64,000 nt of DNA from a virus. Taxonomy: Duplodnaviria > Heunggongvirae > Uroviricota > Caudoviricetes. Shown piece by piece: positions 1-64,000 of this stretch. Each line of letters begins with the position of its first letter. Position 1 is the first letter of the stretch. The DNA lies in IMG/VR virus record IMGVR_UViG_2513237361_000012, positions 1 to 64,000 of that record. One strand, 5' to 3'. The notes beneath the pieces were generated by a model, which saw only the letters and a list, made by a program, of their open reading frames with translations, was not told the origin of the DNA and made no database searches. A program made the translations under genes and the position numbers.

Positions 1-318
1 TTATTGATTAAATGGCGCTTCGTGTTTAAGAACTTTATCGATAATGTCCAGTACGCCTTCATGGTTATTGGAGCCTGCACGGTATTTCGCCGCCGCTACG
101 ACTGCGTTGCCAGCATTTTCCATTGCAAAGCTAAAGCCCGCCTGACGCAGCATCTCAATATCATTACCGCCATCGCCAAAAACCACCACTTCGCTGTCGT
201 CTATGTCCCATAATTTCTGGAGTTGACGCAGGCCATTGGCTTTATGTACGCCGGGGATAATCAAATCGATACTACCGTTGCCGGTATGGACTGGCACCAT
301 AATATCTAAAGCGCGCAA
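1..318 (-). pseudogene. ybjI: HAD/Cof-type phosphatase gene, 3' portion (gene split by prophage insertion)
   Basis: Translation carries HAD motif (FGDGGNDIEM); matching 5' portion lies at 36250-36771; frame runs straight into prophage end. Confidence 0.8.
302..306. repeat. 5-bp target-site duplication (ATATC), copy 1
   Basis: ATATC at 302-306 and 36254-36258; codons GAT-AT (Asp-Ile) appear at the end of the 5' fragment and the start of the 3' fragment of the split HAD gene. Confidence 0.6.
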
Positions 319-323
319 AATTA

Positions 324-389
324 TTCAAGATAGATATGGAATTCTTTCAAGATAAGCCAGAAGCGCACATATGGAAGTTATTCAAGATA
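324..389 (+). repeat. Terminal repeat array, 3 x TTCAAGATA (mom-proximal end), candidate transposase binding sites
   Basis: TTCAAGATA at 324-332, 346-354, 381-389; same 9-mer in inverted orientation three times at the other prophage end. Confidence 0.55.
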
Positions 390-432
390 AAACAGCGGCA
401 TTGGCCGCTGCTTTTTTATTCATTAAGTGGGC

Positions 433-1170
433 TCACTTCGGGTATGGCTGAACCCTGAATAGCTTGGTGTTTAGGCGCTTTTTTGCGCGCTTATTCAGGA
501 ATCTGATGTAGCGATACTGATTAAATTTGTGTACCACGGCCCGCTCCTTATTAGCCCGCAAATACACACCTCGTTGCCCTCCGCGCTTAATCGCGTTCAT
601 CGCTATCTCGTGATACCACTCGCCGTCCAGTTCGTAGAACGTGCTTTCGTGGCTGCCTATAAAATCAAAATTCGACGCCTGATATACCACGCCAGCACGT
701 CCGCAGCGTTCATCTGCAAAGGACTGAACCCACTCCACTGACGGGTACAGTAACCTGATGGTTTTCAGCGCGTAGCTGATGGCCCGTGATTCAGAATTGC
801 GGGGCATGTCGTCGTGTAGCCACATGCGGTTCAGTTCCATATAGCCCCGGTTATCCGTTTCCAGCACAACACGACGCCCTGAGCTGGGGTTAAGGGCATA
901 TCCCCACTGAAGAACGCCAACCAGATCACGTCCGCTGAATACGCCCAGATGCAGGTAGGAGTTATTCACAAAACGGCGGGAATAGTGTTTTGTCTGAATG
1001 ATTGTGCGGGCCAGCCAGCAGGATATGGTTTCAACGCGCAGCTCCTTTGAACCATAGCCGACAATCCGGCCTTCATACTCAATAACGCAGGGTTTTGTCA
1101 GAATGCGTGATTTCTTCTCTTTTCCCACAATACAGCTCCGTGGGATGCTCTTTGGCATTCGATATGACAA
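433..1170 (-). CDS. mom: Mom DNA-modification protein (start codon uncertain)
   Basis: Translation matches the phage Mu Mom protein from memory; sits at distal prophage end directly downstream of and overlapping com. Confidence 0.8.
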
Positions 1171-1264
1171 TGTAACGTTTACAGCGAGGACATTTTATTT
1201 CTATATGCTTAAAACCTCCTTTAAACAGTAATTTATTGCAGTTTTTACAGCGAACAGAGTCCAT
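1079..1264 (-). CDS. com: Com zinc-finger translational activator of mom
   Basis: [16 protein letters not shown]...CPRCKR: Cys4 zinc finger matching Mu Com; overlaps mom start; ORF-track start at 1291 is probably too long. Confidence 0.8.
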
Positions 1265-1336
1265 GATTCCCCCTGTGTAATAACCAGACATGAGCGCCCG
1301 GAGGGCTGGGGGTATTTAATCACAACCGATGCAAAC

Positions 1337-1366
1337 CGACGATCGATATGATGTTATCGATCGTCA
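1337..1366. promoter_or_regulatory. GATC-containing palindrome upstream of com-mom (candidate Dam-sensitive control region)
   Basis: Inverted repeat CGACGATCGATA / TATCGATCGTCA with GATC at 1341-1344 and 1359-1362, about 75-100 bp upstream of com. Confidence 0.45.
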
Positions 1367-1387
1367 TAAACTATACAAACTGATTAT

Positions 1388-1963
1388 TTAACCACCGGGC
1401 GTTAACGCTCTTACCTCGTCCAGCGTGGACAGCCGGGAAAGCTGCTCCTTCATTTCACGCTGGCGCTGATAAATCTCGTTATTGCGATCGACCTGTGCCT
1501 GAACCATTGCTGTAAGCAGTTCATCCAGTTTCTGCATCGACAGTTTCACCTGCTGGTTTTCCGCATCGCCCCATACCATGGTTTTTCGCGCTGTGTCAGA
1601 CTTTGATGCCATAACTGCCGGATAAAGACGAGCCATTGAGTCGGGGCCAGCGTTCCAGGTATGACCGTTCCATTCGAACGTGAACGGCAGTGCTTCCTGT
1701 TCTGTTCGCCACGCCTCGATTTCCCGCTTTTTGGCATCCTTCGCCGCGGCGATAAGTTCGGGTGTAATAGTGAACGGGGCGATTTCACCCCATTTGCCGC
1801 TCTGTAACTCTTCCCAGATGCGCTGGCCTGTCATTGCGGTATCATCCTGCATGGCGGTATACGGGACGAATTCCGTTTCACCTTCAAATAACACCTCGCA
1901 GTCAACCGCACCATTTTCAAGATAATGCGCGCTTCTGATGCCTTTTACCGCTCTGATTTTCAT
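1388..1963 (-). CDS. Tail fiber assembly protein (Tfa/U-like)
   Basis: Position immediately downstream of a tail-fiber gene; size and sequence character typical of Tfa chaperones. Confidence 0.65.
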   Translation of the reverse strand: MKIRAVKGIRSAHYLENGAVDCEVLFEGETEFVPYTAMQDDTAMTGQRIWEELQSGKWGEIAPFTITPELIAAAKDAKKREIEAWRTEQEALPFTFEWNGHTWNAGPDSMARLYPAVMASKSDTARKTMVWGDAENQQVKLSMQKLDELLTAMVQAQVDRNNEIYQRQREMKEQLSRLSTLDEVRALTPGG

Positions 1964-1977
1964 GTTTTATTTCCTCA

Positions 1978-4900
1978 TTACTCAATGCGCATGAACAGAC
2001 ACACATATCCGGTATCTCCACTTGATGTGGTCGACCTGCTCCCTGACAGAGCCTGATAGCGCCCTGGAAATGCTCCATGACGTGGGTCCGCTGCGCAGAA
2101 TTGCGGCGTTGAGACATAATTAGAAGCCTCACTCGCTTTGCAGGTGACAACCAGTGCTCCAAGCCGTGAGCCGGGAACAATATCGCCAAGCCCTATTTTT
2201 TTCTCTTTGTCATCTGCACTGCTCCCCCTGTAAACAGCAAGAATCGGCACACCCACTGCAGGATATTTGTAATATGAGTGCGTGCCGTTGCCCGCCGTCC
2301 TGGACAGCAGGAACGCCAGCGAATCGCCGTCGTAAATAATGGGGCTTACTGTTGCATTCCAGTTGTTTCCACTCCAGCGGTAAGTCAGGCGATGAATACT
2401 GTGCTCACCTTCGTAATACTGGTTAAAACACAGCAGTGTTTTGAATTTACGCGTTGTGTCCGATTCATCGTTATCAAAGGGCGACCACATCACATCAATG
2501 ATGCCGTTAAATTTCGTGGTGCCCGCCAGCAGCGTGGAAGAGTCCGCAATACTGACCGCATAACGCCCCGGCGTGGCCTCTTTCAGCCATTCAGCAAAAT
2601 CGGCCTGTCCGGTAAATGTCAGGGCATCGGTGCTGGTAAATGCCTGACCGAATCCATACATGCCGGACAGCGCCAGCCTGCCTGGTGTGCGGTCGCGGAT
2701 ATCGCTCTGGGGCTCCATCGTAGCAGCCGCTTTCAGCTCAAGCTCCGTGCGCATGGCTTCAGGCGTGTCCAGTGCCAGTAATGCGCGGGCTTTTTCTGAC
2801 AGTTGCGCCAGTAAAATCCGGCCCTCTTCACTGAAATAAGGCAGCGTGTTTTCTTCCGGTATTATCTGGCTGACAGCCGTTAACACGTCATTAAGCGGCT
2901 GTTTACCCGCCAGCGCCTTAGTGACCGTCGTCGCAAAATTAGGGTCGTTGCCCAGCGCCGCTGCCAGTTCGTTCAGCGTATCCAGGGCTTCCGGGGACGA
3001 GTCAACCAGTGCGGCAAGCAGTTTGCGGACAAACTCCGCATTGGCTATTTCATTACCTGCTGCGTCATCTGGCGGGGTTGGTGTTGTCGGTGCTCCGGTC
3101 AGTGCCGGGCTTTTCAGGGGCGCGCGTGCTTCAATCTGTGCAATGAGTGAAGCCTCATCAACCTTCAGGTTTTCCCAGCCAACCAGATAACCACCACCTG
3201 ATGCCACCGCGCAACGGTTATAATAAATATGACCATTAACACCGTAATAAATAATTATCTTATAGGCATACTCATCATTCGGGCTGGTTTTAGGTTGTGG
3301 CCAGATAATTTCAATAACACCGTTTGTCTGTATGCCAGGTACCACCACATTTGTGTCCGCAAATACGGTATAACGACCGGGCTTTGCTGTTTTTACCCAC
3401 CTGAGAAAATCAGTCCCTGATTTAAATTCAATTCTGTCGCTACTGGAAAATATTTTCCCGAAACCGAACATGCCAGGAATCGCCAGTCGGCCTTCGGTGC
3501 GGTCATAAATATTCTCCTGTGCATCCTTTTGTGCTGCATTGCCAAGTTGTGGCGTCAGATTCGTCCAGGTGACCGGGGCGGAGATATTATCGCCACGAAC
3601 GGTCATGAGTATCCGTCCGTCTTTTCCAAAAAACAGAACCAGCTTTGTTGCTGTCTGGCTGGTTTTATCGCCCCAGCCATTATCCAGCCAGATAATTTCT
3701 GTTATTCCGGTGGTTTCTTCCGTTCGCGTGGAAAAGGTGTAATACCGCCCCGGGTGCAGGTTGTGCGCAGTTCTGGCTACAGTCGCCATATCGCTGGCAA
3801 TAATTGAACGCGCTCCGGCGTCCGTCATTCCGTAACCATACGCACCGGGAAGCGCAACACGGCCTTCCGTGCTGTCGTAAAGGTCTGTCTGAATATCCCT
3901 TACCGCTGCGCTTTTCAGCTCAAGCTCATTGCGCATGGCTTCCACTGTGGCCTGTGCCAGCAGTGACCGGGCTTTTTCTGACAGCGGAGACAGTGAAGCA
4001 TTCCCGTCCTGATTAAAGCACAGAAGGTTATCTGCCCGCTCTTCCAGATTGCTGATAGCTGTCAGCACGTCGTTCAGCGGTTGTTTGCCTGCCAGCGCGT
4101 TCATGATTGTTGTCGCAAACTCCGGGTCATTGCCCAGCGCCGCTGCCAGCTCGTTCAGTGTGTCCAGGGCTTCCGGTGACGAGTCAACCAGTGCAGCAAG
4201 CAGTTTGCGGACAAAAGCCGCATTCGCTGTTTCCAGACCGGCAGCATCATCCGGTGGTGTTGGTGTGGTTGGCGTGCCGGTGAACGCCGGGCTGTCCAGT
4301 GGCGCTTTTGTTTTCGTCTCGTCCATGACGGTTTTGACAGCCTTTGGTGTGGCGGCCAGTTCTTCGCTGTCGTTGTCCGTATCACTACAGAGTTGCACCA
4401 GACCTTTTTCTGTCGTGGAAGCATTGCTTCCCTTCAGGTCATCAACTATCCGTTGTGCCTCGTCCCTGTGCTGTTTCGCGCTCTGCTCGCTTTTTGCTGC
4501 CGCTTCGGCGCTGGCTTTTGCCTCGCCGGTCAGCGTTGCTGCTTCACCGAGTTTATCGACCGCTTTCTGGACTATCTTATCGGCATCTTTGACCGCCTGT
4601 TCTGCCCGGGCGGCATTCTGGTTTGTTTCAGAGGCCAGCTCTTCAGCTTTCTGGACATTACTCGCAATTTCTTCTGCATCCTGCCGTATTTCCCCTGCGA
4701 GGGTTTCTGTATCCTGGCGGGCCTGTTCAGCAGCGTCCGCATGCTCTCTGGCTTTTTCTGCGCTTTGCTGCGCCTGTTGCGCCAGTTCCTCGAATTTCTT
4801 CAGGGCTTCCGGGCGCAGGTCAATATCGGTTGCCCCCAGAAAATCATTCAGCGAACCGTCTGTCGAATCTTCATAAACGCGAATGACACCGATTTCTGAA

Positions 4901-5099
4901 AGGCGCTGTGTGCTTTGTGTCAGGCGAACGCTGTACACACCCGGCAGAACGGGGAAGTCGTACTCCCCGCTCTGTGTGGTGACGTGGCTGAAAACACCTT
5001 TCAGAATCCCTGCGCGGTTGTGCAGGGAGGTCAGTGTAATGGTTGCGCCGCCCAGCGGTTCTCCCGTGGGCGTTTTAATCACACCTTTAAGCTGCGGCA
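1978..5099 (-). CDS. Side tail fiber protein, lambda Stf-like N-terminus, with internally duplicated conserved segment and several tip-like modules
   Basis: N-terminus resembles E. coli prophage Stf proteins; Ala/Glu-rich coiled-coil region; two copies of the ...PTTPTPPDDAAG...LDTLNELAAALGNDP... block; start set at MPQLKG just after upstream tfa stop. Confidence 0.75.
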
Positions 5100-5527
5100 T
5101 CGGGACGCTCCGGCCAGTTGATGGAATTAAAGGAGGCTTCATCGGTAACGGTGCTTAAATCCAGCGCCTTCAGTGATTTGATATGCGCCATCCACCGCGC
5201 CAGACGGGCTTTATCGTCATCGCTGATGATTCCCAGTTCCAGCTCAGTTTTCCAGTCGGAGGTGATTTCCCTTGCTTCAGCCAGCAGGTGCTGGCGTTGC
5301 GTTTCCGCTTTCTGCTGCCAGTTAATTACGGGTTCTTTTAATACCGGATATCCGTTTTCGCCAGATACAATAATAAAACCGTCAGTCTGGCCCTGTAACA
5401 GTCTCTGATATTCTTCATCCGTGATTTCCTGTAAATCATTCGGCCACGTTCCCGCATTTTCATAATCACCCTGAAGGCCAGAATGATAAAAACCGTTTGT
5501 TGATGGGCTGAAATAAATAGTCATCAT
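5087..5527 (-). CDS. Tail fiber assembly protein (Tfa/U-like)
   Basis: 146 aa, directly downstream of tail-fiber gene 5527-6414. Confidence 0.65.
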   Translation of the reverse strand: MMTIYFSPSTNGFYHSGLQGDYENAGTWPNDLQEITDEEYQRLLQGQTDGFIIVSGENGYPVLKEPVINWQQKAETQRQHLLAEAREITSDWKTELELGIISDDDKARLARWMAHIKSLKALDLSTVTDEASFNSINWPERPDAAA

Positions 5528-6414
5528 TAATACCCTATCGCTGTCCAGTACATAACGCCGTTATTCTCGCTGTTGAATGTCGCACCTGCTGCTGATAACG
5601 ATTTCAGGGAAATAGAGTAATCAGCACGGGTGTATGCGTTGGTAATAGTGATGCTGGTACATGCTGACGGAAATGATATCGGAAACGTCAGCCCGGCACT
5701 GGCATTGCCGAGATACCCCCACTGAATAATCACCCCGGTGGACGTGTCCTTAAACCAGCCATTACCGGCTTTTGACGCCGTGTTTTTTTGCTGGTAACGG
5801 TTGTCACCTTCAGTTTGTGACATTCCCGCAGAAATCGTGATATCGCGGCTGCCATCAAACAGCACATTGTTAATCCTGCGGGCCGTCTGAAGGCGGGTTG
5901 CCGTTCCGGCGTTGCCGCTGATGTTGTTGATGGTGATATCCGACATCAGAGCCATGCCGTTGACCTTGCGGGTATTCGGTACGGCATTACTGGCTTTATT
6001 TACCGTGTCACGTAATGAAAGCGCATTGATAATTTCATCGGCTGTGGTTTTCCCGAGAATACCGCGCACAAACGCACTGAGCGGCGTTAATGCCATTGTG
6101 TCTTCGCCCGTAAAATACGGGAACGTATTATTCTGACCGGTTAATCCGGCAATAGCTCCGGCTGAACCACTGTTCGTAATAAACAGTTTTTTCAGCGCCG
6201 TCATAATCTGGTCGGTGGTGTTTTTATCCGGTTTGATATTTGCCTGCCGGAGAATTTCCAGCAGTTCAGACTGAATAATATTAAACCAGTCCGGCCCCGG
6301 ATAGGTGGGCGGAATACCGTTCCCGCCTTCGGTGAAATAAAGCGTTGTTTTGCTTAATTCAGCCGCGACAGGTGGCATTACCGGTACACCCGTCGGGTTA
6401 TCCACATGAAACAT
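5527..6414 (-). CDS. Tail fiber protein (Mu S-like position)
   Basis: Follows baseplate genes and precedes tfa; Gly/Ser/Thr/Asn-rich C-terminus typical of fiber tips. Confidence 0.55.
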   Translation of the reverse strand: MFHVDNPTGVPVMPPVAAELSKTTLYFTEGGNGIPPTYPGPDWFNIIQSELLEILRQANIKPDKNTTDQIMTALKKLFITNSGSAGAIAGLTGQNNTFPYFTGEDTMALTPLSAFVRGILGKTTADEIINALSLRDTVNKASNAVPNTRKVNGMALMSDITINNISGNAGTATRLQTARRINNVLFDGSRDITISAGMSQTEGDNRYQQKNTASKAGNGWFKDTSTGVIIQWGYLGNASAGLTFPISFPSACTSITITNAYTRADYSISLKSLSAAGATFNSENNGVMYWTAIGY

Positions 6415-6417
6415 AAA

Positions 6418-7002
6418 TTATTCTCCGGTGTAATAATATTCATATTCCGTGCCCGCCAGCCGGTAATGCTTCAGCAGGCATTCCAGCTCGCGGGTCCGTT
6501 CGCTGATTAATGGCGTCATGACGTCATCAATACAGGTAAACCGCCCGGCATCTTTATCCGGGACTTCAACTTTCAGCAGCCAGCGATACCGTGCCGGATG
6601 CAGCGGGTACATGCAGTCACGCAGGCAGTGGTGCGGCAGAACGGCCGTCACCTTAATGGTGAAGCCCAGCGCCGCCGCAGCGGCTTCAATCTGCCAGGTT
6701 GCCAGCCCGCCTTTGCGGCGGTATTTCTCCACCACGGCCCGGCGGCGGGCTTCCGTTGTGGTGGCGGCAATTCCGCATTCCGGCAGCGCCAGATATTGCT
6801 CCCACTCCGGCAACAGCTGGAGCGTGGTTTCCGGTCGCATCTCCACATGCAGACGCGAGGCGTCGTATTCAACGCGGGTCAGACGCTCTGCAAGCGCTCT
6901 TAAAAAACGGTTTAAATCCGCGTCGTTATCACGCGGCCATGCCTTACCCCGTGGCATGACCTGTTGCAGTGCGGTCAGCCATTCCGTCACGCTGTGAGCC
7001 AT
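6418..7002 (-). CDS. Baseplate protein (P2 gpI-like)
   Basis: Position in baseplate cluster between J-like gene and tail fiber; size about 194 aa. Confidence 0.55.
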   Translation of the reverse strand: MAHSVTEWLTALQQVMPRGKAWPRDNDADLNRFLRALAERLTRVEYDASRLHVEMRPETTLQLLPEWEQYLALPECGIAATTTEARRRAVVEKYRRKGGLATWQIEAAAAALGFTIKVTAVLPHHCLRDCMYPLHPARYRWLLKVEVPDKDAGRFTCIDDVMTPLISERTRELECLLKHYRLAGTEYEYYYTGE

Positions 7003-8063
7003 GTCACCTCCCCGATGGTGATAAGCTCATCCACATCACTGGTGGTGTCTTCCCCGATGTTGAGAAAGTAATCCGTAATGCCGGACGTCATACCGATGGC
7101 CGTGCGCAGCGAGGACACCGGCAGCATCTGACCGGGGGCCAGCGTTTTCTGTAATGCGGTCAGGTTTGCCCGGACGGCGTTCCTGTTCGCCTGGCTGTCC
7201 GGTGTCAGACGGATGGACAGGTCGAGCTTCTTCAGCCTGACCTGCACCGGCCAGACCTCGATGCCGCCCGGTTTACCCACCATCACGCCGGTGGCCGGGT
7301 GTTTGTGGCAGAACAGATACTGCTCCATTGTCTTCAGGTCGTCCCGTGTGGGGATAATGTCTTCACGGTCATCATAAAGCCATGCCAGCCCGACCGTGCC
7401 GGGGCCGTGCCACGCATCCCATGCCCACGCGCGGCTGACGCCCGGCACTTCACGCGCCCAGATGACGTAATCATGTAGTGCACCGCCCACCGGGGGATTG
7501 CGGCGCACATACAGCAGACGGTCCAGCAGCTCTGCGATGGATTCAATATCTGCGCCACCGGTGATGCCACTTTCAGTCACCGCGCCGGTGCTGCCCGTTC
7601 CGGGTAGCGGGGACAACAGAGTGAGCACGGCACCGGCAGCAAGATTGCCCGCCACACCGGCTTCTTCAGCCTGCACGATGACGGTGACCTCGCCGTCCTG
7701 TACCTCGCCGGATGTGAGTACCTGATACACCTGATTCGTGTCGGACTGCATCCGGGTTTCTGCCGGAATGGGGGACTGACTGGTGAAGGTCACCGGCCCG
7801 CTGGCAAAGGTGGCCTGCTTGCGGATAACCCCTTCATACGTTGCTGTTTTGATAATGGTTTCATCATCAGACGTAGTGGACGGAATTATCTGGTCCTTAA
7901 TCCAGCTCTGGTGGTCGTATAAATCCCGGACCTGACTGCTGAATGACACGTTCAGCGCCTGCTCAACACTGACAGGCGGCAGCTTTTGCAGACCGAGTTC
8001 ATACGCAATATCTTTTTCGCCGTCGGCAATCAGTTTGCCCAGCGTGGGGATTTCATACGGCAT
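6987..8063 (-). CDS. Baseplate J-like protein
   Basis: 358 aa, synteny gp25-like then J-like then I-like as in Mu/P2 baseplates. Confidence 0.65.
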   Translation of the reverse strand: MPYEIPTLGKLIADGEKDIAYELGLQKLPPVSVEQALNVSFSSQVRDLYDHQSWIKDQIIPSTTSDDETIIKTATYEGVIRKQATFASGPVTFTSQSPIPAETRMQSDTNQVYQVLTSGEVQDGEVTVIVQAEEAGVAGNLAAGAVLTLLSPLPGTGSTGAVTESGITGGADIESIAELLDRLLYVRRNPPVGGALHDYVIWAREVPGVSRAWAWDAWHGPGTVGLAWLYDDREDIIPTRDDLKTMEQYLFCHKHPATGVMVGKPGGIEVWPVQVRLKKLDLSIRLTPDSQANRNAVRANLTALQKTLAPGQMLPVSSLRTAIGMTSGITDYFLNIGEDTTSDVDELITIGEVTWLTA

Positions 8064-8505
8064 TAATGGTGGCCTCCCATCGGCGGGTGATTTCGATTGT
8101 GAGCGTGGTTTTGTCCGGGCGGGTTAACACCACCTGAAAGGCAATACGGTCAGGGACGATGATTCTGGCCGTGACGGTGGCGTTACGGGCGTAACCGGCC
8201 CGCAGCAGCGGTTGCATGGACAGCCGCGCGTAATCTTCCACGCGCAGGCGGACATCTTCCGTCAGCTTTTCACGCTCAAGCAGCCACAGGCGGGAACCCC
8301 ACGAAAAATCGCTGTACGTGTCGCCCGGCCAGCCGCGCGGGTCGCCAGAGCCGTCAGGAATGACATCATCGTCATCAGCACGGGCATCGGTGAAAAGGCA
8401 GATAAGAACCTGAGTGACCAGCCCCTCATCCAGTGAGAGGCCGTTATGGGTGACGGTGATGTCACCCCGTGAGAGCATGTTATTCCAGCGGATTCCTGTC
8501 GTCAT
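8053..8505 (-). CDS. Baseplate wedge protein (gp25/W-like)
   Basis: 150 aa, position between spike and J-like gene. Confidence 0.6.
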   Translation of the reverse strand: MTTGIRWNNMLSRGDITVTHNGLSLDEGLVTQVLICLFTDARADDDDVIPDGSGDPRGWPGDTYSDFSWGSRLWLLEREKLTEDVRLRVEDYARLSMQPLLRAGYARNATVTARIIVPDRIAFQVVLTRPDKTTLTIEITRRWEATINAV

Positions 8506-9038
8506 ACGGGCGGTGATGTATTCTCATTGTCGCCGTCCTTATGAATGTGTTCGATGAATGATTTACCGTTGATTCTGACATCTTCAGTAAATTCACAGGG
8601 ACCGACGAATTTCATTTGTTTACCGATAATATTCAGCAATTCGTCGGCGGTGAGATTTACCGTTTTCCCTGAAACGTTTAATTGTTCTCCTGTGATTTCA
8701 ATGACGCCGTTTTCCTTCAGGGTGATGTGTGATTTGCCGTCCCGGTGATAAAGCCGGACATCGCCGGGGGACAGTCCTTTCGGGCGACATCGCTTGTCCT
8801 CCACCGCGATGGCAACCAGCCCGTCACGCCGTCCGCCAACGGCCAGCACAATGGCTTCAGAACCTTCCGGCGGAACGGAAGTAAACCCGTAGTTCTGGAA
8901 GCGTTCCACGTCGTCGTCAGTAGCATCTGCCAGCGTCTGGATTTGCAGATTCTGCCGCTCCAGACTGTCAGACACCATGCGGACAACGGCACGATCAACC
9001 AGCAGCCGCAGACGGCGGGCAATGGCGTTTAATCCCAT
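8502..9038 (-). CDS. Baseplate assembly/spike protein (gpV-like)
   Basis: 178 aa, position in baseplate cluster. Confidence 0.5.
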   Translation of the reverse strand: MGLNAIARRLRLLVDRAVVRMVSDSLERQNLQIQTLADATDDDVERFQNYGFTSVPPEGSEAIVLAVGGRRDGLVAIAVEDKRCRPKGLSPGDVRLYHRDGKSHITLKENGVIEITGEQLNVSGKTVNLTADELLNIIGKQMKFVGPCEFTEDVRINGKSFIEHIHKDGDNENTSPPV

Positions 9039-10099
9039 GTGGCCACCGCCTTTGTTTTCTTCGTCTTCGCTTTCATTTCCGGCATATCCAGTGATTCAGG
9101 CGGAACCAGCGCCAGAACCGTCATCCGCCCCTGTGCGCCATCCGTCCAGGTCACCCCGGATATCAGCCAGGTGGTTTTCAGGTTCTGAATGCTGTCGTCG
9201 ATATCGACAAGGCGGTTGGTCTGCCACAGCGGGCCGCTGTCGCCCTGTTCGCGCCAGCCTGCCACCGTGATTTCCGTCGTGCGGGATTCCCCCAGCATCC
9301 GGGCTTTGTACCATTCCCCGCGAATGCTGGCCCCGCCCACGGTCAGGCTGTCTTCATTGACCAGAATGCGCGGGCGGTAACGGTTAATTTCCGGGTCTTC
9401 GGTGATGTACTGGCGACCACCCACCATCGAGGCAGGCTGGCTGTCCCACAGTTTGCCACCGGCACTGGTGGTGCCCTTGATGATGTACTGGCTGTTACGC
9501 TCCCGCCAGCTGAAGCGCCCACGGGCAGCGAGGATATTTTTCCCCAGCACCAGTGACACACCCGCGCGAACGGAAGAGGCGCGGGTGATAATCAGGTTAC
9601 CTGCGCCGTCAGACGTCAGCAGAACGCCGCGCTGTTTTGCCAGCCGGTCGAGCAGTTCAAAGCCCGTTTCACCCTGTTCCAGAACAACGGACGCAAACGC
9701 CTCCCCGGTCGGGGTTTCCGTGATGACGGTTATCCCGAACGGGCGGCAGACATCAGCCGCCACCTGTTCAAGCCGCACGCCTTTCCATTTCCCGGATGAA
9801 TGCACCACAGAGCAGTCCACCAGGTCACCGGTTTTGTCGCGCCCCATGACGCGGATCTCCACGTTATCTGCGTCATAGCTGGGGATAAAATCATCAATAT
9901 ACCCCGTCAGCACGGTATCCGCGCCCAGCCTGACCGTGCAGGGTTGCCCCTCACGAATCACGCGCGGTGCCGCCGCTGACCAGCGGGTTGTCACACTGAG
10001 ATCAAACTCACCGGCAATCGCCTTCAGGGAACGACTGACGGACATTTCCGTCCAGCCTTCCCACAATTTGCCGTCAACGGTAAGAATCACGGATTCCAT
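9029..10099 (-). CDS. Tail/baseplate protein (Mu P / P2 gpD-like)
   Basis: 356 aa following tape-measure and N-like genes, conserved myovirus order. Confidence 0.6.
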   Translation of the reverse strand: MESVILTVDGKLWEGWTEMSVSRSLKAIAGEFDLSVTTRWSAAAPRVIREGQPCTVRLGADTVLTGYIDDFIPSYDADNVEIRVMGRDKTGDLVDCSVVHSSGKWKGVRLEQVAADVCRPFGITVITETPTGEAFASVVLEQGETGFELLDRLAKQRGVLLTSDGAGNLIITRASSVRAGVSLVLGKNILAARGRFSWRERNSQYIIKGTTSAGGKLWDSQPASMVGGRQYITEDPEINRYRPRILVNEDSLTVGGASIRGEWYKARMLGESRTTEITVAGWREQGDSGPLWQTNRLVDIDDSIQNLKTTWLISGVTWTDGAQGRMTVLALVPPESLDMPEMKAKTKKTKAVATWD

Positions 10100-10350
10100 C
10101 AGTCGGTAATCTCCACAGGTTGCGTTGGCAGTATGAATGACGGATGGCGCAGGCGGTTACGCTGCACGATTTCATCCCGTCGGCTGGTGTCACCATGCTC
10201 GCGCCATGCCAGCAATGCGGCAGATGTGGTTGTGGTCAGCGTCACCTGCCGGGTTTCCGGCAGACGGGCGGCACGCTCGCGGGCATCCGTAATCACGGCC
10301 TGCCGTAAATCGCGCAGCGTTCGCCACAATGCCCGCTGGTTATTTTCCAC
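10099..10350 (-). CDS. Small ORF, either a separate gene or the displaced 3' part of the N-like gene
   Basis: Fills the gap between N-like ORF and next gene; frames would join with +1 nt in the G4/C4 run at 10350-10353. Confidence 0.3.
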   Translation of the reverse strand: MENNQRALWRTLRDLRQAVITDARERAARLPETRQVTLTTTTSAALLAWREHGDTSRRDEIVQRNRLRHPSFILPTQPVEITD

Positions 10351-11372
10351 CCCGCCACCGCCTGCTCATGCAGTTCAGCCGCCAGCGTGTCACCGGCAGA
10401 TAATGCCGCATCACTGGTATCGAACGTCATCGAGGCCACGGCATTTGCCTGTCCCAGCAGGGTTTCCAGCACAACCACCTGGCGGAAGTCGTCAATGTTC
10501 TTCTGCAGGCTGTCAGATACCGGCTGATAATCCGGTGACAGCCCGATAGCAAAGCCTATTTCACCGTCTGCCACGCTGCCGGGCTTCACGGTGATATCTT
10601 CCGGCAGTGCGCCGGTGGCAACCTGTCGGGCACGTTCTCCGGCCCACTGGTTGCGTAATGTCGTGTAAACCGCCAGTGCTTCGGGTGGTTCCGTCACCAG
10701 ATCAACCACGCCGTCGATGAACGAGAACAGCTCACTGACCAGACGCCCCGGTGTGGCAATGATGGTTCCGGCCATCTCCTTAAAATGGTTCAGCCTGTCC
10801 ATCCACTGATTCAGTGCTGCCGGTAACGTGGGCAGGTTAGCCACAAGGTTTTCCATATCGGCCAGAAAGCTGTCGGCCATCTCACCCAACCCGTCGAGTG
10901 CGCCGAACCAGTCGCCATCGTCAATGGCGGCTTTCACCGCATCAATGCCCGTCAGCACTTCCTGCTGCGTGTTATCCGCCGCAGACGGGAACAGGCGCTC
11001 GCCTGCCTCAAACACTTCAAAAGTGACATACGCAATGCCGTCTTCCTCCGTGCTGAGGCGATGGGTGACCTTGCCAACCTGTACGGTCTGTATCCCGAAC
11101 CACGGGTGGATAAGCTCGCCGGGGCCGGGGGTATTGAGCGCGTCTAAAAGGGCGTTTAAATCATCCTGGAAGTTTTTACCCAGCAGCTTTGCGTTAATCT
11201 GCTGTTGACCGGGAACGGCCCCGTTATCATCAGTCCAGGCGGTTTCACGCCGGGGATACGCGCGGGGAATAGCCCTGCGGCCACCGGTGCCTTCCGTATC
11301 CACCAGAAAGAAGGGGACACCGCGAAACGAGGCATCGCGCAGCCCGTCCCATTTGCCGTTACTCATTGTCAT
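10293..11372 (-). CDS. DNA circularization protein N-like
   Basis: 359 aa immediately downstream of tape measure, Mu gene order. Confidence 0.55.
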   Translation of the reverse strand: MTMSNGKWDGLRDASFRGVPFFLVDTEGTGGRRAIPRAYPRRETAWTDDNGAVPGQQQINAKLLGKNFQDDLNALLDALNTPGPGELIHPWFGIQTVQVGKVTHRLSTEEDGIAYVTFEVFEAGERLFPSAADNTQQEVLTGIDAVKAAIDDGDWFGALDGLGEMADSFLADMENLVANLPTLPAALNQWMDRLNHFKEMAGTIIATPGRLVSELFSFIDGVVDLVTEPPEALAVYTTLRNQWAGERARQVATGALPEDITVKPGSVADGEIGFAIGLSPDYQPVSDSLQKNIDDFRQVVVLETLLGQANAVASMTFDTSDAALSAGDTLAAELHEQAVAGWKITSGHCGERCAIYGRP

Positions 11373-13228
11373 TAACCCTGCTCCACACTGGTGACGCCAG
11401 CCTGCGCACTGAGTCTGACGCCGGGTTGATCCACTCTGACACTTTTCACGCGGGCGTCACCTTCCACCACCACGCGGATTTCCCCCTGCAATTGCTGCGG
11501 AAGGAAAGGATAATTCTGTGTGGGTTGCATACCTGCCCACGGTCGCGGGTCGGCAATGTTCTTGTCACCCAGCGAGTTGAACCAGTCCGTTACCTTACGC
11601 CAGACGGACTCGAGCGCTTTCTGATTGTCCTGACTCTGTTGCGCGAACTCACGCTCCCACAGGCTGGCACTGGTATCACCGGCAACGGATTTTGTAAGGC
11701 TGTCAACCTCACCCGGCAGGGCGTATTGCGTGGTCAGAAAATCGTAAAACTCCAGAGCACCGGCAATGATGCCAGCGCCTTTACCTGCCTTTCCTCCACG
11801 GTTACCCGGACCTCGTGGATTGCGAGGGTTACGGGGATTGCGCGATGGATCCGGTGTATCCGGCAGACCGCCGGTATTACCATTCATCCCGCCACTGCCC
11901 ATATTAACCACATAAACCGGCATCACACCGGAGCCGAAAACATCCGTAATGCCACCAGGTATCCCTTTGCCTTTCCCTTTGGGATTCATGATGTCGTGGA
12001 TGGTTTTACCGAACTGATACGTCTTTCTGATGGCGATAATGCCACCCAGCGCGATCGCCATATATTTACCGACCTGCAACCAGTTCTGGACAGTGTTCTG
12101 GTCCACGCTGTTGAGCGCATCCGCCAGGTCCTGAACGGGCTTTGCCAGTTGTCCTTCAGCAAAACGTTGCCATTCGTTATTCAGTGATTGCATCGCAGCA
12201 TTAAAGCCTTCGGCATTGGTCTGTGCGGCCTTTTGCGTGGAACCCAGCTCAATCGTGCCGTAAATCATTTGTTCCATCAGTTGCCGGTTTTCAGGGTTAA
12301 GCAGCGCCTTAATTCCCTGCATCCCGGTCTGATCAAACACATCCTGAAGTTTCAGCGGGTCGTATCTGGCCCGTTTAAGGATTTCCATCATCAGTTCATA
12401 GGGCTTTTTGATGTCTTTTGTGCCTTTGACAAAAACGTCAATGCCGTTTTTTTTCAGGAACTCAATGTTCTTTTTGTCCGACAGGGAAGCATACATGGCC
12501 TGAATACTGGTTACCGTCTCATCAATGCTGCCTTTGTTTTTGGCGAACACCTGAGCAAATGCCCCCATCTGGGCAATGGCTTCCGGTCCCTGATCCTGAA
12601 TGATGGAAAACAGTTTCGGGGCAGCGCGGGCAACATCGGCAACGCTTACAGACCCCACTGCGAACTGCGAATACAGCCTGTCCATCATGTTACTGACCGC
12701 ATCAGCGCCCCGGACGTTTTTTTCCCAGAACTGGGCCATCAGTCCGGCGGCAACCTGACCGTCAACGCCGAACGCCTGCATGAACACCCCCATGTTGCGC
12801 AGGTTATCCATCACATACTGATAATCACCGGTTTTCCCCAGCAGGGCATCAACCCCTTCGCCGAGGGCTGATGCATCAATACGGATATCCTGCTGATTTG
12901 ACACATCCCTGATCGCAGTTCTCAGCTCGCTGACCTGCTCTTCGGTCAGTTTTGCGTTGGTCCCCATACGCCGCATCTGGGCATCAAAATCCGCAACGCC
13001 TTTTACTGTCACGCTGCCCCCAAGCCCGGCTATGACCGCCGTGTAGCGGTTACCCAGCGCATCCAGACTGCGCCCGGCAGCCTCCGTTGTGGCTTTGACA
13101 AGGCGCATGGCCTTCTGGTTATTCCGGGCGAACTGCGACATATTTGCGCCGTATTGCCGGGCTTTGGCGGTCAGGTTCCCGGCAAGGTTGATCATGATTT
13201 CCGTGCTGAGACGGTTACCTGTTGCCAT
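11372..13228 (-). CDS. Tail tape measure protein
   Basis: 618 aa, Ala/Gln-rich with Gly-rich segment, located after tube/chaperone genes. Confidence 0.7.
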   Translation of the reverse strand: MATGNRLSTEIMINLAGNLTAKARQYGANMSQFARNNQKAMRLVKATTEAAGRSLDALGNRYTAVIAGLGGSVTVKGVADFDAQMRRMGTNAKLTEEQVSELRTAIRDVSNQQDIRIDASALGEGVDALLGKTGDYQYVMDNLRNMGVFMQAFGVDGQVAAGLMAQFWEKNVRGADAVSNMMDRLYSQFAVGSVSVADVARAAPKLFSIIQDQGPEAIAQMGAFAQVFAKNKGSIDETVTSIQAMYASLSDKKNIEFLKKNGIDVFVKGTKDIKKPYELMMEILKRARYDPLKLQDVFDQTGMQGIKALLNPENRQLMEQMIYGTIELGSTQKAAQTNAEGFNAAMQSLNNEWQRFAEGQLAKPVQDLADALNSVDQNTVQNWLQVGKYMAIALGGIIAIRKTYQFGKTIHDIMNPKGKGKGIPGGITDVFGSGVMPVYVVNMGSGGMNGNTGGLPDTPDPSRNPRNPRNPRGPGNRGGKAGKGAGIIAGALEFYDFLTTQYALPGEVDSLTKSVAGDTSASLWEREFAQQSQDNQKALESVWRKVTDWFNSLGDKNIADPRPWAGMQPTQNYPFLPQQLQGEIRVVVEGDARVKSVRVDQPGVRLSAQAGVTSVEQG

Positions 13229-13314
13229 GCTGTTTCTCCAGTTGCTTTATCAGGCGGAACAGCTGCCGCAAGGGCAGCTGTTCCAGGTACTGAATACTGA
13301 ATCTCTGGGACAGG

Positions 13315-13710
13315 TTAACCAGCAGGTTCATCAGTGCCGCCGCCAGCGGCATCAGTTCGCCCCCGCGTTGCCACCTCCTCAAGCATCTCATCCAGCGCAG
13401 CAGCTTTCGTGCTGATAAGCTCAAGGTCTGCCGGGTGGAGCATTCGCAGCTGTTTCATGTCCAGTGGGCCGGGAATGCTGCCGATGGCCGCAACCTGACG
13501 GCGCATCATCTCCAGCCCCATCAGCACTTCTGAGCAGTAGGCCACCGCCTTTCCGTTCCCGCCCATGACGACGCGTTCTGCGGCCAGTTGCGCATCAATC
13601 ACATCACTGGCAGTCAGTTCGCGCAGCTTCACGGTTTTATGCAGGGTTTCATCTGCCGTGCCTTTGCCGGTCAGAAGCCCGTGTTTCAGTTCAAATTCCA
13701 TTTCAGCCAT
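13315..13710 (-). CDS. Tail assembly chaperone-like protein
   Basis: 131 aa between tail tube and tape measure. Confidence 0.45.
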   Translation of the reverse strand: MAEMEFELKHGLLTGKGTADETLHKTVKLRELTASDVIDAQLAAERVVMGGNGKAVAYCSEVLMGLEMMRRQVAAIGSIPGPLDMKQLRMLHPADLELISTKAAALDEMLEEVATRGRTDAAGGGTDEPAG

Positions 13711-13711
13711 G

Positions 13712-14068
13712 TCACACCTTCACGCATTTTTCACCGATAAAGTTGGCACTGATGGTGCCGGAATCCTCGTCCAGCTCCGCCGGGTTATCCGTGGCGGAAC
13801 CCGTCATCATGTAGTTCAGGCCGTTGTCGCCGTAGAACATCACCGTGACATCTTCCCAGCTGCTGATTTCAATCACGTCCATATCCGCTGCCGCTGCAAT
13901 GGTCACCTTGATGGACGGCGAGGCCATCTTGCTGGAGATGCCCCAGACCTTGCCGCCGCCCATATGCTGGGTGCGGCTGAAGCCGCCCGGGTTCAGCGTG
14001 GATTTCCCCTCGGTTTTAATTTCGCGGCCATTCACGCGAATGGTCGCCATGCCAAGAATTTTTGCCAT
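13712..14068 (-). CDS. Tail tube protein
   Basis: 118 aa directly downstream of sheath gene. Confidence 0.65.
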   Translation of the reverse strand: MAKILGMATIRVNGREIKTEGKSTLNPGGFSRTQHMGGGKVWGISSKMASPSIKVTIAAAADMDVIEISSWEDVTVMFYGDNGLNYMMTGSATDNPAELDEDSGTISANFIGEKCVKV

Positions 14069-14077
14069 GCGGCCCCC

Positions 14078-15553
14078 TTAAAGTTTGAACTGAATCAGGC
14101 CTGCCAGCACACGCAGCTGGTTCACCAGATTCGGGTGGCAGATAAAGTTCAGGCGGTTTTTATCGCTGCTGTCGCGTGTCACCTGAAGCGTGTCCTTGTA
14201 ATCGCTGAAGTTCTCCACAAGGCCCGCCGGGAGAAGTTCGGTCTGGCAGATATCCAGCAGCTCTGCGGTGCACAGCTTCGGCGTCATCACCGGCTGCCCC
14301 GCATCCAGCGAGTCCAGCACGTCATCATCCGCCAGCTTGTGGCGCGGATAACGGTTCGTGAAACGGTTCTTGATGATGTAACGGATACGGCCCAGCGTGG
14401 CTGGTGACTGCACATCCAGGTACGACACATCCGCATCACCGTACTGGTTAACCCGGTACATGGTGATTTCTCGCTCGATGCAGACGTTATCACCGGCGTC
14501 CACCATGTGTGTGGCAATGCCGTCATGCAGCAGCAGGTTACGTTCCGGCATATCCCAGCGAACATTACGCGCAGGCGGCAGAATGCCGGTCAGAACCAGC
14601 GTCTGAAGCGGACGTGCCGGGTCAATGGCGAGGTAATACGCTGCCGTTGCGCCGTATGACGCGGCCCACATCCACGCCGGGTGCGGTGACAGGTTGGTGC
14701 CGATACAGCTAATCAGCCAGTCATTGCGGGTTTCACCAAACGTACCGGTTTCCCCGTGTGTGCCACGAAACGCCGTCCACAGCTGCGCTTCCATCATCTT
14801 GAGCGGCCCCCAGCGGTTCAGCAGTTCATCACGCAGGGTGTTCAGGCTTTTCGTGTCGGTGAACGGGGCGATGATATCGGTAAACCACTCCGGGCCGATG
14901 GCCGCAACGGCACCCGCCATTTCCGGTGTCCCGGTGCCGCCGGTAAACGCGGTGGCTGTCACCTTCACACCTGCCGGGAAGGCTTCTCCGGTGTAGTAGT
15001 TCAGGCGAACGTCGGCACCGTTGCCGGTGACGCCGTGCCAGTTCATGGTCAGCTCCACGGTATCCGTGGCATCATCCTTCACCGCAGCGGCCACCTGCGT
15101 GGCAGGCTTTTTCGTCACCGCATCAGCAATGGCTTTTGCAATGTTTTCCTTCGTGTCCCCGGCGCTCACGCTCACCTGAACGGAGACACCGTTAATCAGC
15201 AGCGCCATCGTTCCGGCCTCAGTCGCTGTACCCAGCACGGTCAGCGTGGCTTTTGCGGCAGCGCCTTCTGGCGCGGCAACCGGCATTGCCCAGGTTTCCG
15301 TGTACGTGTTGGCACGACGCAGCATTTTGAGCATTTCAGCCAGCATCGACCCTTTGCCATAAAGCTGGTCTGCCTGGCTGTCACTGGTGATGCGGGTCAG
15401 TGACAGGGCGTCTGCGCTGCCGGACGATACCGCATGGCCCATGACCAGAATTTTTCGGCTTTGCGCGGATGCACCATCCAGCGCCTGTGAATTGTCGATA
15501 TCGATCCAGACAAGCGGGACGCGGATATCATCAGGAATTGAACCCAGCGACAT
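14078..15553 (-). CDS. Contractile tail sheath protein
   Basis: 491 aa, sheath-like sequence and position ahead of tube gene. Confidence 0.8.
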   Translation of the reverse strand: MSLGSIPDDIRVPLVWIDIDNSQALDGASAQSRKILVMGHAVSSGSADALSLTRITSDSQADQLYGKGSMLAEMLKMLRRANTYTETWAMPVAAPEGAAAKATLTVLGTATEAGTMALLINGVSVQVSVSAGDTKENIAKAIADAVTKKPATQVAAAVKDDATDTVELTMNWHGVTGNGADVRLNYYTGEAFPAGVKVTATAFTGGTGTPEMAGAVAAIGPEWFTDIIAPFTDTKSLNTLRDELLNRWGPLKMMEAQLWTAFRGTHGETGTFGETRNDWLISCIGTNLSPHPAWMWAASYGATAAYYLAIDPARPLQTLVLTGILPPARNVRWDMPERNLLLHDGIATHMVDAGDNVCIEREITMYRVNQYGDADVSYLDVQSPATLGRIRYIIKNRFTNRYPRHKLADDDVLDSLDAGQPVMTPKLCTAELLDICQTELLPAGLVENFSDYKDTLQVTRDSSDKNRLNFICHPNLVNQLRVLAGLIQFKL

Positions 15554-15753
15554 TATTTTTTCCCTCTGGTTTTGTTGTTATTTTTCGTAAGTGTGGTTAT
15601 TTCCACATCTCCCTCGGCTTCACGGCGCAGCCAGTAAGCGCAGACGTCGAGACGTTCCCCTTCCGGAGATAAATGCGCGCCATCCGGTTTACGGACACGG
15701 ACGTTTTCCCGCGCTGGCTTAATCAGTTTCTGTTCCATCGTCACCCCGTACAT
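15553..15753 (-). CDS. Small hypothetical virion-module protein
   Basis: 66-aa ORF in conserved position between head and tail modules. Confidence 0.35.
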   Translation of the reverse strand: MYGVTMEQKLIKPARENVRVRKPDGAHLSPEGERLDVCAYWLRREAEGDVEITTLTKNNNKTRGKK

Positions 15754-16330
15754 GGATCACGTCGTTAATTTCAGTGTATTCACCGCTACGCAGCGTTGCC
15801 CCGAGGCGCAGGAAGTCCGGGAGCGCGGCGAGATCAATCTCTTCATCCAGCTGAAATTCCTGCTCCCACGTCACCGCCCACATGGTGACGCCCAGCCCGT
15901 CGAGGCTGGCGGAGTAAATGTTGTCTGCCCGCACATCAGCAGCCAGGCGTTCAGCCCCCATGCCCCCGGTGGCATCCGACGACAACAGGCGTTTGATCAC
16001 CTTTCCGGCCAGCACTTCACAGCGCACGTCGCGGGAATACCCCCACGAATCCGTCGCCATGATGTAAGCCACCCAGGTGACCAGACCGGACAGTCCGCCG
16101 CGCGGGTTGATATCCCGGACACGCAGGGCAGCTATTCGGATACAGCCGGTACGACCGGACAGATAGCGCTTCACTTCTTCCGGGCTGTTGAACTGGCCGA
16201 TGTGACGCTCCACCACGTCGGCCCGGTCAGGGGTTTTCCCCTGAAGTGCTGTTTTCAGCCAGGCCACAATGCGCTCTGCGGCCGCAACGGTGCTCCCCGG
16301 TGTGCGCAGTTCAGGGCGTTGTTCTGTCAT
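15719..16330 (-). CDS. Hypothetical head-tail joining protein (Mu gp37 position)
   Basis: 203-aa ORF, synteny only. Confidence 0.45.
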   Translation of the reverse strand: MTEQRPELRTPGSTVAAAERIVAWLKTALQGKTPDRADVVERHIGQFNSPEEVKRYLSGRTGCIRIAALRVRDINPRGGLSGLVTWVAYIMATDSWGYSRDVRCEVLAGKVIKRLLSSDATGGMGAERLAADVRADNIYSASLDGLGVTMWAVTWEQEFQLDEEIDLAALPDFLRLGATLRSGEYTEINDVIHVRGDDGTETD

Positions 16331-16872
16331 GGCAGAACCTCCTTCCAGAAATGACTGATAACCTGTTGCAGCTCCTGCTGGTTGGCAGAAGACAGCCCCA
16401 GAAATTCTCGTTGCGGAATGTTCATCATGCGGTTATGTGCGCCGACGGTCTGCCAGACCGGATATTTCAGCGCCCGCCCGAAACACTGCGAGATAAGCCG
16501 TTTGTGGGCGCTGACCGGCACACTGCCGGAAAAGCCGTCATTCATGATGCGGGCATAATCCAGCGGTGAACCGATACGCACCACGCGGTTTTCCACGATG
16601 TACTGGATACTCTCCAGCAGATGGCCTTCACCGCGCAGCAGACTCTGGTTGCCGTGGCGGGTCTTTTTGTACCCGTCAGACCAGTCTGGCCAGCGTTCGC
16701 CACCCGGACTGGTTTTCTCATCGATGATGCGGCGGCGGGTCTGTGATTCCACCACCGCACCGATGCTCTCCAGCAGCTCTGCCTGCAATGAACCATCTGC
16801 CAGCTTTTCAACGGCGCGGCGGATATCCTCCAGACGCTGGTCACCGCTGACCTGTACAGAAATCCCCATCAC
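16327..16872 (-). CDS. Virion morphogenesis protein (Mu G-like)
   Basis: 181 aa, synteny downstream of major head gene cluster. Confidence 0.5.
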   Translation of the reverse strand: MMGISVQVSGDQRLEDIRRAVEKLADGSLQAELLESIGAVVESQTRRRIIDEKTSPGGERWPDWSDGYKKTRHGNQSLLRGEGHLLESIQYIVENRVVRIGSPLDYARIMNDGFSGSVPVSAHKRLISQCFGRALKYPVWQTVGAHNRMMNIPQREFLGLSSANQQELQQVISHFWKEVLP

Positions 16873-17306
16873 AGCACCCCTTTCAGGTTGTTACGGGTGA
16901 ACAGCCGGGCATTGGCACCCACCACAATGATTTTCCCGTGGTCGGTTTCTGCCGGGGTGGCATACGTTGGCAGACCCAGGTCACGGGTGCCGTTCGCCAT
17001 CTCACGCAGGGTTTTAATGGCGTCGTCGTAGCGTTTCTGGATCAGCTCCGTGATTTGATTGTCACGCTCTGATAGCCAGTAAAACGCCAGCGATACCGCC
17101 ACGCGTTGCAGCGGGCGCGGGATTTCCGTCACCCCCAGCGGCAGCTGGTAGCGGCGGGACAGAAACGAATCAATTTCCGCTTCGGCATCACTGATGGCCT
17201 GACGGATTTTGTCTTCATCCAGTTCGTTGGTTTCCCGGTTAATCGCCATGTTCCAGACAAGATTGCCGTCCGCGCGTAACAGGTCTTCCTGCGTGATATA
17301 CCCCAT
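16869..17306 (-). CDS. Hypothetical head protein (Mu gp36 position)
   Basis: 145-aa ORF, synteny only. Confidence 0.45.
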   Translation of the reverse strand: MGYITQEDLLRADGNLVWNMAINRETNELDEDKIRQAISDAEAEIDSFLSRRYQLPLGVTEIPRPLQRVAVSLAFYWLSERDNQITELIQKRYDDAIKTLREMANGTRDLGLPTYATPAETDHGKIIVVGANARLFTRNNLKGVL

Positions 17307-17617
17307 CAGCCTTTCTCCGCTTCCCGGACAATCAGATTCGGCTCTGCCATCAGGCGGGTGGCAACCGCAGCGGTCACCGCCACATCCTCACCGGCATGTG
17401 ACCAGAAACGGCCACAGCGCCAGAACCCGTTTTCAGACACGGCCCGGACGTTCAGCCGGACAGGGGCGTCACCCTGTACAGTAACCGGGTCTTCAGCCGG
17501 ACGTGGTTCATTCGCCTGACCGTCAGCCACAATAACGTCTGCCAGCGGTGCCGGGTTTTCCTGTGCTGCGCTGTTCTTTGCGGCTTTCGCGCCTTTGGTT
17601 CCTGCTTTTTCACTCAT
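17306..17617 (-). CDS. Hypothetical head-associated protein
   Basis: 103 aa, Ala-rich, directly downstream of major head gene. Confidence 0.4.
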   Translation of the reverse strand: MSEKAGTKGAKAAKNSAAQENPAPLADVIVADGQANEPRPAEDPVTVQGDAPVRLNVRAVSENGFWRCGRFWSHAGEDVAVTAAVATRLMAEPNLIVREAEKG

Positions 17618-17698
17618 GACTCTGCCTTTTAAAAGGCAGTTAAAAGGGCATTCACAGCGCCTTTTAACTGCGGGTTACAACAGATTACGGATGACGGG

Positions 17699-18601
17699 TT
17701 ATGCCGGGGTGGTGATGAACGGACTGACCACGATGTCCACATCCTTGTACCAGATGTTGGAATCGCCGCCGTTAACCAGCATGGCGTCAATGATGCGCTT
17801 CGCGGCTGCACGGTTTTTCGGCCCCACCACAAGGGTGGTCGGGCGGATGCCCAGCGGTTCACCGTTGGTGGCCTTCATACCCAGCAGCAGATTGCTGGCC
17901 TTCTCGTAGTTCTCCGCTGTCAGTGCCGCACGGGAACCGACGGCGGTCTGCCAGAAGCCGAAGCCCGCATTGCAGCGACCGTCCACCCCGTAAAGGAACT
18001 CGTTATTCTTGAAGGTGTGCTCGCTGTTCAGATCATCCAGGGCTTCAAACTTAAAGGCGCGTCGCGTCTGCCAGATGATGGGTTTCAGTACCTGAGAATC
18101 ATCAATCAGAAACCACGGTTCCCCCTGGTCTGATGCCGGGGTGCCGACAACGTTGCTGTATGTGCCGTCGCCCAGCGGGTGGTCTTCATCAAAGAAGTTC
18201 TGACCGTCAAAACACAGGGTGTTAAACCCGGCACACAGCAGGGGGTAACACAGCTTGTCCGGGAACTCCGACGTCTGGCGGCCATAGCGTTCAGCGATAA
18301 TGCTGTACTGACCAATCTGATCGTCTTCAATGTGTTCGCGTTTAACGCGGATCGAACTTTCCCAGGTTTTGTTCGCAAGGGTGTAACCATAACCGTCCAG
18401 CGTTGCCATCTGACGGGCGCTGACCCATTCCTTAATCTCCGGTAAATCTTTCATCCAGCCGTAGGTATTGGAGGCGGACGAACTCGGGATTTCAGAGGCG
18501 ATGCGCTGCCACTGTGGGGTGACACCACTCAGCCCACGGGTATAAGCGGCGCTCAGACAGGTGGTCAGCGCGTGAAGGACTTCGGAAGTGACTGCTCCCA
18601 T
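17699..18601 (-). CDS. Major head (capsid) protein, Mu T-like
   Basis: 300 aa, located after protease/scaffold gene. Confidence 0.75.
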   Translation of the reverse strand: MGAVTSEVLHALTTCLSAAYTRGLSGVTPQWQRIASEIPSSSASNTYGWMKDLPEIKEWVSARQMATLDGYGYTLANKTWESSIRVKREHIEDDQIGQYSIIAERYGRQTSEFPDKLCYPLLCAGFNTLCFDGQNFFDEDHPLGDGTYSNVVGTPASDQGEPWFLIDDSQVLKPIIWQTRRAFKFEALDDLNSEHTFKNNEFLYGVDGRCNAGFGFWQTAVGSRAALTAENYEKASNLLLGMKATNGEPLGIRPTTLVVGPKNRAAAKRIIDAMLVNGGDSNIWYKDVDIVVSPFITTPA

Positions 18602-19563
18602 CAGTTATTCTCCTGTTTCGGTTTAGCGGCGAGGAACTCTTCCCCGGTAATACCCATGCTGCGGCACATCGCCAGTTCGGCGTCGGTCAGTGTCTGCGCG
18701 GGTTTATCCTTGCCCTGGCTGGGCTTGTCGTTGTTCACCAGCGGCTGTGCACCTTTGGTGTATTCCGCAAACTGTTTGCGGCCTTCTTCCGTGCGGCAGG
18801 TGGCAAGGAACATGTCACGGTTTGCCGGGGCCACTTTTCCGGCTTCGATGGCCGCATCCACAAGCGCTTCTGCTTCCTTCTCCTCCAGTTGCTGAAGGCG
18901 TTGTTCTGCGGTTTCGGCACGGTTCAGTGCCAGATTGTGGGTTTCCACCGGTACAAACTTCGTCAGGTCAGGTGTCTGTGCGCGGTTCAGCGCCACCTGT
19001 TCGTTCTCCTGAAGTTGTTTAATGGCAGCCACGGTATCGTCCACCGTGGCAGATTCAGCCAGCCCAAGCAGGCCGGTGATTTGCACAGGTACTGTCATCG
19101 GGTTTTTCTCCGTATTCAGTGCAGGAAAGTCCAGGTTAGGTTTGTTGGTCAGCCCGACGCTGGACAGGCGCGTCACCACACCCTCCGCGTCAAAGAAAAA
19201 CGCCGGGCTGTAATAGCGGTAACGGCGTTCGCTCAGCATCCACCGGGCGTACTCGCTCCAGACAACACGGCCTTCAATGGTGCCGCTGTCCGTCACGCGC
19301 AGTTCTTCCACCCAGCCATACGCCGGGGCTTCATCACCGCGTTGCCCTTTAATTTCGGTGGCGTGTTCAATGTCCACCGGAATTTTGATGTCGGACGAGC
19401 GGGTGACCACCTCATGCGGATTGCGGTTAATCCACGTCCGGCCATCGCGCCCGGTGAACTCACCCGCAGGGACGAGTTCAAGCCATTCCGGCAGTTGAGC
19501 AGGTGTCAGCTCAGGGATGGGTTCTGGCAGGGAAAAACACAGCGCCAGCAGTTCCGGTTGCAT
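18601..19563 (-). CDS. Head protease/scaffold protein, Mu I-like
   Basis: 320 aa with coiled-coil C-terminal half, upstream of major head gene. Confidence 0.7.
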   Translation of the reverse strand: MQPELLALCFSLPEPIPELTPAQLPEWLELVPAGEFTGRDGRTWINRNPHEVVTRSSDIKIPVDIEHATEIKGQRGDEAPAYGWVEELRVTDSGTIEGRVVWSEYARWMLSERRYRYYSPAFFFDAEGVVTRLSSVGLTNKPNLDFPALNTEKNPMTVPVQITGLLGLAESATVDDTVAAIKQLQENEQVALNRAQTPDLTKFVPVETHNLALNRAETAEQRLQQLEEKEAEALVDAAIEAGKVAPANRDMFLATCRTEEGRKQFAEYTKGAQPLVNNDKPSQGKDKPAQTLTDAELAMCRSMGITGEEFLAAKPKQENN

Positions 19564-19610
19564 GTCAGTCTCCGTCGTTTGGGGTTACCGACGGTAAGTA
19601 TGCGGAAGGC

Positions 19611-19641
19611 AGAAAAAAAGCCGGATTTACCGGCTTCACTG
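19611..19641 (-). terminator. Rho-independent terminator-like hairpin
   Basis: AAGCCGG-ATTTA-CCGGCTT stem-loop followed by T-run on minus strand; identical element at 27343-27372. Confidence 0.5.
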
Positions 19642-19776
19642 AAAACGGGGAAATACCCCCTTCAAAACCCCTTCAAAAACGCCACAGCATCTTCAAAAAC
19701 GTCAGAATGCACATTCACGCCATCAGAATAAAAAACGCGTTTCTGATGCGTTTCAGGGGGATTTACGGCGGGAGGG

Positions 19777-20540
19777 TTACTCACTGTCAAAACGGGCCTG
19801 TTTTGTCGCCAGCTGGCGCGCCAGCTCCTGCTCACGGTTTATGCCGGGATTGTAGTTCCAGCCCGGATCAATCCCTTCCGGCACATCTTCCTCTTCGCCC
19901 GTGCGTTTGTTCACCCAGCGGACAGTTCTGATTTCCGGCGCTTCGGTGTGAATGGTGCCCTGTGCCGCCAGTTGCGCATATTCACCACGGCTGACCTGAC
20001 GGATGGTGCATTTGCAGCCCCAGCCGTTAGGGGCGAAATGCGTCTGCCAGAACGGGTGGTCTACAGGCAGACACAGACGCGCCCATTTCACATGCTCCGC
20101 CCGGTGGTCGCGGGATGGCCCCAGCTCGTAAATCAGATACGGCATGGCCCGCTTTGTCCGTTGAATGCGTTCCCACTGGCCCGCCGCGCGGGCGGTGCGC
20201 ATGTTGGTATCGTAAATCGTGCGGAGGCGGCGGTCGCTGCCCAGCTGTACGGTTCGGGTTTCGCCCGTCAGCGGATCATCCATCTCCTGTACGCCCCACC
20301 ATCCGCGTTTTATCAGCAGCGGTTGCAGCGCCTCCCGGAACTCGCTGAACGTCTGCCCGCTTTGCAGGGCGTCTTCCACAAGGGCTTTCACATCCGACAA
20401 CAAATCCAGTTGCAGCATTTTTGCCACGGTGAAGCTGTTCCGGTGTTCTTCCCGCCATACATCCCGGTAATCAAAACCGGGGCGCAGCTTCTTCGCCTTC
20501 AGCCACGCCAGCGCCTCTTTCGGGATGAGAGTTTCACGCA
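19777..20540 (-). CDS. Head morphogenesis protein, Mu F-like
   Basis: Downstream of portal gene, Mu F-like; start taken at MRETLIP. Confidence 0.65.
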
Positions 20541-22104
20541 TGACCGGTGTCCCCCAGCGCACGCGCCTTAAAGCACACCTCCGCCAGTTGCAGGGCAAAG
20601 TCGTCCGCGTTCAGCGTTTCCTGAAGCTCAGGCAGGCGTTTCAGAAAGTCATCAAAACTGTCGCATTCCTGCGCCAGTGTCAGCACCGGGTTCGTGAACG
20701 CCTCGCCGGTTTTCTGCCAGTCACGCAGGGCATCATCCACCATCTGTGCCAGTTCATCGGGGTGTTCCCGGTTCAGGGCGACGCGCTCGCGGTTCATCGC
20801 CACATCACCTGACATTCCGGCAGACACCGGATGCAGAACATCAGCCCCGTCGTCCGGTTCAGCCAGGCCGAACCGGTCCCGCAGCTCCGATTCCTGAACC
20901 CGCATCCCCCGGTCAATCAGCGGCACCAGAGCATCTGTCAGCGCCTTCAGATCTTCCGCTTCACTGATACGCAGAACAACACGGGGGTAGTGTTCCTGTG
21001 GCCCGTAGTTGGCCTCGATGTAGGGCCGCACCAGATATTCATTCAGCGTGTTAGCCAGCTGCCGCGCGTCCCAGCGCACAATGTCCATGCGCACCTGATT
21101 GTGCACGTCCGCCTGTGAACGCGAACTGCCGTTATCCGTGGTCATGGTCTGCCCCAGCACAGCCTTACTGATTTGCGCATCACACCATTCCGCCATTTCA
21201 CGGAACAGTGCGCCGCCGTTATTCCGGCTGGCGGTTTCCTTCATTTCCAGTTGCATGGACTGCGGAATGGCACACCCGGCATCCGAGGCAATGGAAGCAA
21301 TCGCATCAATCAGCACGCGGATTTGCTCCTCCGTGGCGTTGGGGCCGTATTTCCCCACCGTGACCGGAATGCCGAATTTTTCCGCAAATGCCCACCAGTC
21401 GCGCACGGTAAAGGATTTCAGCATGTACATCACCGCCACCAGACGGGCCAGACCGTTACGCAGCGGCAGACCGGATTTCAGACGCGGCTGGTGAACAATG
21501 AATTTTCCCGGTGTCAGCGGTACGCCATCCACCGGTTCATCGTCAGTCAGCAGGCGGAACTGGCGCAGCGTGGGTTTTTCGGCTTTCAGAAAACGGGGAT
21601 CAACCCACTCATAATCACGGGGCACCCAGTGGTTGTTGCGGGTGTTCCACAAAATTTCACAGACCGCCACGCCTTTTCCCAGCCCGTCGAGCAGATCAAA
21701 CATCAGCTCAGGGATTTGCGGTGCCTCCATCAGTGCACGGATGGCGTCCGCCAGTTGCACGTCAGCATCGTCATCACTGGCGGCCACCACCACCGGTTCG
21801 ATACCCGCCACCGTCAGCTTGCGGGTGCGCAGTACCGAGGCGTAATGCAAATCGCGTTCTTCCATCTCTTCAGCAAGGTAAAAAAATCACGCGTGATGCC
21901 GTCAGTAGCATTGCGCAGAATGCCTGCCAGCCTGCCGGGGTTCAGCCCGGAGGCGACGCTGATACCCGGCGAGGCCGAACGCACACCGGCATGACGCGGA
22001 CGGGCCTGTGCTTCGTTGAGCGCCTCTTTTTTCAGCGTGTCTTCCTCACCGGTTGCCGGGTTCAGCAGACGGCGAACGGCCCCGGCCAGTTGTTTCAGGT
22101 TCAC
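20534..22104 (-). CDS. Portal protein gene, apparently split by a 1-nt frameshift
   Basis: N-terminal 96-aa ORF (21814-22104) and 443-aa ORF (20534-21865) are in different frames; one extra T in the T7 run (A7 on plus strand, 21880-21886) would fuse them. Confidence 0.7.
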
Positions 22105-23636
22105 AGTAAACCTCCCTCATTTTTCAGGCCGCGCGTCAGCTTCATCTGGCGGCGCGCGTTGCGTTCTTCCGGTTTCGCCGGGCGGTTCAGGCGGTGCAAC
22201 TCGTAACGGTGGCAGTCATCCTTGCTGGCAAGGAAGCCCAGGAAAATGGCCACAGCGGCGTCGCCGTGACGTTTGTGACCGTCGCTGCCTTTGGTTCGTG
22301 AATCATCAATGCCGGGAACGCCACGCAGTAACTGAATGGCTCCGAGGTCATTGATCACGTCTTCATGCTTCGGAAGGATCAGCTCATCATCTTCAAACGC
22401 CGCACGGAAACGGGGCATGTTTTCGCGGTAAAACGCCACGGACAGCATCACCTGTTCCACTTCATCGCCGTACCGCTCTGCCGCCTGTTCTGCCAGATAC
22501 TGACCATTCCCCCGCGCATCCATTTTGATGCCGTCACGGCGGGGCAGACGATCGCAAAGCCAGAACAGCACCTGCTCCTGCTGTTTAAACGGCACATTGC
22601 CAAGCTCAACCAGGAACGGCACCTCGCGGGTGGTGTCATCGTTCACCGTCACCGGGGCCAGTACGGTCAGGTCACCCGAACGCGCAAAGTCTTCCCCCAG
22701 ACAGTGGCGCAGGTTCTTCGGGAGTTTTTCCAGTTCAGGGCGCACCACTGTTTCCAGCCATTCCCGGATATCTGCCCGGCGCTGGCTTTCCGTCAGTGCG
22801 TTAAATTCCGGTGTGCCGGTAAAGCGCAACACTTTCCCGGTGCCACGGGCCGCACGTTCACGCAGTGAGCGGGGGATATACGTGCCGCCGCCGTTTTTCG
22901 GGACGCAGTAATACTCCTCCAGCGCGTCTTCGCGGGTGGCGGTATTTCGCAGCAGGCCTTCTTTCCATTCCGCCTCGGCTTCCGGTGACCACACCATGCC
23001 GCGCACCTGACAGATACGTCGGTACAGCCCGTCATTGCAGGCGTCGTCCAGCGTGATGGTGTGAATGCTGTAATCTTTTTTGCCCGCGCGGCTTTCCTGA
23101 ATAAGCTGATTAAACAGGTTGTCCACGCCGTCATGGGTGGAAATAAGGCGAATTTTGCCGCCCCATGTTTTCAGCGGCAGCACCGCCTTCAGCAGCTCGT
23201 CCAGTTTTTCATGGAACGCGGCCTCGTCGATGGTGACATTCCCCTGCATCCCGCGAATGTTGCTCGGGTTGCTGGACAGTGCCTTGACCTTAAAACCGCT
23301 GGCGAAGTACACGACGAACGTCAGAATGTCCTTGTCTTCGTCGGTGATCACTTCCTCGCAGATTTCTTCCGCTGCCGCATTAAACGCTTTCGCCCACATC
23401 GCCACGGCGTCGATAAATTCGCGGGCCATCTCCTTATTCGAACCGATATAAAAGTGATCGCGCCCGCCGTCTTCCTTCTTCAGCGATGCCGTCAGTGCCG
23501 CATCTGCCGCCTCCGCCCAGGTTAAACCGGTACGGCGGGATTTCTCGGCGATTTTCAGGTCGGCATCATCCGCCACCCAGCGTTTCTGATACGGCAGCAG
23601 AACATCATATTCACTGAACGTGTCCATTTGTGTCAT
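22101..23636 (-). CDS. Terminase large subunit
   Basis: 511 aa, terminase-like, upstream of portal. Confidence 0.8.
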   Translation of the reverse strand: MTQMDTFSEYDVLLPYQKRWVADDADLKIAEKSRRTGLTWAEAADAALTASLKKEDGGRDHFYIGSNKEMAREFIDAVAMWAKAFNAAAEEICEEVITDEDKDILTFVVYFASGFKVKALSSNPSNIRGMQGNVTIDEAAFHEKLDELLKAVLPLKTWGGKIRLISTHDGVDNLFNQLIQESRAGKKDYSIHTITLDDACNDGLYRRICQVRGMVWSPEAEAEWKEGLLRNTATREDALEEYYCVPKNGGGTYIPRSLRERAARGTGKVLRFTGTPEFNALTESQRRADIREWLETVVRPELEKLPKNLRHCLGEDFARSGDLTVLAPVTVNDDTTREVPFLVELGNVPFKQQEQVLFWLCDRLPRRDGIKMDARGNGQYLAEQAAERYGDEVEQVMLSVAFYRENMPRFRAAFEDDELILPKHEDVINDLGAIQLLRGVPGIDDSRTKGSDGHKRHGDAAVAIFLGFLASKDDCHRYELHRLNRPAKPEERNARRQMKLTRGLKNEGGLL

Positions 23637-24235
23637 GCGCTAATCCCCAGAATTTCACGTTTGATGGTGTCAGCCGCACCGCCCGACAGACCGCCCGTTC
23701 TGACCAGCTCTTCGGTTTTCTCTGCCATCTCCTGCGCAAACGCATCGCGGATCGCTTTCTCGCGTTTATGGCTGGTCATGGCTGCCACTTCCAGACGCTG
23801 GGCAACCAGCGCCAGTTGGCCCAGCGCCTTCGGTGCAACAGGTTTGTCGTCTTCTGCCATCGACATGGACGTTTCAAAGGCCAGCGTTTTTACAAACTCC
23901 ATCAGCAGCTTGCCGACGTCTGATGTTGGCGCGGAACCCAGCTTTGCCGCCCAGACTTCGGCCATTTCGCGGGAGGCACGGATTTTTGCCCCGACTTTTT
24001 CCATGCGGATGGCGTAGCGGTTTAAGCCCGTCCGGCTTAACTGCATCTCTTCCGGCAGGTTATGTTCGTCAATCAGGGCATTGATGGCTTCGCGGATTTC
24101 TTCCTGCGTGTGCCGCTTTTCCCGCAGCATCTGATGCAACTGCTCCCGGATGCTGTCCGGGAGTAAATCCACTTTGGAAAGACGGCCACGGGTGGGGCGT
24201 TGTTCATTTTCCATGTGTGCGCTCCTGTTGCTCAC
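23633..24235 (-). CDS. Terminase small subunit-like protein
   Basis: 200 aa immediately upstream of large terminase. Confidence 0.6.
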   Translation of the reverse strand: MSNRSAHMENEQRPTRGRLSKVDLLPDSIREQLHQMLREKRHTQEEIREAINALIDEHNLPEEMQLSRTGLNRYAIRMEKVGAKIRASREMAEVWAAKLGSAPTSDVGKLLMEFVKTLAFETSMSMAEDDKPVAPKALGQLALVAQRLEVAAMTSHKREKAIRDAFAQEMAEKTEELVRTGGLSGGAADTIKREILGISA

Positions 24236-24350
24236 TACGCTGTAAACTTTCGTATGCAGATTTCAGTGCGCCGTTCTGGATTTCCCGCCATGTCGGTTGT
24301 GCGCCAGACGGCGGAGTTCATCACGGGACGCTTTACTTATCGGATTCTTT

Positions 24351-24650
24351 TTACGGTTCACGACGGCCCCCGTCTTCAGTTCCCGGTGTTTTCAGACCGG
24401 CGTATATTTCTTCGCGAACGGAGCGGATATCCTTACCCAGCAGCTTCCACAGCCGCGCACATGCCGGTGATGAACGCAGGGCACGTTTCATGGGGGTATC
24501 CGGTGCATCCGGGTTCCAGGGCTTTCCGGTCTGTTGTTCATATGCACGGGCGATGGCGTTTTTCTCAATATCCGCGAGCACAAGACAGTACGCCAGCTGC
24601 CGCACGACGGCCCGTTCTCCGCGACTTAACGGCTTCAGTTTTCGGGCCAT
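24351..24650 (-). CDS. Hypothetical protein
   Basis: 99-aa ORF between lysis-region genes and terminase. Confidence 0.35.
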   Translation of the reverse strand: MARKLKPLSRGERAVVRQLAYCLVLADIEKNAIARAYEQQTGKPWNPDAPDTPMKRALRSSPACARLWKLLGKDIRSVREEIYAGLKTPGTEDGGRREP

Positions 24651-24652
24651 GC

Positions 24653-24946
24653 TCAGTCCCTCGCACGGGGTTTTTTAACGCCCGGAACGCTGGACAGGCC
24701 GTTTGCCACATCCTCGCCGCTGCCGGTGATTTCAGCCACGTAACAGCCGCCCACATCAGACAGACGAACCAGCCCCTGCTCGCGCAGCCATGCAAGCTGG
24801 GTGCGCACCACATCACGGGATACCTTATGACCGTAGGCCTGAAGGCAGGTCTGCAACACGGATTCATTCGCGCTGTCGCCACAATCCAGCAGGGAACGCA
24901 GCAACACCAGACGACGGTCTTCAGTGAGGATCTCTTTCATCGCCAT
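24653..24946 (-). CDS. Hypothetical protein
   Basis: 97-aa ORF, tightly packed with neighbours. Confidence 0.4.
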   Translation of the reverse strand: MAMKEILTEDRRLVLLRSLLDCGDSANESVLQTCLQAYGHKVSRDVVRTQLAWLREQGLVRLSDVGGCYVAEITGSGEDVANGLSSVPGVKKPRARD

Positions 24947-25251
24947 TAATTTTTTTCCTTTAACTCGTTCTCTAATAACAAATCGCTGATGCGGGATACC
25001 TGGCGGATGGATGGCCCCAGCTCTTTGATTTCTCCCCGCAGGTTGCTGATATCCAGTTGCAGGCGGTGGAACTCATCACGATCAGGTAGCTGATGTACCT
25101 GGCTTTCCATCACCGACACGCGGGAACGCAGCAAATCAAACTCTTCGCGCTTGACGTAGGTCTTTGCCAGAATCAACTGAAGCAGGTTTATTCCTGTCAT
25201 CAGCAATGCCCACAGAATGGGCCAGTTGGCTCTGATCATTTCCCAGGACAC
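24946..25251 (-). CDS. Hypothetical membrane protein
   Basis: 101 aa with N-terminal hydrophobic helix. Confidence 0.4.
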   Translation of the reverse strand: MSWEMIRANWPILWALLMTGINLLQLILAKTYVKREEFDLLRSRVSVMESQVHQLPDRDEFHRLQLDISNLRGEIKELGPSIRQVSRISDLLLENELKEKN

Positions 25252-25463
25252 GTTTTCCTCCTGCGTTCCCGCATCTGCTGACAGTCAATACAGGTCACCA
25301 CATCCGGCAGCGCCGCAAGGCGCTGTGCCGGAATAACGTTCCCGCAGTCATTGCAGAAGCCCCGGCTGTGGGGCGTTTCTTTTGTCCGTGTCTGCCAGGC
25401 TTTAACGACGCTCTGACGCTCGTTCAGAACCACTTCACTGATGCGATCGATTTCGTCGGTCAT
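25236..25463 (-). CDS. TraR/DksA-type zinc-finger protein
   Basis: C-terminal CxxC...CxxC (CNDCGNVIP...CIDCQ) pattern, 75 aa. Confidence 0.55.
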   Translation of the reverse strand: MTDEIDRISEVVLNERQSVVKAWQTRTKETPHSRGFCNDCGNVIPAQRLAALPDVVTCIDCQQMRERRRKTCPGK

Positions 25464-26071
25464 TTCGGCCCCGCAGACATTTTGTGACGGCTTGATTTGC
25501 TGTAACGGGCAAAGCCGTCAAGGGTTCTTACACCGAGATAGCCCAGCGCCGGGGTAAGCAACATCAGCGTGATATCCCAGTCCGGTGATGGCATATGCAG
25601 CGTGATACCTCTGGCACCGGCAATGGCTCCGGCAATCTGGCCGCAGGAGAGCAACAGCACATAGGCCAGACTGCTGTAACAGGAAAGGCGGGCCAGCAGC
25701 GGGCGTGTCTGGCGCACATAGCTGTCCGTGGCGTTGTCACCATTGCGGATGGTTTCCTGCTGTTCGTGGTGTGCGGCCTGCTGGTCAGCCAGCACTAGCT
25801 TCTGCCGTTCCACCTCCAGCTGTTGCAACTGAATTTTCAGGGTTTCCATCTGCATCAGTTGCTCCGGTGACAGCATCACCAGTTTTTGTTCCAGAATGCG
25901 TTGCTGTTCAGCCACCGGCAGGCTTTCCCGGACACTTTCCACCATACCGGCCACCGAGTCAGCGGCGGCAGATGTGCTGCCACCAAACCAGCGCCCGACG
26001 GAACGAATCAGCCCCGGCCCGGCTTTCAGCAGAACAGAGGCGATGCCTGAAAGGGTTAACGGATCCACGGG
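25460..26071 (-). CDS. Putative lysis-associated membrane protein (start uncertain)
   Basis: Hydrophobic segments at both ends with central coiled coil; downstream of endolysin. Confidence 0.4.
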   Translation of the reverse strand, partial: PVDPLTLSGIASVLLKAGPGLIRSVGRWFGGSTSAAADSVAGMVESVRESLPVAEQQRILEQKLVMLSPEQLMQMETLKIQLQQLEVERQKLVLADQQAAHHEQQETIRNGDNATDSYVRQTRPLLARLSCYSSLAYVLLLSCGQIAGAIAGARGITLHMPSPDWDITLMLLTPALGYLGVRTLDGFARYSKSSRHKMSAGPK

Positions 26072-26466
26072 AAACCTCCATACAGATAACGCTGAAGACA
26101 GAGCAGACCGCCGCAACTGCCACCGCACAGCCAGAACACCGGATGCACCGGTGACATCATCATCAGCGTGCTGAAGACGCAGCAGAAATATCCCAGCGCC
26201 CAGACCACCCATGACCACACGATGATGTGGCGACCAAAAGCCCGGTAACGGACCTCAGGCAGCAGGCGAAATGGCACATTCCCGAGGCTTGCGCTGTATG
26301 AAAACAACACCACCCCGGCAAAGGACAACAACATCAGCACGAACGATCGCCAGCCACATAACATGCTGATGATGAACATGCAGAGTGTCAGTCCGGCCAG
26401 TGGCCACGGCGTTCTCATCAGTCGGGAACAAAGCAGCCAGTCACACAGTTTTAAAATTTTGTTCAT
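26056..26466 (-). CDS. Putative holin-like membrane protein (start uncertain)
   Basis: Multiple predicted transmembrane helices, Cys/Trp-rich, close to endolysin. Confidence 0.4.
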   Translation of the reverse strand: MNKILKLCDWLLCSRLMRTPWPLAGLTLCMFIISMLCGWRSFVLMLLSFAGVVLFSYSASLGNVPFRLLPEVRYRAFGRHIIVWSWVVWALGYFCCVFSTLMMMSPVHPVFWLCGGSCGGLLCLQRYLYGGFPWIR

Positions 26467-26692
26467 TACCTTTTTCCACATTGAATTTTTCCCTGTACTT
26501 CTGGCACTGCCAGAAAATGTCCCGTGTATCCACGGAGTTCCAGCCACGCATGTAGTAGCTGGCGTGTGTGCCATCATGGCCGGTATAGTCCAGCGGTTTC
26601 GGGGGCGGGCCTCCGGCCATGCGGTGCAGAACCTCCTGACGCAGGCGGTCACGCCGCCCGGTTTTCAGTGAGGCATCCCAGCCTTTGCCCAT
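26441..26692 (-). CDS. Hypothetical protein
   Basis: 83-aa ORF directly downstream of endolysin. Confidence 0.35.
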   Translation of the reverse strand: MGKGWDASLKTGRRDRLRQEVLHRMAGGPPPKPLDYTGHDGTHASYYMRGWNSVDTRDIFWQCQKYREKFNVEKGNEQNFKTV

Positions 26693-26693
26693 A

Positions 26694-27290
26694 TCACCCC
26701 CGCGTGGCGGACATGATGCCCAGAGGGGTATCGATGATTTCCAGACAGGCGTCGGTCAGTTTTTCCATGCGGTTAAACCAGCCGTTCAGGTATTTGCCCT
26801 GGGCGGGTTTTGATTTGATGATGTCGGCATAAAAGCGGGAACGACGGACAATGCAGCGGGCCAGCAGCCAGTCCGGGGAGGACAGGCTCACGGCCTTGCG
26901 GGTACGCGGGCCGATGATGCCGTCAGCATCCACATCAGCGGCTTCCTGCAAAATCCTGATGGCTTTTTTAACGCCATGCTGAACCGCCGCATCGAACACA
27001 AACATCGCCACGCCATCAGGCCACTGGTCACATCCGGCAGGCAGCCAGTAATCGCGCCAGTAAATCTGCGCAACCTGTTCGCGGGTTAAATCCTTAATGC
27101 GGGTATCCGGTTTGCCGTCACCGTTGACATCGGTTTTGCCGTCAATCACACCGTCGCGGCGGTCAGAAATGCCGTATTTGGTTTCACCGCCGCTGTCTGT
27201 GGGGTCATTGACATAGCCGCCTTCAATATCAGGACGCAGAATAAAATTCAGCGCATGTTCAAAGGCCGGGGAGAATTTTTGATTTTCCAT
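26694..27290 (-). CDS. Endolysin, GH108-type muramidase with peptidoglycan-binding domain
   Basis: N-terminal EGGYVNDPTDSGGETKYGI motif characteristic of GH108 lysozymes; sits downstream of mor. Confidence 0.7.
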   Translation of the reverse strand: MENQKFSPAFEHALNFILRPDIEGGYVNDPTDSGGETKYGISDRRDGVIDGKTDVNGDGKPDTRIKDLTREQVAQIYWRDYWLPAGCDQWPDGVAMFVFDAAVQHGVKKAIRILQEAADVDADGIIGPRTRKAVSLSSPDWLLARCIVRRSRFYADIIKSKPAQGKYLNGWFNRMEKLTDACLEIIDTPLGIMSATRG

Positions 27291-27342
27291 AAAAGCACCT
27301 GTGAAGCAGATTTAAACGTGGTCTGCTTCATGGTGCCGGAGG

Positions 27343-27372
27343 CATAAAAAAAGCCGGATTTACCGGCTTCAT
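27343..27372 (-). terminator. Rho-independent terminator-like hairpin
   Basis: Same AAGCCGGATTTACCGGCTT hairpin plus T-run as at 19611-19641, directly after mor. Confidence 0.5.
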
Positions 27373-27375
27373 TGA

Positions 27376-27825
27376 TTAAGGGCGTCGTGGCGGACGACGA
27401 ACGGGATGAGGCAGATTCGGGGAGTGGTAAAACAAATCCGGCTGGTATTTATTACGCTCCAGACGTCGCATCCGTTTGATGGCCTTGTAGACAGTTTTAT
27501 ATGTCACTCCGTAACGCTGAACCAGTTCAGGAATATTATGGCCGTTAAAATCACGCCAGATACGCATATCCCGGACAAGATTCTCCAGAATATTCCCCCT
27601 CGGAACATAAACCTGCATCCCGCCGATATGGCGACAAATCGCCACAACCAGCTCAAGGGAATGGGCAGGGTCTGCGCCAATCCGGGCCAGCTCTTTACGC
27701 AGCAGTGCGTTCAGTTCAGAAAGTAACGCCGGATAAGCGGTGTTTTCCTGATAATCATGAAGGTATTCCAGAACGCTGTCGTCCCGGAGGTCTTCGAATA
27801 AATCCTGCTCTTTCATCTGTTTCAT
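27376..27825 (-). CDS. mor: Middle operon regulator Mor-like
   Basis: 149 aa, position after gemA, Mu Mor-like. Confidence 0.65.
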   Translation of the reverse strand: MKQMKEQDLFEDLRDDSVLEYLHDYQENTAYPALLSELNALLRKELARIGADPAHSLELVVAICRHIGGMQVYVPRGNILENLVRDMRIWRDFNGHNIPELVQRYGVTYKTVYKAIKRMRRLERNKYQPDLFYHSPNLPHPVRRPPRRP

Positions 27826-28373
27826 ACAGCAATTCTCCCGCTGTTTCGTGCGCGGGCATATGCACTGGTCATTGCATCATAGCCGCGCAGTTCCCGCCCG
27901 GTTTCGCTCACAGGTAAAGGCACACCATGTCGGACAAAGGCTTCCCGGATGCAGCGCATATGCCACTGTTTGAGCGTTTCGAGCACAACATGCAACGATT
28001 CCCCGTGACACCAGGCCAGCGTGGAAACACCCTGACCACCATTACGTCTGGCCGTCAGGCGTTCAACGTATTTGTCCAGCGCGGCGTCGCTGATATCGGA
28101 GACGAAACCATCAAGAAACATCTGCTGCCAGATTTTATAAATCTTCTCGCGCGGTGTGACATGCTCCTTAAAGCGACGGCGGGGATGTTTTTTCTGCTTC
28201 TTAAAACCGCGCTCTTTCATGGCATCGAGCACCTGTTCCAGTTGTGCGACAGTCAGTTCGCGGCAACTGGTCTTGCCTGTGCACTGCACCAGAAAGGCGC
28301 GGTAAGTGTCATCGTCGAGTTGTAGATCACGACGGGCAACATGAATTAACTTAATAAGCGATGTGCGACTCAT
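27822..28373 (-). CDS. gemA: GemA-like protein (Mu gp16 family)
   Basis: Resembles Mu GemA by recall; start taken at MSRTSLIK, the ORF-track N-terminus being AT-rich extension. Confidence 0.6.
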   Translation of the reverse strand: MSRTSLIKLIHVARRDLQLDDDTYRAFLVQCTGKTSCRELTVAQLEQVLDAMKERGFKKQKKHPRRRFKEHVTPREKIYKIWQQMFLDGFVSDISDAALDKYVERLTARRNGGQGVSTLAWCHGESLHVVLETLKQWHMRCIREAFVRHGVPLPVSETGRELRGYDAMTSAYARARNSGRIAV

Positions 28374-28403
28374 TTTGTCACCTCTCATATTAAGGAATGA
28401 GAT

Positions 28404-28808
28404 ATGAAAATTGATTACGATGAACTGGCAAGAATCCTTGATACTTTCCTGAATGCAGACAGCGCATTTATTACCCTTAAGGATGTTGGAATCGACACAA
28501 CCGACGATGAAGATAAACTGATATTTCATTTATTACTGCTCGTCGAAAATGGTCTTATCGGTAACAGAGAACTGCAAACTGGCACCCCGGAGTGCATCGG
28601 TCTGAAGTTCACCACAACAGGTATTGGCTGGCGAAACGTACCAATAAGGCTGACTCAGGACGGACATGATTTTGCCAATGCATTGCATCAAAAACCTATT
28701 CTTGAACGAATCAAAAAAGAATTTGCCGAAGCCCCGTTTGATGTTGTCAAAGACCTCGGCAAGGGGTTTTTAACTCAGTTATTTAAAAAGAAACTCGGTA
28801 TTGAATAA
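28404..28808 (+). CDS. Hypothetical protein on opposite strand (AT-rich moron)
   Basis: 134-aa ORF with RBS-like AAGGAATGAGAT upstream; lower GC than surroundings; only plus-strand gene in the early operon. Confidence 0.5.
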   Translation: MKIDYDELARILDTFLNADSAFITLKDVGIDTTDDEDKLIFHLLLLVENGLIGNRELQTGTPECIGLKFTTTGIGWRNVPIRLTQDGHDFANALHQKPILERIKKEFAEAPFDVVKDLGKGFLTQLFKKKLGIE

Positions 28809-29081
28809 CTCCTTACTCATTCGCTGTAGCACATCAAGGGCGGCAACTGCCGCCACTTTATCCTGACCGGCAATGATTTTTCGTAATTCCTCAATAATCC
28901 AGGCATGGCTTAATGATTCAGCAATCATCGTGCGTTTTTCTGAAATTAAATTTTCTCTGGCCTGCTCATAGTGCTGGTATACAACATTATCCAGAAAATA
29001 ATTTACATCTTGTTCTGACATGCCACTGGAAATTAAGGTTGCAGCCATTAAATCAGCATCAGTAATCATCTGTATTTTCAT
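28779..29081 (-). CDS. Hypothetical protein (AT-rich moron, convergent with 28404-28808)
   Basis: About 100-aa ORF, low GC, 3' ends of the two genes overlap by about 30 bp. Confidence 0.4.
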   Translation of the reverse strand: MKIQMITDADLMAATLISSGMSEQDVNYFLDNVVYQHYEQARENLISEKRTMIAESLSHAWIIEELRKIIAGQDKVAAVAALDVLQRMSKELFNTEFLFK

Positions 29082-29256
29082 TTCGTAATACCTCTTCGCA
29101 ATAAAAGACTTCATTGGGATAACGTTTTTGTATGCGCTCCATCACCTGCATACATGCCTGCTCTGTGGGCCAGATTTTTTCCGTTACCGGAATGGCATCG
29201 CAGGCATCATTCCCACAAGTGCCAACCAGCAGGACAAAGCCAATTGACTTAATCAT
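29059..29256 (-). CDS. Small putative exported/lipoprotein
   Basis: MIKSIGFVLLVGTCGNDAC: signal-peptide-like N-terminus with Cys, about 65 aa. Confidence 0.4.
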   Translation of the reverse strand: MIKSIGFVLLVGTCGNDACDAIPVTEKIWPTEQACMQVMERIQKRYPNEVFYCEEVLRNENTDDY

Positions 29257-29788
29257 GCTCGCTGATTTCCTGTGTTTCCGCCGGAACCGGTGAATAATCA
29301 AGAATGAGATAGCGCAGGACGTGGTCGGTGATATTCCAGCCACTGGAACCACAAATAAAGCGCCCCAGCCGGATATCGATATACGCCATCACAAAACGGG
29401 GCATCCCCTGTTTGCACATCTCGTCATCCACTTCAGCAACGATGTAAACCGACTCGCAGGTCAGTACGCCTGTCGCAAATTCTTTTGCCAGTGCCGGAAT
29501 GGCATTGCCTTCCAGCCAGGGCAAAGAGCGGCGGAACGCGCACCATTGAGCATCATCAACAGCGGGGTGCTCCGTTGCGTTTCGTCTTACAGGAGGCGTC
29601 GGACGAGGGCGCGGAACGTCATAAAATCCGTTGCATTCAGTGAGAACTCCGGCATCAACCGCATCACGCAGGAAATACACCATTGAGGAAGGTGGCATCT
29701 TCATTTTTTCAGCCAGAACGCCACAGGTCAGACGCCCGTAACCCCGTAGTAATGTGCTGACACCGTTCAGAATTTTTGCATCAATCAT
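29249..29788 (-). CDS. Hypothetical early-region protein
   Basis: 179-aa ORF immediately downstream of gam. Confidence 0.45.
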   Translation of the reverse strand: MIDAKILNGVSTLLRGYGRLTCGVLAEKMKMPPSSMVYFLRDAVDAGVLTECNGFYDVPRPRPTPPVRRNATEHPAVDDAQWCAFRRSLPWLEGNAIPALAKEFATGVLTCESVYIVAEVDDEMCKQGMPRFVMAYIDIRLGRFICGSSGWNITDHVLRYLILDYSPVPAETQEISEHD

Positions 29789-29885
29789 TTTTATTTCTCA
29801 GATATCAGATTCAGGCGCGAGCAATCCCCTGACGCATCGCGCCATAATTAAAAGAAAGTGAATTAATTAAATATTCGTGGTGGTA

Positions 29886-30410
29886 TTAAATACCGGCTTC
29901 CTGTTCAAACGGAATAATAGAAAAATCTTCAATACCTGATTTGACTGTAATTCCGGCAACACCTGCGACCGCTTTCGGTTCCAGTAAAATCGCTTCCTTG
30001 TTGATTTCCTGTTTCGTGCGAATAAAGCGTTGCAGGCCAAGACGCTCCAGCGTTTCCATCACCGCATCCACACCGCGAATACTTACCGATGGTGGGCGCT
30101 GACGCCATGACACATCACCGGTTACCAGGTTTGCCGTCTTCACCTTGCCGCCGTTCGTCAGTTCGTCACGGTTCGCTTCACACCACCCCTGAACGCCTTT
30201 TGAAAGGGTTTCAATACTGGTTTTAAGGGGTGCAATCTGTGAGGCGTATTTCTCCGTAATCTCAGCGATAGCGTCATTCATCTCCGTTTCAAGCCGTGCC
30301 GCTTCGCGTTGCAGGTCACCAATCCGGCGAATATCACATACCACGGCATCGCGGGATTGTGGAACATAAGCCGCTGCGGCGTTCTTGATTCGTTTTGCTG
30401 GTTTAGCCAT
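29886..30410 (-). CDS. gam: Gam host-nuclease inhibitor (Ku-like DNA end binding)
   Basis: 174 aa, near-identical over its length to phage Mu Gam as I recall it. Confidence 0.85.
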   Translation of the reverse strand: MAKPAKRIKNAAAAYVPQSRDAVVCDIRRIGDLQREAARLETEMNDAIAEITEKYASQIAPLKTSIETLSKGVQGWCEANRDELTNGGKVKTANLVTGDVSWRQRPPSVSIRGVDAVMETLERLGLQRFIRTKQEINKEAILLEPKAVAGVAGITVKSGIEDFSIIPFEQEAGI

Positions 30411-30430
30411 ATAAATAAAGCTCCTGTTAA

Positions 30431-30730
30431 TTAATATTCGCTGTATACAATGCTGGATACAGCACGATTGCTTAATTCCATCTTTTGGGCTATCACATGA
30501 ATAGCCACCCCTTCTTTATAAAGTTCACGACACAAATATTTGTCGTGCTCACTGACCCGGTATGCACACAACGATATTCCGTGCCTTCTGGCATGTGCCT
30601 GTAGGGCGGTTGGGGCAACGTTCAGTTTTTTCGCCATTTCCTCGACGGTCATTTTTCCGACACTGGCTTCGATAAATTCCCGGTCTTCGCGTGACCAGCG
30701 TTTACGCTTACACATCATTCCGGTCACCAC
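30431..30730 (-). CDS. Hypothetical small DNA-binding protein
   Basis: 99 aa with helix-turn-helix-like segment. Confidence 0.4.
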   Translation of the reverse strand: MVTGMMCKRKRWSREDREFIEASVGKMTVEEMAKKLNVAPTALQAHARRHGISLCAYRVSEHDKYLCRELYKEGVAIHVIAQKMELSNRAVSSIVYSEY

Positions 30731-41135: not shown

Positions 41136-41327
41136 TTATCGTGAGTTTTTAGTACAGATTTTTTTGGATTTACTAATAGTTCCATCATTGCAAACGAATT
41201 TGCCATCAGAGGTACAGTGAGAAACACCTCCCTTTTTCCCTGAGCAGGGATAATTTCTAGCATAGGTAGCTAGTGGGTTTAATAACAAAGAACATGACAA
41301 AACCACAAAAAATACCTTACCAAGCAT
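41136..41327 (-). CDS. Small Cys-rich exported protein (hypothetical)
   Basis: 63 aa, hydrophobic signal-like N-terminus, 6 Cys; between int and cI. Confidence 0.3.
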
Positions 41328-41342
41328 AATTTCCTCCCGGTA

Positions 41343-41918
41343 CTATTTAACATACTTGACTGTTAAACTTATAATTTTACCAATTATTTCAATGTCTTCT
41401 ATCTTGCATTCGAAGGCTCTGTTTCCACCCTCGACGAAGATTCTTCCACCGGGTAAACGAGTAATGTCACGGATCGTTATTTTGCCATCAATACTTATTA
41501 CCCATTTACCATCACGTATATCATCAAATTCCTTATCACAAATAAATTCAGAATTATTATCTGTGATTACAAAAAGATTCTTGAATGCCGACGGTAGAAA
41601 TTCTCTATCGAAAATATAAAAACCGTCTTCACACAAGGCCCCATCAGATAATACATATTTAGCAACTTCCATAGTATTTGTATTACCTGAAGTTTGCTTT
41701 GAACCATGCCCGGTTGTGAGCCAATTAAGCGAGGCGCCTGTTTCAAGGGCGCACTGGATTACCCATTCTGCTGGGAATGAGTCACGCATGTAGCGTGTGG
41801 CGAGTGTACTTTTAGAGATTCCTAAATGATCGCACAACGCCTGTCGAGTCTTGAATCCATAAGCTTCTACCATGCGCTCTATAGCGCCTCGTCCGCCTTT
41901 CTCCAAATTCATGGTCAC
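41343..41918 (-). CDS. cI: Immunity repressor CI (186 type)
   Basis: 191 aa with N-terminal HTH (QALCDHLGISKSTLATRY); position int-cI-apl-cII. Confidence 0.75.
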   Translation of the reverse strand: MTMNLEKGGRGAIERMVEAYGFKTRQALCDHLGISKSTLATRYMRDSFPAEWVIQCALETGASLNWLTTGHGSKQTSGNTNTMEVAKYVLSDGALCEDGFYIFDREFLPSAFKNLFVITDNNSEFICDKEFDDIRDGKWVISIDGKITIRDITRLPGGRIFVEGGNRAFECKIEDIEIIGKIISLTVKYVK

Positions 41919-42037
41919 TCCAAGTGAACTTTTATCTTGACGATTTCACCGTGCGATCGTATGTTTATGGTGTTCACAAAATACAAACGATCCGTATTCG
42001 TCCTGATTAATCATCATTAAACGAGGAATGTTGCATC
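41919..42037. promoter_or_regulatory. cI/apl switch region with candidate lytic promoter
   Basis: TTGACG-17 bp-TATGTT upstream of apl; intergenic region between divergent cI and apl. Confidence 0.4.
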
Positions 42038-42259
42038 ATGAGAACTAACATTTCAATCACTCTTACCACGCCTCATGTGACTATTGAACGCTATAGCGAG
42101 CTGACAGGGCTATCCATCGATACCATCAATGACATGTTGGCTGATGGACGCCTTATCCGTCACCGTCTGCGCAAAGATAAAAAACGCGAAAAAGTGATGA
42201 TCAACATAGCAGCAATGACCGTTGATGCGCTTTCAGAATGCAATCTAAACCTTAATTAG
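42038..42259 (+). CDS. apl: Apl/Cox-like excisionase-regulator
   Basis: 73 aa small basic protein in the apl position immediately upstream of cII. Confidence 0.55.
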
Positions 42260-42285
42260 TTCGATTCTGAAATACATCAGAGGCA

Positions 42286-42801
42286 TTGACCATGTTTGAT
42301 TACCAAGTTTCCAAACATCCACATTTTGATGAAGCCTGTCGTGCATTCGCATTGCGCCACAACCTGGTGCAACTGGCAGAACGTGCTGGCATGAATGTGC
42401 AGATTCTGCGGAACAAGCTGAACCCAGCTCAACCTCATTTATTAACCGCACCAGAAATCTGGCTGCTTACCGATCTGACTGAAGATTCAACGCTGGTAGA
42501 TGGTTTTCTGGCTCAGATTCACTGCCTGCCATGCGTACCGATTAATGAGGTTGCAAAAGAGAAACTGCCGCATTACGTCATGAGCGCAACTGCAGAGATC
42601 GGACGTGTTGCAGCAGGTGCGGTATCTGGTGATGTAAAAACTAGTGCCGGTCGTCGTGATGCTATCAGCAGCATTAACTCTGTAACACGACTGATGGCGC
42701 TGGCTGCTGTTTCATTGCAGGCCCGTTTACAGGCTAATCCTGCGATGGCGAGTGCAGTTGATACCGTGACTGGCCTCGGTGCTTCATTCGGTTTGCTGTG
42801 A
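42286..42801 (+). CDS. cII: CII lysogeny-establishment activator (186 type)
   Basis: High similarity to phage 186 CII over its whole length ([11 protein letters not shown]...SFGL) by recall. Confidence 0.85.
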
Positions 42802-43009
42802 GGTGCTTATGCTGACGAAAGAACCATCATTTGCATCGCTGCTGGTAAAACAAAGCCCGGCAATGCACTACGGTCACGGCTGGATCATGGGTGAGGATGG
42901 TAAACGCTGGCATCCGTGCCGTTCACAAGATGAATTGCTGGCAGAACTATCTACGAAAAAACGGGGGAACAAATGGCTATTGAAGGCGCTGCGGCTACTG
43001 TTCCATTAA
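42779..43009 (+). CDS. Hypothetical early protein (fil position)
   Basis: 76-aa ORF following cII. Confidence 0.35.
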   Translation: MLHSVCCEVLMLTKEPSFASLLVKQSPAMHYGHGWIMGEDGKRWHPCRSQDELLAELSTKKRGNKWLLKALRLLFH

Positions 43010-43314
43010 GCCCCGGTGAACGCCTGAATGGACTTAATCACATAGCGGAATTAAGGGCGAAAGTTTTTGGCCTGAATATTGAGTCAGAGCTTGAGCGGTT
43101 TATTAAAGATATGCGTGATCCACGGGATATCAATAACGAACAAAATAAACGAGCACTGGCAGCCATATTCTTTATGGCAAAAATTCCGGCTGAACGTCAT
43201 AGCATCAGCATCAATGAGCTGACCACTGACGAAAAGCGGGAGTTGATTAAAGCAATGAATCATTTTCGTGCAGTGGTGAGCTTATTTCCCAGACGGCTAA
43301 CCATGCCGAATTAA
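42973..43314 (+). CDS. Hypothetical early protein
   Basis: 113-aa ORF in early operon. Confidence 0.4.
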   Translation: MAIEGAAATVPLSPGERLNGLNHIAELRAKVFGLNIESELERFIKDMRDPRDINNEQNKRALAAIFFMAKIPAERHSISINELTTDEKRELIKAMNHFRAVVSLFPRRLTMPN

Positions 43315-43375
43315 CCAACTAATGAAATTAATGGCGTAAACCCGCCGGGCATCCCTTTATCTAAATTCAGGAGAA

Positions 43376-43615
43376 TTGATTATGCGTAATATTGAAATCC
43401 TCACGACTAAAACCGGACCGGATGATGCAGGGCTTAATATTTTACTGACAGAGGCTCGTCTGGAAGAACGCCGGGCAAGGGCTGAAGCAATGGCAGCTCG
43501 CCTTGATAGCCTGGCGTGTCATATCTCATCCCGTCAGCTAAACCACGTGGAAGCGGCAGAACTGCTGCGTGTGGCTGCTGAAGCAATCCAGAACGAAGCG
43601 CAGGAGATCCACTAA
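43376..43615 (+). CDS. Hypothetical early protein
   Basis: 79-aa ORF with RBS (AGGAG) upstream. Confidence 0.45.
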   Translation: MIMRNIEILTTKTGPDDAGLNILLTEARLEERRARAEAMAARLDSLACHISSRQLNHVEAAELLRVAAEAIQNEAQEIH

Positions 43616-43842
43616 TGGCTGATGCAATGGATCTCGTACAGCAGCGCGTTGAAGAAGAACGCCAGCGCCATATCCGTGCTGCCCGTGCCAAAACACCGGG
43701 CGTGTCTCGCGTGCTTTGCATTGAGTGTGAAGCGCCAATTCCGCCAGCACGCCGCCGTGCCATTCCGGGTGTGCAGCTTTGCATTACCTGCCAGGAAATT
43801 GCAGAGCTGAAAGGCAAACATTACAACGGAGGTGCTGTATGA
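43615..43842 (+). CDS. TraR/DksA-family zinc-finger protein
   Basis: CIECEAPIP...CITCQ four-Cys motif; overlaps dam start by ATGA. Confidence 0.6.
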   Translation: MADAMDLVQQRVEEERQRHIRAARAKTPGVSRVLCIECEAPIPPARRRAIPGVQLCITCQEIAELKGKHYNGGAV

Positions 43843-44696
43843 GCACCATTCTGAAATGGGCGGGTAATAAAACCGCCATTATGTCCGAACTGAAAAAATA
43901 CCTTCCTGCTGGCCCGCGACTGGTTGAACCTTTCGCGGGTTCTTGTGCTGTGATGATAGAGACGGATTACCCCAGCTATCTTGTTGCGGATATTAATCCT
44001 GATTTAATCAACCTCTATAAAAAGGTTGCTGCTGATTGCGAGGCGTTTATATCTCGTGCCAGAGCTTTATTTGAGGAAGCAAACAGTGAGCTGGCTTATT
44101 ACAACATAAGGCAGGAGTTTAATTACTCAACTGAAATTACTGATTTCATGAAAGCGGTATATTTCCTGTATCTCAATCGTCACGGTTACCGTGGGTTATG
44201 TCGCTATAACAAGAGCGGGTATTTCAACATTCCCTACGGTAATTATAAAAATCCGTATTTCCCTGAAAAAGAAATTCGCGCATTTGCAGAGAAAGCCCAG
44301 CGATCAACGTTTATCTGCGCCAGCTTTGATGAAACGCTGGCGATGCTGCAGGTGGGGGATGTGGTGTATTGCGATCCGCCTTATGACGGTACGTTTTCCG
44401 GTTATCACACTGACGGCTTCACTGAAGATGACCAGTATCACCTGGCATCCGTTCTTGAACATCGGTCATCAGAAGGACATCCCGTCATTGTTTCTAACAG
44501 TGACACATCCCTGATCCGTTCGCTGTATCGCAATTTTACTCACCACTACATCAAGGCAAAACGCAGCATCAGTGTGGCAGCTGGTGATAGTAAATCTGCA
44601 ACAGAAATCATTGCTGTTTCCGGGGCGCGCTGCTGGGTGGGATTTGATCCTTCGCGTGGCGTAGATAGTTCTGCTGTGTACGAGGTGCGTGTATGA
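43839..44696 (+). CDS. dam: DNA adenine methyltransferase (Dam-like, N6-A MTase)
   Basis: N-terminal KWAGNK...PFAGS (SAM binding) and DPPY catalytic motif. Confidence 0.85.
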
Positions 44697-47107
44697 GTCA
44701 TGACGATATGAGCAACTCTAGCGGCTTTAACGAGGCCGCTGCATCATTTTCATGGAACGGCCCGAAAAAGGCCATTAACCCTTATCTGGACCCGGCGGAA
44801 GTTGCGCCGGAGTCTGCACTTTCAAACCTGATCACTCTGTATGTTGCCGATAACGAGCAGGAACAACTGCGCCGCGAGGCACTGAGTGAGCAGGTCTGGG
44901 AGCGTTATTTCTTTAATGAATCCCGTGATCCTGTCCAGCGCGAAATGGAGCAGGATAAGCTCATTAGCCGGGCAAAGCTGGCGCATGAGCAGCAGCGTTT
45001 TAATCCAGACATGGTCATTCTGGCTGACGTCAACGCCCAGCCTTCCCATATCAGCAAGCCGCTGATGCAACGTATTGAATACTTCAGCAGCTTGGGCAGG
45101 CCAAAGGCTTATTCCCGCTATTTGCGTGAGACGATTAAGCCATGTCTGGAACGACTGGAGCATGTACGCGACAGTCAGCTATCCACTTCTTTTCGCTTTA
45201 TGGCAAGCCATGAAGGGCTGGACGGCCTGCTGATCCTGCCTGAAATGAGTCAGGATCAGGTGAAACGCCTGTCTACCCTTGTCGCTGCGCATATGAGCAT
45301 GTGTCTTGATGCCGCTTGTGGTGATTTGTACGCCACCGATGATGTTAAGCCAGAAGAAATCCGCAAGACATGGGAAAAGGTGGCAGCGGAAACCCTACGT
45401 TTGGATGTCATCCCGCCTGCGTTTGAGCAACTCCGTCGGAAAAGAAACCGCCGTAAACCAGTGCCCTATGAACTCATTCCGGGCTCGCTGGCGCGTATGC
45501 TGTGCGCCGACTGGTGGTATCGGAAATTGTGGAAGATGCGTTGCGAATGGCGGGAAGAGCAGTTGCGTGCTGTCTGCCTGGTCAGCAAAAAAGCATCTCC
45601 CTATGTCAGCTATGAAGCTGTGATGCATAAACGTGAGCAGCGCCGTAAGTCGCTGGAGTTTTTCCGTTCTCATGAACTGGTGAACGAAGACGGAGACGCG
45701 CTGGATATGGAAGATGTGGTAAACGCCAGCTGCAGCAACCCGGCGCATCGCCGCAATGAGATGATGGCCTGTGTTAAAGGTCTGGAGCTTATCGCGGAAA
45801 TGCGCGGTGACTGCGCCGTTTTCTACACCATTACCTGTCCGTCACGTTTCCATTCCACGCTCAATAACGGCAGACCCAACCCGACCTGGAAAAACGCGAC
45901 GGTAAGACAAAGCAGCGATTATCTGGTCGGTATGTTTGCTGCATTTCGTAAGGCGATGCACAAAGCCGGGTTGCGCTGGTATGGCGTGCGGGTGGCTGAG
46001 CCGCATCACGACGGCACAGTTCACTGGCACCTGTTGTGTTTCATGCGCAAAAAAGACCGCCGCGCCATTACTGCATTGTTGCGTAAGTTTGCTATCCGTG
46101 AAGACCGCGAGGAGCTGGGCAATAACACGGGGCCGCGCTTTAAGTCTGAGCTGATTAACCCGCGCAAAGGAACGCCGACAAGCTACATAGCGAAATACAT
46201 CAGTAAGAACATTGACGGGCGTGGTCTGGCTGGCGAGATCAGCAAGGAAACGGGTAAATCTCTTCGTGATAACGCTGAATACGTGAATGCCTGGGCGTCT
46301 TTGCATCGTGTTCAGCAATTCCGCTTCTTTGGTATTCCGGGGCGTCAGGCTTACCGTGAACTGCGATTGCTGGCTGGTCAGGCGGCAAGGCAGCAGGGTG
46401 ACAAAAAAGCAGGTGTGCCGGTACTGGATAACCCGCGCCTTGATGCCATTCTGGCTGCTGCTGATGCTGGTTGTTTTGCCACCTATATCATGAAGCAGGG
46501 AGGTGTACTGGTTCCCCGTAAATATCACCTCATCAGAACCGCTTATGAAATTAACGAAGAGCCGACCGCCTATGGCGATCACGGTATTCGTATTTATGGC
46601 ATCTGGTCACCCATTGCAGAGGGCAAGATCTGCACTCATGCAGTGAAGTGGAAAATGGTTCGTAAGGCCGTTGACGTTCAGGAGGCGGCAGCCGACCAGG
46701 GCGCTTGTGCCCCTTGGACTCGTGGCAATAACTGTCCCCTTGCTGAAAATTTGTACCAACAGGAGAAAGATAAATCAGCTGATGGGGACACCAGAACAGA
46801 CATTACCCGCATGGATGACAAGGAGTTGCACGATTACCTGCACAGTATGAGCAAAAAAGAGCTCCGGGAACTGGCAGCAAGGTTACGCCTGGTTAAGCCG
46901 AAACGGCGTAAAGACTACAAACAGCGAATTACAGATCATCAGCGACAGCAGCTCGTCTATGAACTGAAGTCCAGAGGATTTGATGGCAGCGAGAAAGAGG
47001 TCGATTTACTCCTTCGCGGTGGCAGTATTCCGTCAGGAACAGGCCTGCGTATCTTCTATCGGAACCAGCGTTTGCAGGAAGATGATAAGTGGCGGAACCT
47101 GTATTAA
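44693..47107 (+). CDS. A: Replication initiation endonuclease A (P2/186 gpA family)
   Basis: 804 aa, rolling-circle initiator-like, canonical position after early genes. Confidence 0.8.
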
Positions 47108-47199
47108 TTACGCGGGTTAACAATTCGTGCTCTTAATAATACCAGGCATATCAGGCTGATGAACGTAAAAAAACGTTTTACATCAGTAAGATTATTATA

Positions 47200-47219
47200 T
47201 ACTGTAAATATAAACAGTG
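47200..47219. promoter_or_regulatory. LexA (SOS) box
   Basis: TACTGTAAATATAAACAGTG fits CTGT-N8-ACAG consensus; upstream of DinI/Tum-like gene. Confidence 0.65.
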
Positions 47220-47388
47220 GATATGCATACAGTATTGCTTGTGGTGTCATAGGAGGAAAAATGCAGGACTATTTTTTGGAGTCTTTGAAGCTCCAGCGCA
47301 TTGATTTTTTTTCTTAAGCTTGTAGCGGCTAGTGAGTGTAGTGATGAAGAGAAGGGGCTGGCTTTGCAGTGGGTTTCTGAATTGACTG

Positions 47389-47682
47389 ATGAACTCATGG
47401 CAAAAATCAGAACCCACGAATACAACCGCTCAATGGATGTCATCAGTTGAGGTGACTTTTATGCGCATTGAAATAATGATCGATAAAGAGCAGAAGATTA
47501 GCCAGTCTATCCTGGACGCCCTTGAATCCGAGCTTTACCGCAATTTGCGCCCCCTGTATCCAAAAACGGTAATTCGTATCCGCAAAGGTAGCTCTAACGG
47601 TGTGGAACTGACCGGACTGCAACTGGACGAAAGAAAGGAAGCAAGTGATGAAAATTATGCAGAAGGTGTGGGAAGACGATAG
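47389..47682 (+). CDS. DinI-family protein (Tum-like SOS-inducible factor); start may be at 47461
   Basis: C-terminal about 74 aa (MRIEIMIDKEQ...) resemble DinI family; LexA box upstream as for 186 tum. Confidence 0.55.
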   Translation: MNSWQKSEPTNTTAQWMSSVEVTFMRIEIMIDKEQKISQSILDALESELYRNLRPLYPKTVIRIRKGSSNGVELTGLQLDERKEASDENYAEGVGRR

Positions 47683-47870
47683 CTGGCTGCATTAAGAAAC
47701 GTTGCCCCCAGTAGGGTTCATTCTGATGGGGGCTAGTTTGAGCAACGAGTGAAACGAGGCGTTAGGTGGGAGGCCATTTTGATAAGTTATCACCCACTTT
47801 ATACCAATAACAGAACTGCGTAATAACTATTTACCTCGGGGGGGAGATGTGAGCCATACAAATTTCAGTA

Positions 47871-48929
47871 TTAATTTTCAATTCCCTCCATTTTACAATG
47901 AGTTTTTTCCCAGAACTGTAATACAACAGGACTAGCCCACTCTGGCATCAGTGCGTTATTTAAAAAACTGAAAACATCATGAGACGCATCAGCATTTTTT
48001 CTAAGGAATTTCCAGCCTTTTCTAGTATTTATCTCAACAATACCTAACCCACCATCATCAAACATATGCATCTTGAATTCAGGATTGTTTACACCTAGAG
48101 ATTTTATTTCTTTTATGTATGGACTATCTTCATCCATAAATATTTTCTCTATGTGCTTAGCACAATGATATATTTTATTTCGATAAGTTGATACGCTCAC
48201 AGCGGTACGCGCTGTTGTTATTCCCATTCCTAATGGGGCATATGCTTTTCCATCCATCACTACGGGCAGATTTATTCCATTTTTTCTTAAGTTTGCAATA
48301 TCTGAATCTGTAGTTGGATGAATACAAGCTAAGCCTGAAATACCTTTCATTTCAAATATTTCTGCTGCTTCTGGCCAGTTGCGTATGAATGTTTCTACCA
48401 AATCTCTTTGAGAAAAAAGATTTGGTTCTATGTTTTTATCATGATGTTTTATATCAATAAAAAGCACAGCGTTTGAGTACACCTTCAGGAATAATACCCA
48501 CTCAGCACGATCTGAGTATTTTTTACTTGAACTTACTGGATTTAATGGCAGATGGAGGTGATGAATCCCCCAATCAGCCCATAGGTTATCCGTTCTTTTC
48601 GTCGCCTTTTTACCGCTTGTGTCATTGAATAATGTTAATGTTTTACTCTGATAAGGATTTACATCACCACCAGTAGTAAACAACATCTCGATTCTCTGCA
48701 ATCCAACCCTTGCGCCATCGTGAATATTTTCAGGAAATCGATCTGATTTTAAAATTATTCGTTTTTGTGGAACAATGTAGCGTAAAAGAAAATCACACCA
48801 CCTCAGTAGAGGATCGTGAAGATTTGAGTGCCCGGATTCATCATATAATAACCCAAATGCTTGAATTCCCTTCTCTGAAATTTCGTCAATATCTTTGATT
48901 AGATTAATATTTTTTCGTGCGTCCAACAT
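47871..48929 (-). CDS. Hypothetical 352-aa protein, accessory cargo
   Basis: Long uninterrupted AT-rich ORF between tum-like gene and cos/retron; no family recognised by eye. Confidence 0.6.
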   Translation of the reverse strand: MLDARKNINLIKDIDEISEKGIQAFGLLYDESGHSNLHDPLLRWCDFLLRYIVPQKRIILKSDRFPENIHDGARVGLQRIEMLFTTGGDVNPYQSKTLTLFNDTSGKKATKRTDNLWADWGIHHLHLPLNPVSSSKKYSDRAEWVLFLKVYSNAVLFIDIKHHDKNIEPNLFSQRDLVETFIRNWPEAAEIFEMKGISGLACIHPTTDSDIANLRKNGINLPVVMDGKAYAPLGMGITTARTAVSVSTYRNKIYHCAKHIEKIFMDEDSPYIKEIKSLGVNNPEFKMHMFDDGGLGIVEINTRKGWKFLRKNADASHDVFSFLNNALMPEWASPVVLQFWEKTHCKMEGIEN

Positions 48930-49323
48930 ACTAACTCCGTTTAAATATAATTTTTTAGTATTTCAGTTAATTAATATCTATACGCCGTTATAGCTGAATT
49001 TTCCGGTGATTTCAGGGCACATTAACCAATTTAGATAATACTATAGTAATGGTTGGGCTGATTTTTCAAGAACAAAAGTAATTTTCAAGCTTTGTAACAT
49101 GTTGATTTTCCACTTTTCGCTCAAGCGAGCTTTCATCTTTGCAAGCCCATATGTTCGTTTTTCAAGCGATTATTCAGATACGTTAACTTCCCATGGCAGT
49201 GCATGACTATGCTGCATGAAATCGCATGATCGATCGAGGATCGTCTATGCTTAGACCAGCCAGAAATGGCGGGCTTTTGCTCATGTCATGCAGCTGCATG
49301 AAAACCACTGCATAAAGTGGGCA

Positions 49324-49342
49324 GGCGTGGCGGGGATACGAG
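49324..49342. other. cos-like cohesive-end site
   Basis: GGCGTGGCGGGGA matches the first 13 nt of the 186/P2 cos sequence as I recall it; position between A-side genes and Q. Confidence 0.4.
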
Positions 49343-49412
49343 GGCGCGCTATCACGTAAAATAGGCAAAATACTTCTGGAAAACAGAAAGTTGAAGTGAT
49401 ATGTTCATAAAC

Positions 49413-51342
<1,930 letters not shown>

Positions 51343-51383
51343 TGAACAGCCCTAACGTTATGAACGCTAAGGCTGATTTTTCG

Positions 51384-52412
51384 TTAAAATTTATATGGTT
51401 TGAATTGTAATATATTATCTTCAAGCCATTTATTTAATTCCTGCATCCTTTTCTGTAAGGGTATTAATTCGTTCCTCACAAACACTAAACTCGCTTTTTC
51501 CACATCCCCAAACCCCCCGACATTATTTGGCATAATCCCCATCATTTGCGGCGGCACACGATGTGCTGCCATCATGTCATCCCGACTCACGTTCTTGATA
51601 TTCAAAAACTCATCCTTCGCTGCGACCTCTGACAACGGGATAATCTGAAGTCCGTCCTTTTTGCCGTTAGGCGAGTACATAAACAGATTGCGGAAGTTGC
51701 CAGGGCCTTTGGCGCTTTTCATCGCATTGCGGAGGTTGTTCACATCCTCCTGGTTCTGCGCTGCATCGGTCATGTACATGATGAAGCCTGCATGACTGCC
51801 GTTAATGTAATACTTGCGGCGGAACAGCGTGGCGGACTCGTTGAGCAGAGCTGACGGAATGGCAGAAAGATAACCGGGCAGGCCGTAGATCTCCTGGTTG
51901 ATGTCCGGTTCCATCAGATGAAAAATGTTGCCTTTCGTGAACTGATACGGCTGCGTAGTCATGCCGTATTGCACAAACCAGTAGGTATCCAGGTCTAACC
52001 CGCGTCGGGTGTATTTTGCCAGTGCAGGCTCAAGGGCGATAACTTCACCGAAGCGGTTCGTGCGTTTCTCCAGGTAGGCGTTACCAAAAACCAGATAGTC
52101 CTGTACAAAACGCGAAAAAGCCTGCTGGCTGAGCAGCGGGTGAGGGATGTAGGTGCTGGTCAGAATGTTGCACTTCACTGCAATCGGTGAGCTGTGATGC
52201 ACGGCGGCGCGGAAGGTTCGCGCCAGTCCGTCGAAACTCACAGGCGGCTCATACCAACGATCCATCTGTACGCATTCCACATAGTCCAGCAGTTCGCGGC
52301 GGTCCAGAACAGGAACGGGATCACCGAAGCTGAATGCTTCGGCTGAAGTCTGGCTTTTATGCTGGCTCTGTTTCGTCGACGCAGCGCGGTTCTTCTTACT
52401 CTTTCCCATCAA
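51384..52412 (-). CDS. Q: Portal protein (P2 gpQ-like)
   Basis: 342 aa, position and orientation as P2 Q next to terminase P. Confidence 0.85.
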   Translation of the reverse strand: MMGKSKKNRAASTKQSQHKSQTSAEAFSFGDPVPVLDRRELLDYVECVQMDRWYEPPVSFDGLARTFRAAVHHSSPIAVKCNILTSTYIPHPLLSQQAFSRFVQDYLVFGNAYLEKRTNRFGEVIALEPALAKYTRRGLDLDTYWFVQYGMTTQPYQFTKGNIFHLMEPDINQEIYGLPGYLSAIPSALLNESATLFRRKYYINGSHAGFIMYMTDAAQNQEDVNNLRNAMKSAKGPGNFRNLFMYSPNGKKDGLQIIPLSEVAAKDEFLNIKNVSRDDMMAAHRVPPQMMGIMPNNVGGFGDVEKASLVFVRNELIPLQKRMQELNKWLEDNILQFKPYKF

Positions 52413-54175
52413 AAAATCTCCACAATATTGCTGGTATTGGCGGACTCGCCCTGCAGCGGTTCGTTAAACAGTGCGTGCATTGTTGCCCAGGCCAGATCGG
52501 CATGGCTGGCTTCTTCGCTGCGGCTGGCTTCATAGGTCGGGCGGTTGCCACTGGCAGTGGTAGCGCGACGGATTGCCATAAATGACTGCGCAATGTCGGT
52601 GTGCCCGGCGTCAAACTCCAGACGGCGGTGGCTGATAATGTCGTAGGCCTTGAGTACCAGGGCGTTTTTAACGTTGGGGTTATAGACAAACTCCCTGACG
52701 GCAGGAAAAAACGCTTTCACGTTCTCGTAAACCCCGTGACCGACGCCGGTCGAGTCGATACCGATATAGGTCACGTTATACTGTTCGGTCAGTTTTTTGA
52801 TGGCGTCAGCCTGGGCGCGGAAGTCCATCCCGCGCCACTGGTGACGCTCAAGAATGCGGAACTTACCACCCGGCACGGCTGGCGGAGCCACCACCACGCA
52901 TCCGGCACTGTCGCCGTTCTGCGTACCTTTTGCCGGGTCATAACCGATCCACACTTCGTGCCAGCCAAACGGGCGCAGGGCCAGTGCATGAAAGTCGGTC
53001 CAGACTTCCCAGCTGTCCACCATGCACGCCTGCAGTTCGCTGAGCGGGAACACGGACGCGAGATCGTCCACGAACTCGCACATCAGCAGGTTCTGGTATT
53101 CGTCCGGGCTGTACTCCATGCGCAGCTGGTCGAGGTCGAACAGGTTACAGCCGCCGCGCACCGCATCTTCCACGGTGACTATCTGGCGGTATTGCCCGTC
53201 TGCGCACAGCAGGCCGGGGGCCAGATTGTTGTGGGACAGGTCGATGTCCACCTTATCGGCTTTGTTGCGCCCACGGTTAAACAGAGCACCGGACCAGAAC
53301 GGATAAGCACTGTGTGTCAGGCTGGATGGCGTGGAAAAATAGGTTTGTCGCCATTTCTTGTGAATAGCCATCCCGGAAGCCACTTTGCGCAGCTCCTGGA
53401 ATTTCGGTATCCAGAAATATTCATCCAGATACAGGTTGCCGTGATAACTCTGGGCCGTGCGGGCATTGGTGCCGAGGAAGTAAAGAGTGGCTCCGTTAGG
53501 AAGCACCATCGGATCGCCTTTTAGCTCCACCTCGACTTCTTTGGCGAAGTCGATGATGTATTGTTTAAAGACGTGGGCCTGAGCCTTACTGGCAGAAAGG
53601 AAAATCTGGTTACGTCCGGTAAGCAGGGCGTCAATCAGGGCTTCACGGGCAAAATAGAAGGTCGCGCCGATCTGGCGAGACTTCAGCAGGTTGCGGATGC
53701 GGTTGGTTTTTCCGGCTTCCCACCAGTGGCGCTGGTAGTTGAACATGGAGGAATGGAAGATTTCTTCCAGCTTCTCAATCTGCTCATCGGTGAAAACATT
53801 CTTTTCCGGCTGACGGCGTGGGCCTTTATTGCGGTTGGCGACGTTAGGGTTTAAGTCGGCTTCGTTGCCGCCATTGTTAAACTTGCCGATCCGCGCGTGG
53901 CGCTCAGACTGGCGCGCCAGCAGGTCAATCTCTTTGAAATCTTTCCCTTCTTTGTGCTCCTTCATGATGAGCTGGCAGTAGCGTGCGGCGGTGGTGAGCT
54001 GCATCTGATCCAGCGGCCCATAGTCACCCCACTTGTCGCGTTTTTTCCAGCTGTGAACGGTTGCAACTTTCTCGCCCAGCATTTCAGCAATGCGGGCTAC
54101 GCGGTATCCCTGAAAGTACAGCAGCATGGCCTGCCGACGGGGATCGAGATCTGCGGGTGTCAGTGTGGTGTTCAT
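52409..54175 (-). CDS. P: Terminase ATPase subunit (P2 gpP-like)
   Basis: 588 aa, divergent from O-N-M-L operon as in P2. Confidence 0.85.
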   Translation of the reverse strand: MNTTLTPADLDPRRQAMLLYFQGYRVARIAEMLGEKVATVHSWKKRDKWGDYGPLDQMQLTTAARYCQLIMKEHKEGKDFKEIDLLARQSERHARIGKFNNGGNEADLNPNVANRNKGPRRQPEKNVFTDEQIEKLEEIFHSSMFNYQRHWWEAGKTNRIRNLLKSRQIGATFYFAREALIDALLTGRNQIFLSASKAQAHVFKQYIIDFAKEVEVELKGDPMVLPNGATLYFLGTNARTAQSYHGNLYLDEYFWIPKFQELRKVASGMAIHKKWRQTYFSTPSSLTHSAYPFWSGALFNRGRNKADKVDIDLSHNNLAPGLLCADGQYRQIVTVEDAVRGGCNLFDLDQLRMEYSPDEYQNLLMCEFVDDLASVFPLSELQACMVDSWEVWTDFHALALRPFGWHEVWIGYDPAKGTQNGDSAGCVVVAPPAVPGGKFRILERHQWRGMDFRAQADAIKKLTEQYNVTYIGIDSTGVGHGVYENVKAFFPAVREFVYNPNVKNALVLKAYDIISHRRLEFDAGHTDIAQSFMAIRRATTASGNRPTYEASRSEEASHADLAWATMHALFNEPLQGESANTSNIVEIF

Positions 54176-54317
54176 GGCACAAACCTACAGCCTTGAATGA
54201 AGGCTTTCCCCGCCTGCGGTTTGTGTGGTTGTCGGTACAAATACCGCGCATTGTTTCACTGCCCCCATCACCGCAACCATAAGGCTCCAGTAAGTTTTTT
54301 CTAACGGAGCACGGCTC

Positions 54318-55151
54318 ATGACAGTGAAAGCAAAGCGTTTTCGCATCGGGGTGGAAGGTGCCACCACCGACGGACGCGAAATCCAGCGTGAATGGCTGGA
54401 ACAGATGGCAGCCAGCTACAACCCGGCGGTGTATACCGCGCTGATTAACCTTGAGCACATCAAGTCTTATCTGCCGGACAGCACCTTTAACCGCTACGGC
54501 AAGGTGACGGCGCTGTTTGCTGAAGAAATCACGGAAGGTCCGCTGGCAGGCAAGATGGCGCTGTATGCCGACGTTGAGCCAACGGAGTCCCTGGTGGAAC
54601 TGGTGAAAAAAGGCCAGAAATTATTCACCTCTATGGAAGTCAGCCCGAAGTTCGCTGATACGGGCAAAGCCTACCTGGTCGGCCTGGCTGCCACTGATGA
54701 CCCTGCCAGTCTGGGCACTGAAATGCTGACATTCAGCGCCAGTGCAGCCCATAACCCGCTGGCAAACCGCAAGCAGAATCCCGCCAATCTCTTTACCGCC
54801 GCAGAGGAAACGGTGATCGAACTGGAAGAAATCCAGGATGACAAACCGTCCCTGTTTGCCCGTGTCACGGCGCTGTTTACCAAAAAAGAGCAGTCCGATG
54901 ACGCCCGGTTCTCTGATGTGCATAAGGCCGTGGAGCTGGTCGCCACTGAGCAGCAGAACCTGAGCGCACGCACCGAAAAATCCCTGTCTGAGCAGGAAGA
55001 ACGCCTGTCTGAACTGGAGACTGCTCTGCAGGAGCAGCAAACCGCCTTTAACGAACTGGTGAATAAGCTGAGTCATGAAGACAGCCGCCAGGACTACCGC
55101 CAGCGTGCAACAGGCGGTAACGCCCCCGCTGACACTCTGACCAATTGCTGA
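54318..55151 (+). CDS. O: Capsid scaffolding protein (gpO-like)
   Basis: 277 aa, first gene of rightward late operon. Confidence 0.8.
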   Translation: MTVKAKRFRIGVEGATTDGREIQREWLEQMAASYNPAVYTALINLEHIKSYLPDSTFNRYGKVTALFAEEITEGPLAGKMALYADVEPTESLVELVKKGQKLFTSMEVSPKFADTGKAYLVGLAATDDPASLGTEMLTFSASAAHNPLANRKQNPANLFTAAEETVIELEEIQDDKPSLFARVTALFTKKEQSDDARFSDVHKAVELVATEQQNLSARTEKSLSEQEERLSELETALQEQQTAFNELVNKLSHEDSRQDYRQRATGGNAPADTLTNC

Positions 55152-55167
55152 TGGAGCACAAAACCTG

Positions 55168-56226
55168 ATGAAGAAGAATACCCGCTTTGCTTTTAACGCT
55201 TACCTGCAGCAGCTGGCGCGTCTGAACGGTGTGGCAGTTGAAGAACTGTCCAGCAAGTTCACCGTGGAGCCGTCTGTACAGCAGACGCTGGAAGACCAGA
55301 TCCAGCAGTCCGCCGCTTTCCTGACGCTGATTAACGTCACGCCAGTGACTGAGCAGTCCGGTCAGTTGCTGGGGTTGGGTGTTGGTAGCACCATTGCCGG
55401 AACCACTGACACCACCGCGAAAGAGCGTGAACCTGTCGATCCTACGCTGATGGTCGATGTGGAATACAAATGCGAGCAGACCAACTTTGACACGGTACTG
55501 ACCTACGCGAAGCTGGACCTGTGGGCGAAGTTTCAGGATTTCCAGGTGCGTATCCGTGACGCCATCGTGAAACGTCAGGCACTGGACCGCATCATGATCG
55601 GCTTTAACGGCGTGAAGCGTGCGAAAACCTCCAACCGTAGCGAAAACCCGCTGCTGCAGGATGTGAACAAAGGCTGGTTACAGAAAATCCGTGAGGATGC
55701 ACCGGATCACGTCATGGGCAGCAGCACCACGGGCGGTGAAACCACACCGGGTGCGGTGAAAGTCGGTAAAGGTGGCGAATATGCCAACCTGGACGCCGTG
55801 GTGATGGATGCCGTCAATGAGCTTATCGACGTTGTCTACCAGGACGATGACGATCTGGTGGTGATTTGCGGGCGTGAACTGCTGTCTGACAAGTATTTCC
55901 CGCTGGTCAACAAAGAGCAGGAAAACAGTGAAAAACTGGCTGCCGATATGATCATCAGTCAGAAACGCATGGGTGGCCTGCAGGCGGTGCGTGCGCCGTT
56001 CTTCCCGCCGAATGCGCTGCTGATCACCCGTCTGGATAACCTGTCCATCTACTGGCAGGAAGACACCCGCCGCCGTTCAGTTATCGACAACCCGAAACGT
56101 GACCGGATTGAAAATTTTGAATCCGTTAACGAAGCCTATGTGGTTGAGGACTATCGCTGCGCTGCACTGGTGGAAAATATCCAGATTGGTGACTTCAGCG
56201 CCGCCGCAGCAGAAACCGGAGCGTAA
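55168..56226 (+). CDS. N: Major capsid protein (gpN-like)
   Basis: 352 aa following scaffold gene. Confidence 0.85.
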   Translation: MKKNTRFAFNAYLQQLARLNGVAVEELSSKFTVEPSVQQTLEDQIQQSAAFLTLINVTPVTEQSGQLLGLGVGSTIAGTTDTTAKEREPVDPTLMVDVEYKCEQTNFDTVLTYAKLDLWAKFQDFQVRIRDAIVKRQALDRIMIGFNGVKRAKTSNRSENPLLQDVNKGWLQKIREDAPDHVMGSSTTGGETTPGAVKVGKGGEYANLDAVVMDAVNELIDVVYQDDDDLVVICGRELLSDKYFPLVNKEQENSEKLAADMIISQKRMGGLQAVRAPFFPPNALLITRLDNLSIYWQEDTRRRSVIDNPKRDRIENFESVNEAYVVEDYRCAALVENIQIGDFSAAAAETGA

Positions 56227-56229
56227 TTC

Positions 56230-56880
56230 ATGAGCCTGAGTCCCGCACGGCAGCATCGCCTGCGCGTTCAGGCTGAACAGGCCGCCCGTGAGGGCGGCAG
56301 CGTTCGCCACGCGTTGGGCTATGACCTGATGCTGCTGCAACTGGCGGAAGACCGCCGCCGTCTCAAGGGCGTTCAGTCCACGGTCAAAAAAGCGGAAATC
56401 AAGGTGGAACTGCTGCCGAAATACGCCGCCTGGGCAGAGGGTGTCCTGGCTAGCGGAGGCGCGCAACAGGATGACGTGCTGATGTACGTGATGCTGTGGC
56501 GCATTGATGCCGGAGATTATGCCGGGGCGCTGGAGATCGGGCGTCACGCCCTGCGTCATGGCTGGGTGATGCCGTTGGGTAACCGCAACGTGCAGACCGT
56601 GCTGGCAGAGGAAATGGCAGACGCGGCGCAGAGCGCAATGCTTGCCGTTACCGGCTTTGATGCCGATCTGTTGCTGCAGACGCTGGAGCTGACAGACGGT
56701 CTGGATATGCCGGACCAGTCACGGGCGCGTCTGCATAAAGCGATTGGCGCTGTCCTGAGTGAAACTAATCCGGCTTCCGCCCTTAATCATCTCAACCATG
56801 CGTTACAGCTCGATCCCCGCTGTGGCGTGAAAAAAGACAAACAGCAGCTGGAGCGCAGACTGCGCAATGACAGCCGCTGA
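56230..56880 (+). CDS. M: Terminase endonuclease (small) subunit (gpM-like)
   Basis: 216 aa following capsid gene, P2 order. Confidence 0.8.
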   Translation: MSLSPARQHRLRVQAEQAAREGGSVRHALGYDLMLLQLAEDRRRLKGVQSTVKKAEIKVELLPKYAAWAEGVLASGGAQQDDVLMYVMLWRIDAGDYAGALEIGRHALRHGWVMPLGNRNVQTVLAEEMADAAQSAMLAVTGFDADLLLQTLELTDGLDMPDQSRARLHKAIGAVLSETNPASALNHLNHALQLDPRCGVKKDKQQLERRLRNDSR

Positions 56881-56975
56881 CAGAACGTGCCCCCGCGCAC
56901 GGGCGGCACGGGGTGGCGAAAGGCACTGCCACATCAAAACCCCGTCCACCGCCCTTTATTTCAGGAGAAAGCAGC

Positions 56976-57440
56976 ATGAAGTTTGTTGCGCCAGAACAGG
57001 CACCGGAACAGGCGGAAATCATCAGAAATACGCCGTTCTGGCCTGATGTGGACCTGTCGGAGTTTCGCAGTGTCATGCGCACTGACGGCACGGTGACGCA
57101 GCCGCGTTTAAAGCAGGTTGCGCTGTCGGCAATTTCGGAGGTTAACGCAGAGCTGTATGAGTTTCGCAGACGCCAGCAGATGCTGGGGTATGCCTCGCTG
57201 GCAGAGGTTCCGGCGGAACAGCTGGACGGCAAAAGTGAGCGCATTCAGCACTATTTCAACGCGGTTTACTGCTGGGCACGCGCCATGCTCAACGAACGAT
57301 ACCAAGACTATGACGCCACGGCATCCGGTGTGAAGCGGGGCGAGGAACTGGCGGAAGCCAGCGGTGATTTATGGCGTGACGCCCGCTGGGCCATCAGCCG
57401 GGTACAGGACGCGCCGCACTGCACAGTGGAGCTTATCTGA
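56976..57440 (+). CDS. L: Head completion protein (gpL-like)
   Basis: Start at ATG 56976 with RBS AGGAGA upstream. Confidence 0.75.
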   Translation: MKFVAPEQAPEQAEIIRNTPFWPDVDLSEFRSVMRTDGTVTQPRLKQVALSAISEVNAELYEFRRRQQMLGYASLAEVPAEQLDGKSERIQHYFNAVYCWARAMLNERYQDYDATASGVKRGEELAEASGDLWRDARWAISRVQDAPHCTVELI

Positions 57441-57643
57441 TGAAAGTGCGTGCGCATCAGTATGACACGGTGGACGCGCTTTGCTGGCGTCATTACGGGC
57501 GCACGCAGGGTGTCACGGAGCAGGTACTGAAGGCAAATCCGGGGCTTGCCGAATATGGCCCCTTTTTACCTCACGGGCTGCAGGTGGAGCTGCCGGACAT
57601 TCCGACAACCACCACCGTGCAGACCGTCCAGCTATGGGACTGA
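57440..57643 (+). CDS. X: Tail protein X-like
   Basis: 67 aa, P2 X-like position. Confidence 0.7.
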   Translation: MKVRAHQYDTVDALCWRHYGRTQGVTEQVLKANPGLAEYGPFLPHGLQVELPDIPTTTTVQTVQLWD

Positions 57644-57646
57644 ATT

Positions 57647-57862
57647 ATGACGCTTGAGCGAGTCAGCGCCTTTATCACGTATTGCATCGCCGTCGTGCTG
57701 GCCTGGCTGGGCGATTTGTCCATCAAGGATGCCTCAACGCTGGGCGGCCTGATGATCGGTGTGCTGATGCTGGCTATCAACTGGTACTACAAACACAAAG
57801 CCTACCAGCTTCTGCGCGACGGGCAGATCACGCGGGAGGACTATGAATCCATCAATCGTTAA
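57647..57862 (+). CDS. Holin
   Basis: 71 aa with two hydrophobic helices and charged C-terminus, directly upstream of endolysin. Confidence 0.6.
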   Translation: MTLERVSAFITYCIAVVLAWLGDLSIKDASTLGGLMIGVLMLAINWYYKHKAYQLLRDGQITREDYESINR

Positions 57863-58355
57863 ACGCTGCCTTGTCGGGACCGTGCTGGCTATTGCTGCCA
57901 CGCTGCCGGGTTTTCAGCAGCTTCACACCTCCGTGGAGGGACTGAAACTGATTGCCGATTACGAAGGCTGTCGTCTGCAGCCGTATCAGTGCAGCGCGGG
58001 TGTATGGACTGACGGCATTGGTAATACGTCGGGCGTCATTCCCGGCAAAACCATTACGGAACGACAGGCAGCAGAAGGGCTTATCTCCAACGTGCTGCGT
58101 GTGGAGCGGGCGCTGGAAAGATGTGTGAAGCAACAGCCGCCACAAAAGGTGTATGACTCGGTGGTGTCGTTTGCCTTCAACGTGGGGACAGGCAATGCCT
58201 GCAGCTCCACGCTGGTGAAATTGCTCAATCAGCGGCGCTGGGCGGATGCGTGCCGACAGTTGCCGCGCTGGGTTTATGTGAAAGGTGTGTTTAATCAGGG
58301 GCTGGATAACCGCCGTGCGCGGGAGATGGCCTGGTGTTTACAGGGAGCAAACTGA
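57843..58355 (+). CDS. K: Endolysin (lysozyme family, signal-anchor type)
   Basis: N-terminal hydrophobic segment then lysozyme-like core (LKLIADYEG...WTDGIGNT). Confidence 0.75.
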   Translation: MNPSIVKRCLVGTVLAIAATLPGFQQLHTSVEGLKLIADYEGCRLQPYQCSAGVWTDGIGNTSGVIPGKTITERQAAEGLISNVLRVERALERCVKQQPPQKVYDSVVSFAFNVGTGNACSSTLVKLLNQRRWADACRQLPRWVYVKGVFNQGLDNRRAREMAWCLQGAN

Positions 58356-58356
58356 G

Positions 58357-58734
58357 ATGAAAAAGAAAGTAATTAGCGGGCTGTTTCTGATGTTATGGAT
58401 GGGGCTGTTAATCGAAGCAATGGTGTATCCGCAGGGGATTTTTCCGGTACTGGCAGCGTCCGGTGTCTGGGTAGCCTGTCTGCTGACATGGGCGGTAATT
58501 CCGGTAGCACTGGCTGCGTTAATTAAGAATGGCCCGCTCTGGCAGGAGTTGAGGGCATCTTTGCTGAAGACAATTACCCGAAAAGAAAACGTATTTATCA
58601 GCTGGGTGATGCGATTGCTGATTGTCGTCAGTCTCGCCTGGACGGGGTGGGCTATTACCCTGGTCTTTTATCTGCTGACCGTTATTGCCTTCTGGATGAC
58701 CCGTAATCAGATTGCGCAACAGGTATCAGCATGA
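58357..58734 (+). CDS. lysA: LysA-like membrane protein
   Basis: Multi-pass hydrophobic 125-aa protein after endolysin. Confidence 0.55.
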   Translation: MKKKVISGLFLMLWMGLLIEAMVYPQGIFPVLAASGVWVACLLTWAVIPVALAALIKNGPLWQELRASLLKTITRKENVFISWVMRLLIVVSLAWTGWAITLVFYLLTVIAFWMTRNQIAQQVSA

Positions 58735-59159
58735 ACCGGTTGCTGCTGGTTGTGCTGGCGTTATTACTGGCGGCGCTGGGCTGGCAGACGTGGCGGCTGG
58801 CTGATGCCAGCCAGACCATCAGCACGCAGGCAGACGAGCTGCAGAGCAAAAGCCAGGCACTGGCAAAGAGCAACAGCCAGCTTATCAGCCTGTCCATTCT
58901 GACTGAAACCAATAACCGGGAGCAGGCGCGGCTCTATGCCGAAGCAGAACAGACCAGCGCGCTGCTGAGACAACGACAACACCGGATCGGGGAACTGAAA
59001 CGTGAGAACGAGGATTTACGCCGCTGGGCTGATACTCCTTTGCCTGCTGACATTATCCGGCTGCGGAAACGTCCGGCATTCACCGGAGGTGCAGCTTACC
59101 GTCAGTGGTTGTCCGCGAGTGACGCCGTGTCGGCTGGATCAGGCAACGCCGCGCACTAA
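58731..59159 (+). CDS. lysB: LysB (Rz-like inner-membrane spanin)
   Basis: N-terminal TM helix then coiled coil. Confidence 0.6.
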   Translation: MNRLLLVVLALLLAALGWQTWRLADASQTISTQADELQSKSQALAKSNSQLISLSILTETNNREQARLYAEAEQTSALLRQRQHRIGELKRENEDLRRWADTPLPADIIRLRKRPAFTGGAAYRQWLSASDAVSAGSGNAAH

Positions 59160-59292
59160 CGGTGATCTGAACGCGTTGCTGGATGAAACGGAGGCCGCCT
59201 GGGCGGTCTGTGCAGACAAAGTGGACATGATTATTGCGTGTCAGGAGCGAAACAGTGAACAAACCACAATCCCTGCGCCACGCCCTCAATAA
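59002..59292 (+). CDS. lysC: LysC (Rz1-like outer-membrane lipoprotein spanin), overlapping lysB out of frame
   Basis: Lipobox LTLSGC after signal peptide; embedded/overlapping arrangement. Confidence 0.5.
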   Translation: MRTRIYAAGLILLCLLTLSGCGNVRHSPEVQLTVSGCPRVTPCRLDQATPRTNGDLNALLDETEAAWAVCADKVDMIIACQERNSEQTTIPAPRPQ

Positions 59293-59686
59293 AGCGGTGC
59301 CTTATGTCCGCAATAACCCGGACAAACTGCATCTGTTTGTGGATAACGGTTCGCTGGTTGCCACGGGGGCCAGCTCCATGTCATGGGAGTACCGCTATAC
59401 CCTGAACGTGGTGATAGAGGATTTCAGCGGCGACCAGAATCTGCTGATGGCCCCGGTTTTACTGTGGCTGCGGGATAACCAGCCCGATGCCATCAATAAC
59501 CCGGCGTTACGGGAAAAGCTATTCACCTTTGAGGTGGATATTCTGCGCAACGATGTCTGTGATATCAGCCTTAACCTGCAACTGACGGAGCGTGTGCTGG
59601 TCAGCACTGACGGCGGTGTGTCGAGCGTTGAAGCTGTAGCAGAACCCGATGAACCTGAAGAAATGTGGACGGTGAAACGTGGCTGA
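59234..59686 (+). CDS. R: Tail completion protein R-like (start uncertain)
   Basis: 150 aa, P2 R-like position. Confidence 0.7.
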   Translation: MRVRSETVNKPQSLRHALNKAVPYVRNNPDKLHLFVDNGSLVATGASSMSWEYRYTLNVVIEDFSGDQNLLMAPVLLWLRDNQPDAINNPALREKLFTFEVDILRNDVCDISLNLQLTERVLVSTDGGVSSVEAVAEPDEPEEMWTVKRG

Positions 59687-60125
59687 ACTGCAGAAGGTGG
59701 ACGACTGGCTTAGTGCCTTGCTGGCGAATCTGGAGCCAGCCGCAAGAAGCCGCATGATGCGCCAGCTGGCGCAGGAACTGCGCCGGACACAGCAGCAGAA
59801 TATCAGGATGCAGCGCAACCCTGACGGCAGCAGCTATGAACCGCGACGGGTAACAGCACGCAGTAAAAAAGGCCGTATCAAACGTCAGATGTTTGCAAAG
59901 CTGCGCACCACAAAATACCTGAAAACTGCCGCCAGCGCCGACTCTGCCAGCGTGCAGTTTGAAGGCAAGGTACAGCGTATTGCCCGTGTTCACCATTACG
60001 GCCTGCGTGATCGCGTCAGTCGCAAAGGACCGGAGGTCCGTTACGCAGAGCGCCGCCTGCTGGGTGTAAATGATGATGTTGAGGCAATGACCCGCGACAT
60101 GATTCTGCAATGGCTGGCGGGGTGA
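59679..60125 (+). CDS. S: Tail completion protein S-like
   Basis: 148 aa, P2 S-like position. Confidence 0.7.
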   Translation: MAELQKVDDWLSALLANLEPAARSRMMRQLAQELRRTQQQNIRMQRNPDGSSYEPRRVTARSKKGRIKRQMFAKLRTTKYLKTAASADSASVQFEGKVQRIARVHHYGLRDRVSRKGPEVRYAERRLLGVNDDVEAMTRDMILQWLAG

Positions 60126-60193
60126 TCTTTGTATCAGCACTGATACAAGTTGCAGCACTGCCGCCTTTCTTCCCCTGATGGCAACCTTTCCCT

Positions 60194-60772
60194 ATGAACG
60201 CACAATTAACCGAAATCATGCGCCTTATCACCAACCTGATCCGCATAGGTGTAGTCACCGAAGTGGACAGGGCAAATTGGCTGTGTCGGGTGAAAACTGG
60301 CGACCTCGAAACCAACTGGATTAACTGGCTGACACTGCGCGCGGGCAAATCGCGCACCTGGTGGAAACCGTCTGTGGGTGAGCAGGTTGTGCTGTTCAGC
60401 CTTGGCGGCAATCTGGAAACCGCGTTTGCCCTGCCTGCGGTCTACTCAAACCAGTTTCCGCCACCTTCAGGCTCTGAGGACGGCAACGTGACGGAATACC
60501 CGGACGGCGGCTGGTTTGAATACGAACCCGCCACCGGGCGCTGGTATGTCAGGGGCATCAAATCAATGGTCATTGAGGCCGCTGACAATATCACCCTGAA
60601 AACCAGTGAGTTTGTGCTGGAGGCTGACCGCACGCGTATTAACAGCGAAGTGGTGATCAATGGTGGCGTTACCCAGGGCGGCGGAGCGATGAGCTCTAAC
60701 GGGATTGTGGTTGATGCGCATCAGCATACTGGCGTCCTGAAGGGCGGTGATACAACCGGAGGCCCGGTATGA
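60194..60772 (+). CDS. V: Baseplate spike protein V-like
   Basis: 192 aa, P2 gpV-like. Confidence 0.75.
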   Translation: MNAQLTEIMRLITNLIRIGVVTEVDRANWLCRVKTGDLETNWINWLTLRAGKSRTWWKPSVGEQVVLFSLGGNLETAFALPAVYSNQFPPPSGSEDGNVTEYPDGGWFEYEPATGRWYVRGIKSMVIEAADNITLKTSEFVLEADRTRINSEVVINGGVTQGGGAMSSNGIVVDAHQHTGVLKGGDTTGGPV

Positions 60773-61128
60773 CGCTTTATAGCGGGATGAACAATACCAG
60801 CGGCAAAGTCATTACTGATATTGATCATCTGCGCCAGTCGGTGCGGGACATTCTGCTGACACCGCAGGGTAGCCGCATTGCCCGCCGGGAATATGGTTCC
60901 CTCCTGTCGGTTTTAATAGATCAGCCACAAAATCCGGCATTACGCCTGCAGGTCATGTCGGCAGTGTATGTGGCGCTGAGTCGCTGGGAGCCACGGCTGA
61001 CGCTGGATTCCATCACCATCAACAGCAACTTTGACGGTTCTATGGTGGTGGAGCTGACCGGGCGGCGGAATAACGGTGTGCCTGTGTCCCTTTCCGTATC
61101 AACAGGAGCAGAGAATGGCAGTGATTGA
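60769..61128 (+). CDS. W: Baseplate wedge protein W-like (gp25 family)
   Basis: 119 aa, P2 gpW-like. Confidence 0.75.
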   Translation: MTLYSGMNNTSGKVITDIDHLRQSVRDILLTPQGSRIARREYGSLLSVLIDQPQNPALRLQVMSAVYVALSRWEPRLTLDSITINSNFDGSMVVELTGRRNNGVPVSLSVSTGAENGSD

Positions 61129-62023
61129 CCTTTCGCAGTTGCCTGCACCGCAGATTGTGGATGTGCCGGACTTTGAGACGCTGCTTGCCGAACGCAAGGC
61201 AGAATTTGTGGCGCTTCATCCGAAAGATGAGCAGGAAGCCGTGATCCGCACGCTGGAACTGGAATCTGAACCCGTCACTAAATTGTTGCAGGAGAACGCT
61301 TACCGTGAGTTGCTTCTGCGCCAGCGCATTAACGAAGCCGCGCAGGCGGTGATGGTGGCTTACGCGATGGGCGGCGATCTTGACCAGCTCGCTGCCAACT
61401 ACAACGTGACACGCCTGACGGTGACGCCTGCTGATAATGATGCTGTGCCGCCTGTTGCGGCTGTGATGGAAAGTGATGAAGCGTTACGCCTGCGTGTGCC
61501 TGCAGCCTTTGAAGGGCTTTCTGTTGCGGGGCCAACTGCAGCTTATGAATTTCATGCCCGAAGCGCCGACGGTCGGGTGGCGGATGCCAGTGCAACCAGC
61601 CCGGCACCTGCAGAGGTGGTGCTGACTGTCCTTAGCCGCGAAGGCGATGGAACTGCAGAAAAAGACCTGCTGGATGTGGTGGAAAAAGCTCTGAACAGTG
61701 AGAACGTCCGCCCGGTGGCTGACCGTCTGACGGTTCGCAGCGCAGAAATCATCCCGTACCGAGTGGAAGCCACCATTTTTCTCTATCCGGGGCCGGAAGC
61801 AGAGCCGGTAATGGCAGCGGCAAAAGCCAGCCTGCAGAAGTACATCGCCAGTCAGACGCGGCTTGGTCGGGATATTCGCCGTAGCGCCATCTTTGCCGCC
61901 CTGCATGTTGAGGGAGTGCAGCGTGTGGAGCTGGCTTCGCCACTGGCGGATGTGGTCCTGAACAAAACACAGGCGGCATCATGTACGCAGTGGAGCGTGA
62001 CCAACGGAGGAACGGATGAATAG
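61115..62023 (+). CDS. J: Baseplate protein J-like
   Basis: Start at ATG 61115; P2 gpJ-like. Confidence 0.8.
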   Translation: MAVIDLSQLPAPQIVDVPDFETLLAERKAEFVALHPKDEQEAVIRTLELESEPVTKLLQENAYRELLLRQRINEAAQAVMVAYAMGGDLDQLAANYNVTRLTVTPADNDAVPPVAAVMESDEALRLRVPAAFEGLSVAGPTAAYEFHARSADGRVADASATSPAPAEVVLTVLSREGDGTAEKDLLDVVEKALNSENVRPVADRLTVRSAEIIPYRVEATIFLYPGPEAEPVMAAAKASLQKYIASQTRLGRDIRRSAIFAALHVEGVQRVELASPLADVVLNKTQAASCTQWSVTNGGTDE

Positions 62024-62621
62024 TCTGCTGCCACCGGGTTCAACTTCACTGGAGCGACGACTGGCGCAAACCTGCAGTGGGATTTCTGATCTGCAGGTGC
62101 CGCTGCGTGACTTGTGGAATCCGGCAACCTGTCCGGTCAGTTTCCTGCCTTATCTCGCCTGGGCGTTCTCTGTGGATCGCTGGGACGAGAGCTGGACAGA
62201 AAGCGTCAAGCGCCAGGTGGTGAAGGATGCTTTTTATATTCATCAGCATAAAGGGACCACCAGTGCCGTGCGGAGGGTGGTGGAGCCGTTCGGCTTTCTG
62301 ATCCGCATTATTGAGTGGTGGCAGACCGGAGAGACACCGGGCACGTTTCGTCTGGATATCGGCGTGCAGGACCAGGGCATCACTGAAGATACCTATCTGG
62401 AACTTGAGCGACTGATAAGCGATGCCAAACCATGTAGCCGTCACATGATCGGCATGTCCATCAACCTGCAGACCAGCGGCCCGCATTGGGTGGGAGTCGC
62501 CAGCTATCTTGGCGAAGAAATCACGATCTATCCGTATATCAACGAAACGATTATTTCCGGTGGCACCGCGCATGAAGGCGGGGCGGTCCATGTTATTGAC
62601 ACAATGAGAGTGAATCCATGA
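62016..62621 (+). CDS. I: Baseplate protein I-like
   Basis: 201 aa, P2 gpI-like. Confidence 0.75.
   Translation: MNSLLPPGSTSLERRLAQTCSGISDLQVPLRDLWNPATCPVSFLPYLAWAFSVDRWDESWTESVKRQVVKDAFYIHQHKGTTSAVRRVVEPFGFLIRIIEWWQTGETPGTFRLDIGVQDQGITEDTYLELERLISDAKPCSRHMIGMSINLQTSGPHWVGVASYLGEEITIYPYINETIISGGTAHEGGAVHVIDTMRVNP

Positions 62622-64000: not shown

Follow-up and report, generated by a model that had tools for sequence, protein, structure and literature searches.

A probable P2-family cos site flanked by two independently assorting cargo slots, one holding PD-T4-7 and the other retron Ec67

The Ec67 element is said to have been first described by Hsu, Inouye and Inouye in 1990. The prophage that carries this retron is related to phage 186, has a Dam methylase and holds the retron between cos and the portal/packaging gene, according to the account given in PMC7826664 (Dodd and Egan, 1996). 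That study (Virology 219:115), whose title is cited in PMC6868368, is taken here as described in PMC7826664 and PMC5694545; the latter also cites it, together with Nakayama 1999, for the interval between cosL and Q as a site where foreign genes are picked up. The region from gpA to gpQ has since been described as a cos-adjacent hotspot of defence systems including retrons (Rousset et al., 2022, PMC9122126; Vassallo et al., 2022; PMC13586616), and a 2026 survey likewise describes a cos-adjacent A-Q hotspot. The placing of retron Ec67 beside cos and the cos-proximal defence hotspot are therefore already known, from 1996 and 2022, respectively (Dodd and Egan, 1996; Rousset et al., 2022). For cos itself, a 55-bp core was described by Ziermann and Calendar (1990), as given in PMC3931495 and PMC5694545. 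The satellite P4, which has no terminase of its own and is packaged by the P2 enzyme, has only the cos region in common with P2 (Rousset et al., 2022, PMC9122126).

Here we analysed a stretch of 64,000 nucleotides from a viral record in IMG/VR (the window, by which we mean that whole stretch), in which a reading of the sequence alone had pointed to a cos-like 13-mer and short repeats between a 352-aa gene and a retron. We conclude that the segment 49199-49349 is very probably the cos of a Fels-2/186-like member of the P2 family (Peduoviridae), within a prophage like the original host element of retron Ec67. The gene order is that of P2 and 186, namely A (44693-47107), a DinI/Tum-like gene, cargo, cos, cargo, Q, P, O, N and M, with an annotated terminase endonuclease subunit farther downstream on the portal side. 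This order confirms that the 352-aa gene sits on the old/tin side and that the retron sits between cos and Q, as had been proposed. PD-T4-7, the defence system in the left cargo, and the retron are both transcribed away from cos. The prophage also has a CI of the 186 type. The features are collected in Table 1.

Table 1. Features of the cos region and its two flanks, in window coordinates; signed positions are relative to the predicted top-strand nick
Feature	Coordinates	Strand	Basis
DinI/Tum-like gene, last conserved backbone gene on the left	47462..47695	+	Pfam DinI, E 2.7e-11; NCTC8623 annotation
Backbone spacer GTTTGAGCAACGAG...GAGGCGTTAG	47736..47765	+	15 empty-left contigs (among the matches listed)
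Left cargo gene, 352-aa PD-T4-7 anti-phage defence protein (profile-based name)	47871..48929	-	PADLOC PDLC04066
Predicted sigma-70 promoter of PD-T4-7	49040..49069	-	Promoter scan, 10/12 matches
Three TTTTCAAG copies	49063-70, 49082-89, 49159-66		Cargo-specific DNA outside the cos module
Conserved cos module	49199..49349 (-125 to +26)	+	Column conservation, BLAST, genome breakpoints
Distal direct repeats R1 TGCATGA, R2 TGCATGA, R3 CGCATGA	49200-06, 49213-19, 49223-29	+	Proposed cosB-like
Central GC-rich inverted repeat and T-run	49256..49278	+	Comparison with relatives
Nick-proximal inverted pair TCATGCAG/CTGCATGA, then AAAAC	49286..49301 (-38..-23)	+	Perfect palindrome
cosN, predicted 19-nt 5′-protruding cohesive end GGCGTGGCGGGGATACGAG	49324-49342	+	Homology
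Predicted nicks of cosN	Top strand before 49324; bottom strand after 49342		Inferred from P2/186 homology
Semi-conserved element GTAAAATAGGCAAAAT	49356..49371 (+33..+48)	+	Comparison with relatives
Retron Ec67 msr-msd region	49413..49543	+	Inverted-repeat search
Retron Ec67 (Eco2) reverse transcriptase-Toprim fusion, 586 aa	49582..51342	+	PADLOC, Pfam RVT_1, RefSeq
Imperfect hairpin (9/11 pairs), then ATTTTT	51347..51380	+	Read from the sequence, between convergent RT and portal stops
Portal gene (P2 Q / 186 W homologue), first right-hand backbone gene	51384..52412	-	ORF list, RefSeq
Terminase ATPase gene (P)	52409-54175	-	ORF list, RefSeq

The leading part of the predicted cohesive end, GGCGTGGCGGGGA (49324-49336), occurs once in the 64-kb window, and shuffled sequence yields 0.15 matches to it when 1 mismatch is permitted. 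This is the 13-mer named earlier as the start of the 186/P2 cohesive end, and it is indeed identical to 186 at 13/13 positions. Alignment to the P2 and 186 cos regions, proposed at that time as a check, was carried out with the genome ends of P2 (NC_001895) and of 186 (NC_001317) joined, right to left. The 10 bases 5′ of the predicted nick (AAAGTGGGCA) are exactly those of phage 186, and the sequence GCGCGC at +21 to +26 is common to the window, P2, 186 and P4. Over its whole length, the 19-mer GGCGTGGCGGGGATACGAG agrees with that of 186 (GGCGTGGCGGGGAAAGCAT) at about 16/19 positions. The identification as a cos of the 186/P2 type is thus borne out, except that the exact 19-mer is the Fels-2/SEN8 variant and not that of 186. 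Indeed, GGCGTGGCGGGGATACGAG is identical at 19/19 positions to bases 1-19 of the Salmonella phage SEN8 record, annotated as ‘putative cos’, and Escherichia phage Cartapus contains it in a 59-bp feature labelled ‘putative cos, homologous to P2’, both annotations being based on homology, and the cohesive end of Smp131 is 1 base different (PMC3931495). The SEN8 record stops exactly at the equivalent of window position 49323, i.e. it is opened at the predicted cos nick. Furthermore, the core around the ends is present, with TGCAT(T/G)AAAAC..AAAG(C/T)GGGC before the nick and GCGCGC after it (in an alignment of P2, 186, P4, SEN8, Fels-2, ENT90 and others).

A coincidental likeness of the 13-mer to the 186 cos could draw on the last 6 bases of the 19-mer, which are partly unlike 186, and on nothing else. 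The sequence-only reading had itself named a lone 13-mer with dissimilar flanks as the outcome that would speak for chance, whereas the similarity runs over 151 bp around the 13-mer. The location between A and Q is that expected, and the same 19-mer is found in other Peduoviridae. Because 19-mer, flanks and gene order all agree with a cos of the P2/186 type, coincidence can for practical purposes be dismissed, and on these comparisons we hold with very high confidence that the site is a homologue of cos.

The similarity is confined to a module with sharp edges. The exact 19-mer was found in at least 120 IMG/VR contigs, of which 107 with at least 400 bp on each side were analysed. Ungapped alignment columns form a sharp island of conservation from -125 to +26, and conservation immediately beyond both edges is at background (107 viral contigs among the matches listed). 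BLAST against phage records confined similarity to 49198-49360, at 80-89% identity, in Fels-2, SopEPhi, RE2010, SEN8 and phages of Klebsiella and Yersinia. In complete E. coli genomes that have the 352-aa gene and lack the retron, the match ends at 49351, and in those that have the retron with other left cargo it begins at 49198 or 49108. The module is found in 1393/5426 complete E. coli genomes. Just beyond its right edge, GTAAAATAGGCAAAAT is similar to GTGAAATGGTGAAAAT in relatives with an empty right slot and to GTGAATGATAAAAAT in 186. A hairpin immediately left of the nick (CCACTGCATAAAGTGG), which resembles a terminator on the minus strand, was considered as a conserved structure and dropped, because SEN8, Fels-2, Cartapus and E7-1N7 have a mismatch there and P2 and 186 pair in another register. 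An Rfam scan of 48900-49700 with E up to 1 matched no family, so that no curated RNA accounts for the repeats or the retron ncRNA.

The window's copy of the module equals the majority consensus at 136/151 positions and differs at 15. In relatives the central hairpin reads GCCCGCCAG-NN-CTGGCGGGC-TTTT, whereas the window has a weaker one, CCAGCCA-GAAA-TGGCGGG-C-TTTT, and 3 of the 15 departures are responsible for weakening it. Another departure is the G at +20 (49343), which occurs in 0/117 other contigs (among the matches listed). Given these departures, a reduced cos function is possible, and the site might even be a decayed relic in a defective prophage that is no longer cleaved and packaged efficiently. 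A relic would also be in keeping with a 1-nt insertion near 47630 in the window's DinI/Tum-like gene (pairwise alignment with NCTC8623) and with tail genes annotated as frameshifted in NCTC8623. We consider decay unlikely, however. The 19-mer, all TGCAT repeats and the flanking core are intact, the window's structural and terminase genes are intact ORFs, and position +20 varies among working members of the family: T stands there in both P2 and 186, C in P4 and G in certain distant lineages. The NCTC8623 frameshifts lie at low-quality, overlapping ends of the assembly and were discounted as a sign of a defective prophage, since the start of that record is an untrimmed, error-rich duplicate of the cos-retron-Q-P region. 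Judged from its sequence, the cos site is most probably still functional.

Repeats of the TGCATGA type had been reported between 49200 and 49300, and the copies located there all lie inside the module. The distal direct repeats R1, R2 and R3 are spaced 13 and 10 bp apart and together span -124 to -95 from the nick. The nick-proximal pair consists of an inverted copy, TCATGCA (49286-92), and a direct one, TGCATGA (49295-301), and a further copy, TGCATAA, follows at 49309-15. The pentamer GCATG occurs 5 times in 125 bp, where 0.27 would be expected (P about 9e-6). An array of the R1-R3 type stands equally far from the nick in P2, 186, P4, ENT90 and the Yersinia enterocolitica phage YenM201, and the nick-proximal pair is kept in 186, P4 and the Fels-2 group. 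Satellite P4 has the TGCAT triple, the central hairpin and the proximal pair, all at matching distances.

Two roles had been suggested for these repeats, terminase recognition elements or operators of the divergent cargo genes. Operators or promoter elements find some encouragement in P2, where the 5′ ends of the old-tin mRNA (33424, 33426) map immediately left of the triple and overlap with a promoter is possible. Elsewhere the repeats are indifferent to their neighbours: they accompany all cargo classes and are tied to no particular regulated gene, their sequence and position are constant over 56 left and 85 right flank classes (among the matches listed), and they are present in 186 and P4, neither of which has a divergent gene adjoining them. 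The PD-T4-7 promoter, for its part, moves with its gene and lies 130 bp outside the module. Since the TGCATGA-type repeats are kept whatever the cargo, and also in 186 and P4, a role as cargo operators is very improbable and that half of the suggestion fails; the other half fits, and we predict, as the rather likelier outcome on present comparisons, that the TGCAT repeats are recognition sites of the terminase.

Comparison between lineages bears on which protein reads these sites. A broader scan with GGCGNGGCGGGGN8GCGCGC gave 30 different 19-mers, and between lineages the distal motif follows the proximal one, with TGCAT, TGCAC, CCGACG and CGCAGG types. Across 35 representatives, the lineage's own proximal 5-mer occurs 1.29 times in the distal region, against 0.068 for motifs of foreign lineages. 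This co-variation, together with the retention of the sites in satellite P4, supports the reading of distal and proximal sites by one co-evolving phage protein. The repeats could instead be genuine accessory sites of cos bound by a host nucleoid protein or another DNA-bending protein of the phage, and not by the small subunit of terminase. Their regular spacing and the central palindrome do hint at an architectural complex, and the Aeromonas LPM4 lineage is an exception to the co-variation, with distal GGATC repeats beside a proximal TGCATG site. Such a binder nevertheless seems improbable to us, since the motif shifts at distal and proximal sites together among phage lineages of the same hosts, which favours a phage-encoded, co-evolving reader, and since P4 keeps the sites although it has no terminase and depends on that of its helper. 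By analogy with lambda cosB, the terminase small subunit would be the obvious candidate for the repeat-binding protein.

On the left, the module is preceded by a cargo segment of approximately 47766-49198. Phages whose left slot is empty have, after the DinI-like gene, ∼80-90 bp that end in GTTGAACAACGAG...GAGGCGTTAGC against the first TGCAT repeat. The backbone spacer thus directly abuts the cos module in these phages and marks the left edge of the left slot; in the window the spacer adjoins the DinI-like gene, so that the insertion of the PD-T4-7 segment coincides exactly with the module's left edge. The 352-aa protein is, by its profile match, the product of a PD-T4-7 defence gene: PDLC04066 matches over its full length (E 8.8e-144, residues 1-342 against profile positions 1-335 of 337). 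A Pfam search with the same protein found no family, and PADLOC alone named it.

Three repeats of TTTTCAAG had been placed at about 49063, 49082 and 49159 and are found there, among just 4 copies in the 64 kb. Their clustering is marginally unusual, since some 8-mer in three non-overlapping copies appears in 4% of first-order Markov simulations of this AT-rich 268-bp stretch. The copies are outside the conserved island and travel with PD-T4-7, and for these reasons and their marginal clustering we rejected them as terminase elements. The predicted PD-T4-7 promoter consists of a -35 element TTGAAA (49069-49064), an 18-nt spacer and a -10 element TATAGT (49045-49040), and its -35 sits inside the leftmost repeat, which reads CTTGAAAA on the strand of the gene. 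This arrangement of CTTGAAAA...TATAGT is conserved, as CTTGAAAAATCA...TATAGT and at equal distance from the start codon, in a viral contig (L147) that carries a 68%-identical PD-T4-7 homologue and has no cos within 1.5 kb upstream. Compared with L147, the window has a 19-nt insertion, CTTGAAAATTACTTTTGTT, a local duplication that gives rise to the second copy; the third copy is outside the stretch homologous to L147, and no convincing -10 element accompanies it. As for an operator role, the TTTTCAAG copies do go with the cargo, but one of them coincides with a -35 hexamer and another arose by duplication. They are best read, from these alignments, as a promoter -35 element, its local duplicate and one further copy.

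On the right, the cargo segment extends over approximately 49350-51376 and has the features of retron Ec67/Eco2 (type I-C), namely a reverse transcriptase with a C-terminal Toprim domain and, directly upstream, an msr-msd region flanked by a1 and a2. The msr-msd is bordered by a1, ACGCATGTAGGCA (49413-25), and a2, TGCCTGCATGCGT (49531-43), 13 nt long and 92% complementary. The PADLOC model RT-Toprim_I-C matches residues 2-583 (E 4e-217), and RefSeq names the protein ‘retron Ec67 family’. The hairpin between the reverse transcriptase and portal genes occupies the place of the portal-operon terminator in relatives with an empty slot; the terminator scan did not flag it.

The earlier suggestion of two separate cargo sites flanking the packaging site is upheld, as both slots abut the module and their contents assort independently. 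When 300 bp on each side were clustered in 108 contigs (among the matches listed), 56 left and 85 right flank classes occurred in 101 combinations, and the Ec67 right-hand class was paired with 4 left-hand classes. Among the matches listed, right slots measure 147-3525 bp, with a median of 1682 bp for the occupied ones and 147-179 bp, including the portal-operon terminator, for the empty ones, and left gaps measure 89-3095 bp. PD-T4-7 is found with other right cargo in GN02461, where the partner is a DUF262 protein, and in L119, and Ec67 is found with a DUF8087 protein on its left in E7-1N7. The pair PD-T4-7 and Ec67 occurs in 1/5426 complete E. coli genomes, that of NCTC8623. The A-Q hotspot thus resolves into two slots abutting a 151-bp module.

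Together, these observations suggest how the locus might work. After replication, the terminase encoded just to the right, with a gpM-like small and a gpP-like large subunit, would recognise the module. The small subunit would bind the TGCATGA-type repeats, both the direct triple, whose members are roughly a helical turn from one another, and the inverted pair; the large subunit would make the staggered nicks that leave the 19-nt 5′ overhang. In the integrated prophage, this internal cos divides the A-Q accessory region into two slots, each abutting the module, with PD-T4-7 transcribed leftward, from its own predicted TTGAAA-N18-TATAGT promoter, and retron Ec67 transcribed rightward. Cargo may be swapped by recombination, for which the module would provide one anchor and either the dinI-side spacer or the Q-side terminator the other. 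The cut positions, the repeat-binding protein, the activity of the promoter and the route of recombination in this scheme are all predictions.

Two broader and more speculative readings, which we think doubtful, are a lineage-specific ‘address code’ in cos and a methylation-sensitive cos in the Fels-2 group. On the first, the distal triple and the proximal repeat would set packaging specificity between helper and satellite and between phages (Peduoviridae and P4-like satellites), and recombination at the two independent slots for defence cargo would take place at the very edges of the module. On the second, the conserved GATC palindrome in cos of the Fels-2 group, together with a phage Dam methylase, would make recognition sensitive to methylation, as in P1 pac. 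A phage Dam gene is present in 35/42 informative contigs, and every sampled contig has the GATC pair (both among the matches listed).

For annotation, the analysis fixes the predicted virion ends, places the cargo borders within a few bases and offers an explanation of the repeats. Current understanding is unchanged by it: the packaging site of a retron-carrying prophage is located, with a defence system on either side. The additions are modest, namely a base-level definition of the module from -125 to +26, a two-slot view of the hotspot and comparative evidence for TGCAT packaging sites. In the literature compared, the two primary cos papers aside, we found no description of the module borders, the independent slots, the repeat co-variation or the link between TTTTCAAG and a promoter.

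Among known systems, the window is like the Ec67 prophage in its 586-aa reverse transcriptase of the Ec67 family, in a Dam gene located upstream of A and in where the retron is placed. What sets it apart is PD-T4-7 in the left slot. With 186 (NC_001317) and P2 (NC_001895) it shares a GC-rich 19-nt end starting GGCG(T/A)GGCGGGGA, AAAG(T/C)GGGC(A/G) before the nick and GCGCGC after it, a TGCAT triple at about -125 to -95 with a proximal TGCAT(T/G)AAAAC, and the location of cos between A-side accessory genes and Q/W. Positions 14-19 of the 19-mer are TACGAG in the window, AAGCAT in 186 and AAGCAC in P2. Furthermore, P2 and 186 have 160-170 bp between cos and the Q terminator, where the window has a 2-kb retron instead, and the palindrome containing GATC after R3 (49228-49242) is present in the window and in neither P2 nor 186.

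The Fels-2 group (Salmonella Fels-2, SEN8, SopEPhi and RE2010, Escherichia Cartapus and Klebsiella prophages) has the identical 19-mer and is 83-89% identical to the window across the whole module. In contrast to this group, the window has G instead of C at +20 and the weaker central hairpin. Phages of the group also carry cargo on both sides of cos, different from that of the window: in SEN8 a DNA-binding protein lies across cos from a hypothetical protein and an HNH endonuclease, Cartapus has DUF4145, and Fels-2 has STM2726 and STM2723.1.

In lambda, cosB contains repeats (R sites) bound by the terminase small subunit beside the nicking site. The likeness to the window would be a short repeat array near the nick that positions terminase; the two are not related in sequence, and with respect to the head genes the repeats of the P2 type are on the other arm. 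Finally, where the papers on the A-Q region describe one hotspot, the present analysis finds two independent slots at a 151-bp module.

The central hairpin of cos, which in relatives is a strong stem of the form GCCCGCCAG-NN-CTGGCGGGC followed by TTTT, is weakened in the window by three substitutions; 186, P4 and distant lineages retain it with altered sequence. Together with the TTTT tract, the hairpin resembles a plus-strand terminator.

The first base 3′ of the predicted cohesive end (+20, window 49343) is G. In the other viral contigs whose cohesive-end 19-mer is identical, this position is C, G being found in 0 of 117 among the matches listed; some other PD-T4-7 loci (L140) also have G at +20. 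Farther right, the semi-conserved element GTAAAATAGGCAAAAT resembles GTGAAATGGTGAAAAT of empty-slot relatives and GTGAATGATAAAAAT of 186, and it is lacking in E. coli GN02461, which carries a DUF262 cargo. Given these counterparts in relatives and in 186, many phages may have a functional cos that reaches past +26 on its right side.

Features in and around the cos region (window coordinates)
Feature	Position	Remark
DinI/Tum-like gene	47462-47695	extra A at about 47630
90-bp segment	49108-49197	directly left of cos module
Three GATC sites	49228-31, 49232-35, 49239-42	directly 3′ of distal repeat R3
Central hairpin of cos	49256-49278	window copy CCAGCCA-GAAA-TGGCGGG
Semi-conserved element	49356-49371	+33 to +48
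Imperfect 11-bp hairpin, then ATTTTT	51347-51380	between convergent RT and portal genes

The 90-bp segment includes the third TTTTCAAG copy as well as a small terminator-like hairpin (49116-49129). It is ~98% identical in E. coli genomes with other left-hand cargo (DUF8087, for example E7-1N7), and such sharing despite different left cargo suggests that the cargo junctions are mosaic. On the retron side, the imperfect hairpin is the sole terminator-like element between the RT and portal genes, and the GC-rich portal-operon terminator of the empty-slot relatives is missing from the window; the retron module therefore seems to have brought in, or replaced, the terminator.

Aeromonas phage LPM4 and a related locus (L151) carry three GGATC(T/A) distal repeats rather than TGCAT, while their proximal site remains TGCATGG, making this lineage an exception to the co-variation of distal and proximal sites. 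One viral contig (L093, IMGVR_UViG_3300011853_000021) contains the 19-mer twice, ~3.2 kb apart and oppositely oriented.

At the start of the NCTC8623 chromosome record (L243, NZ_LR134234.1 1-9000; also L019), cos, the retron and the portal, terminase and head genes occur again in an error-rich second copy, with its cos module at bases 35-185 and most of its genes annotated as frameshifted. This copy looks like an untrimmed assembly overlap starting beside cos rather than a real duplication. In the DinI/Tum-like gene, it is the window that has one additional A (GACGAAAGAAAGG versus GACGAAGAAAGG in NCTC8623), which shifts the frame over the last ~20 codons and is either a real mutation of this SOS-induction gene or a sequencing error.

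The GATC...GGATC palindrome at 49228-49242 is kept at this position in Fels-2-group relatives (for example TGATCC-AAAA-GGATCA), and the Dam methylase gene of the prophage lies just upstream of gene A. Recognition of cos might be sensitive to methylation, as at P1 pac; P2, 186 and P4 have no GATC palindrome after the R3 position.
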